From Diplonema japonicum (lineage: Eukaryota > Protista > Euglenozoa: Diplonemea), in contig OZ025655.1 in NCBI GenBank assembly GCA_964019335.1, positions 558,001 through 622,000 of the forward strand: DNA of 64,000 bases, written 5' to 3'. Shown here piece by piece: positions 1 through 64,000 of this stretch. The notes under the pieces are model-generated. The model saw only the letters and a program-made list of their open reading frames with translations, made no database searches and was not told the DNA's origin. The position numbers were made by a program, and so were the translations under genes. Position 1 is the stretch's first letter. Each line of letters begins with the position of its first letter.

Positions 1-590
1 GATGGCAGACAGGTAGGGTGCGCTGGTCATGGTAGACGATACCACCTTAGGGTCATTTAAAAAAGTATGAACTGCTCAGAAGCAGCTTGAGAAATTGCTT
101 GAACAGCACCGTAGTGCTGACAAGCGGGTAATTGGGTAGTTTTCAACCAGCAATCTCACCATGGCGTCCCTGTTAGGTCATTGCCTATGGCTTCTTCCCG
201 AGCGCAAGGATGCCCTCCCGGAACAATGGGACCAACTCACGTTTGAAACACCAACCCTTATTCTCCCCGTGTTATGTAGCTGCATAGAAAAGAGGAAAAT
301 AGAAAAAAAGAATTGATCCGCATGAAACGGAACCGGCAGCCCTTTTCGACTTTCAAGGTTAGGAAAAGGAAAGGATTGGAAAAATAATAAATATCTGCTC
401 TTCCAACTGCAGATCGGATGCACCAGAGATGGTTCCAAAAAAGAGGGAAAGGAAAGAAAAAGAAAATAGCTTGGCTTTGAAATCAGAGCCTGAGAAGAAA
501 AAGAAAATCCAAATCGCAAAAGTCAGAAAATAATCAGGATCCCTCACAGAAAATACAACGAAGGTTCCAAATGTGAGACTCTTTCTTTAT

Positions 591-1622
591 TCAAAAAGAG
601 CGGTGGTTTTTCAACACGTTTTTCATTCCATTCGTCTTAGCAAGCTGGAGGGGCGTACGTCCCTCGGACGAGACCACCTCGGTCAGAGCACCGTACTCAA
701 GTAGCAGTTCTGCACATGAACAGTACCCGCGCCTTGCAACGTAATGTAGAGGGGTGAGATCTTGATTGTCTCTGCTGTTGATATCAGCCCCGTTCTCGAG
801 GAGGAAAGAGCAGAGCTCGTTGTTTCCGAGTTTTGCGGCGCAGTGCAGTGGGGTGCGCTCGCCTTTATCCTTGCTGTGAACATGCGTTGAAACAACATCA
901 GGGTTTCTTCGAAAAAGAAACTGTACCCCTTCCATCCAAGCAAGGCTCACTACTTTGTGGAGTAGCGTACCGCCCGTTTTGTCCCTCCACTCTAGGTCGG
1001 CTTTGAGAGTCGAAACAAAAACAGCAAAACACTCCTCTTCGCGATGCTCTGCTGCCAAGAAACACGTTTCTTTCTCCAAAGGCATCCCATAATCGAATAG
1101 CAACTGTGCCATCTTAAGTCGTTTGGTTTTCGCACAGAAGGACAGGTTACAACCATCGTACTTCTCCCAGTCATAAACGTGCGTCTGTAGCATGTACTCA
1201 ACTAACGGGAAAGAACACCATTGCACTCCGCAGGAAAGGATGCCGTTTGGGGGCAAGAAAACATGGTCCGGGTACGCTTCCATCATAATCAAGAGTGTGC
1301 TTCCCTTGTCTTCTGTTCGTCTTAAACGTAGTGTTGAATAGTCTTTCTTGGGACCAGCGCCAAATCCGAGGTGCGAGAGTTTCAGTTTTGCAGCACCAGC
1401 TCGGTCTACTATTACCTCCAACTCTGCGTCATCAACAATGTCTGTCTTTCCCATCAAGCCATCTGGAAGGGGTTCTCCTTCATACAATAGTTTAAAGCAC
1501 CTCGGGTGCATGTCAAGTTTGTCAGACACCATCTTTCTTAAACGTTTCATGGAAGTGGATTCAACGACCTCTACAGCGCCCACCATAGAACCCTCAACCG
1601 TTAAATGCAAAGTGATGGACAT
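591..1622 (-). CDS. Ubiquitin-like domain + ankyrin repeat protein (343 aa)
   Basis: N-terminal UBL-like segment (MKRLRKMVSDKL..FKLLYEGEPL). C-terminal ankyrin repeats (GGTLLHKVV, ERTPLHCAA..GADINSRD, LTPLHYVA, GRTPLQLA). ATG 1622 follows a T-tract/CAG acceptor-like site. Confidence 0.85.
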   Translation of the reverse strand: MSITLHLTVEGSMVGAVEVVESTSMKRLRKMVSDKLDMHPRCFKLLYEGEPLPDGLMGKTDIVDDAELEVIVDRAGAAKLKLSHLGFGAGPKKDYSTLRLRRTEDKGSTLLIMMEAYPDHVFLPPNGILSCGVQWCSFPLVEYMLQTHVYDWEKYDGCNLSFCAKTKRLKMAQLLFDYGMPLEKETCFLAAEHREEECFAVFVSTLKADLEWRDKTGGTLLHKVVSLAWMEGVQFLFRRNPDVVSTHVHSKDKGERTPLHCAAKLGNNELCSFLLENGADINSRDNQDLTPLHYVARRGYCSCAELLLEYGALTEVVSSEGRTPLQLAKTNGMKNVLKNHRSF

Positions 1623-3362
1623 GTTTGCCTGTGCCAAAAAAAAAAAAAAAAAGGTGATACTTTCTCGATTAATGCGTGTCATCCTTGCGCAGGGACCATG
1701 CTAATCTTCTCTGTATCGATCCAATTTTAACGGATGTTCCATTTCTGGACTCCAGTGAATAAATTTTCTTTAAAGGGGGGTTATCATCGTGTGACTGCAT
1801 AAATACAAAACGCAGGTATGCCCCGATCCGAACCAATGGCCTCAAATGTTTTTTTTTTTTTACCACCGTATTTTCTTTTACCTCAGGCATGAAATAGAAC
1901 AAGAAGCAAGAAGTAGAAACACAAAAATGTACCAGAAGGCTACTTTTTAGTTTGCTGTGCCTGCATCGTTTTCCTGTTGTTTTTTTTGGTTGAAAAACTT
2001 GTCAAAATAAAAGGGGGGGGGGGGGGGGGGGGGAGAAATAGAAAGCACCGAAATCGAATCAGTGTAACCTCGTGCGAAAGGGCGCAAGGACCCAGGCAAG
2101 GCGTGTTCTCGAGGAAAGGGGAAGTTCAACTCATGTGTCTTCGGGCAGGGCAGTCTGAGCAAAGGCACTGAAATCGAATCGGTGTGACTTCCGAGTGAGA
2201 TATTGGGAAGGTAATACCCGAAAGGGCCTGTGTGGTTTAAAATATTTCCTAAGAAGGAGGCAACTTCTTTAGAGGATCCCCTTTCGCGACCAAATCGGAA
2301 GGACCAGCCACTGACCCCTTCCTTTTTTTTGTTCCCCGTACACATACTTATTGAGAACTAATGTGTACTCAGGATTCGAGGTTTGGTGTACAATTCCTAA
2401 AGGGTCCACAACATTTGCCAGGGTACCGAGGAAGCCCATGGTTCACTGCCCCACCCTGCCCCCCTTTAAGCTGTTTAATGATTTCTCTTTTATGACATCT
2501 GCGTTGAAATACCATCTTTTTCTTACTAAGAAACAAAACAAAGTGGGGATATTTTGCAGGTGGGGGGGGGGGGGGGGGGGAGGAATAAAACACAAACATA
2601 GCTCGGGGCAGGGGATGGGGTTTTTTTTCTTTTCTTCGGCTGATTTATTTTTATATGGTTTTTTCTTCTTTTTTCTTTGCGGCTTTTTTGCAGCATCTAA
2701 CGGGAGGGGAAGAAGGGAGCCGAGAAAAGTTTCACGGCAGCCAAGAAAAGAGCAAGAGAAAGAAAAAGAGGAGGGAATAAAAAGAAAAAAAAAAAAGAAA
2801 AAAAAGAAAAAAAAAAACGTTTGGTGACACCCGCTGAGCTCAGATAACCTCAGTCCGGGCATCAAGCCTAACCAGTCTTGCTTTCTTGAAAGAGAAAAAG
2901 CTAGTGACCTCTAGCGTGCCAAATAAATGGAAATCGCCAGCCACTAAATATATCTTCCATTTCTTTACTCAACAAATCTGCTCACTCTTTTTTTCTTTCC
3001 TCTTCTCTCTTGCTTTCGCTCTTACTTGCTCTTGTAAAGGGTCAAATAAAGGACACCAATACTTAATAATAATAATAAATAAATAAATAAAAAAACAGAT
3101 ACTGTAGCTGTGGAGGCACATCCAGCTAAACGTATGTTTTGATGTCAAACAAACAGACCAGGTTAGTTGACGACATATACAAAAAAAGAAGGGGGGGATA
3201 AAAAAAGGTAACCAGCTTTCGTTCGCTTAAAAATAAAATAAAATAAACTGCACATTACATAACGGTCGCCATCAAACCGACAAAAAAAGAAAAGAAAGGG
3301 AAGATAACATACATGAGAGAGAAGGGGAGAAGGGGGGGTTGTTTCTGTTTTCAAGTTGGAGG

Positions 3363-6300
3363 TCATCTCCAGATTGTACGTGGGGCATGGGTAGATTGCA
3401 TGTATCTCCCAGGTGACACCTTTGTTATTGTTGTTGTTGCCTGCAGACATACCCTTCTGTTTATGGATGGAGTACGCCCCGGGTTTTCATAACTCACCGG
3501 GGGTGTGTGACTTTGCTTCATCACTGTTGACGATCGAGGCGTACGTGGCGCAGTGGGGGACTGGTACCGCTTAGTCATGGACGGTCGAGGGGGTGGTGCC
3601 ACAGGCCTTGCCATGCTTGGTGGGTGTTCATCTAACCTACTCAGCAATTCGTTGTTGCTCTGCAACCTCTTCTCGAGCATCATTAAAACAGCATCGTCTA
3701 CTTCGGCCTCTGTCATGTGGTGGTTATCGGTAATCTGCGACAAATGCCCCGCCAACGTCTCTACTTTTTTCGGATCCCCCGCACTGCTCTTTTTCATTGT
3801 CCTCACCAAGCTGTACAACGATGGGTTCGACATATCAGCCTAAAGTAGTTTAAGATAGATGACTCATATGCATACCAACTTCTTCTCCGCATGCTTCTTT
3901 GCCGTTCTCACAAGCTCGAACTCCGACACAAGCTCCCTGTGGGTATGTCCAAGCTTCATCATATCCTTACGACACGTCGCCAGCTCTTTCCTCAGCGCTT
4001 GCTCGACCTGGTTTGAGTGATGTGACGCGACTGCGAAGCATACATTTGTCTCCATGCTTGCCCTTTTTAGCTCTTCCATGTCTTTTGCTTGTTCAAGCAG
4101 TTGGCGATCTTTGCGAGACAGTTCCTGTGTTTGTTTTTAAGTAGGAAGGGTTCTGACAGCCTAGAAGGGAAAAAAAGGAACCCCGTGCGGGACTTGAACC
4201 CGCAACCTTTGGATTCGAAGTCCAACGCGCTATCCATTGCGCCAACGGGGCACACAATCGGCGCCCGCGGAAGTGTCAAAAGGCAAAGACAACTATACCT
4301 CTTCCATCATTCTGCAATTTGTCTGAAGAGCCACCAACTCGTGTTCATTGAGCGGCTCCTGCAGAGGATTGCATGGACACTGACACATACCCTTCTTGAA
4401 TGGAGCTCTTGCCTGAGTGCATGGCATTCTTTTTGAGATTCGTGCAGCATGCCCTGCATCTCTTCGAGGCGTGCCTGAGATATGTAAATGAGGTGCAAGA
4501 AACATACCGCCAGAGCAACGTTTTCTTGCTGCGGCATTTTTGCATGCTTCAATTGCGTGTGTAGTTTTGCAGTGTCGGCAATGCCGACAGCAACAGCTGC
4601 TCGAGCTTCCTGAAGCTGCGTGCGTAGTTCTGCTGAACCCATCTCGCGCTGGCGTTTTATCTCACCCTCAGCGTGTGTGATTTTTTTTTCTAAGGCCATC
4701 CTTCTTGTAGTCTCAGCCATCCCAGCAACGACAGCAGCCCTCGCTTCCGCCAGTTGTGTTCTTAGGACTTCGCCGTCCTTTTGCGATGAAGCAAGCACAG
4801 TTTCAAGTTCTTCCAATTCTTTCGATTCCTTATTAACCTCATCCTGTTTCACAGCTGCTATTTCGTCCTTCAGGCACCTTATTGTCTCCCCATACCCGAG
4901 GAGTTCGCGTCGAAGCTTCTTGCTCTCTTCCCCGCTTGCAGCTTGAATTGCTTCAACCTCTGCCTGCTTCGCAAGGTACCGTGATTCTATCGCTGCGGCC
5001 TCTTCCCGAGAAGCTTCATCCTTCGCAATGATGTCTTCTTTCAACACCTTGATCACTTCGTCCTTCCCGTTCAACAGCTGCTGCACACCTGCCTCCTTTT
5101 TCTCAAACTCTTTCCTTGCTATCAGTAGCTCTTCTTCAGCTGCCGCCGCTTTCTTCTTTTGTGCACTCAGTTTCTCTGTGATACCCCTCACCGACATATC
5201 CTTCTCTTCCATCTCCCTCTCGAGGTTCGGGATGCACACCACCCTGTTCTCTAAGATAGCGATCTGCTTCTGCAAGTCAGCGATCTGCTCTTTCTGCTCC
5301 CTGCACGACTCTTGAACAGAAGCAAGGAGATCTTTCTTCGCAGAAACTTCCAGGCATTTGCTTTCCAAGCTCTTTTTAGTCGTTTCCTGTTCAACGCGCT
5401 GTGCTTCTAGCTGTGTTTTCAATGCCTCCAGCTCAGAGGTACACTCACTGAACACGGCTTCACGTGAGTTGTGTCGCTCACTTTCTTCACTAAGCTCCCT
5501 GTGGAACTGTGTCAGCTCTTCCTTCAAAGCTTCTATATCGTTGTTCTTCTTTGTTAACATGTCTTGGTGCTGCTTCAGCTCCGCCTTGCAGTTTTCCAAC
5601 TCGATGTCCATACTTGCGGCTTTCTCAACAATTGCACTTTGTTCATTGATGCAGCTCTTCAGCTCTTCGCCTTTCTCCTCCTGTGCGCGCAGTTGGTCAC
5701 TCAAGACGCCATTTTGTGTCTCGAGGTGGTCGCATATACCCTTAAATTCTTCGTTCTTGCTTTGCAATTGTATGATTTCCTGCTCTTGGAATCGAACCTG
5801 TTCCTCCAGACCGCCCACGTTGCTCTGGTTGGTCTCAAGTGCTTCCATGTTCTTTTTGAGCGTTTTGTTCTGCTGCTGCAGTTCTGCAACATCGCGTTCC
5901 TTATCAGACATCAGCTCCCTCAATTCACTAGTCTGGCGTTCGAAGGCACTGATTTCCTCTCTCATGCTGAGACTCTCCTTCTGTCGAAGTGCAGCATCCT
6001 CCTCGCTAGCGTGTAGCCTTTCCGTTAAGTCAGCCGCTTGATGCTCTAGAACATTAGCCTCCTTCCTGTCACTGTCCGCCTGCTGTAGTTCTGCTTCTTT
6101 CGCACGCAGCTGCATTTCCAGTTCTTTCACCTGCTTGCCGAGTTGCTCAATTTTGTGATTTTCGGACATATTGGATGCTTGTCTTTCTAAGGATATAACC
6201 TCTTCGACTTCTTTATCGATTGCTTCCTTCGCTTCAGGTGCCTCTTCTGCAAGCTGCCTATGTCTCTCATCTAAGGAGTAGTATTCGCTGCGTAAGGTGT

Positions 6301-7336
6301 CTAACTCTTCTGTCTTCGTCTGCAGGTCGCTCTCACGCTCCTTCAAGAGCACTCTGGCCTCCTCCAGTGCAATACGCGTCTCGTCGTATTTGCTTTGGAG
6401 CTCCGCCATCCGTGCGTCCTCGCCTTCCTGACCACCCGACGGTGCCGGCTCTTCAGAGGTCGCAGCAATGATCGAGATCTCTGGTATGGTTTGCTCCTGG
6501 GGCTTCTGAAGGCTCCCGATCAATGCATCCTTCTCGAGGAGCAACGTTTCGCTTTTCACGTTCTCATGCTGCAGCTTCAGGTTCTGTTCTTCCAGATTCA
6601 CGATCTGGTTCCTCAAGCCCTCTAATTTTGCATGGCATGCTGTCATCAGCTTGCCGTTTGTCTTAGCAGAGGTCGCTTCGTGCCTCTCAAGAGACTGCTG
6701 TAGTTGCACCACTTCGTTGAGGGCCTCGGCAGTTTTGAGCGTTTCTCTTTCCAAGGTGTTTTCAAGGACGGTGATCTCGGTGGCTGCCAAGCGGCGGTCC
6801 TCTGTGAGGGAGCTGATTTTGAGTTCGAGTGCTTGGTGTTCGTCGTGACGTGCGCCGGTGGCGAGCATGGTTTCGTCCTCGTGAGCCGAGGCCATGTCTT
6901 TGAGCTCTTGAAGCAACGCAGGAACAAGTGCACTGTCGGTCTGGGGGCGGGGTGCAAGGGTGGGAAAAATGGTGGAACGTGTTGATGCAGGGAGGTCGTC
7001 TAAGCGGTCTAACAAGGATTCAGAACGAATCTCCTGCCTCCTGTGCGACTGGGAAAGCTCGTTGAGGTATCCCTTCAGAAGCTCATTCTGCTTCTCCTGC
7101 TGTTCAATCTCCTCTTGCATCATCTCAGCCCGCTCTAAGGTGCGGCGAAAGACCTCCGGATCAATCCCACCCACCGGCATTTCTTCCTTCAGTTTTTGTA
7201 TTTCCTCTCCCGCGGCATTCAGCTTTGCTCGAAGGCCCGATGTACCTTTAAGCGCAATGTCTTTCATTTGAATGTCCTTGTCCCTCTGCGCCAGCTGTTG
7301 TTTCAGCTGGCTGATCTCATTTTCTTCGTCAGACAT
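3363..7336 (-). CDS. Long coiled-coil protein (~1,209 aa spliced), 7 exons
   Basis: E/K/Q/L heptad-rich. GT-AG introns at 4475-4507, 4359-4390, 4125-4298, 4008-4043, 3840-3875 and 3420-3452 join ORFs 4307..7336, 3864..4079 and 3363..3833 in frame (3,630 nt). Confidence 0.8.
4170..4176 (-). terminator. Pol III oligo-T terminator of the tRNA
   Basis: T7 run 2 nt after the tRNA 3' end on the minus strand. Confidence 0.75.
4179..4251 (-). tRNA. trnR-UCG: tRNA-Arg (anticodon UCG), intronic
   Basis: 73-nt cloverleaf: acceptor GCCCCGT/ACGGGGT, D-arm GCGC-AATGGATA-GCGC, anticodon arm TTGGA-CT TCG AA-TCCAA, T-arm GCGGG-TTCAAGT-CCCGC. Confidence 0.97.
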
Positions 7337-7989
7337 TTGCAGGGATTACTGTTGGCCAGGGAGGGTCCCCCTCCTGAGATGGTGGTTTTTCTTTTTTTTT
7401 TTTTTTTTTTTCTTTTTTTTTTGATTGAAAACAAAATGAAGAAGAAAAAAAAGTAAAGCAGTTAACAAAGGTTTCTTTGCATGTAGAAGTAAAAAAAGAA
7501 AAGAGAAACAAAGAAGTAAAAAAAAAAGAAAAAAAAAAAGTATAAAAAGAAAACACACAGAAAAAGAAACATTCGAAGAAGAAAAAAAGAAAAATTGAAA
7601 CAGAGAGGGAGAAATAAAAAAGTTTTTTTTTTTCTTTTTTCTTTTTTTTTTTAAAATAAGAATGGTCCCTTTTCCTCTCCTCTTTCTTAAAAAGAAAGAA
7701 AAAGAAAAAAATACCCTCTTTTTCCTTTTCATTTCTTTACTGTAACTTTTTTTAGAACCTTATTTTCAAGTCTGGTTTTCTCTCTTAATTTGTCCCTATT
7801 TCCCCCTTTATTTTTTTCCATCGATTCCTTTTTTTGTTGCAACCCTTTTTTTCTTCTCCTCTGCCCCGTACCAGTTTCCCCATTATTCTTCCTCTTATTT
7901 TCCTTTGCTCTCAACACAGAGCTTCCCTTAGCAGGAAAATGTGTCACGAAGCGAAAGAAAAACCCAAGAAGAAGAGGGGAAAAAGCGGG

Positions 7990-8020
<31 letters not shown>

Positions 8021-8178
8021 AAGAGAAGAAAAAAAAAAAGTTAAGTGGTAAAGGAATCCCAACGAAAAAACACAAGAAGAGAAAATAAGAAGGGGGACGG
8101 AAAAAGAAAGAAAAACATGGACAGGCAGGTTTGTGTTGTGATACAGAACTTGTAAAGAGGAGAGTTTCGGGGACTTTC

Positions 8179-8209
<31 letters not shown>

Positions 8210-8490
8210 AGAAGCGCCAACATACATGTAATATTAGTCAAGTAAAGGGCATCAATCAGAAACGGTGCCCTCGGGGGTTTTTTTTTGTTCGTAAAAAGCT
8301 GAGGAAAAGGAGGAGGGTCAAGAGGTAGTTAGAGGTACGTAGCTAGAGAATCGTTAATTTATTTCTTTTTTCTTTCTTTTTTTTTTTCTTGCCCCTCCCC
8401 CCATTCATTATTGTTTCCTCAAGTCAAGATTTTTTTTTTTTTTTTTTTTTTCTGAGGCGGCTCCTTTGTTTTTCCTCTTCCTTCTTTTGG

Positions 8491-8907
8491 TTACTGTTCG
8501 GCAGCAGGTTTGGGAATTGAAGCAGCAACTGCCTCATCCATGGCCTGCTTCTTCCCCCATTTCTTCTCATTGGCATCGTACAGCCTCTCCAGGAAGGACT
8601 CACAGTCGTAGCCGTCCTGTGCCACAGTCTCGATGCCCTTGGGGTACTTCCCGTCGTACTTCATCTTCTGCACGAACCCACCGCACTTCTGGAAGTCAGC
8701 CTCAGGCATTGCCTCGTCCGGCCTCGACCATGTCCTCTTCCCAGAGCTGTTGTTAACATAGAACTTCTTACCGTCAGGCCTCTCGTGCTCCACCCACCCT
8801 TCACCGATGTCCATCTCACTGCGGCCCTCCTTCCCCATGTCGCAGGTGATCCCCACAGTGTTGGACATGGAGCCCATGTAGCTGGCCATCAAGATTTCAC
8901 GGAACAT
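8491..8907 (-). CDS. Small WW-domain protein, copy A (138 aa)
   Basis: WW motif GWVEHERPDGKKFYVNNSSGKRTWSRP. GC-rich coding island. ATG follows a poly-A leader; the ORF-track N-terminal extension is homopolymer read-through. Confidence 0.85.
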   Translation of the reverse strand: MFREILMASYMGSMSNTVGITCDMGKEGRSEMDIGEGWVEHERPDGKKFYVNNSSGKRTWSRPDEAMPEADFQKCGGFVQKMKYDGKYPKGIETVAQDGYDCESFLERLYDANEKKWGKKQAMDEAVAASIPKPAAEQ

Positions 8908-9008
8908 TTTGTTGTTTTTTTTTTTTTTTTTTTTTTTTTTGTTGATAAAACAGAAAGTAATGAGCTGCAAAAAAATGGAAGTGAAATTTCCTTGCATTGA
9001 ATTTGAAA

Positions 9009-9041
<33 letters not shown>

Positions 9042-10179
9042 AAAACACTAAAAGAGAAGAAAAAAACTTGCATTTTTTTCTCTCTTGTTGGTAGAAAAAA
9101 GAAGGGGGGGGTGGGGGAAGGGATGGAAAAGTGGGAAGGAAAAAAAAAAAAAAAAAAGAGAAAGAAAAATCACCAGTGTGATGAACGAAGAGAAAGGTTC
9201 TGCACGCATAAAGAGCCAGCTTTTCTAAATAGCGCAGATAAATTTCTCTTTTTTCTTCTCTTTTTTTTCCCTCCCCCCTTTACTATCTTCTCCCCCCCCC
9301 CCCCCCCCCCCCCCGGAATCCCTTTTCTTTCTGTAACAGCGGAAACGACATTTAAAAAAAAAGGGGGTATATCAAAGAAGAAATAAAAACGGCTCTCTGA
9401 AGAACGGAACATCTTGAGACCCTTGTGGGAATCTTCCTTGCGCTTTGGGGTGCGAAATGAAATACTCCCGGACTGACCGGACTGACAAATGGTTCTTTTT
9501 CGGGGAACTTGTCCGGGGTGGGGCGGGGCGGGGCGGGGGGTGTCCGACATTATTATTTTTTTTTTTCCAACTTTACAGCAATACACACAGCTCACACATT
9601 GTTAAGTCAAGTGTGGGAAAATTAACGAAAAAAAAAAAAAAAAAAAAAGAGGGGCAAGAATGGGATGCTAGTGTAACGGATGGTAATCAGTAGTGGTGGC
9701 TAAAGCTCCTACTGGGCGGCTGTAGTTGGCCTCCAAGTATCTTCCTGGTTTAATATTGGTGCTGAGGGTGTTGCTACTGGGGCAGGGGTAGCAGCAACTG
9801 CCTCATCCATGGCCTGCTTCCTCCCCCATTTCTTCTCATTGGCATCGTACAGCCTCTCCAGGAAGGACTCACAGTCGTAGCCGTCCTGTGCCACAGTCTC
9901 GATGCCCTTGGGGTACTTCCCGTCGTACTTCATCTTCTGCACGAACCCACCGCACTTCTGGAAGTCAGCCTCAGGCATTGCCTCGTCCGGCCTCGACCAT
10001 GTCCTCTTCCCAGAGCTGCTGTTCACATAGAACTTCTTACCGTCAGGCCTCTCGTGCTCCACCCACCCTTCACCGATGTCCATCTCACTGCGGCCCTCCT
10101 TCCCCATGTCGCAGGTGATCCCCACAGTGTTGGACATGGAGCCCATGTAGCTGGCCATCATGATTTCACGGAACATTTT
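8521..10179. repeat. Direct repeat ~390 bp (8521-8910 vs 9790-10179), coding region only
   Basis: Only about four substitutions seen between copies; flanks do not align. Confidence 0.9.
9709..10176 (-). CDS. Small WW-domain protein, copy B (155 aa)
   Basis: Near-identical to copy A up to DEAVAA, then a different C-terminal tail. Confidence 0.85.
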   Translation of the reverse strand: MFREIMMASYMGSMSNTVGITCDMGKEGRSEMDIGEGWVEHERPDGKKFYVNSSSGKRTWSRPDEAMPEADFQKCGGFVQKMKYDGKYPKGIETVAQDGYDCESFLERLYDANEKKWGRKQAMDEAVAATPAPVATPSAPILNQEDTWRPTTAAQ

Positions 10180-10438
10180 TTTCTTTTTTTTTTTTTTTTT
10201 TGTATGTTCAAAAGAGGCCTTTTTTCTTCTTTTTTTTTTTTCATTCCAGCACAAGAAAAAAAAAAACAAATTTAATAATTTCCCAGCGGACTTTCCGATT
10301 CCAAGGGAAAAAAAAAAAGAAAAAAAAAAAAAAAAAAAAAAAGAAAGAAAGAAAAAAAACACACACTTTAACTTTTCTTCCCCTTCTTCTCCTTCTGGGG
10401 GTGTGGAGGGGACGTTCATCTAAATCTAATATTCTAGT

Positions 10439-11254
10439 CTATTTGAGAAATCGTAAGCAGAGGATGACGTCCTTAAGTACAGGCGATGACACATCCGCGT
10501 TCAGCTTCAGCGTTATCCTTGTGTTTGCCGGAAGCCAAAGAAGATCGTTGATGGTGTGCCCGGTGAGGCACAGCGCACCTCGTTTAGTTTTTGACGAAGG
10601 AAGGTACGACCGACAAGACCGCGACACGAGAGACTCATCACCATTTATGTATAAAGAAGGTCTGACAGGGTCCTGCGAGAAAAGACCTGCGGTGATGTGG
10701 TAGATCCCGGAAGGGATGGTGAAGATGGTGTGCGCCTCACGGGGGGACCAGTCGAAGACTGAGGAAGGCCCTGACTGGTGGGAACGTGCTGTCCATTCAA
10801 TTCCGTTATGCCTCGATGTTGCAAGTGTTGATGCTTTACATGTCCATTTAGAAACAGGGTCTTCATATGAAACTATGGGTGCAGGAGAGGTGGATACTCG
10901 CGCAGTCTCGTGTATAGCTTTTATTTCACTTTTCAGTTGTTCGATATCTCTTGATCTCTGTGGAGGTGACTCTGGGGCAAACCTAACTTGGTTTGAATGT
11001 CTCACCATAGCATCCACGTCTCCGATGGTAGGGGTTTCGCGGAGTTTTCTCGCCAGTGCTTCCATGGACCCTCCCAGCCCTTCTACCTTCTCCTCCAACA
11101 TCCTTAGCCTTTCCTCAAGTGCATTGTTTCGTTTTCTTTCCCTCTCTCTTACTTGCATCTCACCAAACACCACTTCCAACGCCTGTCTCACTACCCTTTG
11201 CACGTTCTTCCATTCCCCCACCCCGCCAATCAGCCCATCAAGAAGCTCACCCAT
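10439..11254 (-). CDS. Hypothetical protein, N-terminal coiled coil + C-terminal beta-sandwich (C1q/TNF-like?)
   Basis: EWKNVQRVVRQAL helix and coiled coil, then beta-rich IFTIPSGIYHITAGLF..LYINGD..LWLPANTRITL. The fold assignment is inference. Confidence 0.65.
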   Translation of the reverse strand: MGELLDGLIGGVGEWKNVQRVVRQALEVVFGEMQVRERERKRNNALEERLRMLEEKVEGLGGSMEALARKLRETPTIGDVDAMVRHSNQVRFAPESPPQRSRDIEQLKSEIKAIHETARVSTSPAPIVSYEDPVSKWTCKASTLATSRHNGIEWTARSHQSGPSSVFDWSPREAHTIFTIPSGIYHITAGLFSQDPVRPSLYINGDESLVSRSCRSYLPSSKTKRGALCLTGHTINDLLWLPANTRITLKLNADVSSPVLKDVILCLRFLK

Positions 11255-11524
11255 GTTTCCTCTGTTTTTAATTTTTTTTTTTTTTTCCCCCAGGAAGCAG
11301 AATTTCAAAAAAAAAAAATAATAATAATGCGAACTCGGGGGGGGGGGGGGGGGGGGTTTATGAAGAAATTTCTTTTCATGGAACTGGCGGGACGCGTGGT
11401 GTTCCGTTTCAAATCTAAAAAAAAAGAAAAAGGGACAAAATCTAAAAAAAAAAAAAAAAAAAAGTGGCATCAAAGGCGGGATTGGGTACGAGAAAAGAAT
11501 AACGAAAAAAAAGGGGGGGGAGCT

Positions 11525-13468
11525 CTATGTCCTCCGCCGTTTCTTTGGTTGATGGGTTTCAAAAATCTGATCGACGAGATCACTAGCACTGGAGGTTTGG
11601 TTGCCCTCTAACTTTCTTCTGACGACCTCAGCGATGCCCCGTTCGTGGGCTTCGTCGCGAATAAGTAGTTCTGCGATGAGATAAGCACTGGCACACTGAT
11701 TCTGGAGGATGAAGTTGCGCAGGCCTAGATAGAAGCTTTCTGCCTTCACCGCGATGACAAGTTCAAAGAAGCGACAAGCAATTTCAAGATCGTCTTGCCA
11801 GTTCAAGATCAGGCTGCTTAACTTTTTCACTTGATCTACTGTTGTATTCTCCGCCTCTTTGAACATGTCCAATGCCATACACCACCTCTCCCTCGACAGT
11901 GGTTTCTCCTTCACCCATTTCTCTAGTTCGATGTAGTTGAACTCAGTCACGCATTGTTGTACGTGGTCTAATGATTTTGTCAGCGGTTCGTTTTTGTAGG
12001 AAGACATTCTGATCTGTTTCGGGATGTCTTCAGACATTATCAGCTTTCGCACTGTTTCCACAGACGCACCGTTGCACCCGCTCTTCTTGCAGAACCGTTC
12101 GTAATGCTCCAGGAAGTCGTCGGTGTCTACCCTTTTGTTTCTCGACATGTCGCACCATTCTCTCACCATATCGTCGAAGGTGTCCAGGTCTGTTTCCTTT
12201 TTGCGCATGTTCATCATCATGTATAACAGAATGAGATAGCCTTTATGCCGTACCACTGAGTCATCTCCCGAAAGCAGCGCACCACCTTCCACAACAAAGC
12301 TCTCTAACGTAGCTTCTAGCAAATATTCTCTCATCCGCCCTACGAGCATCATCTGCATCCAGTTGTCCGACTTGTTCGACTGGTACATCCCAAGCTGCGG
12401 AAGCCTCGTTTCGTAATACACTGCAAACGCTTCGTCAAGCCACGCATGGGATCCGTCGCGTGACCTTACCTGGTACCCAAACCATTCATGAGAAAGTTCA
12501 TGGGCTATTACTTGTTTTGACGTTTCACTGCTTAGCTTCCTTAGTATAGACATGTTCAGGAAGCAACTAGAAGGGAGAGCGAGGCCTTGTAAATGCCAGT
12601 TGTTCGGGATTGCAACAATGGAGTATGAAGAAAAACCGTATCCGGGTTGGGGGAATAGCTTTGCCATCCCGGTCAGGATTGTGATGACAACCTTTTTAAG
12701 AGCACCGACGATGGATTCGATCTCAACTTGCGAAACCGAACCCCGTTGGTAGTGAAGAAACACAGGAACGGGATTCCGTGTTAGCTGTACGACACATAAA
12801 TTCTTTGCAACCACGATGCCCAGACTGATGGACGAGGTGGACGGTAGTACGAATGTTGATGTTCTGCGTTTGCATGTATTGCACTTCACAGGAATCTGTT
12901 GTTCACGTGTTTTGGTTGGAATCCAAGCTTTGAACTCTCTTGGATGGCAGACAGTGATCTTCCAGTTTACACACTCTGACGCACAGTCGATCACAGGCAT
13001 CAAAGATTTATTGTTGATAGCCTCGCCGGTCGAATGAAGGAATTCAAGTTCCGACCACCATTTCATGCTGGCGTGGCCCGACGTCCCGTACTTGATGCGA
13101 AGTTTTTCGGTGTTGCTGGGGACCTTGACGATGATGCTGTCGGGGGTTTTTTTGTAGCTGAGTTTTGCTTTTTCGATATGCCGCGGGGCCATGCAGCATC
13201 CCTGTTTGTTACACCCTGAGGCGTGGTGGGAACAGCCAGGGGGATACGCCATGCCTTCATCGTCAGAAGCATTCTTTAAAAGAATCACCTGTTTGATGTC
13301 CAACCCGAGTGCGTCGAAGGACACATGCCGTTGGGACTTGTCGATCCAAGTCATACTGTAGTCAGCGGTGCCCCACATAATCTTCTGTCGCATGTCAACG
13401 CAGAACCACGCGCGGCAGTCTGTGATCTTCACCGCCTTGTTGTTGACGGTGTCAGACGCATCTTGCAT
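11525..13468 (-). CDS. AOPEP: M1 zinc aminopeptidase, aminopeptidase O-like
   Basis: HELSH-x18-E zinc motif. GXMEN replaced by GLALP (AP-O has a similarly variant motif). C-terminal AYLIAELL segment and basic PKKRRRT tail. Confidence 0.75.
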   Translation of the reverse strand: MQDASDTVNNKAVKITDCRAWFCVDMRQKIMWGTADYSMTWIDKSQRHVSFDALGLDIKQVILLKNASDDEGMAYPPGCSHHASGCNKQGCCMAPRHIEKAKLSYKKTPDSIIVKVPSNTEKLRIKYGTSGHASMKWWSELEFLHSTGEAINNKSLMPVIDCASECVNWKITVCHPREFKAWIPTKTREQQIPVKCNTCKRRTSTFVLPSTSSISLGIVVAKNLCVVQLTRNPVPVFLHYQRGSVSQVEIESIVGALKKVVITILTGMAKLFPQPGYGFSSYSIVAIPNNWHLQGLALPSSCFLNMSILRKLSSETSKQVIAHELSHEWFGYQVRSRDGSHAWLDEAFAVYYETRLPQLGMYQSNKSDNWMQMMLVGRMREYLLEATLESFVVEGGALLSGDDSVVRHKGYLILLYMMMNMRKKETDLDTFDDMVREWCDMSRNKRVDTDDFLEHYERFCKKSGCNGASVETVRKLIMSEDIPKQIRMSSYKNEPLTKSLDHVQQCVTEFNYIELEKWVKEKPLSRERWCMALDMFKEAENTTVDQVKKLSSLILNWQDDLEIACRFFELVIAVKAESFYLGLRNFILQNQCASAYLIAELLIRDEAHERGIAEVVRRKLEGNQTSSASDLVDQIFETHQPKKRRRT

Positions 13469-13538
13469 TGGGACACCCCCCAACCTTAGTGAAATATGAA
13501 AAAAAAAAAACGTTAGAAGGCGAATTCGATCCGATGTC

Positions 13539-14051
13539 TCAAAAAAAAATACCCCCAAAAATACGACTTGCCACAATGTACCCGCTCACAAGCAAGAAGT
13601 AAAAAAAACAGAAGCGAAGAAGATTGTTGTCGAAATCATGTTTTGCCCAAAGACGGCTCAATATTTTTCGAGTGCTACCTAGGTATGATACCACTGAGGT
13701 GTATTCTTTTTGCACTGCGGTGAGGGCCTCAGAAGAAGCGGTGATAAGAGATAGAGAGTCACCTTGTTGCTCGATCGCGTTGTTAAGACGCCTGTTGGCG
13801 GCGTTTAAGATCTCCAGTTCATCTTGCTCGTCCTGCTCCTGCTGTTGTTGTTTCCAATTTTTCATGTCTTTCCTAAATCCCTTTGCCTCTTCCCTTGCAG
13901 CCTTCTTCACAGCCTCCCCTAGCTTCTTCATGAGCATCTCAGCATCATCCCTCTCCCGTATCACATTCTTAAGCTCCGTCACTTTCTTCTGAAGCTTCCT
14001 TTGCGGCACCATCCCTTTTGCTATCTCCCCGATCGATCGCTCAACTTCCAT
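13539..14051 (-). CDS. SEC20: Sec20/BNIP1-like ER SNARE
   Basis: SNARE-like helix (SLSLITASSEALTAVQKEY..STRKILSRL) followed by D-x-x-L and a C-terminal TM helix ending YIVASRI. Confidence 0.75.
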   Translation of the reverse strand: MEVERSIGEIAKGMVPQRKLQKKVTELKNVIRERDDAEMLMKKLGEAVKKAAREEAKGFRKDMKNWKQQQQEQDEQDELEILNAANRRLNNAIEQQGDSLSLITASSEALTAVQKEYTSVVSYLGSTRKILSRLWAKHDFDNNLLRFCFFYFLLVSGYIVASRIFGGIFF

Positions 14052-14430
14052 TTTTTTTTTTGTTTTTTGTTTTCTTTTTCTCTTCAAATCTGCGATTTTT
14101 GGACAAGGAGTTGGGTGCCAACCAGGAAGGTGACTAAGAAACTTTTTTTTTTCCTGGGAAAGGACGGAAAAAAAGAAAAGGGAAAAGTAAAACAGAAAGG
14201 GAACAAATGGAGGAAAAAAAAAAAAGAAAACTGTCTGGCTGTGACTTAAAAGTAATGAAAGAAGCACAACCCCCCCATAAAATAATACACCCTCTTACTC
14301 ATTAATCCATCCCTCTGCCGTCAAAAGAAAAAGAGCGGGAAGAAAAAAAGAGTACAATTAGGATAAGATAAGCAAAGAATAAAACGTGAGGAAAAAAAAT
14401 TCAAAAAAAAAAAATCGAGTTCCCTCTGTT

Positions 14431-16653
14431 TCATGCTTCGACCCCGCCCAGTTTTTTCCCGGTTTTTTCTTTCGAAGCATTCTTGTCTTGGATGATGCAC
14501 TTCACTGAGGCGATAAGGTCGGCCTTGAGCCCCGAGCTATCCTGAGAGGAAAAAGAAATTAAAAATTGAAAAATAAGGGAAAACCAAACCTCCTTGTTAT
14601 CTTTCACGTACTGTCGAAGCTGTGTCACGAGAAGACACCCTAACGTATTATCAGCGCAGTGTTTTTCAAAGTCAATTGCACTAATATCGACCTTAAAAAA
14701 GGGGATTTTCTTTTTGAAAAAGAAAAAGAAAAAGAAACATACTTTCTTGGGATCATGCCCTTCGTAATCTTCAAGCTTCCTCTTGAGCCCAACCAGACCC
14801 ACCACCCTTTCAGGCTCATAAGACTTATTGTAGGCAAGGTTCTTGTATCCCTGCAACAACGTTTTGAATGCTTCCATCGATTTGTAGTCGGGCAATGTGT
14901 AGTCGGGGACCTTCTCGTAGTCCTCCTCCAAAGCAATCGACTGCAGTACAGTGAAGTGCTTCTGCAGGGCGGGGTTCGGGTAGTCGAAGGCGTCGTAGCG
15001 TGGTTCGCCTCCTTCGAAAGCAGGCTGGAGCTGCATTCTCCTGATGATCTTCTTCGCTTTCACCACCAGTTCATCGTGGTTGCTGTTATTCTGCGACGGT
15101 TCAGGCAGCGTGATGTCCCGGATATCATTAGCATACGGCAGTTGGATCACATGCATCCCGAACGACTCGTCACGCGACCCGTCCGCCTCTAGTGTCTCCA
15201 GCTGCGGCATCAACGCCACAAGACGGGGTGCAGCACCCTTCCTTGCTATCATTTCTGCAATCCCCACCTTCCCCATTTCTGCCATCTTGATCACAAGGGC
15301 TGCGAACACCTTTGTCGACCCCACCACCGTGCTGTCGTCCGGCGACAAGAAATATGGAGTACCCACCTGGTGGGTCATCTTCACCCGCGACAAGGGCTTG
15401 AACCCAAGGATACGTAGGCACTGCGTGCCGAACTGTGACGACATCTCTTTCATCTCTGCGGGGGTGAACTTCACTGACTCCTTCCCAATGTCGCATGCCC
15501 GCGTGATATCAGAATCTCCCAGGATCTCCGCAGTGGAGTTGCAGATATGCCGCGACTCCGACACTAGCGGTATGTTCGTCTTCGAGTCGAGGAAGATTGA
15601 AGACCCCCTTTTCGCCCTCACGCATGGGAGGTACAACCTGACCCCCATAACAGGCATGTCGACACCTTGTGCACCCATGACAACCTTCAACGTGCCGTTG
15701 GACCGCTTGCGGTGCGTCCTCCTCTTCAGAGGGTCGAGCAGCTCTTGGAAGGACGACTTCGCGTCAAGGTGGATGGCTTTGTCCACGAACTCGTCTTCTT
15801 CCACGTAAATGAGGTCGCGCCAGAAGATAGATGCGTCGAAGGAAGAGTCGTTTTCGTTGGGTGCTGGATGCGCCTTTTGGACCGTGTCGAGGCTGGCACC
15901 GTGGGCACCTGTGAGGGACGTCGATGCCTTCATGAGGCCTTTGATGGGCTCCGAGGATATGAAATCCCCACTACTGCTGTACTGTCCCGATGGCCCGTGT
16001 GTTGGTGGCGACGCTGATGCCAGCTGGTGAGGCAGCCCCTTGCGCATGGCGAAGAGTTGCAGTGTGATATCAGCCTCCAACAGGTCGCGTGACCTGGCAA
16101 CGCACTTGCTGCGTGCAGAGGCATCACCCTTCGTAGGGTTATCATCGTCGGTGAAGACAAGGATCCTGCGGAAGCCGATTGTCTGCGGGAGGCCGTGGAA
16201 CAAGTGCTGTGCTGTCCATAGACCGTCGTTGATGGGGAACTTGCTGTCAGATCCCACGTTCTCCTGGAAAGCGGTCTTGTCTATGATAAGGCTCTCCAGC
16301 TCCTTGATCCTTTGCGCACTGGGCCGCGCAAGGGCGTGGAAGATGTAAATGCCGTTGAAGTCATACGCATTGAGCTTGTGTTTCGTCGCGTACAGCAACA
16401 GGCCCACGAAGTCGCTGTCACTGCTTAGGATCTTGTCCTTGTAGAACTTCATGCAGCACTGTATGGCGATATCGAAGGGTATCTCGCCATCTTTGTTCGG
16501 CTTGAACATGCTCTCCTGGCAGTCGATCATGAACAAGATCGCATCCCTGTCATGCTGCCGCGCAACTTGCGTAGGGAGCTCCTCATCCTCATGTTTCCAC
16601 TCATCGAACAAGCTGTCTTGTTTGCCTTCCTCATTGAGTCCTTTCCATTCCAT
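14431..16653 (-). CDS. KU70: Ku70 (707 aa spliced)
   Basis: vWA start RDAILFMIDCQESM, FTDDDNP, LRILGFKP, PRLVALMP, LPYANDIR, YPNPALQKHF. Removing in-frame introns 14692-14742 and 14542-14589 restores a C-terminal SAP motif (LLVTQLRQYVK..SGLKADLI). Confidence 0.95.
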   Translation of the reverse strand: MEWKGLNEEGKQDSLFDEWKHEDEELPTQVARQHDRDAILFMIDCQESMFKPNKDGEIPFDIAIQCCMKFYKDKILSSDSDFVGLLLYATKHKLNAYDFNGIYIFHALARPSAQRIKELESLIIDKTAFQENVGSDSKFPINDGLWTAQHLFHGLPQTIGFRRILVFTDDDNPTKGDASARSKCVARSRDLLEADITLQLFAMRKGLPHQLASASPPTHGPSGQYSSSGDFISSEPIKGLMKASTSLTGAHGASLDTVQKAHPAPNENDSSFDASIFWRDLIYVEEDEFVDKAIHLDAKSSFQELLDPLKRRTHRKRSNGTLKVVMGAQGVDMPVMGVRLYLPCVRAKRGSSIFLDSKTNIPLVSESRHICNSTAEILGDSDITRACDIGKESVKFTPAEMKEMSSQFGTQCLRILGFKPLSRVKMTHQVGTPYFLSPDDSTVVGSTKVFAALVIKMAEMGKVGIAEMIARKGAAPRLVALMPQLETLEADGSRDESFGMHVIQLPYANDIRDITLPEPSQNNSNHDELVVKAKKIIRRMQLQPAFEGGEPRYDAFDYPNPALQKHFTVLQSIALEEDYEKVPDYTLPDYKSMEAFKTLLQGYKNLAYNKSYEPERVVGLVGLKRKLEDYEGHDPKKVCFFFFFFFKKKIPFFKVDISAIDFEKHCADNTLGCLLVTQLRQYVKDNKEVWFSLIFQFLISFSSQDSSGLKADLIASVKCIIQDKNASKEKTGKKLGGVEA

Positions 16654-16710
16654 ATTTCCCCTTGTGTCTGTTGTGCGTAACTAATTATATGAAACAGGAA
16701 AAAGTAAGGT

Positions 16711-18534
16711 TTAAATCTCATGTGTCTCCACATCACTTCCACAAAGCACTGAATCGGGTTTACAGGTTGAGCAACCCGAGCTGCCAACGACAGACACCAA
16801 CATACTCAGGGAAAGCGAGTGTTTTGCAAGTACTTTGCCCTTCGCCGTTGTCACGGCATTGTACTTGTTGACTAGCTGCGTGAGCCGTGCCACTTCTTCT
16901 TCTTCGGGCATTATGCGTACCGCAATATCAGTGATTGCTTGTGTGGCCACTAACCAGTTGTACAAATAGATCAGCTCTTGGCAGTGAGTTGAGACATGGT
17001 GTCTGCACTGCTCTAGGATGTAGCTGAGGTTTTCTTTCATCTGTCGCTCTTCCTTGCTCTTCAGCAACCCCAACGACAGGACATCACTTTCTTGCACCTT
17101 GGTGCCCTTCATTTCCCTGATGAGATTCGCTAGGATCAGCTTCACGGCGGGCAGCCTTGTGATGAGGTGAGACACCGAGAAGGACGTCTCGATGATGTGC
17201 GAAGAGATCCTTCCATCTGGAAGGACGAGCTTCAGGATATCGCCCCATGTGGAGGAGATGCTTTTCAAGACGCAGCCAACACGGTGGCTTGTTGAGTGTG
17301 CCTCGGAAGACAGCGTATCATCTACATCCTGGTCCGTAACAATCATCACGCCACAAGCCTGCAGGATGGCTATCACAGTCAGCTCCTTGTGTGCGTACAA
17401 TGTTTCGTCACCTGTGACGTACAGTGCCCTGTTGGGACTTTTAGCTGTTGTGTACTTCGATCTCACATGGAACGTGCTGTCCTTCTCCCACTCCAGCGGC
17501 AGCGTTCTGTCCAACGCCAGCTGCCCAACCACAGAAGTCATTTTCGGCAACGTTCCCAGCTGCCTCTGCACGACACCCAGCTTCGACTCTTCCATCGCTA
17601 TCCCTGTTTTCAGCGATCCTAGCACCTTGCTGACAGAAGCAAGCTCGTCAGTCGTCCGCTGCAACTGTAATGACGCCTCATCGTACTCCGTTTGGTACCC
17701 CGCAACAGCTTCTTCCAGTGCAGGGATATGCACCCCAGCTGCTTTTTTTAAGATGTCCAACACCTGGTAGTACAGTCTTGTTACAGAAACATTCTCAAGG
17801 CTTGTCGATCTGTCGCCATGTTGCACCCAAGAGAGCACCTCTTCTTGCGGTTTGACGGTGATGCAGCGTTTTACCGTTGTGCTAATGGTGCTAACCCAGC
17901 TCGAGCATGCAGAGACAATAATGTTGGACTTCGCGTGTTCGAAAGCATCATCGAGCTGTCGTTTTACAGGAAACCCTTCGATTGCGTCCTTCAAGAGCTT
18001 GTCCAAGAGTGTCAGCACAGCATAATCATCGTTGAGCACTCCTTGCTGCGGGTTCTTCATGACGATCACCAGGACCCTGAAGACGTGCACCAGCAGCTGA
18101 TACACGTATGAGGTCTTCTCGCACTCGCTTTTGAATTTTTGCATAGTCCACAAACCTCTTGCCTCCAGTGGAGGGCCTGGGTCTGCCTCGGCTAGCTTGC
18201 TAGCATTAAGTTCCGCTCTCCGCACCTCTTCTACCTTTTCTTGTATCTCAACCAGCTCTCGTAGCTCCTCACGAGGGTCTTCTTCAATCGGTATGCTCGG
18301 CAACCTTCTCCGTGGCGGCCTCGGTTTCGGCTCGTACATCACATACTTTAACTGCCCTCGTGCAGGCGGGGCTGGGCTCTTGTCTGGGAGATCTGCATCG
18401 TCGGGAGAGTCATCATTCAGAAGGACTTGCCAGTCGCTTGTTCCATATGGTGGCGGCTTGTAGCGTCGTGGTGGGGGTTGTGGATGCATGTGTAAATCTG
18501 TAGATAGGTTAAAGAACGAGCTTTTGAACGGCAT
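16711..18534 (-). CDS. Hypothetical protein (Pro-rich N-terminus, coiled coil)
   Basis: 607-codon ORF with coding-like composition. The true start may be MHPQPPP, and there may be a GTATG intron near 16750-16805. Confidence 0.7.
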   Translation of the reverse strand: MPFKSSFFNLSTDLHMHPQPPPRRYKPPPYGTSDWQVLLNDDSPDDADLPDKSPAPPARGQLKYVMYEPKPRPPRRRLPSIPIEEDPREELRELVEIQEKVEEVRRAELNASKLAEADPGPPLEARGLWTMQKFKSECEKTSYVYQLLVHVFRVLVIVMKNPQQGVLNDDYAVLTLLDKLLKDAIEGFPVKRQLDDAFEHAKSNIIVSACSSWVSTISTTVKRCITVKPQEEVLSWVQHGDRSTSLENVSVTRLYYQVLDILKKAAGVHIPALEEAVAGYQTEYDEASLQLQRTTDELASVSKVLGSLKTGIAMEESKLGVVQRQLGTLPKMTSVVGQLALDRTLPLEWEKDSTFHVRSKYTTAKSPNRALYVTGDETLYAHKELTVIAILQACGVMIVTDQDVDDTLSSEAHSTSHRVGCVLKSISSTWGDILKLVLPDGRISSHIIETSFSVSHLITRLPAVKLILANLIREMKGTKVQESDVLSLGLLKSKEERQMKENLSYILEQCRHHVSTHCQELIYLYNWLVATQAITDIAVRIMPEEEEVARLTQLVNKYNAVTTAKGKVLAKHSLSLSMLVSVVGSSGCSTCKPDSVLCGSDVETHEI

Positions 18535-18634
18535 GAGAAAAACAACGAGAGGTTGTTCGGGAGGCTATCCTCTCAGCCAATCAGGCGAATGAGACGCAAC
18601 TCAAGGGCATTTTCTTTTTTTCCTGAAAAACAAT

Positions 18635-19639
18635 TCACTGGCCTCTGCCTCTACCACGTCCACGGCCTAGAGATGGGTTAGCAGGCTCTGTGGCAGGGAG
18701 AGGGGCGGAAGCTACACCAGAGGCAACGTGATTATGCTTGACACCAGCAACGTCAAAAAAGGAGACTAACGGCTGCACGGCATCTGATGGAATACCCAGA
18801 GACGTGTCCAGCTCGTTGAAGTCCATGAAGGGTCCATCCTCGTCCTCATCGAACTCCACCTGTAATTGAATATAATTTCTTCTTTTTTTTATTTGTCCCG
18901 CCCTCTTCACAAACCATTGTAAAAACAGGTTTCGTGACCCCTTGCACGGTGTAGTGCGCAGCACCATGGTACACCTCCTGAAGTGTGACCTCTACCTTTT
19001 CAGTCGGTTCTATAAACTTGAACACCTTCAGTGCCACTGACCCCTGGGATTTCACAGCTGTGGTTTCCTCTCTTTTTTTCGGCGGGGTTCGCTTCTTTAT
19101 AATAGGCATTTCGCTTATCTCCTCTGCGTCATTCTGAGGGTTCTGCGTCTCGAACTCCTTACGTCTGGTGCGAAGCTCCTCATCCTTGGCTTTGCTCGCT
19201 GCTTCTCGTTTCAGCCGCAGCTCCTTCATCTCATGGCTTTCCTCCTCTACGTAGGTTTCATCTTTTGTCCTCTCAAGTTTTTCGAGGAGCTCCCTGTCTT
19301 CCTGTTCTTCTTTAAGCTTCCTAACCTCTCTTGTTGACTGGCCAAAATGCGTTGCGTCGATCTTCAGTACCTGCGAGAATAAAAAAGGTGTCGGATGTTT
19401 GTTGTTTGTCCACAGCAACTCCCCCATTTACACACCTGTCCATGAAACCTTATCTCAGTCTCCACTAGTACCTTCTGTACAGCCCTCGCCTCTTGAAAGT
19501 GAATGAATGCGAACCCATTCATGCACTTGTTGGTAATGTTTTGTATCCTCCCGAACTTCGAGAACAGGTCACGAAGTTCTTCGTCCGTGGCTGTGATGGG
19601 CAGCTGCCCAATGTACACGCTTCTTCCATTTCCGTTCAT
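18635..19639 (-). CDS. RRM-containing RNA-binding protein with C-terminal RG repeat (294 aa)
   Basis: RNP2 VYIGQL and RNP1 GFAFIHF. Introns 19371-19435 and 18860-18914 join three ORFs in frame; ends GRGRGRGRGQ. Confidence 0.85.
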
Positions 19640-19771
19640 GGCGTTATTTTCTTGTTATCTTAGTTTTTTTTTTTCGTTTAAAGGAGTGTACCTAAACAGA
19701 AACAGATGCCAGTTAATTAGGAGAGAAAAAAAAAGAAATCTTGCAAAACACTAAACTGATCGCACACCCGC

Positions 19772-21746
19772 TCACAGGTGTTTGATATCAATGGTCTTCA
19801 TCATCTCCGAAGGGTCGGCCTTCCCTGGAAACATGCAGCTAAGCATATCCGTCTGTGCCTGTGAGGCGCCCAGACTCATGATATGACGCAGTTTCATGCC
19901 GCCCTCCCGGCAAAGGGGTTTGTCGATGAAGTACTTCTCCCACATCGCAGCAGCGATCACCTGTTTTTTAAAATTTTCAAATTCTCCTTTGTACACAACA
20001 AACCTTCGAATAAGTGTACGAATAATACCCAGCAGGGTAGTTGCTCATGTGTTGCATTGAGTACTTAGCGGCCAGTGATACAGAATCTTCAGTGGAGATG
20101 GGGAGGTGGAGCTTTGAGAGCTCAGCGAGCAGTAAGTTAGTGTCGGCACAAGGAACAACTGAGCCGGCAGTGTTTGTATAGGACATGGGGCGGGGGCCGT
20201 GACACGCTAGGTCGACACCAGACAAAATGAGCTGATTCAACTTTTCAGTAGCAGAGAAACACTGTTCGCTTTCGTTGAAAGCCATGACCAAGTCCTCAGG
20301 GATGGGCTGCCCTGTCTCGTGGTGCATTGCGAATTGCGACAGCACCCTGTAGTCATGCGCGTAGTACTCCATAAACTGCGAGAACGCCTCAACGTAGTCA
20401 AGACTCGAACGAGTCCCTGCCACATTCTGGTACTCTGTCTGCCCGAACATTGTGTGCAGCGCATGCCCGAACTCGTGGAACATAGTCACCATCTCATGCG
20501 GTGATAGGAATACCTTCTCCCAGTCATCGGTTGTCCTCTCGACTTGTGCATTGCACGTGAAGATCACAATGGGCAATTGTTTCATCCCTGCTTTCATCCC
20601 TAGCTCGCCCAGCACCTCACTGTGCAGCGACGTGCCTAGCTGCACTGTAAAGTGCCCCGCACTCTTCATCTTATCAGGTCTGTCGATCAGATCCGCGTAG
20701 ATGGTGCCTATGGTGGTCCCGTCGTCGTCGTGCAATACGTACTTCTGCACTGTCGGGTGGTACCTCTCGTAGTCGGGGAGGTCGTTTTCCTTTTTGAGCG
20801 TCACGCCAAAGAGCTCCTTGCATATCAGCTGAAGACCTCTCCATACGTTTGCCACTGACAGATACCGCGTCATCTGATGGATATGTGCCCCGTACTTCCT
20901 GGTTTTGTAGATATGCCCCAGCTCTGCGTGTGAGATCTTCACGTTCCCGAACTGCTTGACGATCTGTTCCAAGACAGCAGCTTCTTCTTTCGCTCGCGGC
21001 TGCAGCATGGAAGACACTGTGTTGATGAAGTGCCAGGCATCCTGGGGTTTCCCTGCCATGGTGCTCTGCATGGCCCAGTCAGCGTAGCTCTTGAATTCGA
21101 GCACCTCTGCAAGTTTGTGTCTGGTCTCCAACAGCTTGTTGAGGATCTTTTGCTGTTCATTAGGATCGACCGTTGTCACGAGGTAGTGCCCCAGCTCTTC
21201 TTTTTCCGACGTCAACCGAACTACAACATCTCGTTCCTCTCTAGGGAGGTGGATGCCGTTGGCATCCATGTCTGTCTTCATGAGGCGTGTGTTCACCTGT
21301 TGCACAGGTGACAACTTGCTCCAGTGCTCTTCCTGCACCAGCGCTTCCAGTATCCCATAAAGGTCTCGGCTCGTGTTCAGCTCAGACATGTACCTATAGA
21401 CCAAGTTGAACGCTTCGCTAGCGCTCTCACGGTAGCGCCCGTCGGGGTGAGTGTTACGTGTCGCCTCTGCGGGGTCCAGCAGCAGGCACATTGTGTTGTT
21501 CATAGTGTCTAAGTAATTAAGTGACTTGACGGGGTCATTGCTCTGCTTGATCAGCCTCACCAGTTCGTGGCTTATCTCTAAACACTGCTCCCCCTTCATC
21601 ATCAGCCCATGTGGTGAGTGCAGGTAGGTTAGGCCATCAACAGTCTCCAAATACTTCTTCGTATCCTGGCACGCAGCAAGCACCTCTGGTGCGACCATAG
21701 GGGCAGCTTTGCCACCCCAGGCCATCGCTGACATCATTTTCTTCAT
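19772..21746 (-). CDS. MIPEP: Mitochondrial intermediate peptidase (M3 family, ~643 aa)
   Basis: FHEFGHALH, YQNVAGTR..DYVEAFSQFME, YPAGYYSY. Intron 19961-20003. Confidence 0.9.
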
Positions 21747-21834
21747 ATTGCAATGTAGCCCTGTGAATGGGTTTCGCATATGTAATTGTCAACGAAGGGT
21801 TATAAACAGAAAGTTACTATGCACATCACTGCAC

Positions 21835-24800
21835 TCAGTCGGTTGTTCCGTCTGCTTTGACCACCTTGCTGACAACAGGGGTGTACACGTGGCCACCCTT
21901 CCTTCGCAGCATGGCAATCTCACTCTTAAGAGCGTCAATTTCGCGCTGTAATGTTTGCTGGGAGTGTCTCTGTTACATACCTGCTGCATGACCACGAGGT
22001 CCTTGAGGTTCGACCTATCTGTGGACGTGGCTATCCGTGAGCCGCCTGCCATGCGTGTAAGGATCTTGTTCTGAGACACGTTGAGCTGCTCTTCTAGGCG
22101 TTGTTGCTCTTGCCGGAGGTCAGCTAGTTGCTTAAGAAGTTGGGAGTTTTTAGAGATAGTCTGCTGTTGTTGCTCCTTAAGCTTCTTCAGCGCTTGCACT
22201 TGCACACGAATGGCCTTTTCCCACGTTATTTCTTCTTTCCGCAGCCGCTCCTTCAGCTCTTCGGTCTGCCTGTCAACAGAGACGTCTTCTAAGGATTCCA
22301 GATCCACCTTTTGCCCGAACTTCAGCAGTTGTACTTCGTACACTTTCTGCTCCCATTCCTTCACGTAAGCTTCTGTGGCTCGCTTTTCTTTCATCAGTTG
22401 ACAGTGTGTCCTCTTCAGCTCGTTGTGCTCCTTGTTCAAAACCTTCTTGTCCGTCTGCAGCTGTACAATACGATTGCACAGGTCGCGCATGCCTCCGTTC
22501 GTGAAGACAACAAGGTTCTCATGGTCTGAAGGCACTTGCTGGCTTTCGTTCAGAGCTTGTATCTGTGACAGCTTCAAGACGATTGAGGTCTCCAGCTGGT
22601 TCAGCTTTTGCTGTTTCTCTGTTTGGAATGACTGGATCTCGTTCTCAACCTGGCCCAGTTTGGTGTTAGTTGCCTCCTCACGCTTCGTTAGTGCATCGTT
22701 CTCCTTACGGAGTTGCTCTATCGACTTTTGAAAGTCTGTCACCACCTCTTCCTGATCTAGGCGCTTCTCGCGCATCTGCAACACCTCCTCATACGTGCTC
22801 TCATCACAGCCTTCAGGACACACGTCTTCCTCATCGTCGTTGTTCTCTTCCTCCTCATCTGACTCCCAGTCGTCGTCACTGGACTCTTCTTCTTCCTCTT
22901 CTCCTTCCCCTTTCAGAGTCTTTCGTTTCACTTTTTTTCTGAAGATTTTCATCAATTGGTCTCTCATCCCTTGCGGCAAACCGGAGAGAAGCTGAAGCAT
23001 GTCGTTCATATACGTCTTCTCCCGCTCCAGCAAGAGCTCGATCTCCTTCATTTTCTCGTTGAGCCGCACCTGGCACTGGTTCGTTTTCTGAGTTACCTCA
23101 AGTTTCTCGTTTCTATGGCCCTCTAGTTTCTTTGTAAGTGCCTCGTCCCGTTTTTTGAACTCTTTAAGCAACACAAGCTCCCTGTAGAGCAGTAGGATCC
23201 TCATGTCGGCCATTTTGAGGTCACCTTCGAGCTTGAACTTCTCCCTCCGGAGCTCTTCTAGCGCTTCGTCAAATGTTGCGATGGTTTTGTTGATTTTACG
23301 GCGCAGTTTATCCTTCTCGAAAATGAGTTGGTATCGCTTGATGGATTCTTCTTCCTGTTCAAGTGCAGACTTGGGGAGCTTTTCGAGTTTCGTCTTCAGC
23401 TCTAAGTTAAGCCGCATCTCAGCTGTGATGGTGTGCGACTCGCGTCTGGTGTGCGTTCGCAGTGATGCCTTCCGCGCCTGCACCGTCTTGTCAGTCTCGT
23501 CGGTTTCGTCTTCTTCGTCGTTATCATCACCACCTAAGTCACCCCCAAACCCCGCCTTTGCCTTAGCATCCTTCTCTGCCTTCCGCCGCGCTTTTGCCCT
23601 TTCCTTCTCGTACTGCTGCAAAGCATCCCGGCTGCACGGATTCTGCCGCATCTTGTCAGGCATTTCAAAGTCCTCCATTTTGTATAAATCAGTCTTCTCA
23701 TCGACTTTCAGCTTCTTATTAATCTCATCTATCTTCTTCATGTCGCGGTTGATGTTCACTATAAGGCGCTCCTTCAAGTCCCGCATCGCCAGGAACCTCT
23801 CGTTGAAGTCAAGGCGCAGGGTGTTGATTGACTCCTCCAAGAGAATCAGCTGCCGTTCTTTCCTCTCCGCGGTGACTCGTTCTGTTTCCTTAACAATGTA
23901 GTTGGGGTCTGTTTTCAGCTTTTTGTCACCCATGCCACTCTCAGCCTTTTTAATAGCTTGCTCGTCCTTAGGGTCTTCTTGGTCAGCGAGCGGCCTCTTC
24001 GAAAGGAGTTCGTCGTACAACGCCTTGCGTTCTGTGCGTTGCCGCTTTCGCTCTTCTGCCTTCTCAAGCTGTGACTTCACGTGGGTCTTTTCTTCTTTCT
24101 TCGACTTCTTGGTTGAGTTCAGTGCCAGAACTTCACCAGTATCTGCAGAGACGGCTGGCTCGCTGGTGTCGGGTACATCGACAGTGGGTGCTGACAAAGC
24201 GCTGCCCGGGACAGGCTCGGGTTGCACGTTAGGCTCTTGCTGCTCAGATACCGGAGATGCAAGATCGGGGGACGTACCAGGGTCCTGATGCATCTGGTTC
24301 CTTCGTTGGTTCTCATTCAAGATCAGGTCGTGCACTAACTGAATCTTCCTTTTCTGTTCGGAAGTGAGCTCAGGTGTCCTAAATGACGACACGCACCTGT
24401 AGGACGTTTGAATGATCATCGGTTGCATACTTCTCAGAGGCGAAGGCGTTTAACACAATTCTGTCGACCTTCAGGCAGCTTACGTAAGTCACCTCAAGTT
24501 TCTTCCGTGCAATCGCTGACTTGGCTGATTCCCATGCCCACTTGTTCGACACCTATGCGGAGTGCTGTGTGACGTGACTCATACCTCGTTGATGAGCCGC
24601 TCGTTTTCCTTGTGCAGCAGCTGTGTGATCTCAGGGTCCAGTTCTAGCTCGTCGTTATTGATCTTCCTCCCAGGCAGTGCATTTGCATTGGAATTCACGA
24701 TAGCTTGGTACTCGAGCTGCAAGTTCTTGACCTTTTCGCTGTGTTAATTTTCAGATATGGATGCCTACTTCTCAACATACTTCAGCGTTAGTTTTTTGAG

Positions 24801-27353
24801 CTGGGCGGCTTCATGTGCCCTGTCTTTGTCCTCTTTGTCCTGTTGAAGAGATAAAATTGGTACTAAACATACCTTGGTCTGCTGGATGGACAGAGCATCG
24901 TAAGAAGAGATGTCAGGTATCTCCTTGGTAGGTTGTGCCCATCCGTTGACGTCGACGGTTGCTGAAGGGGGTGGCTCTGCTGCATCGGGTATGCCTTTCA
25001 GCTGTTGGTGTGTGCATTTCCTTTTTTCTTGTTCAGTTCATGTGTACCTGGTGGGACAGGAATGACCCGTCCTCGCCGACAGTCAGCAGGATCGACTCGT
25101 CGAAGGACATTGCCATGCCGTGGATCATGCCAGGTAAGCAAGCACCGCTCTGCCGGATCTCCGACCTCCCGTCATGCGCCAGGTTCAAGTGCCAGACCTT
25201 CTTCAGAGGCGACGTGTTCTTGCCTAGCACGTCCCTCAAGATCACAGTCCCGCTGTTACAACCCATCATCAGGTATGTTCCCATCGGTGACAGCTTCATT
25301 CTGCAAACAGTAAACTATCACTACATATCATACCTCCGCACAACTGTGTTCAGGTGTGACACATTCATCAACGGGTCCTCGGGTGTGACCTCAATGCCTT
25401 CATGCGGCCACGACACGCCAGTGTAAGTGTAAGCAGACTCGATATGCTGTGGTTACGGTGCAATGAAAGACAATGGTATACCTGCATGGCGATGACAAGA
25501 TTGTTGCCCTGCTTGACGGGCAACCGCAGAATGGAGTTGACTGCGAGGGGGTCCATCGAGGTGTGGACCACCTCCATTGTCTCCTCCTCTTCCTCTTCGT
25601 CCTCATCCTCATCAGGGTCGTCTTCAATGTTGCGTTGCTTAACAGCCTTCTCAGGGGGTTTAGGGCGCTGCAGGTACTCCAGTTTCTCGTATGTGCACTC
25701 GAAGACGAAGGTGATATTCGGGTCGATGGAGTCGGGGTCGGGGCGCAGCACTGCAAACACTTCGCCGTTCTCCAGCCCTGCAATGAGCTTGGTCCCTTCC
25801 CAGTACACGCAGTTTGCGGTGCTGGGCAGAGAAGACTCGCCGACTGGCACCCACTTCGACGTGATGTCCTTTATTTCAAAGAAAAAAACCTTTCCATCGG
25901 TGCTTACCGTAGCCATCCACGTGTGGTCACTGTTGAATGCCATGTCGCAGATGGCCGTGGTATGCGGTTTCCACGCTGAGACAAGGCTGAAGCCCACTGA
26001 GGTTTTCTTGAGGATGCGCACGACCCCGTTCTCAAAGGCAGCGACGATGAGGGACCCTGTTTTGTCGACCGACAGCGGCACCCAGTGCAGACAGGCCAGC
26101 CCGGCCGAAAAGGCCCTGTGGTACAGCTCCTGCTTTTTGACGAAAGACCACATCCTCATCGTTCCGTCCCTCCCGCCTGTGACACAACAATAGTCTGTTG
26201 GAGATGCCTCGATGCAAGTGATGGCTCCGGCGTGCATCTGAAGCAGCTTATCAGAAGTGGACGCGATTGGAATCTCTGAATAGATAGTGCTCATGTTAAG
26301 GATGGGGGTCCGCCAGTAAGCACCGTTGGAGTCTTGGATAATCCAGTTCTCAGTCCCCTTGGCGACTGAACGTATGCAGCAGTTGTCGCCAACTTTGATG
26401 CTTTTGATGCATTGTATCTGGCAGCCTTCCATGTCTTCAGATGAGTCGGCCATGTCGATGTCGGAGAAGCGCCAGTACTTCATGTAACCATCGTTGCCGG
26501 CGGTCATGAATGCACGAGTGGTCTCACCTGCGGCGTTGGTTTCTTCGAGGAGTTCAACGGCCTCGACGGGACCATCGTGGCAGGGCGCGCCACCTAGGAG
26601 GCGAATGTCGATTTTGAGTAGGTTTGCTTCCCACATGAGAAGCGTGCCGTCTTGTGAGCCGCTGAGGACTTTGCCGTCGGGGAGCTCAGCGTAGCCGACT
26701 ATGTCCTGAATGTCGACTTTGCCGAATTTTCCGATAGCTCCCTGTAATTTGAGCCCGGTGAAGGTCTGCGCCATTTCCCAGAATTTAATATGTCCGTTCC
26801 CGCTGGTGGTGAGGAAGCCGTCGTCGTAGGGGTTGAACGTCACACGGAAGACCTCGCTTCCCCACGCCTTGAAGCGAAGGATCACCGTTTCCTGTTCCCA
26901 GTTCCACACAGTTAACATGTAGTCGTCCTCGCCTCCTACTGTGGCGAGCTTGTCACCTTTACTGTTGTAGTTCGCTGTCGTGTAGTAATTTTCTGTCCCG
27001 GCCTTGAGGGTCTTCACGACATTGCGTCCTGCGTAGGAATAGACGTACACCTTGGGTTTGGTCCCGGCTGGCGATTGGCTTCCGACTTTCTCGGCAACTG
27101 CAAAGTACTCTTTTGAAGGGTGTACACATATCGCACCGATGCCACCCCCGTCAATGCCAAGCACCCACTCTACCTTCTTCGTGGTTAAATCGATGATTTG
27201 TACCAGGTTCCCGCATGCGGTTAGAATCGTGTTGTCGTCGATGAGGTGTGTGTTCCACAGCCGTGTGAAGTCGCAGCTGAATGTGTTTAGAATCCCCCCC
27301 ACGTACTCTTCGTTGGGGAAGGCTGGCTCTTCTTCCTTCTTTTTCGGCGGCAT
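21835..27353 (-). CDS. CFAP44: Cilia- and flagella-associated protein 44 (WD40 + coiled coil, ~1,742 aa)
   Basis: GHIKFWEMAQTFTGLKLQGAIGKFG, LKTDPNYIV, QLLKFGQKVDLE, C-terminus EIAMLRRKGGHV. Eight introns: 25447-25481, 25301-25333, 25002-25047, 24840-24872, 24739-24780, 24553-24584, 24397-24430, 21946-21980. Confidence 0.92.
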
Positions 27354-27590
27354 TTCCCCCTTTTTTTTCTTCTTTTACAAAAAAAAAGTTATCGACTTTC
27401 TTCAAGCAGACATCTATTCTTTTTTTTTAATTTGCCTCCTCACTACCTGTGTGGGCATGACGTTTCTTTAAAAGTCCGCTATACGGAAGAACAAAAAATT
27501 TTAAACAAAAACTCTATCTTTTTTTTTTTTCTTCTTCTTCTTCCAAATGGGATAAAAAGTTTTTTTTTCTCTCTCCCTCTCCCCACTCCT

Positions 27591-28903
27591 TCACCTGACG
27601 AGGGTTTGACGGGGCAGCTTGCTCTTCCTCTCCATGATGCGCTCCAGTTCTTGCTTGACAAGACATCTTTTCGAAATGGGTTCTGTTTTGGGCGCTTCTT
27701 GCTTCCGTCGTTTCCGCAGCTGGGAGTGAGTAGGGGTGACCAAGGAAAGCGCAGGGACCTCCTTCGGTTCTTTCCAGACCGCATCAACGTTCGCAATTTC
27801 ATTATGGAGCTTAAGAGCTTGCCGGAGAAACGTACTGTTCTTGGGGTTCATCTCGAGACCTTCGAACAGCGCCTTTTGAGTAGGATTACGTAGGAGAAGG
27901 ATTCTTATTCACACATACCTTCAACGTTTTAGGCAAGGTGAGTGCGTACACCGCAACGAGGATATCGTTAAGGCATTGTTCCAAGGGGTACACTTGTGAC
28001 TCTGGTTTTTTTTGTCCCCACCCTTCCTCACGGTTCAAAAAAATACATACCACCATTTTTTTCGTCCTTCTGCTCGCCTTGCACGATCCTGCTGTCGGCC
28101 AAACATGCCTCCGGGTCGAAATCTATGCCGACGGCAGCCAACCTCAACGGCAACAGAACATCTTCCACAACACCCTTTGAACACGGGTCACGATGAACGA
28201 AGTTCTTCAAAGGCCATTTTCGGACAACAGGCGGCGACGGCGGTGCTGTGTACATTGAGAATGAAGACTCCTGCCGTGGCAGGACCTCATTGGTTTCAAT
28301 CACCTCATATTTACGTTTTAAACTGGTAGGAGTGGTTATAGAGTCTTGGGACAGGCAAGGACGTGTCCACAAGGGCAGCATGGAGTCCCCTGTGTCGTGC
28401 TCGGGGTCGAAGAGAGAATGGTCTTCGTTGAGCTCGTTGGCTTCAAGAGCACTGCTGCTCCCGGGTGATGCGTTCTCACCTTCGTAAGATCCTTTAAACA
28501 GATCGTGGAGGTGGGAGGGTTCTGGGAATATAACCGGCCCCAAGCTGAAGTATGTACCGCAGATTTCGCTGAAAAGCTTCATGTTAATGATCTGAAACAG
28601 TTCCCTCTTCCGTGTTTCGTAGGATTTGTCGTCATTGCAGGAGTTGTTCGAGATGTAGCTCAGTAGCCCATCCCCTCGATATGTTTTCATCTTCCCGATG
28701 AACCATTTTCTCGTTAAGTTCCCGGCTTCTTGCGGCCGGTGTCGCATTTCGGGTCCCACGTCGGCCCACAGTGTCTCGAACACTTTTTGCAGCGATCCTT
28801 TTACCACCCAGCAGCTTCCGTCTGCCGTCTCTGCTTTGAACCTTCCGATGAAGAGTTTCACCTCATCTTTTAAACCACCAGATTGGGTGCTGTTTTGAGA
28901 CAT
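27591..28903 (-). CDS. Hypothetical protein (405 aa)
   Basis: ORFs 28028..28975 and 27591..27851 join in frame through introns 28002-28050 and 27873-27918 with an 83-nt middle exon. Confidence 0.7.
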
Positions 28904-29289
28904 CTTCAAAACAAACAACCCACCTCTTCTCCCTCCCACCTCTTCCCTCCTGTTTTCGTGATTTTTTGAAGACAACCCGAATGTATGTGGGGGAGGATTA
29001 CAATAAGAATAAGAAAGAACATGAACTTTGTTAAAAAAAAAGGGGGATGGAGGGGGGGAGGGACATAGGGCAAAGACAGGTGGATTGGGGGGGGTTTTTT
29101 TTTGTTTCCTTTTTGAAACCGGAAAAGAAGGGGAAAAGTAAAAGGAGCATGCATGCGCGTTTTAGAGACTTGGGGAGAAAATAAGAAAAGCTATGTCACA
29201 GCTTCTTTTTTTTTTTTTTTTTGTAAGGGACGCTACTAAATACCCCCTTTTTTTCCCCCCTCTTCCTAATCGTTTTATGTGACTAACGA

Positions 29290-29317
29290 GTGTGAGTGTG
29301 TGTGTGTGTGTGTGTGT
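29290..29317. repeat. (GT)n/(CA)n microsatellite
   Basis: gtgtgagtgtgtgtgtgtgtgtgtgtgt. Confidence 0.9.
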
Positions 29318-29954
29318 TGCTTATTTTTCCTTTTCTTTCCTTCAGAAAGCGGAAAAGAAGCAAGATAATCCTTTTTTAAAAAAAGAGGGGGACCTGTACG
29401 GGCTGTCTTGTTCTCTTTCAAAGAAACCCTTGTTGTGCACCTATCCCCCCCCCACTCTCTCCAATGTGGGTAAAACCGACACCGAACCATTGCATTAAAG
29501 AGTGGAAAAAAAAACCCCCTACAAAGAAAAAATGACACTATGGTGAGGGGAGAAGTATTAGCAACAACCCACCAACATGTCTTGAGGGGGGAGGGTGATA
29601 TTGAACTAATTCTTAACCAATGCTTAAGGAGAAGTAAGGTGCCTCCCATTCCTCCTATCACTTTGCTGGAAAAATTTCAGAAAAACAAAAAGCTAACAAC
29701 TGTGAGGTGTCCACTCCATTGCCTTCCTGTGCACAGTTCCCTCACGCTGACTCAAAAAAAAAAAAAAAAAAAAAAAAAAAAAGCGGGGTGGCAACAAAAA
29801 GCAAAACATTCGAGACGGGGGAAAACGGACCATAAACCGATTTGCTTTTTTTTTTTTTCTTCTCGCTGTACCCATCTAAGAAAAGGAGAGGAGAAAAAAA
29901 AAAAATACTCCAAAACCTAATGTACAAACTACACTAAATTGTCCCGGCCTGTTA

Positions 29955-32747
29955 TCAGTCCAGAGATGGCTGTCTAAAGGCTTTGTTCCACGTGATGTTA
30001 GTAGCGGTGGTAGAGTCACGATGGGGGGCCGTTGTGGACTCGGAATCTTGCACGCAGAACGACATTTGGAAGTCGATGAAGGTGATCTCGCCATCCGCGT
30101 CATAGTCCAGCCTGGAGTGGAAGGCTTCTAGCTGTGACTTTGAGAGCGGCCAGATCTGGATCTCGACAGACCTGTCCCCACGGCGTTTCATGCTTTTCTT
30201 GACAGCCTCCTCATCTATGCCGAACAGCCTAGCTACGTACATTTCTGACTCGTGAGCTCCAAGCCTGTACACCACCTGCTTCCTGAAGTCTTTAGCCAGC
30301 CCGTACAAGTTCTTGTTCTGTGCGTTCATGTGCCCCTCCCCTGAGAGGCTCATCTTCGCGATCACTGCTCGTAAGTCATCCACACTTATGGTCCCCCGCT
30401 TCTCCCTGTCCAGCAGTCTGAACGCGCTGTTGTGTGACATCCGCCTGAGGTACTTTTTGAACCTCTGCATCAGCCACAGGTCCCACATGATGTGCTGTTT
30501 CGTGTCGATCTCCCACACCATGCCCGTCCAGTTCTTCACGCACGTCATGTACCCCACGTCGTGATGCCGTTCGAACAGCTCCAGCCATTTATCCTTGCTG
30601 CAGTACCCTGTGCTGTCGGGGTCCATTGCACTGTACAGCATGAACACGATGTCCTTGTTCAGCAGCGTGCCCAGCTTGTTTGTCACAAGTTCGAAGAACT
30701 CAGTGTAGTACAAATGATCTTTGGTGCACATGTCGTCAAACAGCGTGCTCAGCTTGTTCTTGTTCTGGCTGCCCAACCACTTGACAAGATGCGGCAGCCA
30801 CTCATGGAAGCGCTGCTGCAGGAATGGGATGTCGTACCTGCGGAGGAACTTCGCAAACGGGATGCGCTGCGTGTCGGGGTTCGCGGCCGCTAGGTACCGC
30901 CTCATGAAGAACCACGGGAGGTCTTCCACACCCACCAAGCTCGAAAGGATGTCGCGCCACTCACTCTTCCACACGGTGCCGCGGTCTGTGGTGTCGGTCT
31001 CGCAGAACGACGCCATAAGCATGTGCCTGTTCTGAAAAATCTTTTCTCGAAGCTGCCTCAGAACGTCCTTCTCAGCACTAACCCATTTCGTGAGTGTCCT
31101 GGCGAGAGCCGACGAATCATTAGAAGGGGTGTTGTAGCTGGGCGACAACAGATTGGGCCCCGAGGGGGACACAGGTAAAGGAGGCAGCAAACTGTTAGAG
31201 AGGGGCTCGTAGACCTTCCAAGTGTCGTAGATGATAGACATCTTGGAGTTGCGCATCATCATAATGGCGACAGCGCCGTGGTTGGCATCGATGCCGGAAT
31301 AGTTGCTGGCCGAGAAAACTGTAGTGATGAGGTCGTCGTGCAGCCGCTCGTAGCCTGCGTGTGGCACGTGGTGAGCCCTGATTACAAGGCTCAACTTGTT
31401 GTTTTTTGTGAATCTTTTCGTCAGTGGCAGCCGCCACTTACACCCCGCATCGCGTGTGGCGTTGTGTTCATAGTCCGGCATGCCCTCCTCGTACGGCTCG
31501 AGGTCCGGATCCGACCACAACAAGTCAAGGAAGATTTGCTCCTGCTTGTTCTTCGGTTGTGAAGGGATCTCCTGGAATCTGTTGATGCTGTTGATCTCGT
31601 CAATGAGGATGTCGTACCTCGGCAGCCCACCGTGAACAATTAGGTATGCACTGTCCACCAGTGCACACAGAGGAAGCGAGTTGAAGACTTCAAGCATCAA
31701 TTTATACACGGATTCCGAGTACTTGGCCAGTACCTCCTGGTGACACCCGTAGTGGTCCGTGCAGGCTTGGCTTTCGTGGTTTCCTCTGTTCAAAAAAACA
31801 CAGCCTGGGAAAGCGAGGAACATGGCAAGGACGCAGCATAGCACCTCGCAGCTGTTGCAGCCTCTGTCGACGAGATCGCCATTGAAGATGTAGATGAGCT
31901 TTTCTGAAGGGAGGCCCCTGTCGTCGATGATCCTGTTGAAGTCCTGCAGCTGGCCGTGCAGGTCGCCTATCACAACGCAAACAGTGCCATCCACAGGGGT
32001 CACAACCTGTACGTTTGGGATCTCTGATAGTTTGTACCGTGAGATGGTGAGCAGTTTCTTCACGTAGGTGATGGGCAGCCTTTTGTGAGCGATGAGCTCT
32101 CTCAGAGATTTGATGTGGTCGACTTTTTCGTCATACGGGAGGTAGGAGAGACCTTCGTCAGGGTACTGCAGCAAGTCGTCCCCGTTCATGGTTTGCTTGG
32201 TGTCCTGCACCAGAATGGACATACGTTTTGCAGGGCCGTCTGGAACTAGAAGGTTGTTTGTTGTGGACTTGAAGAGCCCCCGCTCATCGTATTTGTCCAT
32301 CTTGAGCCAGATGATCCGGAAAATGAGAGCACACCACTCACGAGTGACCCGTATGCCGCGAACGAATTTCTGTAATCGTTGAACAGCATCGAGTTCGGTT
32401 GTAGGCGGGCTCCTGCGTTTTAAGGAGCTCTCGTAGCTTCCCGGGCAGTACTGAGGGTTCAGCAGCCGTTTTATCACTACGCTTCCGCACCTTTCGCATT
32501 CTGCCGGGTGGCATGATTTTAAATGGTTGTCGAAGTCGCTCAACGCAAACTCCAAACCGCATTTGAAGCACCGTGACTTTCTCATCTTGTCGCAGCCTTG
32601 TTTGTGTTCGGTCCAGCCCTCCACGGCTATCCTCTGATGGCACCATGCGTTGGGGCAGATGTAGAAGTTGGGTGCCTTTGGTGTCAATGATTGCTTCCCC
32701 TTTGTGCTCTCCTTCTTGCTCTTAGTGTCGGATTGACAGCAACCCAT
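29955..32747 (-). CDS. PPEF: PPEF/RdgC-type Ser/Thr phosphatase, N-acylated, Cys/His-rich N-terminus, EF-hands
   Basis: MGCCQS myristoylation/palmitoylation motif, zinc-knuckle-like C/H clusters, IQ-like LQKFVRG, PPP motifs GDLHGQ, GDLVDRG, RGNHE, SASNY, and EF-hand loops (DYDADGEITFID). Confidence 0.9.
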   Translation of the reverse strand: MGCCQSDTKSKKESTKGKQSLTPKAPNFYICPNAWCHQRIAVEGWTEHKQGCDKMRKSRCFKCGLEFALSDFDNHLKSCHPAECERCGSVVIKRLLNPQYCPGSYESSLKRRSPPTTELDAVQRLQKFVRGIRVTREWCALIFRIIWLKMDKYDERGLFKSTTNNLLVPDGPAKRMSILVQDTKQTMNGDDLLQYPDEGLSYLPYDEKVDHIKSLRELIAHKRLPITYVKKLLTISRYKLSEIPNVQVVTPVDGTVCVVIGDLHGQLQDFNRIIDDRGLPSEKLIYIFNGDLVDRGCNSCEVLCCVLAMFLAFPGCVFLNRGNHESQACTDHYGCHQEVLAKYSESVYKLMLEVFNSLPLCALVDSAYLIVHGGLPRYDILIDEINSINRFQEIPSQPKNKQEQIFLDLLWSDPDLEPYEEGMPDYEHNATRDAGCKWRLPLTKRFTKNNKLSLVIRAHHVPHAGYERLHDDLITTVFSASNYSGIDANHGAVAIMMMRNSKMSIIYDTWKVYEPLSNSLLPPLPVSPSGPNLLSPSYNTPSNDSSALARTLTKWVSAEKDVLRQLREKIFQNRHMLMASFCETDTTDRGTVWKSEWRDILSSLVGVEDLPWFFMRRYLAAANPDTQRIPFAKFLRRYDIPFLQQRFHEWLPHLVKWLGSQNKNKLSTLFDDMCTKDHLYYTEFFELVTNKLGTLLNKDIVFMLYSAMDPDSTGYCSKDKWLELFERHHDVGYMTCVKNWTGMVWEIDTKQHIMWDLWLMQRFKKYLRRMSHNSAFRLLDREKRGTISVDDLRAVIAKMSLSGEGHMNAQNKNLYGLAKDFRKQVVYRLGAHESEMYVARLFGIDEEAVKKSMKRRGDRSVEIQIWPLSKSQLEAFHSRLDYDADGEITFIDFQMSFCVQDSESTTAPHRDSTTATNITWNKAFRQPSLD

Positions 32748-32991
32748 TGTATCATTTAAGGTGTTGTTGCCTTTTTCAAAAAAAATAATTATGTACAACA
32801 AGAAAAACAAAATAGTGTTCCGTGATTCTTTTAGGTTATAAACATATGGAAAGGGAGGGGGGGGGGGGGGTGAAAACGGATATTCTCTCGTCATGGAAAT
32901 GGCGAGTTTTTTTTTTTTAAAGAAGAGAATACTGAAGAATCAACACGATCGAGTTTAAAAAGAAAAAATCTAAAACTTTTTTTTACTGCCC

Positions 32992-35900
32992 TCACCAAGG
33001 CCGTGTGGAGAGCATAACATCGTGGCCGCTGAAGGCTGCTGGAATGCTAACGGTAGCGATGAGCTTCACAAGAGAGAAGTTCGTGTAAAGTTGGAACGAG
33101 GGAAGCGACGCCTCACCATGCTGCATGGTCTGGCAGGAAAGGTAGAGAACAGGGAGCTTGGTGCAGTACGTTGAGGTCGTGAGCTCCAGTTGGTGGGTGT
33201 TGGCGTTCCACGCCGCACCCTTGGCGTAGATTCCTGTAACGTGGATCGCTGCCTCGTAGTTGATCTTTCTTGTGTCAATTTCCTTTGGGATTATGTTTAA
33301 CACTAACCGAAGCTCGGAGCAAGGGATCCCTTTGCTGAGACTGTACTCGTTGACCTCAGCGTCGAAGACTGCCCTGGGGTTGACAAAGGATTCCAGGTTC
33401 ACAATCGAAGGGTTCATCCCCTCGACAGACCATGCTGTGAAGAACCTGTGCCCCTCCCGAAGCGAGACGAACCATTGCCATAGTGACGCTGGTTGGAACT
33501 GGTAGTTGCAGCAGTAGTCCTCGTTGTTCACATTGCCGTTCCCCTTGTCCGTCATCACCCTCGCACACCGCATCCATTTCTCAGGCACCTCCCTCTCCAG
33601 TACGCTCAAACACGTCTGCACAATAGCCTCGTCAAACGGCACCTTTTTCCTCACCGCCAACGCCACCCTGTCGACGTCCTTGTTGATCGTATCGATGATT
33701 TTGTTATGCGCAGCTAGTTCTCCCTTGTTAGGTAGTTTCATTCCTCCTTTCTACATACCTTCAGAAGTGAGTACAACACCTTCAACACTGGGTTCGTTGC
33801 TTCCGGCAGCCACTCGAAGGCGTTCTCGACGTCAAAGACACCTGGTACCATGCGGGTGATGTCGTCGATCAACACGCGGAGATCCTTATCATGTTCGTGG
33901 CACACGAGGCTGACCCTGCTACGCGGGAGGGCTTTGGGTATCTCCTTGAATAACTGGGGGAGGGGGGTGATAAAAAACAATCTACCGAGCGGGACATACC
34001 TTCAGTCCAGTTGCCCGGTTGTGTTGTGCGACTGATGTCTCGGAGTAGCAGAGAATCTCGTAGTTCTGAGTTCATGTTTTCCTTTTCCGAATTGGTGTGC
34101 ATACTGTAGTTTCGCCCTTGGGCAGCCCTTCGGCATACTTGCACATCACGTGCTGTATGTTACCGACGAAGCAGTTCCCGTAGCTGTACTGGTCACCCTC
34201 GCAGCCTGCATGGATCGTCATTTCTGCTAGATCCTTGAGGATAGCGATGTCGCAGGATGAGGAGAGCCTAGCACCATAGATGGTGTTGCTAGTGAGGTGC
34301 CTGATGATAGGGTACGTGACAAGAGATGCATGGGTGTTCATGAGGAAGAGCACAAAGGAACGCACGCTTTCCATCAAATCAGTTGAGCTGAAGTGCGACT
34401 CGACAGATTCCGCCAGCCACCCATGCTCCTGCCTCTCCACCACAAGGCTGTGGAAGATGATGAGGCACGGCAGCACCCTTGCTAGGATTTGCAGCTTGAC
34501 AGGGTTCGCAATCTTCGACGTTGACGATGGCTGTTCGAAATACTCTCGAAGCATCTCAACACCGTGTCGTATCTCGTTCCCCAGACCTGTCGTTTTACTG
34601 ATACCTACTTTTTGGCACTTCTCGATCAATGTCGTGGGCAGCCCGAAGAACGACTGGGTCTGTATCACCAATTTGAAGTTCTTATGAGGGGTACCGTAGT
34701 CAGACAGCGTCTCCACCACATAATCCAACTCCCTAGCAAACTCGTCGGAGACCATCAAGTCAGAGATCACGATCCACCCCCCATCGTTCACAGCATCCGC
34801 GATGAGTGACTTCGCCATCGCCTTCTGCGAATGGGCAGCACCCACGAAGTACGTCTTCCGCACCATGGACACAGGGTTTCCTTCCTCGTCCTCCACCTGG
34901 TACCCAGCTACCACTTTCTTTACAATTGATATGAACCATAGTCTCTCAGCAATTACCATCAGAGGCACGAAGGGTGTCGTTGCCTCTAGCCTTTGCACCA
35001 GCTCCTTCTCGGGGCAGTGTACCTGCGAAGGGATATCCACCCCCAGCCCCCCGTCTTCACTACTGATGACTCTCTGCAAGCAATCCTGGAGGCGGTCTGC
35101 TCGCAGCGTCTTGCACACGTTCATTCGTTCGAATGGAGATAGCTGATGATGCCAGTCAGGCTCCTCCCATGGGCAGTACTCCTTGCTTGAGTACCAATCT
35201 CGGTACTGCTTCCAACTTGAGCTGCTCATTTTCTCCAACAAATCATCGTTGATGCTGTTGATTGAGGCCAACGTGTCGATGTACATCCAAGAAGTATGGG
35301 GGTTGGTTAACGCGGAGGATGCAAGATCTTTGCGGTGGGGCCCCATGTGGAGCATCTGGTGCTGGGGGTCAGGGCAGTCGCGAACGAAGATCATGATCCA
35401 CGCGAGCTGGATGTGGTGCTTCATGAGGCTTGCCGACATGGCGATCTTGTGGTAGAAGTGCTTCAGGATGGCGGCAGGGTCGTCGGTTGTGTGCAAGAGA
35501 AACCGGAGCTCGTCTTCGAAAAACTTAATGGAGAACTTTGAGGTAGGGAACAGCTTGGTGAAAACAAGCATCGAGAAGATCATCAAGACTACCTTCGAGG
35601 CTATCTGGTTACTGCTGATGACGTCTTCGGGTGTAGGAGATATCTCAGGCGTCTGCAACTCGAGCTTTGAGATCTCGGTGATGCTGTCATCAGCTGTTTT
35701 GAGGAGGTCAGGAAGTTCGGCGTCCTTCTTAGCAGCAGGCATGCCAGCCCCACTGGCCACTGCAGAGAGGGAAAGCTCAGCGTCGCGCAGAGTGGTACTG
35801 AGGTTCTTAATAGCGTCGCAGTAGGGAGCGGGGTATTTGTGCGCGATGACGATGGAAGCGAAGGTTGCCTTCAGCTTCTCTTCGTCCAGTTCGAAGGACA

Positions 35901-38900
35901 CGAAGCTCGTCGTGCATTTCATGTTCGCAGTCAATCTGTCGTCGATCGCGTCCTCCCTCATCAGTATCAGGAGCTTGAAGCCCTTCACCACCTTCACCGT
36001 TTTGTTGTGGATGTCGTTGATTACGGACCGCATCCAGTACTTCTCCAAGTCTGCTGATGTCACATCCTGCATCACAATGACACACGCCTCTTTCATCACA
36101 GACGTTACACTCTGCATCGCACTCTCCACATACGGGCTACTCAGTATGCGCAAGGCTGTCGTTGTGTATCCTTTGAAAGAGAAAAAAAAAGTTGGGAACA
36201 CACCATTCCCGCAGGACGCTTTCAAACAGCACATAGCCACCTTGTGTGGGTCACGTACAAACACCACTTGGTTCGGAGAGCACTGGGGTTTGTATTGTAC
36301 ACTGCAAATAGGAACGCATACCTTTATCGCGATGCACGGGAGAATCAAGCTATCAGGGACGCCTTTTTCCTTCCATTCTTGGGTGTCGCTCCGCATCACG
36401 ATGTCCTTGTAGATGGCAGCGGGGTTGAACTCCTCATCGAAGTCCACCCTATTCACCCGGAGGACCTTTTTGCACCTGTTTATCAACGTCGTGCGGTTCT
36501 TCAGCCCAGCACCCCATGTCACAACCGCCATCAACAGTAGCGCGTTCCCTTGACACATCCGAGAGTCCTCTTCGATCTTGGTCAGAACCTCTCTCCACTT
36601 TACTTTGCACCGTGCCCACTGTGAGTTGGTGAAAAGTTATTTGATTTACTAAGACACACCTCGTTCTCTTCGGTGAAGGCTTCTACTGAAGCCAAACATC
36701 TCTGGTACTTCATCTTCTGAGCTTCGTTGGTAGACAGGAGATCTTTGAGGACCTCCTCGGATAGAGTTGCCATCTTGCTGCAGGTTATTGCCGTTGTAGA
36801 TATGTTGTAAGTGCACTGTGTCCCTTCTGTGAGATATGCCTTACACGCCTCGTACAACTCTATCACAACATCGCCTACCTCCTTGCTGCACACGTCCGCT
36901 ACGCACATTCTCAAGTGCTGCCTGTCGAACCTGAACAATGTTAGCGGCGTGAAGTGCGTCTGCAGTGGGGCATGTCTCTCCAGAACTCGTCTAAACATAT
37001 CCCCCTCCGGATCCTTCACAACAATAAAGTGCAGCGCAGCCAACAGACTCTGCCTTACCATTTCCCTGACACGTTCCTTCCCGTGGTATCCTTCTCCCCT
37101 CCCGTCCAGCACCTTCCCTATCGCCATTGCTATGCTGTTCCATTCATGAGGAGAAAACAAGCCCATCACATCTCCGTGTTTGATCAGCGCGCCAATATCA
37201 CTGATGCACTCTTCTGGCAGGTTGTGTTCTTCAAGCAGCACAACGCAAGGTTTGTTAGAGATGAAAGCGGTGATGCAGACTTGTTTCAGAACCTCACGCC
37301 AGTCATTGAACGTGTGGTACGCAGAAAGCTGCGGGCAGAACAAATGTGCATCGCACAAGAAAGCTGCAAGGGCGATCTCGTCGATATTGCTTTCAGCCGT
37401 CTCGCTCAACAGCAGCGCGTGCCCATTCTTGACGCGGAACACCCTCAGCAGCTGTGTGAGGTTGTGCAGCACTGCTGTGTCATCCTCTTTTAGCAGCTGC
37501 TGCAGCATCTTCTGTTTCTGTTTTTTCTCCTCCGATGGGATCGCTTGCATGTACTTCTCCGAACCCTCCACCAGTGCAGTGCACCAGATACTTCGTGACT
37601 TGAAATCCCTGTAGTTCTCTATCCCGCCGAACCACAGCTCGGTTCGTTGTTTCATAATTTGCTTCTGCGTAAAATCCTGGAAGCTCCTCAGAACATTGTC
37701 CCAAATGGTCTGCTCCACCCACCGACGCTCCTTGCTGTCGGGTTCGAACCTGCCGGCAAATGAGAAGTTACACTCATTCACGAACAGTCGGATGACGTCC
37801 TCCGTGTGCACTGTCAGGTGCGGCGTGCTTTGGTAGATGCCTTGCAGTACAGACTGCATGCTTGCCAGAGTCCAGATATACTTCCCGCTCATCTCGGGTC
37901 TGTATTTCCTTCGCACGTCAACGAAGCTTGAGACCAGTGCCTGTGCCAAGGGACGTGCCAATGAAGAAGACTTTAAAAAAGCATTCTTTTTTGCCCAGGT
38001 GTCAAGTACTCCTTCCACGATCTCAACTAGTTCATCAGGCTGTGGTTCCACGATAGAGACACAATGGAAGCCTTGCAGCTCCCTGTCAGTAAATTGTAAT
38101 AGTCCTGTAGAGTCGACAGTGGCAGCAAAGGCGACGTCGTGGACGGTTAGCAGCTCGTTGGAGTAGGGGTCGTACCAGCCTTTGTTGTCGCGCAGCTGTT
38201 TGATGAATTCAAGGCAGTCTGCTCCCGCCAGCTCTAGTCCCTCTAGCAGGACTGTGAGAGGCTTGTTCAATTTGTCGGGCAAGCGGATGATGTTGTCTCG
38301 CGACTTCTGTAGCTTGGCACCGACTGTCGTCTCGATGTTCCGGGGGGTAGTGTTGGCACAGTAAATTGGCGTGCTGTGCCTTAAGGACTTGCTTAAAATG
38401 CTCAACTTCGCAGTTGCAGGGGGACCCACCACCAACACATTGATGCCCTTGTCCGTAAGGTGTGTCAGCATCCACAACAACCGCACCGAAGTCGTGACTG
38501 GCATGAATATTTCTGTGAGGTTGATGGGGCTCTTCTTTTCTTCAACAGGTAACGATGACCACCGCACCCATTCCCTCGCTTCCACATCGTACAGGTAGTC
38601 AAAGACAAGACCTAACTCGTCACCCATGGGCATCGGGAACCTTGCTGTCACACCTTTGTCAATGATGAGATTTCGGAAGAATTGGTTGAAAGACACTCTC
38701 TGTGCCTGTCCTACTGCCAATGCCGCCCCAAAGGACCAGACGCACGAGAACAGAATAATAGGTTCCACCACGGCTTCGACAAGTCCCTGTAGTGTGTCAA
38801 AAGACATAGCAAGCATACCTTGTCCACATCAACTGAGTACCGCGTGTTCTTCCTCTTGTTTTTGAAGCCGTTCATCACATTGAAGCAGCTGGTCACCAAG

Positions 38901-41808
38901 TTGGAACAGTTCAAAGGAAAGAATGCAACGGCCTTTTCCTTGGGGTCCTAAGGTGCGATTGGAAGTTTTGTAAGTCTCTGCATACCTTGTCGTGATTCCA
39001 GTCCCGTACAAGACCAGTGTCCTGTGCCCAGTTCATGAGGGGCGGCACGATATTCGAGAGTATCTCAATGACCAGGTTCTTGTATCTTGCAAGGAAGAAG
39101 TTTGGATCGAGGGCGTGGCGATTGATGTAGTCGGCAGCAGAGAGGGTGTCGCTGTCGGTGCAGATGAGCCAGCAGAGGTCGGAGAGCTCTTTAGGGATCT
39201 CATCTTCAGTGCCGAACTCGAAGATGATAGAAAGGTTGGCTGGGGCTCTGATGACCTCACCTGTCTCGAGCGTGAGACACCTGTCAGAGGGATCTAGGAT
39301 TGGGAAGATCATGGACAAGACCTTTGGGCTGGGCTTCCCATCGAGGACTATCCACTGCTGTTCATTTTCCCGAACCGTCATCTTCCTGAAGATGTGTGTG
39401 AAGGGCCCGTCATTCCATTCGTTGAACACATCAACCTTCCCGAACAGCGTCTCTGGTGTGAATAAGCTTACGTTGATGAGCTTACAGACTGCCTCGGGCA
39501 TTAGCGCTTCATGCACCGTTCGCCAGATAGTCGTCTTTCCCGAAGCAGGTGGGCCTTTCAGGATCACTGCCGCCCTGCATTTTGTGGCTTCGAAAAGCTG
39601 CTCGCACTTAGTGACAAATAGTTTTCCGTTACTCAGATTCTTCGAGTCCAAATACACTTCAAGTTCTTCCTTCGTATGTTCCACAAGCGACAGCTGATCG
39701 TCGGGCCCGGGGATGTCCATGCCCTCAGTCGCTCCGAAGCAGGCGCGCAAAATGTCCATTACCGTATCGTACTTGGAGGAACTGATCTGCCTCAACAACG
39801 TTTTCAAGAAGCTGTTCACGACCGCCATCATAGGGTGCTCGCAGATGGGGAGAATTTGAACAATGTGCTCAAGGGTCTGGAGAAATTGCTTCAGGGTGTT
39901 TTGAATATCAAGTCCGAGATCTGAATATGCGAGCCTCTCCAGCACTGAGGCTGAATATCTAGAAAGCATCTCTGAAGATGACTCGTCGGCACCGTTGAGA
40001 TAGAAGTTAACGCACAGCACAGTTTCCATGGGCACAAGCGGCGTGGCTATGGGCGGCAGGGCCTTCTTCAACAATTCAATGCTGTGCCTGGTGACGTCTG
40101 TCATCTTCCTCCCCGACAGCAGTCCGAAGACGCCGAAGGTACGGCTTGTGACAGGGACAACTTTTCCCTCGAACTGGTACGTCGGCGACTGGCTGGTTAT
40201 GGCAGACTGCGTGGCCGTGACCCCTTCACTAATAATGCCCAGTATCGCAGGGTCCAGCAAATCAATGTCTTCGAAGATGAGCCACATGCCAGACGCAAAG
40301 GTGCCTGTCAGGAGCCTAGCAATCGTTGCATGAGAGGCCTCGCTGTCACACTGCACCACTTGCCACTTCTTGCCCATCATCTGTGCCAGCTCTGTTAAGA
40401 ACTCTTTCGGAGAAAATGCAGGCATCAAATTGCGATTCATGTTGTAGCAAGGCGGGTACATCACGCACCCCATGTGCCCTGTGTGAAAGGCATGCATCAC
40501 GGATGCAATGACTTCTTCGGCTTCTGAGCCGAGCACTGTTCTATGCAGTACGCCTGTGTACTCTCCGTGGAAGTCATAAGTTGCCTGGAGCTGTTGCATG
40601 TATATTCTGGCCCAAGGCTCTTCTTCAGCGTTGGCGGGGGCGGCGTCTAAGTATTCGATGTCATCGTTGATGTCTCCCGGGGAGATCATGTCTAGGTACC
40701 ATCGGGGCTGTTTCAACCAATGTATTGAGTTCCTTTCTTTTACGTTCTCGCTGATCAACGTGGAGATCGTCTTCCTGATGCGCATCAGCGTAGCAAGTAA
40801 CAGCTTGACACGTTGCATTTTGTTCCCGCAGCGCACCCAATTCAAGACGTCGGCCACCATCTCATTGACAGTGTCGAGGATACGGCGAAACTCCTTCTGC
40901 ACCATTTCGCTGTGGCAGTTGATCTGCGTGTGGAGTTTGAAAGTTGTCTCCACCTGTCGTGTAAACTCGATCTGGACAGCAAGAAGCATGCATTGAGCCG
41001 GACGGAGCATCGCCCAGTGTCTCAACCCAATGTCGTAAAACGACTCTAATGCCTCAACGGTTTTCTGCCTTATGGTGCTTTTCATCTGACTCTCGAGGTC
41101 GGCCATCCACGTGTGGAAGGCACTCGATGTTGGAACAGGTTTCAAAAGAGGGATCTCTTCTCCATCCTCGCAGCAGATGCGGGTTATGCACTCGTCGGGA
41201 TCGCAATACACGTAATGGAAACAGAACAGCCTGCGGAAGAATTGCTGCATGTCATGCAGTCCCGCCGTTCTGGACATGGATATGATGGTGAGGACTTCGT
41301 CGGAGGAACAGAAGTACAGCCTGTTGATCTTGGTTTGGTGCTCTGCAACAATGTCACCCAGACCCAAGCAGAGGTTTTCGAAGTCATGGTTCATTTTCGA
41401 CATTTTGCTCTTCCATTTCTCGTCGACTAAGGTGCGGACATGGTTCTGCTTGTGCCGAAGCAAGTTCATGGCGTCGTCCCACTGCGTGAGGACAGAACCC
41501 TCCTGTGCGCCGTGGAAGAGGGGACGTAGATAGAGAACCTGCGACTGGCATCTCCCAAACTTCTCGAGGACATCATTGAGAAGCGACAAAGAGTTTCCCA
41601 ACTCAAGCAGTGCGTCTCTGTCTTCTATGCGTGTCGCCGTCTCGCTGCGCAGATCGTTCACAATGATAAGAGTGTCATCAATGAATCCAAAAGCTCTGTC
41701 AAAAGAGTTCACGAACTGCACCCCATCCCGCTCCTTCACCTCAAAGCACAGTTTGTCAAGCCGATCGTACAGCCCTATCAGCACTTGCTTCGCCTCATGC
41801 TGTGCCAT
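32992..41808 (-). CDS. Divergent dynein heavy chain-like protein (~2,832 aa), tail-less and stalk-less
   Basis: Linker (RLYFCSSDEVL, EDGEEIPL), EYTG, AAA2 GPPASGKTT/EWNDGPF/WIVLDG/LTLETGEVI, SCVWSFGA, PHKNFKL, IYGARLS, C-terminal IHVTGIYAKGAAWN. Introns 38948-38985, 38787-38818, 36619-36659, 36283-36321, 36156-36203, 34066-34104, 33954-33999 and 33724-33758 give 8,499 nt in frame. Confidence 0.88.
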
Positions 41809-42024
41809 CCCTCTGTTAGTAAAAATAGAGACGATACTGTTGCAAAAAAAGGGGGGGGAGAAGAATATATGAGTTAAAGGAAGTCTTTGTGAGATGCCCC
41901 CTTGGAAGAACAAACAGCTATCCCCCAAAAGAAGTTCGAAAGGCTTGGCTAGGGAAAGAAATAGAACATACAAGGTCTATTTTTTTTTTTTTCGCAGAAG
42001 AAAGAAAAAGGGGGTAACATCATA

Positions 42025-44892
42025 TCAGCAGTGAGCAATATCAGTGCCAGTGACAGGAGTGGACGAAGTGTTGCATATAAGCCGCCCGTTTGGGTACATC
42101 ATATCTGTATAAGCAGCGTCAGTGGGCACATTGATCATATTGAGAAAGACGTCGGCGACGACGGTAGTGCAAGAGGGGAGGAGGGTGAGCTCTAGCCATT
42201 GGTGTGCTTCCACGGCGTTGGTGACAACGGGCTCAGAAGGGTTATGTCCAGGACCGAATGTGTATCCGCCTCTGTATCGCACATCGATACCGAGTGCCTT
42301 GGCGAAGGGCAGTAAGTAGAACGCCAGCACAGACGATCCCCCATGACACTGCACCTGCCCGTAGCTAGCTATCTTTCCAAGATCATCAGTCCGCCCTATC
42401 CTGTTCCTGTCAACACCCGTTGCAAACGTGGTGGTGTTTAAGCTGTTCCTGATGAGCTGCACGCACTTCATCTGCACTTCTGCGGTGTCCTTGGCACCGA
42501 AGTCTAGTCTATCCACTAAACCCCGTAACTTGAATGCGATCTCCGTCACTTTCCCCGCCACTAATGGTGAGTCGTACGACCCCCGCATCCCGTCCTCGAA
42601 GAGGTAATACTCCCGTGACCCTTCCCCACCTGTTGTCGAGAAGACATGTGGCTGGTTCAGACGGTGCACACTCTCCTTGCTGACTGTGATGAGCTCCTCG
42701 CCACCATCCGCGTGCTGCACTGCTACGTCGTAGTGATTGTCTTCCGGACGTGTACTGACGATCACACCATGGTGCGTAACGAACTTTTCGCCGCCTTTCC
42801 CGTTCGCTTTCCCGACGTACTTCATGTACGTGTCGAGCTTGAACCTGATGTCAAGACCGCTTGTTTCTACTAATACCTTCCTTCCCTCGTAGTACTTGGG
42901 GGACTCGTCCAAGATGTCCATGTTCTTCGGGGGCTGTAACCATATCCCAAGGTTGCACAGTGCTACGCCGTCTTGGATAGTCTTCGGCGTCAGCTTCGGC
43001 AGACGTGCAAACTGCGCACAAGTACTGTTTGAGGTCACAGCGTCCTTGAAGATCTGCTCCATGTCACTGCTCTCCATCCACACGCGGAACTCCTCCACAG
43101 CTTTTTGATCAGCATCATGTGCAGGTGCTACGCCCACGTCACCTCCCAAGGCCACTTGGTTCACGATGGTCACTTTGTTGCCACTTGTAGTCACGCCCTC
43201 AGAGGTGGGCGCTGTCGCTATTTTGGCTGCAGTTGCAAAAGGATCCTTCCCGCTCAGAAAGGTTACCACTGGCACCGATAGGACTTCGTATCTACTACCA
43301 TTTTGACCGAGCTTCTCAGCGAAAATATCAACTTTTGGGATTGATTTTGCCAAAGGCTGCCACTTCTTCCAGTTGTGGAACTGGTCGTTCGTGAGCCACG
43401 CGATCAACGTCTTGGGTCTGAGCGTGGCGAGCTCACCTTTTTTGACTTCCGCATACGACGGCAGCATGGACACAATAGATTTGACCCTTAAGGGGTGACG
43501 CAAACCTATCGACAGCACGATGCCAGCACCCCAGTCATATCCCATGAAGTGTGCCGCGTTAATATCGAGTGAGCGCATGACAGCCATAGTGACGTCGACG
43601 GGTCCACCTTCATCGTTGTTGTACTCGCTGCGTGACTTCCTCGGCTCGCCTGGTGAAGAACCGAAACCGGGCTGGTCGATGGCAATGGGCCACAGCTTAC
43701 AATATACCAGTGCAGGGAACCAGTGCTCGTACTCAGCAGCTGAGCTGGGGCAGCCATGCAGCAAAAACACAACATCGCCCTTTCTCTCCCCCACGGGCCT
43801 CACCGTGTGGATAGGGCCCAGTTTCGTCTTAACGACCTCCGAAGTGGTGGCCACACGGCCCTTCAACCACGGGATGACTCTGGGCGCTTCCCTTTTGATG
43901 CTTTTCTTCTTCTCGACACGTACAATTTTCTTCGGTTTGTTTTCAATCCTTCCACATGCAGTTGCAAACTTCAGTGTGCACCTCGTTTCAAAAGCCGCCT
44001 CCTGCGCCGGCGACACGGTAGCTATAACCACCGTACGGCAGTCACCACCGAGGCTCTCTTTCAACAGGCGTGTGAGGGTAGAGTTCCTGTACGGCACGTG
44101 TGGTGACTTATCGAGAAGACGATGCACCACATCAATAAGGTGGAAAAGAGAGCTGCTGATGGTTTTCGCTTCTTCAAGCCGCTCACCTGTGGCGCCGGAC
44201 GCTTTGACCTTTTCGCTTCCCGCCAAATCCACAACGTTGAGTTGAGTATTTTCCGATAGAGTGAGCTGGATAATAAGATGGCTTCGGCTGCTCACTTCGT
44301 TTAAATTAGTCGCACCTGTAGCCCTCCTGGACCCTGCAAGTTTTATCAGACGCTCAGCCTCCTTCGTTGTAGTAAAAGGCACGACAGTGGCACCCTCCAC
44401 GGTGACGCTTGTATCGGTTGTCTTGAGCTTAAGATTAGGCGAACTGGGGGAGAGAAGGTCGGAAAGGTTCTCTTTGTAAATCTGAAAAATGGAGATGGAG
44501 GGTTCTGGCTCTACTTCGAGGATGGTGTCGAGGATCCTGCTAGTGAGGTGTGTGATGGTGTGCGTTTTGCCGGACCCCGACTGGCCGTAGGCAAAGATAG
44601 TTGCATTGTACCCATCGAGGAAGGAGTCCACCGCCTCGCGCACGGGGCTGTTGTAAACGTCCTCCTCCGTGCAGTCGCCCTTGAGGGCGGTGTCGAACTT
44701 GAACTCTGTGATCTCCGATGAGCCTTCACCCTCACTGTTGATCATAACAGGCACGCCGTTCTTGCTGCCGACGTATACCTTGTTCGTCTTCTCGTCAACA
44801 CCCACACAGCAGACCACCCTCCCATTCACAACTTCTCTTTCCAGAGACGGTCGTACCCTCAACATCACCCTGATCTGTGCATCCTTGCCCAT
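42025..44892 (-). CDS. Kinesin motor + alpha/beta-hydrolase + transglutaminase-like fusion (955 aa, intronless)
   Basis: Kinesin motifs GQSGSGKT, NEVSSRSH, DLAGSE, HVPYRNS. Hydrolase motifs LLHGCP, IDQPGFGSS, GYDWG. TGL motifs GQVQCHG, LGIDVRYRGG, AHQWLE, VADV. Confidence 0.9.
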   Translation of the reverse strand: MGKDAQIRVMLRVRPSLEREVVNGRVVCCVGVDEKTNKVYVGSKNGVPVMINSEGEGSSEITEFKFDTALKGDCTEEDVYNSPVREAVDSFLDGYNATIFAYGQSGSGKTHTITHLTSRILDTILEVEPEPSISIFQIYKENLSDLLSPSSPNLKLKTTDTSVTVEGATVVPFTTTKEAERLIKLAGSRRATGATNLNEVSSRSHLIIQLTLSENTQLNVVDLAGSEKVKASGATGERLEEAKTISSSLFHLIDVVHRLLDKSPHVPYRNSTLTRLLKESLGGDCRTVVIATVSPAQEAAFETRCTLKFATACGRIENKPKKIVRVEKKKSIKREAPRVIPWLKGRVATTSEVVKTKLGPIHTVRPVGERKGDVVFLLHGCPSSAAEYEHWFPALVYCKLWPIAIDQPGFGSSPGEPRKSRSEYNNDEGGPVDVTMAVMRSLDINAAHFMGYDWGAGIVLSIGLRHPLRVKSIVSMLPSYAEVKKGELATLRPKTLIAWLTNDQFHNWKKWQPLAKSIPKVDIFAEKLGQNGSRYEVLSVPVVTFLSGKDPFATAAKIATAPTSEGVTTSGNKVTIVNQVALGGDVGVAPAHDADQKAVEEFRVWMESSDMEQIFKDAVTSNSTCAQFARLPKLTPKTIQDGVALCNLGIWLQPPKNMDILDESPKYYEGRKVLVETSGLDIRFKLDTYMKYVGKANGKGGEKFVTHHGVIVSTRPEDNHYDVAVQHADGGEELITVSKESVHRLNQPHVFSTTGGEGSREYYLFEDGMRGSYDSPLVAGKVTEIAFKLRGLVDRLDFGAKDTAEVQMKCVQLIRNSLNTTTFATGVDRNRIGRTDDLGKIASYGQVQCHGGSSVLAFYLLPFAKALGIDVRYRGGYTFGPGHNPSEPVVTNAVEAHQWLELTLLPSCTTVVADVFLNMINVPTDAAYTDMMYPNGRLICNTSSTPVTGTDIAHC

Positions 44893-44965
44893 CTTGTGTA
44901 CCTGATATAATCAAATTGCTACGAGCATTCTAAATAATTGGGGGGAATGAAATTCATGATCGTGC

Positions 44966-47275
44966 TTAGTCCTTAAACAAAAAGGCCATGACCTGGGCGT
45001 TTGGTTGGCAATCGGGCACGCTCGCCCACTCACTGCTGATGATGTCGTTGATGTGGCGCAGCCTGTCCAGCTCGTTGAACTGCTCAGTTGCCTCTTCCGT
45101 CATGTCTGCCTTCATGAGGCGTTCTGCCCATGTGGAATACACTTCAGCCAAGAAGGAGTTGATAGCGGGCTTGCCAGCAGGCCAGCAATAAATTAGCGAT
45201 GTGAGGGTACGGATGAGGTCACCCTGCACCCTGGCAGCTTCGAACCGATCGGAAGGAGGGTTTGCTGCCAGGTAGTGAGCCACCTGGTATGACAGGTAGT
45301 GCCGAGGGTGCTGTCTGGCAAAGGCACTACATTTCTCCCTCACGGTCTCGACGTTCTTCTCTTCGCTGGCGATGACCGCACATACAGCTTCTTCCTCTTT
45401 TATGAGTGCAGCTGCGACATCAGCATCAATAGGAGCGTTGCAGGTAAGACACTGCAAAACAGTACCCACGCGGCCTGCAAGACTCCCACCACATGAGCAG
45501 AGCCCTTCGTGCAGCCCTTCACACTTGACGCCTGCTATGTTTGCAAGGTTCTGCACCCTAGCGAGGAACGTGTTAGACATGTCCGGAAGATCGACACCTC
45601 TGTCGATATCAGGGAACAGCAATCCCTCAGAAGGGTCGAAGGTCAGGTGATGCGTCACAGGACGATCCTCGCCGTTGATGGAGTACACGATGCCGTCACC
45701 CTCCACACGAAGTGCCACAACATCGCCGTCGGGATCGCTGAACTCCACCTTCGTCTCTTCTGTTCGGGCTACTTGCTTTTTGACGCAGAACACCTCAGCA
45801 TCGTCATATGGCATGCTGCACCTGTCACATTGGCACAGAAAGCCCCACCTGTTCTTCAAAGCTTCCTGCCTCACCTTCCTCGGGGCAATCAGGATATCGT
45901 CGTCTAAGTACGCAAGGCTCAAGCTTTCGTCCTTTTCGATGTCCCTGATCGACCTGAAGGACCCTTCGTTAGGCACCACAACACCGTTGGGTGCACAGCT
46001 GTGGTTGCAGAACGAAATGGTCGGGAACACCCTGAGCTCGAGCTCACCGTCGGATCCCACGAGGCCACCGAACCCGTTGTAATGGAAGCAGCTTGCGATG
46101 GACACGATCTGCGCCATTTCGTTACACTTTTCTTTTCCCGGACCGTACTCGGGGTGCTTAGACTCTACATCTGCCTGTATGCTCTCAGTGAGGAGCGGGT
46201 CCCCACCTGTTAACTGCAGGCCTGATGCAAGGAACTCCTTCATTTCATCACATGCCGTGTACATTTCTTTGAACTTCGATACGCCGTCTGCCGCCCCACT
46301 CGTTCTGACGTGCACTAGGGGGCTGTCCTGTATGACCTCTGTCTTGACAGGGATATTACCACCGGCGACAAGATACCTGCCAAGGAGGGGCGAGGTCTTC
46401 ATGACCCAGTGTCTCTTAAGAGGGGTTTCTCTGCGTTTGAAAACCATGAGGACGTCCTTGTAAAGGGGCCAGTTGGGGAGCGGCACACGTGTGACTTCCT
46501 CGAAGTGCTGCGAGACATAGTATTGGAATGCGGGGCTGAAGGACTGCCCTGTAGGCTGCAGGGTGGGAGTGTAGACACCGAACGTGGAGTCGGCCCACTC
46601 GCCGATGAGGATGAGGGTGTCGTTGGTGTAGTTCTTGAGACATTCGAGCCCGAATGTGCCCTTCCCCATGAAGTCGGGCCACATGAGGACCAAGGTGCGG
46701 TCGGTGCCAGCTGCAACACCGGGGCCGCCTTTCTTGATGGTGCCGTACGTGGCGAGGACGTTACAGGCGTCTCCGGTTTCCGACTCGTTGTACTCAGACA
46801 CCCAGTCCTCGCTGCAGTCGTAGCAATGGATGTCGACACCGTTGTCCTGCAGTAGGCCTGCCCAGTACCCTGTACCACCACCGATTTCAATGAGCGGAGC
46901 ATGCTTCGTGAGCTCCGCAAGAGCGGGTTTGTTCGGGATGCTCCATGCGAATTTTCTCTTCATCTCTAAGCTCTTCTTTGTGAACTCATTCATTGCAGCA
47001 ACGGGAACTCCGACCTGTGCGGAAAGACACCCCCTGAAGACAGCACCTGTCTTGTTGCAAAGCTCGTTGACCGTTTGAAGGTATTCGTTCACACCCTCTT
47101 CCTCTACGTCTCGGTCAGCATCAAGCGCGCACAAAGGATGCCCCATCAATCCTGTTTCCTTCAAGAACACCGCACTGCACAGAGCATTGCCCCCAGGACC
47201 TTCGACTTCTGGTTTTGCTTCTCTCTTAACCTGGCCTTGCTTGGACAGCCATTCAACTAGACTTGCATCTGCCAT
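44966..47275 (-). CDS. Class I SAM-methyltransferase-like + SMYD-type SET domain fusion (769 aa)
   Basis: FAWSIP..LIEIGGGTGYWA..IHCYD (Rossmann motif I). SET motifs LGRYLVA, SFCNHSCAPN, LSLAY; post-SET WGFLCQCDRC. Confidence 0.85.
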   Translation of the reverse strand: MADASLVEWLSKQGQVKREAKPEVEGPGGNALCSAVFLKETGLMGHPLCALDADRDVEEEGVNEYLQTVNELCNKTGAVFRGCLSAQVGVPVAAMNEFTKKSLEMKRKFAWSIPNKPALAELTKHAPLIEIGGGTGYWAGLLQDNGVDIHCYDCSEDWVSEYNESETGDACNVLATYGTIKKGGPGVAAGTDRTLVLMWPDFMGKGTFGLECLKNYTNDTLILIGEWADSTFGVYTPTLQPTGQSFSPAFQYYVSQHFEEVTRVPLPNWPLYKDVLMVFKRRETPLKRHWVMKTSPLLGRYLVAGGNIPVKTEVIQDSPLVHVRTSGAADGVSKFKEMYTACDEMKEFLASGLQLTGGDPLLTESIQADVESKHPEYGPGKEKCNEMAQIVSIASCFHYNGFGGLVGSDGELELRVFPTISFCNHSCAPNGVVVPNEGSFRSIRDIEKDESLSLAYLDDDILIAPRKVRQEALKNRWGFLCQCDRCSMPYDDAEVFCVKKQVARTEETKVEFSDPDGDVVALRVEGDGIVYSINGEDRPVTHHLTFDPSEGLLFPDIDRGVDLPDMSNTFLARVQNLANIAGVKCEGLHEGLCSCGGSLAGRVGTVLQCLTCNAPIDADVAAALIKEEEAVCAVIASEEKNVETVREKCSAFARQHPRHYLSYQVAHYLAANPPSDRFEAARVQGDLIRTLTSLIYCWPAGKPAINSFLAEVYSTWAERLMKADMTEEATEQFNELDRLRHINDIISSEWASVPDCQPNAQVMAFLFKD

Positions 47276-48270
47276 TTCTTTGTAATATCCCTTTTTTTTT
47301 TTTTGTCATGAAAACAAAAAAGACATGAGGAGGGTCAAAAAAGAAAAAAAAAAAAAAAAAAAAGCAATAAAGGGGATACCGCGAAACTAACTAGATGTGT
47401 CGTCCCGGGGGTAACGATGTTTATTGCATTTCTCTGCCACCGGAGCCTATTGTGGCTTGCTCAGTTGACAGTATACAACCAGAGAGAAATAAAAGGAGGT
47501 TCTCTCTTTCCTTTTGTTCGTTAGAGTATTACGGACTTATCCAGTTTTTTTTTTTCTTTTTCTTTTTTGTTCGTTCGTTTTGTCCATTTTGTTTAGAAAG
47601 AGAAAATAAATGAAACAAAGTGGAACCACGGCGGGCAACAGAAAGGGGAGGGTGGAAAAAAAAAACCCCCCCTCATATTTTAAAAAAAAAACAACGACCT
47701 AGAGATGAGTGGCCCGAAGTTGAGTGGAGAAAGAAGAACATGTTCACAGTGAAAGAAAGCCCAATCCCCCATCGCCCGAATTAACTTAAATTCTGAACGA
47801 GCACTTCTTTCAGATGGAAAGAAAGTCAAAAAAAAAAAAAACCACAGCTACGTCCAAGTAGGTGACTGAGTCAAAGTAGAATAGCGGATAGCAGGTTTTC
47901 ACTACTTTGTGGGGTACACAGAGTTATAAAAAACCCAAACAATGTTATTTTTAAGATGAGGGACGTAACTGGTTAGCAATTGACCTGAGATTGGTGCTTT
48001 ATTTTTCCTCTTCCTCTTCCTTCTTCTATTTTCCAGTATTACACTCAGTTTGGTTTCTCTTTTTCATCCTTTAGGTAAACACGGGGGGGGGGGGGGGGAG
48101 AGATACCTCCTCCCTCAGCCAATAAACGGCGAAGTTATGGCGTAAAAGGTTTCGCTTGTCAAAGTAGAAAAAGGGGGGGAATAGGGAATAGACAACGTAA
48201 AAAAAAAAAAAAAAAAAAGAAAAAGGGGAAAAAAAAAAAAAAAAAAAGAACAAGAAGGAACACCTTCTTT

Positions 48271-50409
48271 CTAAAAGATAAGGTGTTCTCCTGATTGTGG
48301 CTGTGTCGCAGCCTGTGAGGGGTTCCAAGCAGAGCTCAGGGGCACATCGTTGTCAAGTAAGGTAAAACGAACACCAGTGAAGGACTCGTTGCCCGAGGCG
48401 TCATCATCAGAGGAGTCATCCTCTGTGAAAGGGACGGTGAGGACATTACTAAAAGACGGCCGAGGAGGTGGTGCGTGCAGGGCTGCCGCATCATAAATCT
48501 CAAGCTCCTCAAGAAGCGCGTCCTCATGGATGAGATGCCACGTTAGCTGTTTTTCCATCAACGTCCTGAGCCTGCCAGGCATGTACACGGGGTTGGCAAC
48601 TGACCCGTCATTCACATACACATCGTAACAGAAGCATAGCAGCAAGGTCTGCATGGACACTTCTATCCCTGCACTGAACACTGAGATTACCACCCATGAT
48701 AGAAAACCAATTACAAACATGGGTACAGTCAGTGCTGCACCCTTGACTTCCCTTGTCGCGAAGTCAGAGTACCTCAGCATGAGCCACCCTACGAGCAGGA
48801 CTGCGCCTGTCAGCATGAGCTTCCCGAACAGCATGATACACGACGAGACGAAGTTGATGGCGCCAACGTGGAAAATGTTCGACTTGATCAGAAACAACGC
48901 ACGCTTTGCACCCCTCAGCAAAGAGTCCCCGCACATTGCTGTCATCACATACGCCTCGCTCGTCAGAAGCTGCGTCACCCATGCGAGCGATGCAAGCATC
49001 AGTACCTGTACGGAGTTCCCTTTGCCCCCGCATTTGCTGGCTTCAACCCCCCATTCCACCGGCTTTAATATCAAATTCAACACGAACGTCATCAGCATCA
49101 GTAGCGACCCCAATGCTGCCGTGCCTGAATGGTACCTCAGCACGGTGCCCAGACATCGGAACAGCACTCCGTGCGGGGACAGCTTAGCGTTCCCCGTGGG
49201 AAGTGACCAATACCACGTACAGCAGCCCAGAGAGATCACCAAGTACGAGACATCGCGCAGCCAGATCGACAGCCACACCAACATCCATATATTGAAAATG
49301 TGCGCGGGTGCCCTCCACCAAGGTGTGTCCATGACGTTCCCTGTTGTGTTCTGCGCATCAGTCAGTGTGACGGTCACAGTGAGCTCGTCGACGTAGGTCA
49401 TGCCGCTAGTCTGCACGAAGGTAGCCATCATGACGGTGATGAGCGCGAAGGGGGCCAAAATGAAGATGGTGACGGGCGATATGAACGAGAGGGACGGCAT
49501 CGACACTTGCGTGCGTGATGCAAGCTGGACGATCCTTATCGCAGGATCAAACCGCCGCCTGAGGTACAGCACCATCGAGAAGAAGACGGACGCAACGACA
49601 AACAGCAAAATCGAGACAAATCGGTATATCACCTCGAAGCCTTTGTCTGAGATGCTGTCGGCGTACCGCCACAAAAGCACCGCACCTGCTATCAGTATGC
49701 ATTGCAGGCAGACCACGCTTACAACGGCAAAGGGTCGTATCAGGCGGCGTTTCTTTAGTGCAGTGAGCCAAAGGAGGGTGAGGACGAGCGCGGTGATGCA
49801 ACAGCAGATGACTATCCATTTGAAGTTGGCGAGTCCCGCGATCCCCCTGAAGATGAAGGTGCCTGCGTCGAAGACGAGGTTGAAGTCGCTAGTTGCGTTG
49901 TTGACACAGTTGTTGTATTCGCAGATGTCGTAGAGGTCGAGGATGGGCATGCACCGCCCCATGATTAGAATGTGGTCGAACATCGACTTGTGCATTAAGG
50001 TGCCATCGTAGTTTCGAACCTCGTCGCCGCCCTGTGGGCATGTCGACACACACACCCCAATGGTTAGAGCCTCGTCAAAGGACACCGACTCTTGCTTCTC
50101 ATCAAAGCTCACTTTCACAGGAAGAAACAGCACCGTCAGCCGGTCCCACGGCATGTAAGGATCCTGCGGCACACGTGGTCCATCACCCGCGCAGATGTTC
50201 CCGAGGTAGTCAACCCCATTCCACAGCCTTGCAGGGTCCCCGCTCAGCATCGCGGTGAGAAACATGACGGCCATCGCGCACCAACACCCTAAGAACAGCC
50301 CCAGCCCGAATAAATCTGTACACCGCCTCGCCTTGCGCATCCCCAGCTGCGACGCCCCGACATAGTCGTAACCCCTCCCATGGTCAGCAGCATTTGTGAC
50401 GATACCCAT
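48271..50409 (-). CDS. Choline transporter-like (CTL/SLC44) membrane protein
   Basis: RRCTDLF, NGVDYLGNIC, CVSTCP, RYHSGTAALGSL, TLLLCFCYD; about 10 TM helices. Confidence 0.92.
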   Translation of the reverse strand: MGIVTNAADHGRGYDYVGASQLGMRKARRCTDLFGLGLFLGCWCAMAVMFLTAMLSGDPARLWNGVDYLGNICAGDGPRVPQDPYMPWDRLTVLFLPVKVSFDEKQESVSFDEALTIGVCVSTCPQGGDEVRNYDGTLMHKSMFDHILIMGRCMPILDLYDICEYNNCVNNATSDFNLVFDAGTFIFRGIAGLANFKWIVICCCITALVLTLLWLTALKKRRLIRPFAVVSVVCLQCILIAGAVLLWRYADSISDKGFEVIYRFVSILLFVVASVFFSMVLYLRRRFDPAIRIVQLASRTQVSMPSLSFISPVTIFILAPFALITVMMATFVQTSGMTYVDELTVTVTLTDAQNTTGNVMDTPWWRAPAHIFNIWMLVWLSIWLRDVSYLVISLGCCTWYWSLPTGNAKLSPHGVLFRCLGTVLRYHSGTAALGSLLMLMTFVLNLILKPVEWGVEASKCGGKGNSVQVLMLASLAWVTQLLTSEAYVMTAMCGDSLLRGAKRALFLIKSNIFHVGAINFVSSCIMLFGKLMLTGAVLLVGWLMLRYSDFATREVKGAALTVPMFVIGFLSWVVISVFSAGIEVSMQTLLLCFCYDVYVNDGSVANPVYMPGRLRTLMEKQLTWHLIHEDALLEELEIYDAAALHAPPPRPSFSNVLTVPFTEDDSSDDDASGNESFTGVRFTLLDNDVPLSSAWNPSQAATQPQSGEHLIF

Positions 50410-50486
50410 GCATCATAAGGCTTGCTGTAATATTATAGTTCGAGATTGCAATGCAAAAGTAACAGTACTGCTCTACTAGCAAGATT

Positions 50487-51128
50487 CTAAGCACACGGGA
50501 CAGAGGTTGTGTAGACAAACATCTGCCCACTAACAGGGGGGGTGTCTATTACAAAGTCATCGGCGGTGCCGAAGACTACATCGATTGCGGCGCAGGCTTG
50601 CCTAGGTGTCAGGGAAGAGATAGAAGGGAGCCAGTTGGATGACTGCCGTGGGGACAGCAAGTGCATGGCATAGGAGCGGGACGGGGGCGAGGTAGACAGC
50701 CAAGAGAGGTTCTCGTGTGACAGGAGGGCAAAGAAGTTCCGCCAGAACTTAGAGACGAGAGCTGCAAGTGCCTTGGGAGCAGGCACTGCACCGCTGGAAG
50801 GTAAGGACGGATCTACTTGTGATTTAACAATTACTGCTTCGCGCGCGTTCCGCCAAGACGAGCCAAACAACAACCCTATACCGCCCTCCCCTTCTCCCAC
50901 TGCCTCCATCACTTCTTCCATCGCTTGCAACGCTTTACCCGCTCTTTTCTCGGTCAGTTTTATGCCCTGCCCGACCCTCTCCTCCACTTCTTGCATGCTT
51001 CCCTCGAACAGTTTCATTTCCGCCATTCTCTTCACCATCTCCCGTCCGATCTCACGCTGCACCGCCCGTGCTGTCTCAACATCGTCTACTTTTAGGAACA
51101 CCTTCACGCGGTGGCTCCTCTCTTTCAT
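50487..51128 (-). CDS. Hypothetical protein (213 aa)
   Basis: Fills the gap between RPL17 and CTL on the cluster strand; ATG follows an A-rich leader. Confidence 0.6.
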   Translation of the reverse strand: MKERSHRVKVFLKVDDVETARAVQREIGREMVKRMAEMKLFEGSMQEVEERVGQGIKLTEKRAGKALQAMEEVMEAVGEGEGGIGLLFGSSWRNAREAVIVKSQVDPSLPSSGAVPAPKALAALVSKFWRNFFALLSHENLSWLSTSPPSRSYAMHLLSPRQSSNWLPSISSLTPRQACAAIDVVFGTADDFVIDTPPVSGQMFVYTTSVPCA

Positions 51129-51230
51129 CGCTGTTTTGCGTGTTTTTTGTTGAAAAAAGCGGCAGTAGCAGTGAATTAAAAAAAAAGAAACGGATAAGCA
51201 CTTTCACCTGTCGCCTAAATTGCAAACAGC

Positions 51231-51923
51231 TTATTTGTAGGTGCAACGGTGGGCCCTGTTGTGCGTGTATTTCTTTTTTTTTTTTTTAATACCTGTCACC
51301 GAAGCGCTTGTGCGCAGGGGGCTTCACGCGTCCCTGACGGAGAGCCTGGGCGGTGGGCTTGGGCACGGCGGCCACCCTCTTCTCAAGGAGCACCTCGATG
51401 TGGCAGGGCGAGGCCTGTGGGTTTTTTTTTTCTTTTTTTTTTTCTCCCCTTCCCTAGCAAACCATGTAGGCTCCGATACGACCGTGGGCCCTGTAGGTCC
51501 TCCTCCTGATCTTCTGGGCGCGGTTCACGTGAGCGTGGCTGATGGCAAGGTCGGACACCTCAAGACCCTTCTGCTCGGCGTTGGACTCGGCGTTCTTGAG
51601 AAGGTTCTGGACGAGCTCAACGGACTTCCTGGGCCACCTACCCTGGGTAAGGCCGAACTCCTTGGCCTGGGGGGTCCTCCCGGCGGCGTGGGAGAACCTG
51701 ATGTAGGGAATGCACCTCTTGTGCTCCATGACATCCTGTGTGTGGCTTATTTCTGTTTTCTCTCAATAAAACACACCTCAAGGTACTTCTGGGCCTTCTT
51801 CATGGGCATACCCCTCAGCACCCTAACCACCTGCCATGTGTTCTTGAAGTGAACCCTCATGTCAGACCCCTTGGCCCTCGCCGAGTTCGTCTCATCCTTA
51901 GGCTTAGCGCAGTACTTAACCAT
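51231..51923 (-). CDS. RPL17: 60S ribosomal protein L17 (uL22), 188 aa, 4 exons
   Basis: [48 protein letters not shown]. Introns 51736-51776, 51415-51462, 51256-51292. Confidence 0.97.
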
Positions 51924-52175
51924 TTTGTGATTAAGGTGAAAGTGAGAAACGTTCTGTAGGCAGGTTATGACGCAAAGAAAAGAACCACAAAAAAGGTTTT
52001 TATTTTTTTCTTTTTTTTTCTATAAGAGAAAAAAAAAATATAAATGGCGAAGAAAAACAAGGTAAAAGAAGAAAAAAAAAACAAGTGGGCATTTTTTTTG
52101 GGGGGGGGAGAGGGACAAGACAACATAAAGGGAACAAAAAAAAATACTATTGCGAAGGTTACAAGGGGGAGAGGG

Positions 52176-52210
<35 letters not shown>

Positions 52211-52469
52211 CCATGGAAGGCGAAGAGAAGGGATACACAAAAAAAGGGAAAAAAAAACAAAACAAAAGGAATTGGGTAACATCTCTCCTACGTTTTGTAC
52301 TGGCGTTGTCAAACCCGCTCCCTTTTTGGGCATAAAGAAAAAGAATGGTATTTACTGTATTAATATTTCGAAGGGAACTGAAAAGTAAGAAAAGAACAGG
52401 AAAGACTCTTTGTTTCTTTTTTTTTCTTCTTCTTCTCTCTTAGACTCTATATTCGTAAACAGTGGTTTA

Positions 52470-52537
<68 letters not shown>

Positions 52538-52607
52538 GATTGATTGTAGTTTGTGCACAGCCGGGATTAACCTATAAAAAGCATAAACCCAACAAATGGT
52601 ACCATTG

Positions 52608-52652
<45 letters not shown>

Positions 52653-52828
52653 TAACACCAAAATGGCAACATTGCTTCCCGCCCATTCTGCCGATATAGA
52701 TGAGCCTTAATAATTAAAAAAAAAAAAGAAAAACAAAATGACAAACCCGAAAGAGGGAACAATCCAGTAAAAGATTCCAAATTTCAAAAAAAAAAGAGGG
52801 GGGGAGTACACTTTGCTTCATGTGTTCA

Positions 52829-55800
52829 TTATTCCCAGCCGCGGGAAGGCGAAGGCGAAGGGGATTGGATCTCCGCAGACCACTTGGAAACAACAGCGTC
52901 GCGCGCAGGGGAGGGCGTTGCTGTAACTGTGTTGTTGGTGCGCAGCTCTGACTTGCCACGTGTGTTCCTCTGTCGCGCTTCGTCACGTAACTTGTGGATT
53001 CGAGACCTATACTCTGATAGCCTAGCGTCGGCTGTGGACGCTTGGAGTACGGCCTTGTCCCGTTCTCCTCTCAACCATTCGATCTTGCCTTCCAGGTTCT
53101 GGATTCTTTTCTGCATTGCGCCTATCCCGTGGTAGCCCACTGTCAGCTTGCTGAGTCTCGCTCTGACATCAACAGGGATATGCACGCTCGCTACCGTTTG
53201 TTGCAGTTGATGCAAAATACCACCCACTTCCGCCATCTGCCAGTGCAGCACACCGTCGTCCAACTTCCACCTCACCAACTCGATTCTGCTTCCAATCTCT
53301 TCTGCGGTGATGGAGTGCCGCGAGGATTGTTCATATATCTCAATAGGAACCGAGCCGTTCAGCCGCATTAGCTGTTGGTTGCCGTGTGCCACGTCGCGAA
53401 GCATCTCCATTACTGTGGACTGCCACTTTGCGCATTCTTCCGCGGTTGCCGTTAGGTGTCTCCGTTCCATCGCCTCCTCCTCCGCCACCTGTGCTGTGCC
53501 CTGTTGCTTCCCAGCAAACATTCTCCACCGCACCCAATGCCCTCCCAGTGTCCTCTTTGCAGCACTTTTTGCTAACATCGATGCCAACGTCGTGCGGAGT
53601 GCCACAGGCGTTGCCGACGGGGCATCGTCACCCCGCGAAGGCGACGCGGGAACACCCGGTGCCAGGGCTTCTGAACCATGCTTTTCGTCCAATGCGTTCT
53701 GCAAGGTGGCTACCTTCAGCTGCAGCACTGATATCTGCTTCTGCAGGGCCTGTTTCTCCGACATCTCTGCCCTGTTAGGGCTCATGCTTCGCTGGAACTG
53801 GACAAGCTCGCCCCGCTGAGCTTCAACTTGCTTCGTCAGCTGCTCGAGAGCACCCCTGACGTCAGGGTCAGACGACCTACCCCTCACGGGCTTGTCACCG
53901 CGCAAAAGTGCCATCACCTTCTCCTCGTGTTCTGCTTGCTCCTTTCTCTGTTGGTCCGCTTCTTCTGAGACTGCTCTCAGCATGTTGGTGATGGGGCCGT
54001 TGTTTGCATGCTTGTTTACCGGCAGCTTCATGCACGTCGACAGGAGCTCTCTTGCATATGCTTCGGTATCTGTCATAACTTGGTGGCAGTAGTTATACGT
54101 GGACAGCAAGCTGTCCACACCAGGGATCGCCTTCTCCCGTGCTGTTTCGTAGTCGGCGTGCAGCACGAACTTATCCTCCAGCTTGTACATGCCTTCTACG
54201 TCATCGAGCGACAGGCCAGGCCCCTCGACGTCCACGTTCAGTGCCTTGCACAGCAATGTCCAATGTGTGCTGTCCGTGTTCCTGTTGTGCTGTTCGTTTG
54301 CTTTAATACAGCATACCTCACAGCGCTCATCTCTTCTTTGCTCCACCTACCGTTGGAGTCACGGTCATAAAAGTGGAATAGCCAGCTTACTTTATCAGCC
54401 TGATTGTTTTGATGCTATTGCCTAGTAGCCATACCTCTCCCAAGGGGACAATATCTTGCAGCAACTTCCTTGCGTTCGTTTGAAGGACAGGCAGCTGCTG
54501 TACCCTTTTGATGACGAAGGTGAGGTTATCAATGTCCGCCTGTTTGGCTTCCACCAGATGCTGCATCGACTCGCTTTGGCTCTGGAGGGCATTGAGCCTC
54601 GCTGACGAAGAGGCAAGGGCTTCTGCAGCCTGGTTGTATTCAGCTTGCAGAGTGTTGAAACTGTTCCTTGCGTCGTTGAGCTGACTTCTGAGTGAGGCCA
54701 CTTCATCAGCCTGGTCAAACTCTCTTCGAGGCGAGCTGTAAGCAGGTGATGCTGTGGTTGAAGGCGACGGGAAGTACGAAGGAGTGACCGGCTCCCCTTG
54801 GCCTAGTCGTCGTTTGAGTTCGTTGATCTCCCTGTTCAGCATTGCTTCGTTTTCATCATGCACGACAACCTTTCTCTGTAGCCTCTCAACAACCGGTCGC
54901 AGGTCGTCAGAGCCTGGGCGTGACCCCTCCCTGCGTAACCCTTCGAGGACTGCTCGCAGCTTGGGATCGCTGACAGACTCTAGCAGCACGTCGACATCTG
55001 TCGGTGCGATGGTGGGCTGCTCTGCAGCACCACATGCAAGACAACGACCCGTCCCTGGCTTTATTTTCTCAAGAGATTTAAGGAGCTCCTTCTCATTGCG
55101 TGCCTGCTGCTCAATCTTGTCACGCAATTCCCTTATCGTTTGTTGGTACTCTGCTGTCTGATCATCCCTGACACGTACGATGCCCAGCATCTTCTTCTCG
55201 TTTTCTAGGAGCTGCTGTTTGCCAGCATCCGCTCTGTTGTGCATGTCGCTCACCAAGGTTGCCTCGCCTTCTCTGCGCTGCTGGATGGCCTGCAGGATGG
55301 CTTTCTCCTTCTCAGCCTGATCCTTTCTGTCTTGCAGTGTTTGCACCCGCAGTGCATTCAGTGCTTCCATCTGCTGCGACGGGTCCTTCCCGTTCCGTAC
55401 AGCCTCGTCCACCATTGCAAGGAGCGATGCTTCTTGTTCCCCGAAAGCAGCATTCTTCTCCGCAGCATCCTTCTTCATCTCTTCGAATATATTGTGCAGC
55501 TCGGTGTCAGGCAGCAGCTTTGGTGCTTGTATAATCGGTGGTGAGGCGCTCTTCTGCCTATGTTCAGCCTGTGGTGTCGTGTCAGAAAAAAAAAAGAAAA
55601 CTATATACCTTTTGTTGCAGCTCACCTATCATTTCGTACAGTCGCGCCTCTTCCTCAGTGCGCTTGATGGCTTCTTCTTGGATGGCCTGCAACATCCTTT
55701 CCTGTCGCTGGCGTTGAGCTGTTCGCTCTTCTTCCGTCTTCCTCAGCAGTTCATTAACAGCTGTTTGCAGTTCGACACAGAACTCGCACTTATCTGTCTG

Positions 55801-58800
55801 CAGGGCTGCAGAGCTTAGCATGTGCTGCAGTTTGATCTGATTGTGCTCAAGAGACTTTCCTTGTTCCTCTTCGAGTTTGAGAAGCTTATCCTCCATCTCT
55901 TTGAGTTTGCGTTGTTCAAGGACAAGGCAGTTCTCGGAAGCTTCGAGTTTAGCAGCCATCTTGCGCGTCAGCAGCTCGCAGACCTCCTCCGGCGGCACCA
56001 TGACTATGTCAACGAGGTTGATGACGGACCCGACGCTGGGCGTTGTGTCATTCTCGAACTTCACGCAGGCGGCACTTGTGCCGTCCATCTTGATAACCTT
56101 GCCATGAACTGGGGGCTCGCCCACCGGTACTTTTAGCATCACTTCGTCGCCTGGCCGCAGCTTCAGGTCCCTTGATTCTAAAGCAAGCTCGGCGACATTC
56201 CTTTGCTCTTCAGCATGGGCTATTTTACCCGTCAATTCGTTGCACTGATGCTGCGTGTCCATGAGCTGCTTGCTCAGGCTGCGGATAAGATCTTCGTCTT
56301 GCAGTGCCTTGTGCTGCTTGGCAAGGTCTTCATTGCTCACTTTTAAGGCATCAATCGTATCTTGCAACTCATTAATCTTCTCTTGCAAGGCTTCTGCCTC
56401 TGCTGCCGCTTGCGTGTCTTCTGCTTTGCTATGTTCTGCGTTTTCTTTTTCCAACTCTTCCGTTCTTGCGGAGAGCGCAGCAACACTTTCCCTCATTGAG
56501 TCTGCCTCTTCCTCGTGTTGTGTCACTGCGAGTTTGTACTTTTCGGATTGTGCGCCTGCTTGTTCAAGGCTGGATTCCAATTCCAGTAGTTTGTTCTGTA
56601 AGTTAAAGAGTTCGCTGTTGTCCGATTCCTTGGCGGCGGCTTGTATCTGATCATAGGCGTCCTGCGTAATACTGGCAAGGTTCTCCAGCTTGACCATTAT
56701 CGTCATATCGCCGACCACCACGTTCAAAGCTGTCGTCCCATCGCCAAGTCTTTTGGAGTCCTCCACCACTGCGAGCTTCCCATTCATCTTCTGCATGCTG
56801 TTCTGCATGTTGTACGGCACAACAATAGCACCATTCTCCGGCACTGTCGATTGCGTCCTAACCTCATTCTGCTGAGCCGCCTTGTTGTTCATCTGCTCCA
56901 TTTCCAAGGCGGACTCGGCTGCCTGCCTTGCCTGCTTCTCGTTTCTCACGATGCACTCCACAACCTCCTCTCTTGGCATGGGCGTCATCTGGTCGGGCTT
57001 TAGCATCACCATCTTCCCATTAATGTCAACTACGGCAACTTGAGAGCCGTCTTTCACGACCTGGTGTTCGACCACCATGCCTTCTTGGCTGTTGATTTCA
57101 CTGTCGCTGCGCACGCCGTGCACCACTACAGTGGTCTGTAAATTGGGAAGTTGCGGTGTTGTCGTTGTTTTCGAAAGCTGGTCACGAAGCTCCTGCATCT
57201 CCTCAAGGAGTTCCTGTCGCTTGAGCTGCTCCTTTTGCAGGATGCACTCGCAAACGTCCGGCGGTGGGAACACTGTTATGTTCTTCGACTTCAACATCAT
57301 CGCCACATCCGGAGAGTCGAACTTGACAACGGCCACTGTGGTGCCGTCGGGGGCCGCACCATGTTCCTGCACAACGCCCTGTGCGCCGTTCAGCTCTTTT
57401 CTGTTGTTCAAGCCATGCGCAACCACACGCACCCCCACAGCAGGGACTGCCGAAGCCTTGGCCAAGTCGCTCTGGGATTGAACTTGGTTCTGTGCAACAA
57501 GCAATTCAGACTGCAATTCTTTTATTTTATCATTCAACTCACCCACCTCGGCATTCAGTTGCTTCCTAACATAGTCGCACACTTCGGGTACAGGGATCTG
57601 TGAGAAGTTCGTCATTCTCAGCATCAGCGTCTCGGAATCAAATTTGACAACAACAGCAGGCATGGCGTCAGGCAGCGTCTGGTGCTCGAGGACCTGGCCC
57701 TCCTGCCCGTTGAGGTGCGAGTTACTCTTCAGGCCGTGTGCTATAACCTTGCCCCCTATCGCAGGTAGAGCCACTGCAGGAGCAGGTTTGGCATCAACCT
57801 CCTGCTGCAGAGCAGCATTTGCTAACTTAAGACGCTCAAGCTCCTCCAACTGCGGCTTGAACATGTCGCCCATGATCTTGTCAAGCACGTACTGGTTGGG
57901 GATAGAGGTGAGGTTCTCCTTCCGTATCATGACTGTGGTATCGGGGTCGGTGAAGGTAATCAGCGGGACGGGTGTGCCGTCAGGAAGCGCAGTGGTCTCC
58001 TTCACCTCACCTATGAGGCCATTAAGCGACTCCATGGACTTCAAACCATGTGCCACCACTCTAGAACCTGGTGTGGGGACCGGGCTGTAGACAACTGAAG
58101 GGTTGGCATGCAAGAAGCCTTCCTCTAGTGTGCTTACATCCTTCGACTTCATGCGCTCCTTTTCCAGCTGAGCACTCAAGTTGGCCATTTCTTGGCCTAA
58201 GGTAAGAAGCTTTTCTTTCGACTCATCGAGCTCTTTCACCACAGCAGGGTCAGCGGTCGGGACCTCCTTCACCTGCGGCGCAGCTTGTTCTTCTGTTGTC
58301 GCGATTTCCTCCAACTTCGACGTGGCTTGCTGCAACAACTCTTCGAGCTCGGTTATCTTCTTGAGGGACTCGTCAAGCTTGGTGAGCGCAGGCTTCTTGA
58401 TCATTTCAACAAGCTCGTCAGAGGGGGGGGTGTAGATGTTCTGCAGCTTCAGCAGCATGGGGGCGTTGGTCGGGTTGTTGATGAACTCCACTAAGACAAC
58501 GTTAGTGCCGTCGGGGAGTTTCTGCCCTTCGGTGACCTTCGCCTCCTGACCGTTGAGGACCGCCATGTTCTTCAGACCGTGGACGTAGATTCTAGTTCCG
58601 GGGGCAGGGAGGTCTGGGGTGACGGGCGTGGAACGGACGGTTTGCAGCTCGTTGCGCAGAGACGCATTGTCCCTCAGCGCTTTGGATAGGTCAGCACACG
58701 TCAGTTTCAGCTGGTGCGTCATAATCTCATTTTTTTCGAACGCTTCTGACATGGCAGTAGCATGCCTCGCGTCCCGCTCCGTGACCTCCACCGATGACAG

Positions 58801-60476
58801 TGCATTGGCTTGAGAGTTCGGTGCTGCAGCAAGCCTCCATGCGTTGTATGCAACACGCTTTTCGTCCTGCCTGATGACCCTGCTGAGGTGCTCTGAGAGG
58901 CGCAGGTTGGTTTTCCGCTTCTCGAAAACGCGCTGTAGTCTGTTGAAGTCTGCCTCTTCCTCGAACTTGATCTCCTCACGCACGATTCGTTCTTTTAACT
59001 CGGTTCCAATCACGCTGCTGATCCTCAAGGAGTTCACAATGCACGCACCTGCCAGCATTGTCGCCTCCCTCGCAGCATCGAAGACAAGCTGCGTTCTGAT
59101 CTCTGCCTCCGCAGTCTCGAAACCACCAAGAACCTCGATGTCCTCTTTGCTCATGTCCCTTTTCTTCGACCCGTTAAGCGCTTCCACCCATCGTGACCTA
59201 TCTTGCTCATTGACAGCCTTCAAAACGAACGCGTCCCTCTTCTGTCCTACAGCGTTGACAGTAAAGCTGCACGAATCGTGCGGGACGGCAGAGCACTCGC
59301 ACCCCCTTGCCAGGTCGATTGCTGCTTTTTCTTCGTAGTAGTACAGCGTCGTCCCTCTCAGAGCGAAGTACCTGTCGTCCCAGCCTGATGAGAGCTTGCC
59401 TGGCTTCTGCTTCTTGAGATATCCGTCTTCATCAAGCGCATCGAGGTCTTTTCCCTTTTTCCCCTTCCCTGCTAAGGCGGCAGACGCTTTCAGACTAGCC
59501 TTGTGCGCAACCACGAATGCACAGTTCGGGACGTGTTTCTGTAGAAATATTTATATTGGCAACTAATGCATACTGAGTGTTCGCTCCAAGGAATGTCACC
59601 GGGGCTCCATTGCACCAGAGAGTACCCGCAGGTGAAGCAGGTGCACTTGTCTGGGTCTTTTTGGCTTGGGTTGTGATAGAAACCTGCAAAAGCAAGCTCT
59701 TTAGGGTTGACTTGCGCGGACTGGAGGTGGGAAGGCCAGCTGGCGAAGGTGCTGTATCGTTCTTGGTAGGTGACAAGGCCCGAGGGAGGTGTGAAAGATT
59801 CGCGTTTAACTTTCCTAGAAGAGCCTTTGGAAACGTCGGAGATGGTGGACTGCCTGCGGGAGGTGATGCTAGGGGCGACACTGCCCGAGGGCGTCCTCCC
59901 TGTGGGTGGGATTGAGGGACGGGGTGACCCTGTAGGCGGGACAGAAGGGCGATGAGACGAAGGCGCCACAGATGGCTTCCGCGCTGTTGGTGACAGTGAC
60001 GTAGAAGCAGTCCGAGACACTGTGGGGAGTTGTTGGGTGCTGCTGTTCTGCATATTTATATTTGCAGGGCGTAGTCCGATGAGTCCCTGAGGAGGCCCGA
60101 AGTTTACCACGAGCTTAACACTACCGTCAGGCGAGTCATGGTGCGCTTCGATGCGCCCCCTGAGGCCGTTCAAGTGGTGCTGCGTCTTCAGTCCCACAGC
60201 TTCAATCTCTGCTCCCACAGGGTACTTCGCGATAGTGGCTGCTCTGTCACTTTGCTTTTTGTCAGTAACCGGCTCAGGACTTCCTGCTGATATAACTTTG
60301 AAGTTCTGAGGCTTCAGCATCAGCTTCCCGTGAGGGGCAGGGAAGCTCACCAACGGCAGCACACCCTTGTCCCCCGCCTGGTGTTTTATAATCTTCCCTT
60401 GAACTCCATTTAACATAGGGAAGTTCTGAAGTCCCTGGGCCTCCACAATGGTTCCCACCTCAGGAAGCCCCGACAT
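52829..60476 (-). CDS. Giant multidomain protein (~2,500 aa): SH3-like repeats, BIR, PH, coiled coils, EF-hand
   Basis: Introns 59539-59573, 55569-55608, 54400-54434 and 54282-54316 join four ORFs plus an 83-nt EF-hand exon (DRDSNGRWSKEE); 7,503 nt in frame. Confidence 0.85.
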
Positions 60477-60968
60477 GGTTTCTGATGCTGCTTTACTCCG
60501 TTTTCACCATATATGTCAATCCCTGTGTTGGAAGATGAAATATCGAATTTCCGAAAGAAGCACTGTGGGATTAGGTTTGTGTTCGCCCACCTTGGAAAAG
60601 GAGGGCTCTTGGGGAAGTGCTGAAGGATAAGATAAATGGGATTGACAGTAGAACGGGAAAGAAAAAGAAGAATGTAATAAAAAAAGACCCTCCCTTCAGA
60701 TCCGAAAAGTGACCCCGCCTCAGTCTCAAAGGGGGTACACAGGGAAAAATCAAAAAAAAAAAAAAAATGTTCAAAGGATCACTGAAATCTTTTTTTATGA
60801 CAATCACTGGGACCCCGGTCGTTTTTAAATCGATTCCAGTCTTAGAAAAATCAATTAGTAATTTTCTTAGGATGCCATTTTGCGGCGGTGATCAGACACT
60901 TTTCGGATACGATGCGTGAAATAAATAATAAAAAAAAGAATTTCCTGATAACATGAGAAATCCTTTCT

Positions 60969-63361
60969 TCAGGGAATTTCCTTGTCGTCAACATCGGAAG
61001 CTCTGCTGCTGCTGGAAGTGTTGGATCTCTGAGAAACAAGATGAACGATGGAGATCTTGCGGGAGCCACGGCGGGCCACAGGGGAAGGTATCTCCGTCTG
61101 TTCAGTGTTGTTTGTTACAGGGGTGGTGGGATTGCGAGTTGCACTGGAAAATCTCTTGAAAGACACATGCAGCCCAACAGCAAAATAAGCCACGACGACG
61201 AGCCAGAACAGCAAGTACCCATACTTCCACTTCAGCTCAGGCATATACTCAAAATTCATCCCATAGATCCCAGACAGAAACTGCGCCGGCATAAAAATAG
61301 ACGATGCCACAGTCAGGAAGGCGAGCGTGTCGTTCAGCCTCACATCGTTGTAACGATTGTAATCTTGCGCTAGCGCCTTGCAGGTCTCTCTTAGTTGCAA
61401 CAGATCGTAAACAGCCTTTGTGGATTATTGGGGTGGGGGGGTGGGAATACCTGTTCAATTGTCTCGTCCACGTCCTGGAGGTACACCTTGCAGTCTGATC
61501 CGATGCTTCCGTCGGCGAGTAGCTGTCGTATCACGTGTTTCATAGGACGCGTGTTTCGATGCAGCTCGCCCAGCTCTAAGCTGATCTGTTTGAATTTTTA
61601 TTTCCGGGGCAGAAGAAGAAAAAAAAAAAAAAAATACCCATGACAACTCCGTCATATGCACTGCTGGGAAGTTCGTCTGTTCCACAACAAGCAATTCGTG
61701 GAACATCTGTAACCGGGTCCTATTTTTTTGTTTTTTGGTTTGTTTTTGTTTTTTTAAAAAAAAAAGATTCACTATGATAGGAACGAAGTGGTTAGCAACG
61801 GCCCGCCAAAAAAGAAGGAACTAGCCGTGGGGGGGGGGGGGGGGAAGAAAATTATTAAATCGGCAAACCTATAGGCATGTATGATAGGCCGGAGTTCGGC
61901 GAAGCAGGATGCAAGCAGTTCGTGCATCAAAAAGTCGGCTTTATTGTCTCGAACCTTCGTGTGACCAGACGCGATGCGCTGCTGCAGTTGTTGCCATAGC
62001 GTCATAGGGCCGGTGTCACGAGACCCCTCTACCGTTTGCTGCTTGCCGAGCACTATTGATATGACTGTGTCCCACTTGGGAGCACCTGAGACGAACAGGA
62101 GAATCTTGCTCGTGTTGTATGAGATACGAGGCTTCACGGACCTAAGGAAAAAGTAAGTCAGAGTCACGTAAAAATGGCTCCCAAACTTATCGACCTTTGT
62201 GCACTGTTCCATGCTGGAGTCCATGTCAAACACATCGTCGACGGAAAGGGGGTGCAGGTGGTATTTTACAGAAAGGTGTAGCAGCAGCATTTTGCTCAAC
62301 TTATCCACGTGGATCCACCTGTTGAAGCCTGACGGCCGGTGACCAAAGAAGAACTTCGTTGGTTCAGGTGGAGTTTTTATTATCATAGCCTCTTCCGCAC
62401 AGAAGTCGGTGTAGGAGAAATGCCCCATGTCCGTGTCCTTCGACAGTACGTGCAACTCGGCCAGTTTCAGAAATGTCAAGCAAACAGCGAACTCCGGGAG
62501 TGCAATTCTCCCGTCCTGGTTCAAATCCACACAACGGAATATTTGTTTAAGTTGGCCTTCAAGGGTCAAGCCTTGTTGCTTCAAAGCCAGCCCAAGCTCA
62601 TGCATCATAAGCAAGCCGTCGACGTCTCGATCAAAGCGATTGAACAGCTGCTGAAGCCGTGTGGGTGTCAGGTCGTATAAACTGTCGATGGAGCTCTCTA
62701 CCATCTTTTTCTCGGTGGTCGGTGCGGTCTCTGCGGACACCTTGAAGTCCCCCCAGAAGAACAGTCCATCGACAGTGCCGTCGCCTGTCTCTTTGTTGTG
62801 CTCCAAAAAGCTCGTCCACAAGTCCACCTCCTCCATCAAGGCGTCCAGATGCTTGTACCACTGGACCCAGTTCGTGACAGAGAAGGGGATAATAGCTTTT
62901 GTATGCAATCCCCCCCACATGTGATGATGGCAGGGGTCAGCCTCCTGCACTACGATCTGCCCGCCTCCCTTGAGCCTGCGCATGGGGGTGGTGGCTGTAT
63001 GCCCACGTGTCATGCTGTTGTGTCTTGAAGGCGACTTAACTTTCAAATGAACAGGAAGAGCCTCTTCCTTCCGCATGTCATTTAGACAGTTCATGAGCTT
63101 GAGCCTATCCCCAGTCTTAACACCCATACAGGCAATGTCGTTTGCTGTCAAGATCTCGAGCGCTTCGCCGTCTATCCCCTCAGAGACGAAGAGTTCCGAA
63201 TAGTCGTTGCCCAGGCCCAGCGAGCTCACCCATCTTGCAACTTGCTCCTTAGACCAATTGCTCCTTCCGAATATGTTTTCCGAGTTCATCGAAGAGTTAC
63301 CCGAAAGTGTGTCCCATGACTCACTGTCCCTCTTGTGCTTTGTGACAACATCGCGCAGCAT
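60969..63361 (-). CDS. CorA-family Mg2+ transporter with N-terminal SAM domain and EF-hand pair (718 aa)
   Basis: SAM (WSKEQVARWV..EGIDGEALEILT..MGVKTGDRLKL), EF loops DRDVDGLL and DLNQDGRI, YHLHPLSVDD, GIYGMNFEYMPEL. Introns 61720-61868, 61586-61637, 61416-61450. Confidence 0.9.
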
Positions 63362-63482
63362 CGTAGCATCTGCCCTCCCTGAGCTGGAGAATGGTGTGTT
63401 TTAAGCACGAGAACCAGAGGACGGGTGGGGGACACAAGGACCGTATAACTAAAGGTAATAAAGTATTTTTTGTTTCGGTTCT

Positions 63483-63519
<37 letters not shown>

Positions 63520-63543
63520 TTAAATTGTGTTGGTCCTCGTTAT

Positions 63544-64000
63544 TCACATAGTGGTGGCAGGCGTGGGTGACTTCACTGGGGGAAGGAACTGGCTATGCAT
63601 TCCGGCATATACGTGGTCTGCTGTGGAGGTGTGGGAGTAAGTTGGGGAAAAGAGTGTGAGTGGCTTCAATCGGCGTACAGAAACGTCCTCTGTGTACTCG
63701 GAGTGGCCCACAGAGCGAGGGGAGGCTGCAGAGGTTGGGCTGGCTGCATGGGTGGCGTAGCCAAGGCGCTCCATCTCGTTTGGAGGAAGCCTGAGCCCGT
63801 TTCTGGGGGGAAGAGTTGAGCTAGTGGGGTTATCGCTGACCCCGTACAGCGGTCCCTGGTTGGACATCACACGCGTTGAGAAGTGCAGCACGTGGTTATT
63901 CTGCGACACACCCATCGAGCTCTCCGCCGTGCACCCCACACGGTAGTGTGTGTTGGCTTCCAATTGGTCCATCTTGAAAGAGCATTTAGTCGATGATCCC
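63544..64000 (-). CDS. 3' end of a gene extending beyond the window; fibronectin type III-like segment + low-complexity tail
   Basis: Frame is open to the window edge; LEANTHYRVGCTAESSMGVS resembles the FN3 L-x-x-x-T-x-Y..A..G-x-S pattern. Confidence 0.6.
   Translation of the reverse strand, partial: GSSTKCSFKMDQLEANTHYRVGCTAESSMGVSQNNHVLHFSTRVMSNQGPLYGVSDNPTSSTLPPRNGLRLPPNEMERLGYATHAASPTSAASPRSVGHSEYTEDVSVRRLKPLTLFSPTYSHTSTADHVYAGMHSQFLPPVKSPTPATTM

Follow-up and report, generated by a model that had tools for sequence, protein, structure and literature searches.

Kinesin tails normally serve dimerisation and cargo binding. Other fusions of a motor with an enzyme exist, namely the fungal myosin-chitin synthase, the myosin III kinase and the myosin IX RhoGAP, and all of these are myosins. 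On the enzyme side, the vasohibin-SVBP tubulin detyrosinase is a cysteine enzyme of transglutaminase/papain fold that acts on the microtubule lattice. To our knowledge, most eukaryotes have no known eraser for several tubulin modifications. Peptidases of transglutaminase fold have been proposed to fill such roles, and the transglutaminase-like domains of DRC7/CCDC135, CEP76 and CC2D2A, which are found in microtubule structures, have been put forward as removers of tubulin modifications (PMC3495828). That study (Zhang and Aravind 2012; PMC3495828) describes no kinesin fusion.

The gene analysed here occupies positions 42025-44892, minus strand, of the window, by which is meant the whole 64,000-nucleotide stretch of Diplonema japonicum DNA. 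It is an intact 955-residue ORF with an ATG start, along which a kinesin motor, a basic linker, an alpha/beta-hydrolase, a helical part, a barrel and a transglutaminase-like domain follow one another from the N- to the C-terminus. A full-text literature search found no paper on an architecture of kinesin, hydrolase and transglutaminase-like domains, and the table of Wickstead et al. 2010, which lists 1,624 kinesins from 45 genomes, has no entry with the words hydrolase, esterase or Transglut. The possibility raised in an earlier note on this DNA, that the architecture had already been characterised, thus falls away as far as published work could be found. This conserved motor-enzyme fusion is real and uncharacterised, and the family may have been overlooked because the classical model organisms covered by the 2010 survey lack it.

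Conserved but uncharacterised, the group of kinesins to which the protein belongs has an N-terminal motor and a tail that is globular and enzyme-like throughout. Exhaustive phmmer searching retrieved 204 matches, as against only 6 and 4 from word-index searches, and the same four parts are present in about 45 representative clusters. Chromera, dinoflagellates, choanoflagellates, a prasinophyte and further diplonemids all have this arrangement, and these taxa belong to four eukaryotic supergroups. In one Pelomyxa sequence, detection extended to the barrel and the C-terminal part only; the sequence falls with the fused clade and suggests a fifth supergroup, Amoebozoa. Transcriptome-derived orthologues of 963 and 986 residues are colinear throughout, and Diplonema papillatum has an orthologue as well. 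A separate clade of 27 relatives comprises the barrel and C-terminal module with the motor absent, so this module works without a microtubule motor. Motif scans for the C-terminal module found no relatives in 185,579 prokaryotic genomes and none in IMG/VR viral contigs.

The kinesin motor domain (residues 12-315; 43948-44859, minus strand, as for all features below) scores 258 bits against Pfam PF00225 (cut-off 29.3; E 1.4e-76). The P-loop GQSGSGKT (residues 103-110; 44563-44586), switch I SSRSH (201-205; 44278-44292), switch II DLAGSE (222-227; 44212-44229) and HVPYR (265-269) are all legible, and the superfamily motifs GxxxxGK[ST], SSRSH and DxxGxE are thereby accounted for. The motor retains the complete set of ATPase and microtubule-binding motifs. 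PDB motors of kinesin-1, -2, -14, -4, -5, -8 and -3 all match it at 143-166 bits, with no clear winner, and the group's own motors fall into one cluster (SH-aLRT 94), apart from 30 other kinesins of the same genome. The neck linker and short basic linker (residues 316-348; 43849-43947), delimited by composition and by hydrolase strand beta1, which starts at residue 349 in the model, comprise 33 residues with 12 Lys/Arg, 3 Asp/Glu and prolines, and no coiled coil. The AF2 models of residues 340-600 and 561-955 are globular, with helices of at most 20 residues. A proline-containing linker of this length and a globular remainder leave no stalk; thus the coiled-coil dimerisation stalk that is typical of kinesins, although not defining, is absent.

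Residues 349-560 (43213-43848) form a cap-less alpha/beta-hydrolase, as indicated by Pfam, the AF2 model, Foldseek, alignment and conservation. The Pfam score for Abhydrolase_1 (PF00561) is 47.6 bits against a cut-off of 25.8, and the model (pLDDT 91.2) displays the eight-stranded core of the fold with the nucleophile elbow after beta5. Foldseek returned more than 500 matches at E<=0.001, of which 3bdi was the best (E 6.3e-15, target-normalised TM-score 0.84). The HGCP and GYDWG motifs align residue for residue with HGxP and GHDWG of EphA, EphB and a dehalogenase. Across 43 sequences, Asp453 of the nucleophile elbow (43534-43536) is conserved in 98%, His506 (43375-43377) in 100%, and both His379 of the His379-Gly380 pair (43753-43758) and Asp503 (43384-43386) in 91%. 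The model and the 43-sequence conservation reveal no catalytic His after strand beta8, the loop of residues 527-533 containing neither a His nor a conserved column. The helical cap with its Tyr/Trp substrate clamps is also absent, only 17 residues leading from beta6 (470-476) to beta7 (494-500), and an invariant Asp503-x-x-His506 lies on the loop after beta7. Having lost the canonical His and the cap, the hydrolase may therefore be inactive or use an unknown chemistry. The earlier note had described an intact motor with P-loop, switch I and switch II, a short basic linker with no coiled-coil stalk, and an alpha/beta-hydrolase with HGCP, a GYDWG Asp nucleophile and no obvious catalytic His at the usual site. 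The Pfam scores, the models, the alignment with epoxide hydrolases and a dehalogenase, and the conservation given above bear out this description throughout.

The hydrolase is followed in the AF2 model by a beta-hairpin and a small helical subdomain (residues 561-665; 42898-43212; pLDDT mostly 86-98, except for residues 583-589), with Leu-Pro 631-632 and Trp651 conserved. Next is an SH3/Tudor/KOW-like beta-barrel (residues 666-746; 42655-42897), which matches Tudor, KOW and SH3-type barrels at Z 4-5.5, with about 50 residues superimposed at an rmsd of 1.2-2.6 A; the VIA-align matches to the PHF1/MTF2 Tudor, NusG KOW and SMN Tudor have Z 4.2-5.5. The final domain (residues 750-955; 42028-42645) is transglutaminase-like, or papain-fold, on the evidence of the AF2 model (pLDDT 94.1), fold matches and triad conservation. 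In the model, Cys849 (42346-42348) opens helix 849-867, His897 (42202-42204) opens strand 897-904 and Asp914 (42151-42153) closes strand 909-914, which is the arrangement of the fold, a Cys at a helix N-terminus on an antiparallel sheet with the His and Asp on successive strands. Among 84 sequences, Cys849 is conserved in 96%, His897 in 98% and Asp914 in 99%. As modelled, then, the C-terminal unit pairs an SH3/Tudor-like barrel with a domain of transglutaminase fold whose Cys-His-Asp is near-invariant.

Fold matches of the C-terminal domain include TG2/TG3/FXIII (Z 7.0-7.5), TglA (7.0), LapG (6.5), NAT (6.4), PNGase (5.4) and VASH1 (5.2), together with the axonemal chains 7n6g_6E (5.6), 8glv_Eb (4.8) and 8tid_H (4.8). 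The neighbours with Z>=5, about 100 among the matches listed, are all transglutaminase-fold Cys-His-Asp proteins bar one Tudor-barrel match. The Z values of 7-7.5 are middling, as is the E value of 3.9e-3 for the best Foldseek match, LapG (probability 1.00, target-normalised TM-score 0.42). At the sequence level, Pfam Transglut_core (PF01841) remains below its gathering score (19.0 bits, E 0.0018, cut-off 23), with weak matches in 7 of 47 relatives (best E 1.7e-4), and a profile of the 47 relatives matched none of the PDB sequences, even at E 10. Comparison by hhalign of the C-terminal family profile with the two canonical Transglut_core proteins of the genome was not significant (E 0.1 and 0.32), the match at E 0.1 nevertheless aligning the Cys helix sensibly, and an ESM Atlas look-alike search with residues 561-955 gave no usable match. 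The SH3/KOW-like segment noticed earlier is recovered as the barrel, the transglutaminase-like Cys-His-Asp has its three residues at the codons predicted and conserved in the orthologues, and PNGase and vasohibin, named there as users of this fold, reappear among the structural neighbours.

These features lead us to regard the protein as a candidate stalkless motor-enzyme, in which the architecture described above would hold a thiol enzyme at the lattice, with a microtubule-bound substrate and a second function in the hydrolase (probability roughly 0.55). The motor would bind or walk along microtubules, and the thiol enzyme would thereby be kept at the lattice. The thiol domain would act as an amidase, peptidase or transglutaminase, like all active members of the transglutaminase fold, with cleavage, deamidation or cross-linking of a microtubule-bound protein as the outcome. 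The Z values of protease and transglutaminase neighbours are tied within 1, so the fold neighbours cannot separate the two activities. The simplest candidate substrates would be the C-terminal tails of tubulin or a protein associated with microtubules or the axoneme; we can only infer an action on tubulin tails, on microtubule-bound proteins or on something else. The hydrolase domain would add a second, chemically different activity or a grip on the substrate. The earlier note had pictured a probably monomeric motor that would bring a protease, deacylase or cross-linker to tubulin or the axoneme; we know of no precedent for a "deacylase" role of an Asp-nucleophile hydrolase. A bolder form of this proposal is unlikely, namely that an ancient eukaryotic kinesin family has its own tubulin-code enzyme, which would trim or cross-link C-terminal tails while moving, and a cap-less hydrolase of unseen catalysis that would use the Asp nucleophile and a His on the beta7 loop. 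Candidate tail-trimming roles would then be, for example, those of a detyrosinase or of the still-missing general deglycylase.

The same fold neighbours bear on a somewhat unlikely alternative, in which the enzymes are active on a substrate that is neither tubulin nor microtubule-bound and the motor only carries them to their place of action, for instance the flagellum, the cell tip or the feeding apparatus. Their target there might be soluble, in the membrane or a glycan: they might deglycosylate it in the manner of PNGase, say, or transfer acyl groups as NAT does, while the hydrolase acted on a small molecule. PNGase and the arylamine N-acetyltransferases are indeed among the neighbours (Z 5.4-6.4), the N-terminal half of the hydrolase is nearest to epoxide hydrolases and dehalogenases, which are small-molecule enzymes, and members of the stand-alone clade do without a motor. 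Set against this, the lack of a stalk would place the enzymes no more than a few nanometres from the lattice, and the open, cap-less site would be better adapted to macromolecules than to small hydrophobic substrates; both considerations are indirect.

The conservation of the catalytic residues argues against the quite improbable reading that both enzyme-like domains are pseudo-enzymes, mere cargo- or peptide-binding modules of an ordinary transport kinesin, as in Rad4, Cyk3 and CC2D2A, whose transglutaminase-like domains are inactive. In the inactive versions that are known the triad has been lost, whereas here it is retained in 96-99% of 84 sequences from several supergroups, and Asp453 and His506 of the hydrolase are 98-100% conserved. 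In favour of such inactivity are the loss of the cap and canonical His from the hydrolase, the marginal sequence similarity of the C-terminal domain to active transglutaminase-like families, and the existence of inactive ciliary transglutaminase-like domains (PMC3495828).

The preferred motor-enzyme reading concerns a single transcript. The spliced-leader acceptor AG (44902-44903) is marked by contigs from the RNA runs X4, X5 and X9. They end at 44902 with 18-21 additional letters, which, once reverse-complemented, read as the 3' part of the spliced leader; the mRNA body begins at 44901, 9 nt 5' of the ATG. RNA contigs from three runs of three studies span the entire ORF with 0 mismatches, and in three runs single contigs with the 5' spliced leader cover 41865-44902. 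The ORF therefore belongs to one trans-spliced mRNA, which settles the question left by the earlier note of whether the domains share a message. The stop codon (42025-42027) and a 3' UTR of at least 160 nt extend over 41865-42027, the RNA contigs reaching 41865 or 41866. The 3' UTR terminates in a 44-nt dispersed element (41861-41904), for which there are 368 first-look candidates genome-wide, and 40 of the 40 that were scored match. The idea that a high-depth 41-nt stretch (41864-41904) was a genomic spliced-leader copy was discarded, the stretch being this different dispersed element. The gene is present in one copy in the genome and differs from a relative of about 98.6% identity by 16 synonymous and 5 non-synonymous changes. 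The genes of the window lie on one strand, only 40-100 nt apart, a spacing that might favour an artefactual ORF through mis-assembly or read-through across two or three adjacent genes, and this explanation is refuted by the single spliced-leader contigs over 41865-44902 in three runs and by full-length colinear orthologues in the transcriptomes and genomes of many taxa. The gene is real, expressed and single-copy in a diplonemid, a protist of the sea.

A kinesin with a tail made up wholly of two enzyme-like domains would represent a different use of the motor, because catalysis would be brought to the track itself, and the family is a concrete candidate for an eraser of tubulin modifications. 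Since D. papillatum, which has an orthologue, is genetically transformable, the candidate can be put to the test. To enzymologists, the hydrolase domain is of interest in its own right, having kept the epoxide-hydrolase-type Asp nucleophile, lost the cap and moved an invariant His.

How does the fusion compare with known systems? The match to vasohibin extends over about 134 residues (Z 5.2 for 6wsl, 4.9 for 6j4s); no vasohibin similarity was detected in any sequence search, so the sole link is the fold, at Z 5.2. Vasohibin needs SVBP and has no motor, whereas the fusion has one, and the vasohibin triad is the non-canonical Cys-His-Leu in place of the Cys-His-Asp found here. Animal transglutaminases and LapG are structurally closer to the C-terminal domain than vasohibin is. 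TG2, TG3 and factor XIII are the best structural neighbours (Z 7.0-7.5 over about 170-189 aligned residues) and have in common with it the Cys-His-Asp, a G-Q-x-x-C resembling their GQCW, and LGI-x-x-RY after the Cys helix. They differ in that identity is only 7-11%, that the beta-barrel C-terminal domains and the Ca2+/GTP sites are missing here, and that the Cys-His and His-Asp spacings, at 48 and 17, are shorter than theirs; a His-Asp spacing of 17 matches PNGase. The bacterial transglutaminase-like cysteine proteases LapG, 3isr and TgpA have a compact core of comparable size but are periplasmic proteins. DRC7/CCDC135, CEP76 and CC2D2A belong to another sequence family and have neither motor nor hydrolase.

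For the hydrolase, EphA, EphB and sEH align with the N-terminal half (E 2e-9), including HGxP and the Asp nucleophile of G-x-D-W-G, and the closest overall shape is the cap-less "CIB-like" Ta0194 (3bdi). Unlike the epoxide hydrolases and haloalkane dehalogenases, the domain has no cap and no His after beta8, with Asp503-x-x-His506 after beta7, and therefore departs from two of their defining features. Cyk3, which combines an SH3 domain with an inactive transglutaminase-like domain and has no motor, resembles the fusion in the SH3-like barrel adjoining a transglutaminase-like domain. The myosin-enzyme fusions offer a parallel of design, a cytoskeletal motor that covalently bears a catalytic domain; in the present case the motor is a kinesin and the domains that it bears are putative enzymes.

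A single expressed polypeptide combines an active-looking kinesin motor with two conserved sites of catalytic type, and it lacks a stalk. It is encoded at 42025-44892 (minus strand) by a single ORF of 955 amino acids with an ATG start. All 24 ORFs of at least 250 aa in the window lie on the minus strand, which is the polycistronic layout of euglenozoans. In each of three runs, from one organism and three studies, one Logan contig piece covers ~41865-44902 with no mismatches (one of the three has its 3' UTR on another contig that overlaps the first). Every piece stops at 44902 and is followed by 18-21 extra letters; read as the reverse complement, CTACAGTTTCTGTACTTTATT, these form the 3' portion of the spliced leader, here of the euglenozoan type. 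The contigs are therefore derived from RNA, and one trans-spliced mRNA covers all domains, a point that the earlier note wanted confirmed. The acceptor AG (44903-44902, minus strand) lies nine bases ahead of the ATG and leaves a 5' UTR of 9 nt. The 62.5-Mb assembly contains one copy of the gene. The copy in a second organism is ~98.6% identical, and 16 of its 21 differences within the ORF are synonymous, indicating purifying selection.

The upstream neighbor is a SET/methyltransferase-like gene with a stop at 44966 and RNA contigs ending at 44944-44961; gene packing between it and the kinesin (44893-44966, minus strand) is very dense. Directly downstream, at 34072-41973 (minus strand), are three consecutive ORFs with dynein heavy-chain domains that begin inside DHC_N2, without the N-terminal tail. 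The gaps between these ORFs are 41 and 94 nt, and just ~215 nt separate the stop codon of the kinesin from the dynein ATG. The kinesin 3' UTR ends in a 44-nt element (41861-41904, sense on the minus strand), which is immediately followed by the next gene's pyrimidine tract and AG. A genome search gave 368 first-look candidates for this element; 40 were scored, all with 89-98% identity, and a T-rich tract also follows it at five other loci. RNA contigs accumulate on the element and break there. Neither an Rfam match nor a stable fold was obtained for it, and it is distinct from the spliced leader; it may be a 3'-end signal, a trans-splicing signal or a short repeat.

The Pfam Kinesin family matches aa 12-315 (E 1.4e-76), with the P-loop (GQSGSGKT), switch I (SSRSH), switch II (DLAGSE) and the microtubule-binding HVPYR all complete. 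Solved motors of kinesin-1, -2, -14, -4, -5, -8 and -3 score 143-166 bits against this motor, a spread so narrow that the comparison assigns it to no named kinesin family. A neck-linker-like IENKPKK is followed by a 33-residue linker with 12 K/R, 3 D/E and prolines, and in the AF2 model the domain after it opens with a strand at aa 349. All predicted helices in aa 340-955 have 20 residues or fewer, so a stalk is absent. Thus, the intact motor, the short basic linker and the missing coiled-coil noted earlier from the sequence all stand. Motor and hydrolase are mostly separated by ~50-90 aa in relatives (130 aa at most), which may have a short neck coil. Genome-wide, the kinesin motor profile has 128 matches, mostly in long open frames; the kinesin genes should thus number well over 100, which is very many for a unicellular eukaryote.

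The second domain scores 47.6 bits with Pfam Abhydrolase_1 (cut-off 25.8). The AF2 model of aa 340-600 (43 relatives, pLDDT 91.2) is nearest to the cap-less 'CIB-like' hydrolase Ta0194 (3bdi), with E 6.3e-15 and a target-normalised TM-score of 0.84. By sequence, the N-terminal half is nearest to epoxide hydrolases (EphA/EphB, E 2e-9; human sEH) and haloalkane dehalogenases, whose HGxP and G-H-D-W-G, containing the Asp nucleophile, correspond to HGCP and GYDWG here. The domain lacks two defining features of those enzymes: the cap is absent, as β6 and β7 are only 17 residues apart in the model, and neither the model nor the 43 sequences place a conserved His in the loop after β8, the expected catalytic His site. 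The earlier description, an HGCP and GYDWG hydrolase without the usual His, agrees with this alignment. Asp503 occupies the usual acid position after β7 (91% conserved), His506 lies three residues further on (100%), and Asp453 and His379 are conserved in 98% and 91% of the 43 sequences. Judged from sequence, the domain retains a strongly conserved, rearranged putative site.

The AF2 model of aa 561-955 (84 relatives, pLDDT 94.1, pTM 0.89) comprises a hairpin and helical part (aa 561-665), a five-stranded barrel (aa 666-746) and the C-terminal domain (aa 750-955). The barrel matches Tudor, KOW and SH3-type barrels with Z 4.2-5.5 and rmsd 1.2-2.6 Å over ~50 residues, consistent with the SH3/KOW-like segment proposed earlier. 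For the C-terminal domain, VIA-align against all representatives placed transglutaminase-fold proteins at positions 1-23, with Z of 7.1 for TG2, 7.0 for TglA and TG3, 6.8 for factor XIII, 6.5 for LapG, 5.0-6.4 for arylamine N-acetyltransferases, 5.4 for PNGase and 5.2 for VASH1; several axonemal chains were also among these 23. Re-examination of Foldseek candidates gave 105 chains with Z of at least 5, TG2 being highest at 7.5, and the best Foldseek match was LapG (E 3.9e-3, probability 1.00). Fold scores are middling, and the case rests on the uniform match list, the placement of the Cys, His and Asp, the motif stretch and the conservation of the triad. In the model, Cys849 is first in a 19-residue helix, His897 starts the next-but-one strand and Asp914 ends the following strand, a predicted placement that matches the fold's canonical geometry. 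Starting at the Cys helix, the sequence reads C-x18-LGIDVRY-x2-G ... H-x-W-L-E ... D, which we take to mirror the Transglut_core signature. Pfam Transglut_core aligns aa 854-904 only (19 bits, E 0.0018, under the cut-off), and sequence-only tests against the PDB and the two canonical Transglut_core proteins of this genome gave nothing significant. Across the 84 relatives, Cys, His and Asp are conserved at 96%, 98% and 99%. We read the domain suspected in the earlier note as a divergent, probably active member of the transglutaminase-fold superfamily; it falls within none of the named families.

The closest proteins are diplonemid (Diplonema papillatum and Namystynia), with identities of 49-56% and 43% across the tail (aa 340-955 or 561-955). 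Searching exhaustively with phmmer (query aa 561-955) retrieved 204 proteins at E ≤ 0.001, and in ~45 representative clusters all four parts are present and identically ordered. The fused form occurs in Diplonema papillatum, Namystynia karyoxenos, Chromera velia, Prorocentrum cordatum, Breviolum minutum, the choanoflagellates Didymoeca and Diaphanoeca, and Cymbomonas tetramitiformis; a motif scan of prokaryotic and viral collections found no relatives. The Diplonema papillatum orthologue P0001 (1378 aa) is a deposited model with large low-complexity insertions; its C-terminal domain has a second, partial copy (1078-1260 and 1260-1376), which reflects a local duplication or else an artefact of gene model or assembly, and its name, 'Kinesin-like calmodulin-binding protein', is probably a best-hit transfer. 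Trees were quick searches with SH-aLRT support only. The maximum-likelihood tree of the barrel and C-terminal module resolves a diplonemid clade (support 98) and, apart from it, a well-supported clade (100) comprising 27 proteins with neither motor nor hydrolase. The latter (P0054, P0056, P0068, P0075, P0081 and others) are 430-560 aa long, were taken from metagenome contigs no longer than 70 kb, and have an N-terminal part of 50-200 aa without a match in Pfam. A 500-aa Pelomyxa schiedti protein, 'kinesin' by source name, in which only the barrel and C-terminal parts were detected, clusters with a kinesin-fused clade. In the motor-domain tree, 23 fused motors from diplonemids, alveolates, choanoflagellates and a prasinophyte cluster (94), separate from the 30 other kinesins sampled from the more than 100 paralogues of this genome.

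Presumably, the motor would hold a thiol enzyme at nanometre range from the surface of the microtubule, where it might cleave, deamidate or cross-link a protein bound to the lattice; the simplest candidate target would be tubulin tails. As the stand-alone clade shows, the module can function with no motor. Protease and transglutaminase chemistry are not separable on the modeled fold, as the scores are tied within 1 Z unit. Full-text literature searches turned up no paper describing a kinesin whose tail is a hydrolase or transglutaminase-like, nor any prior characterization of the architecture, a possibility raised in the earlier note. The table of Wickstead et al. (2010), covering 1,624 kinesins with Pfam/CDD architectures, includes no hydrolase. 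Zhang and Aravind (2012), who describe no kinesin fusion, reported ciliary transglutaminase-like proteins and proposed that the active ones remove tubulin modifications.
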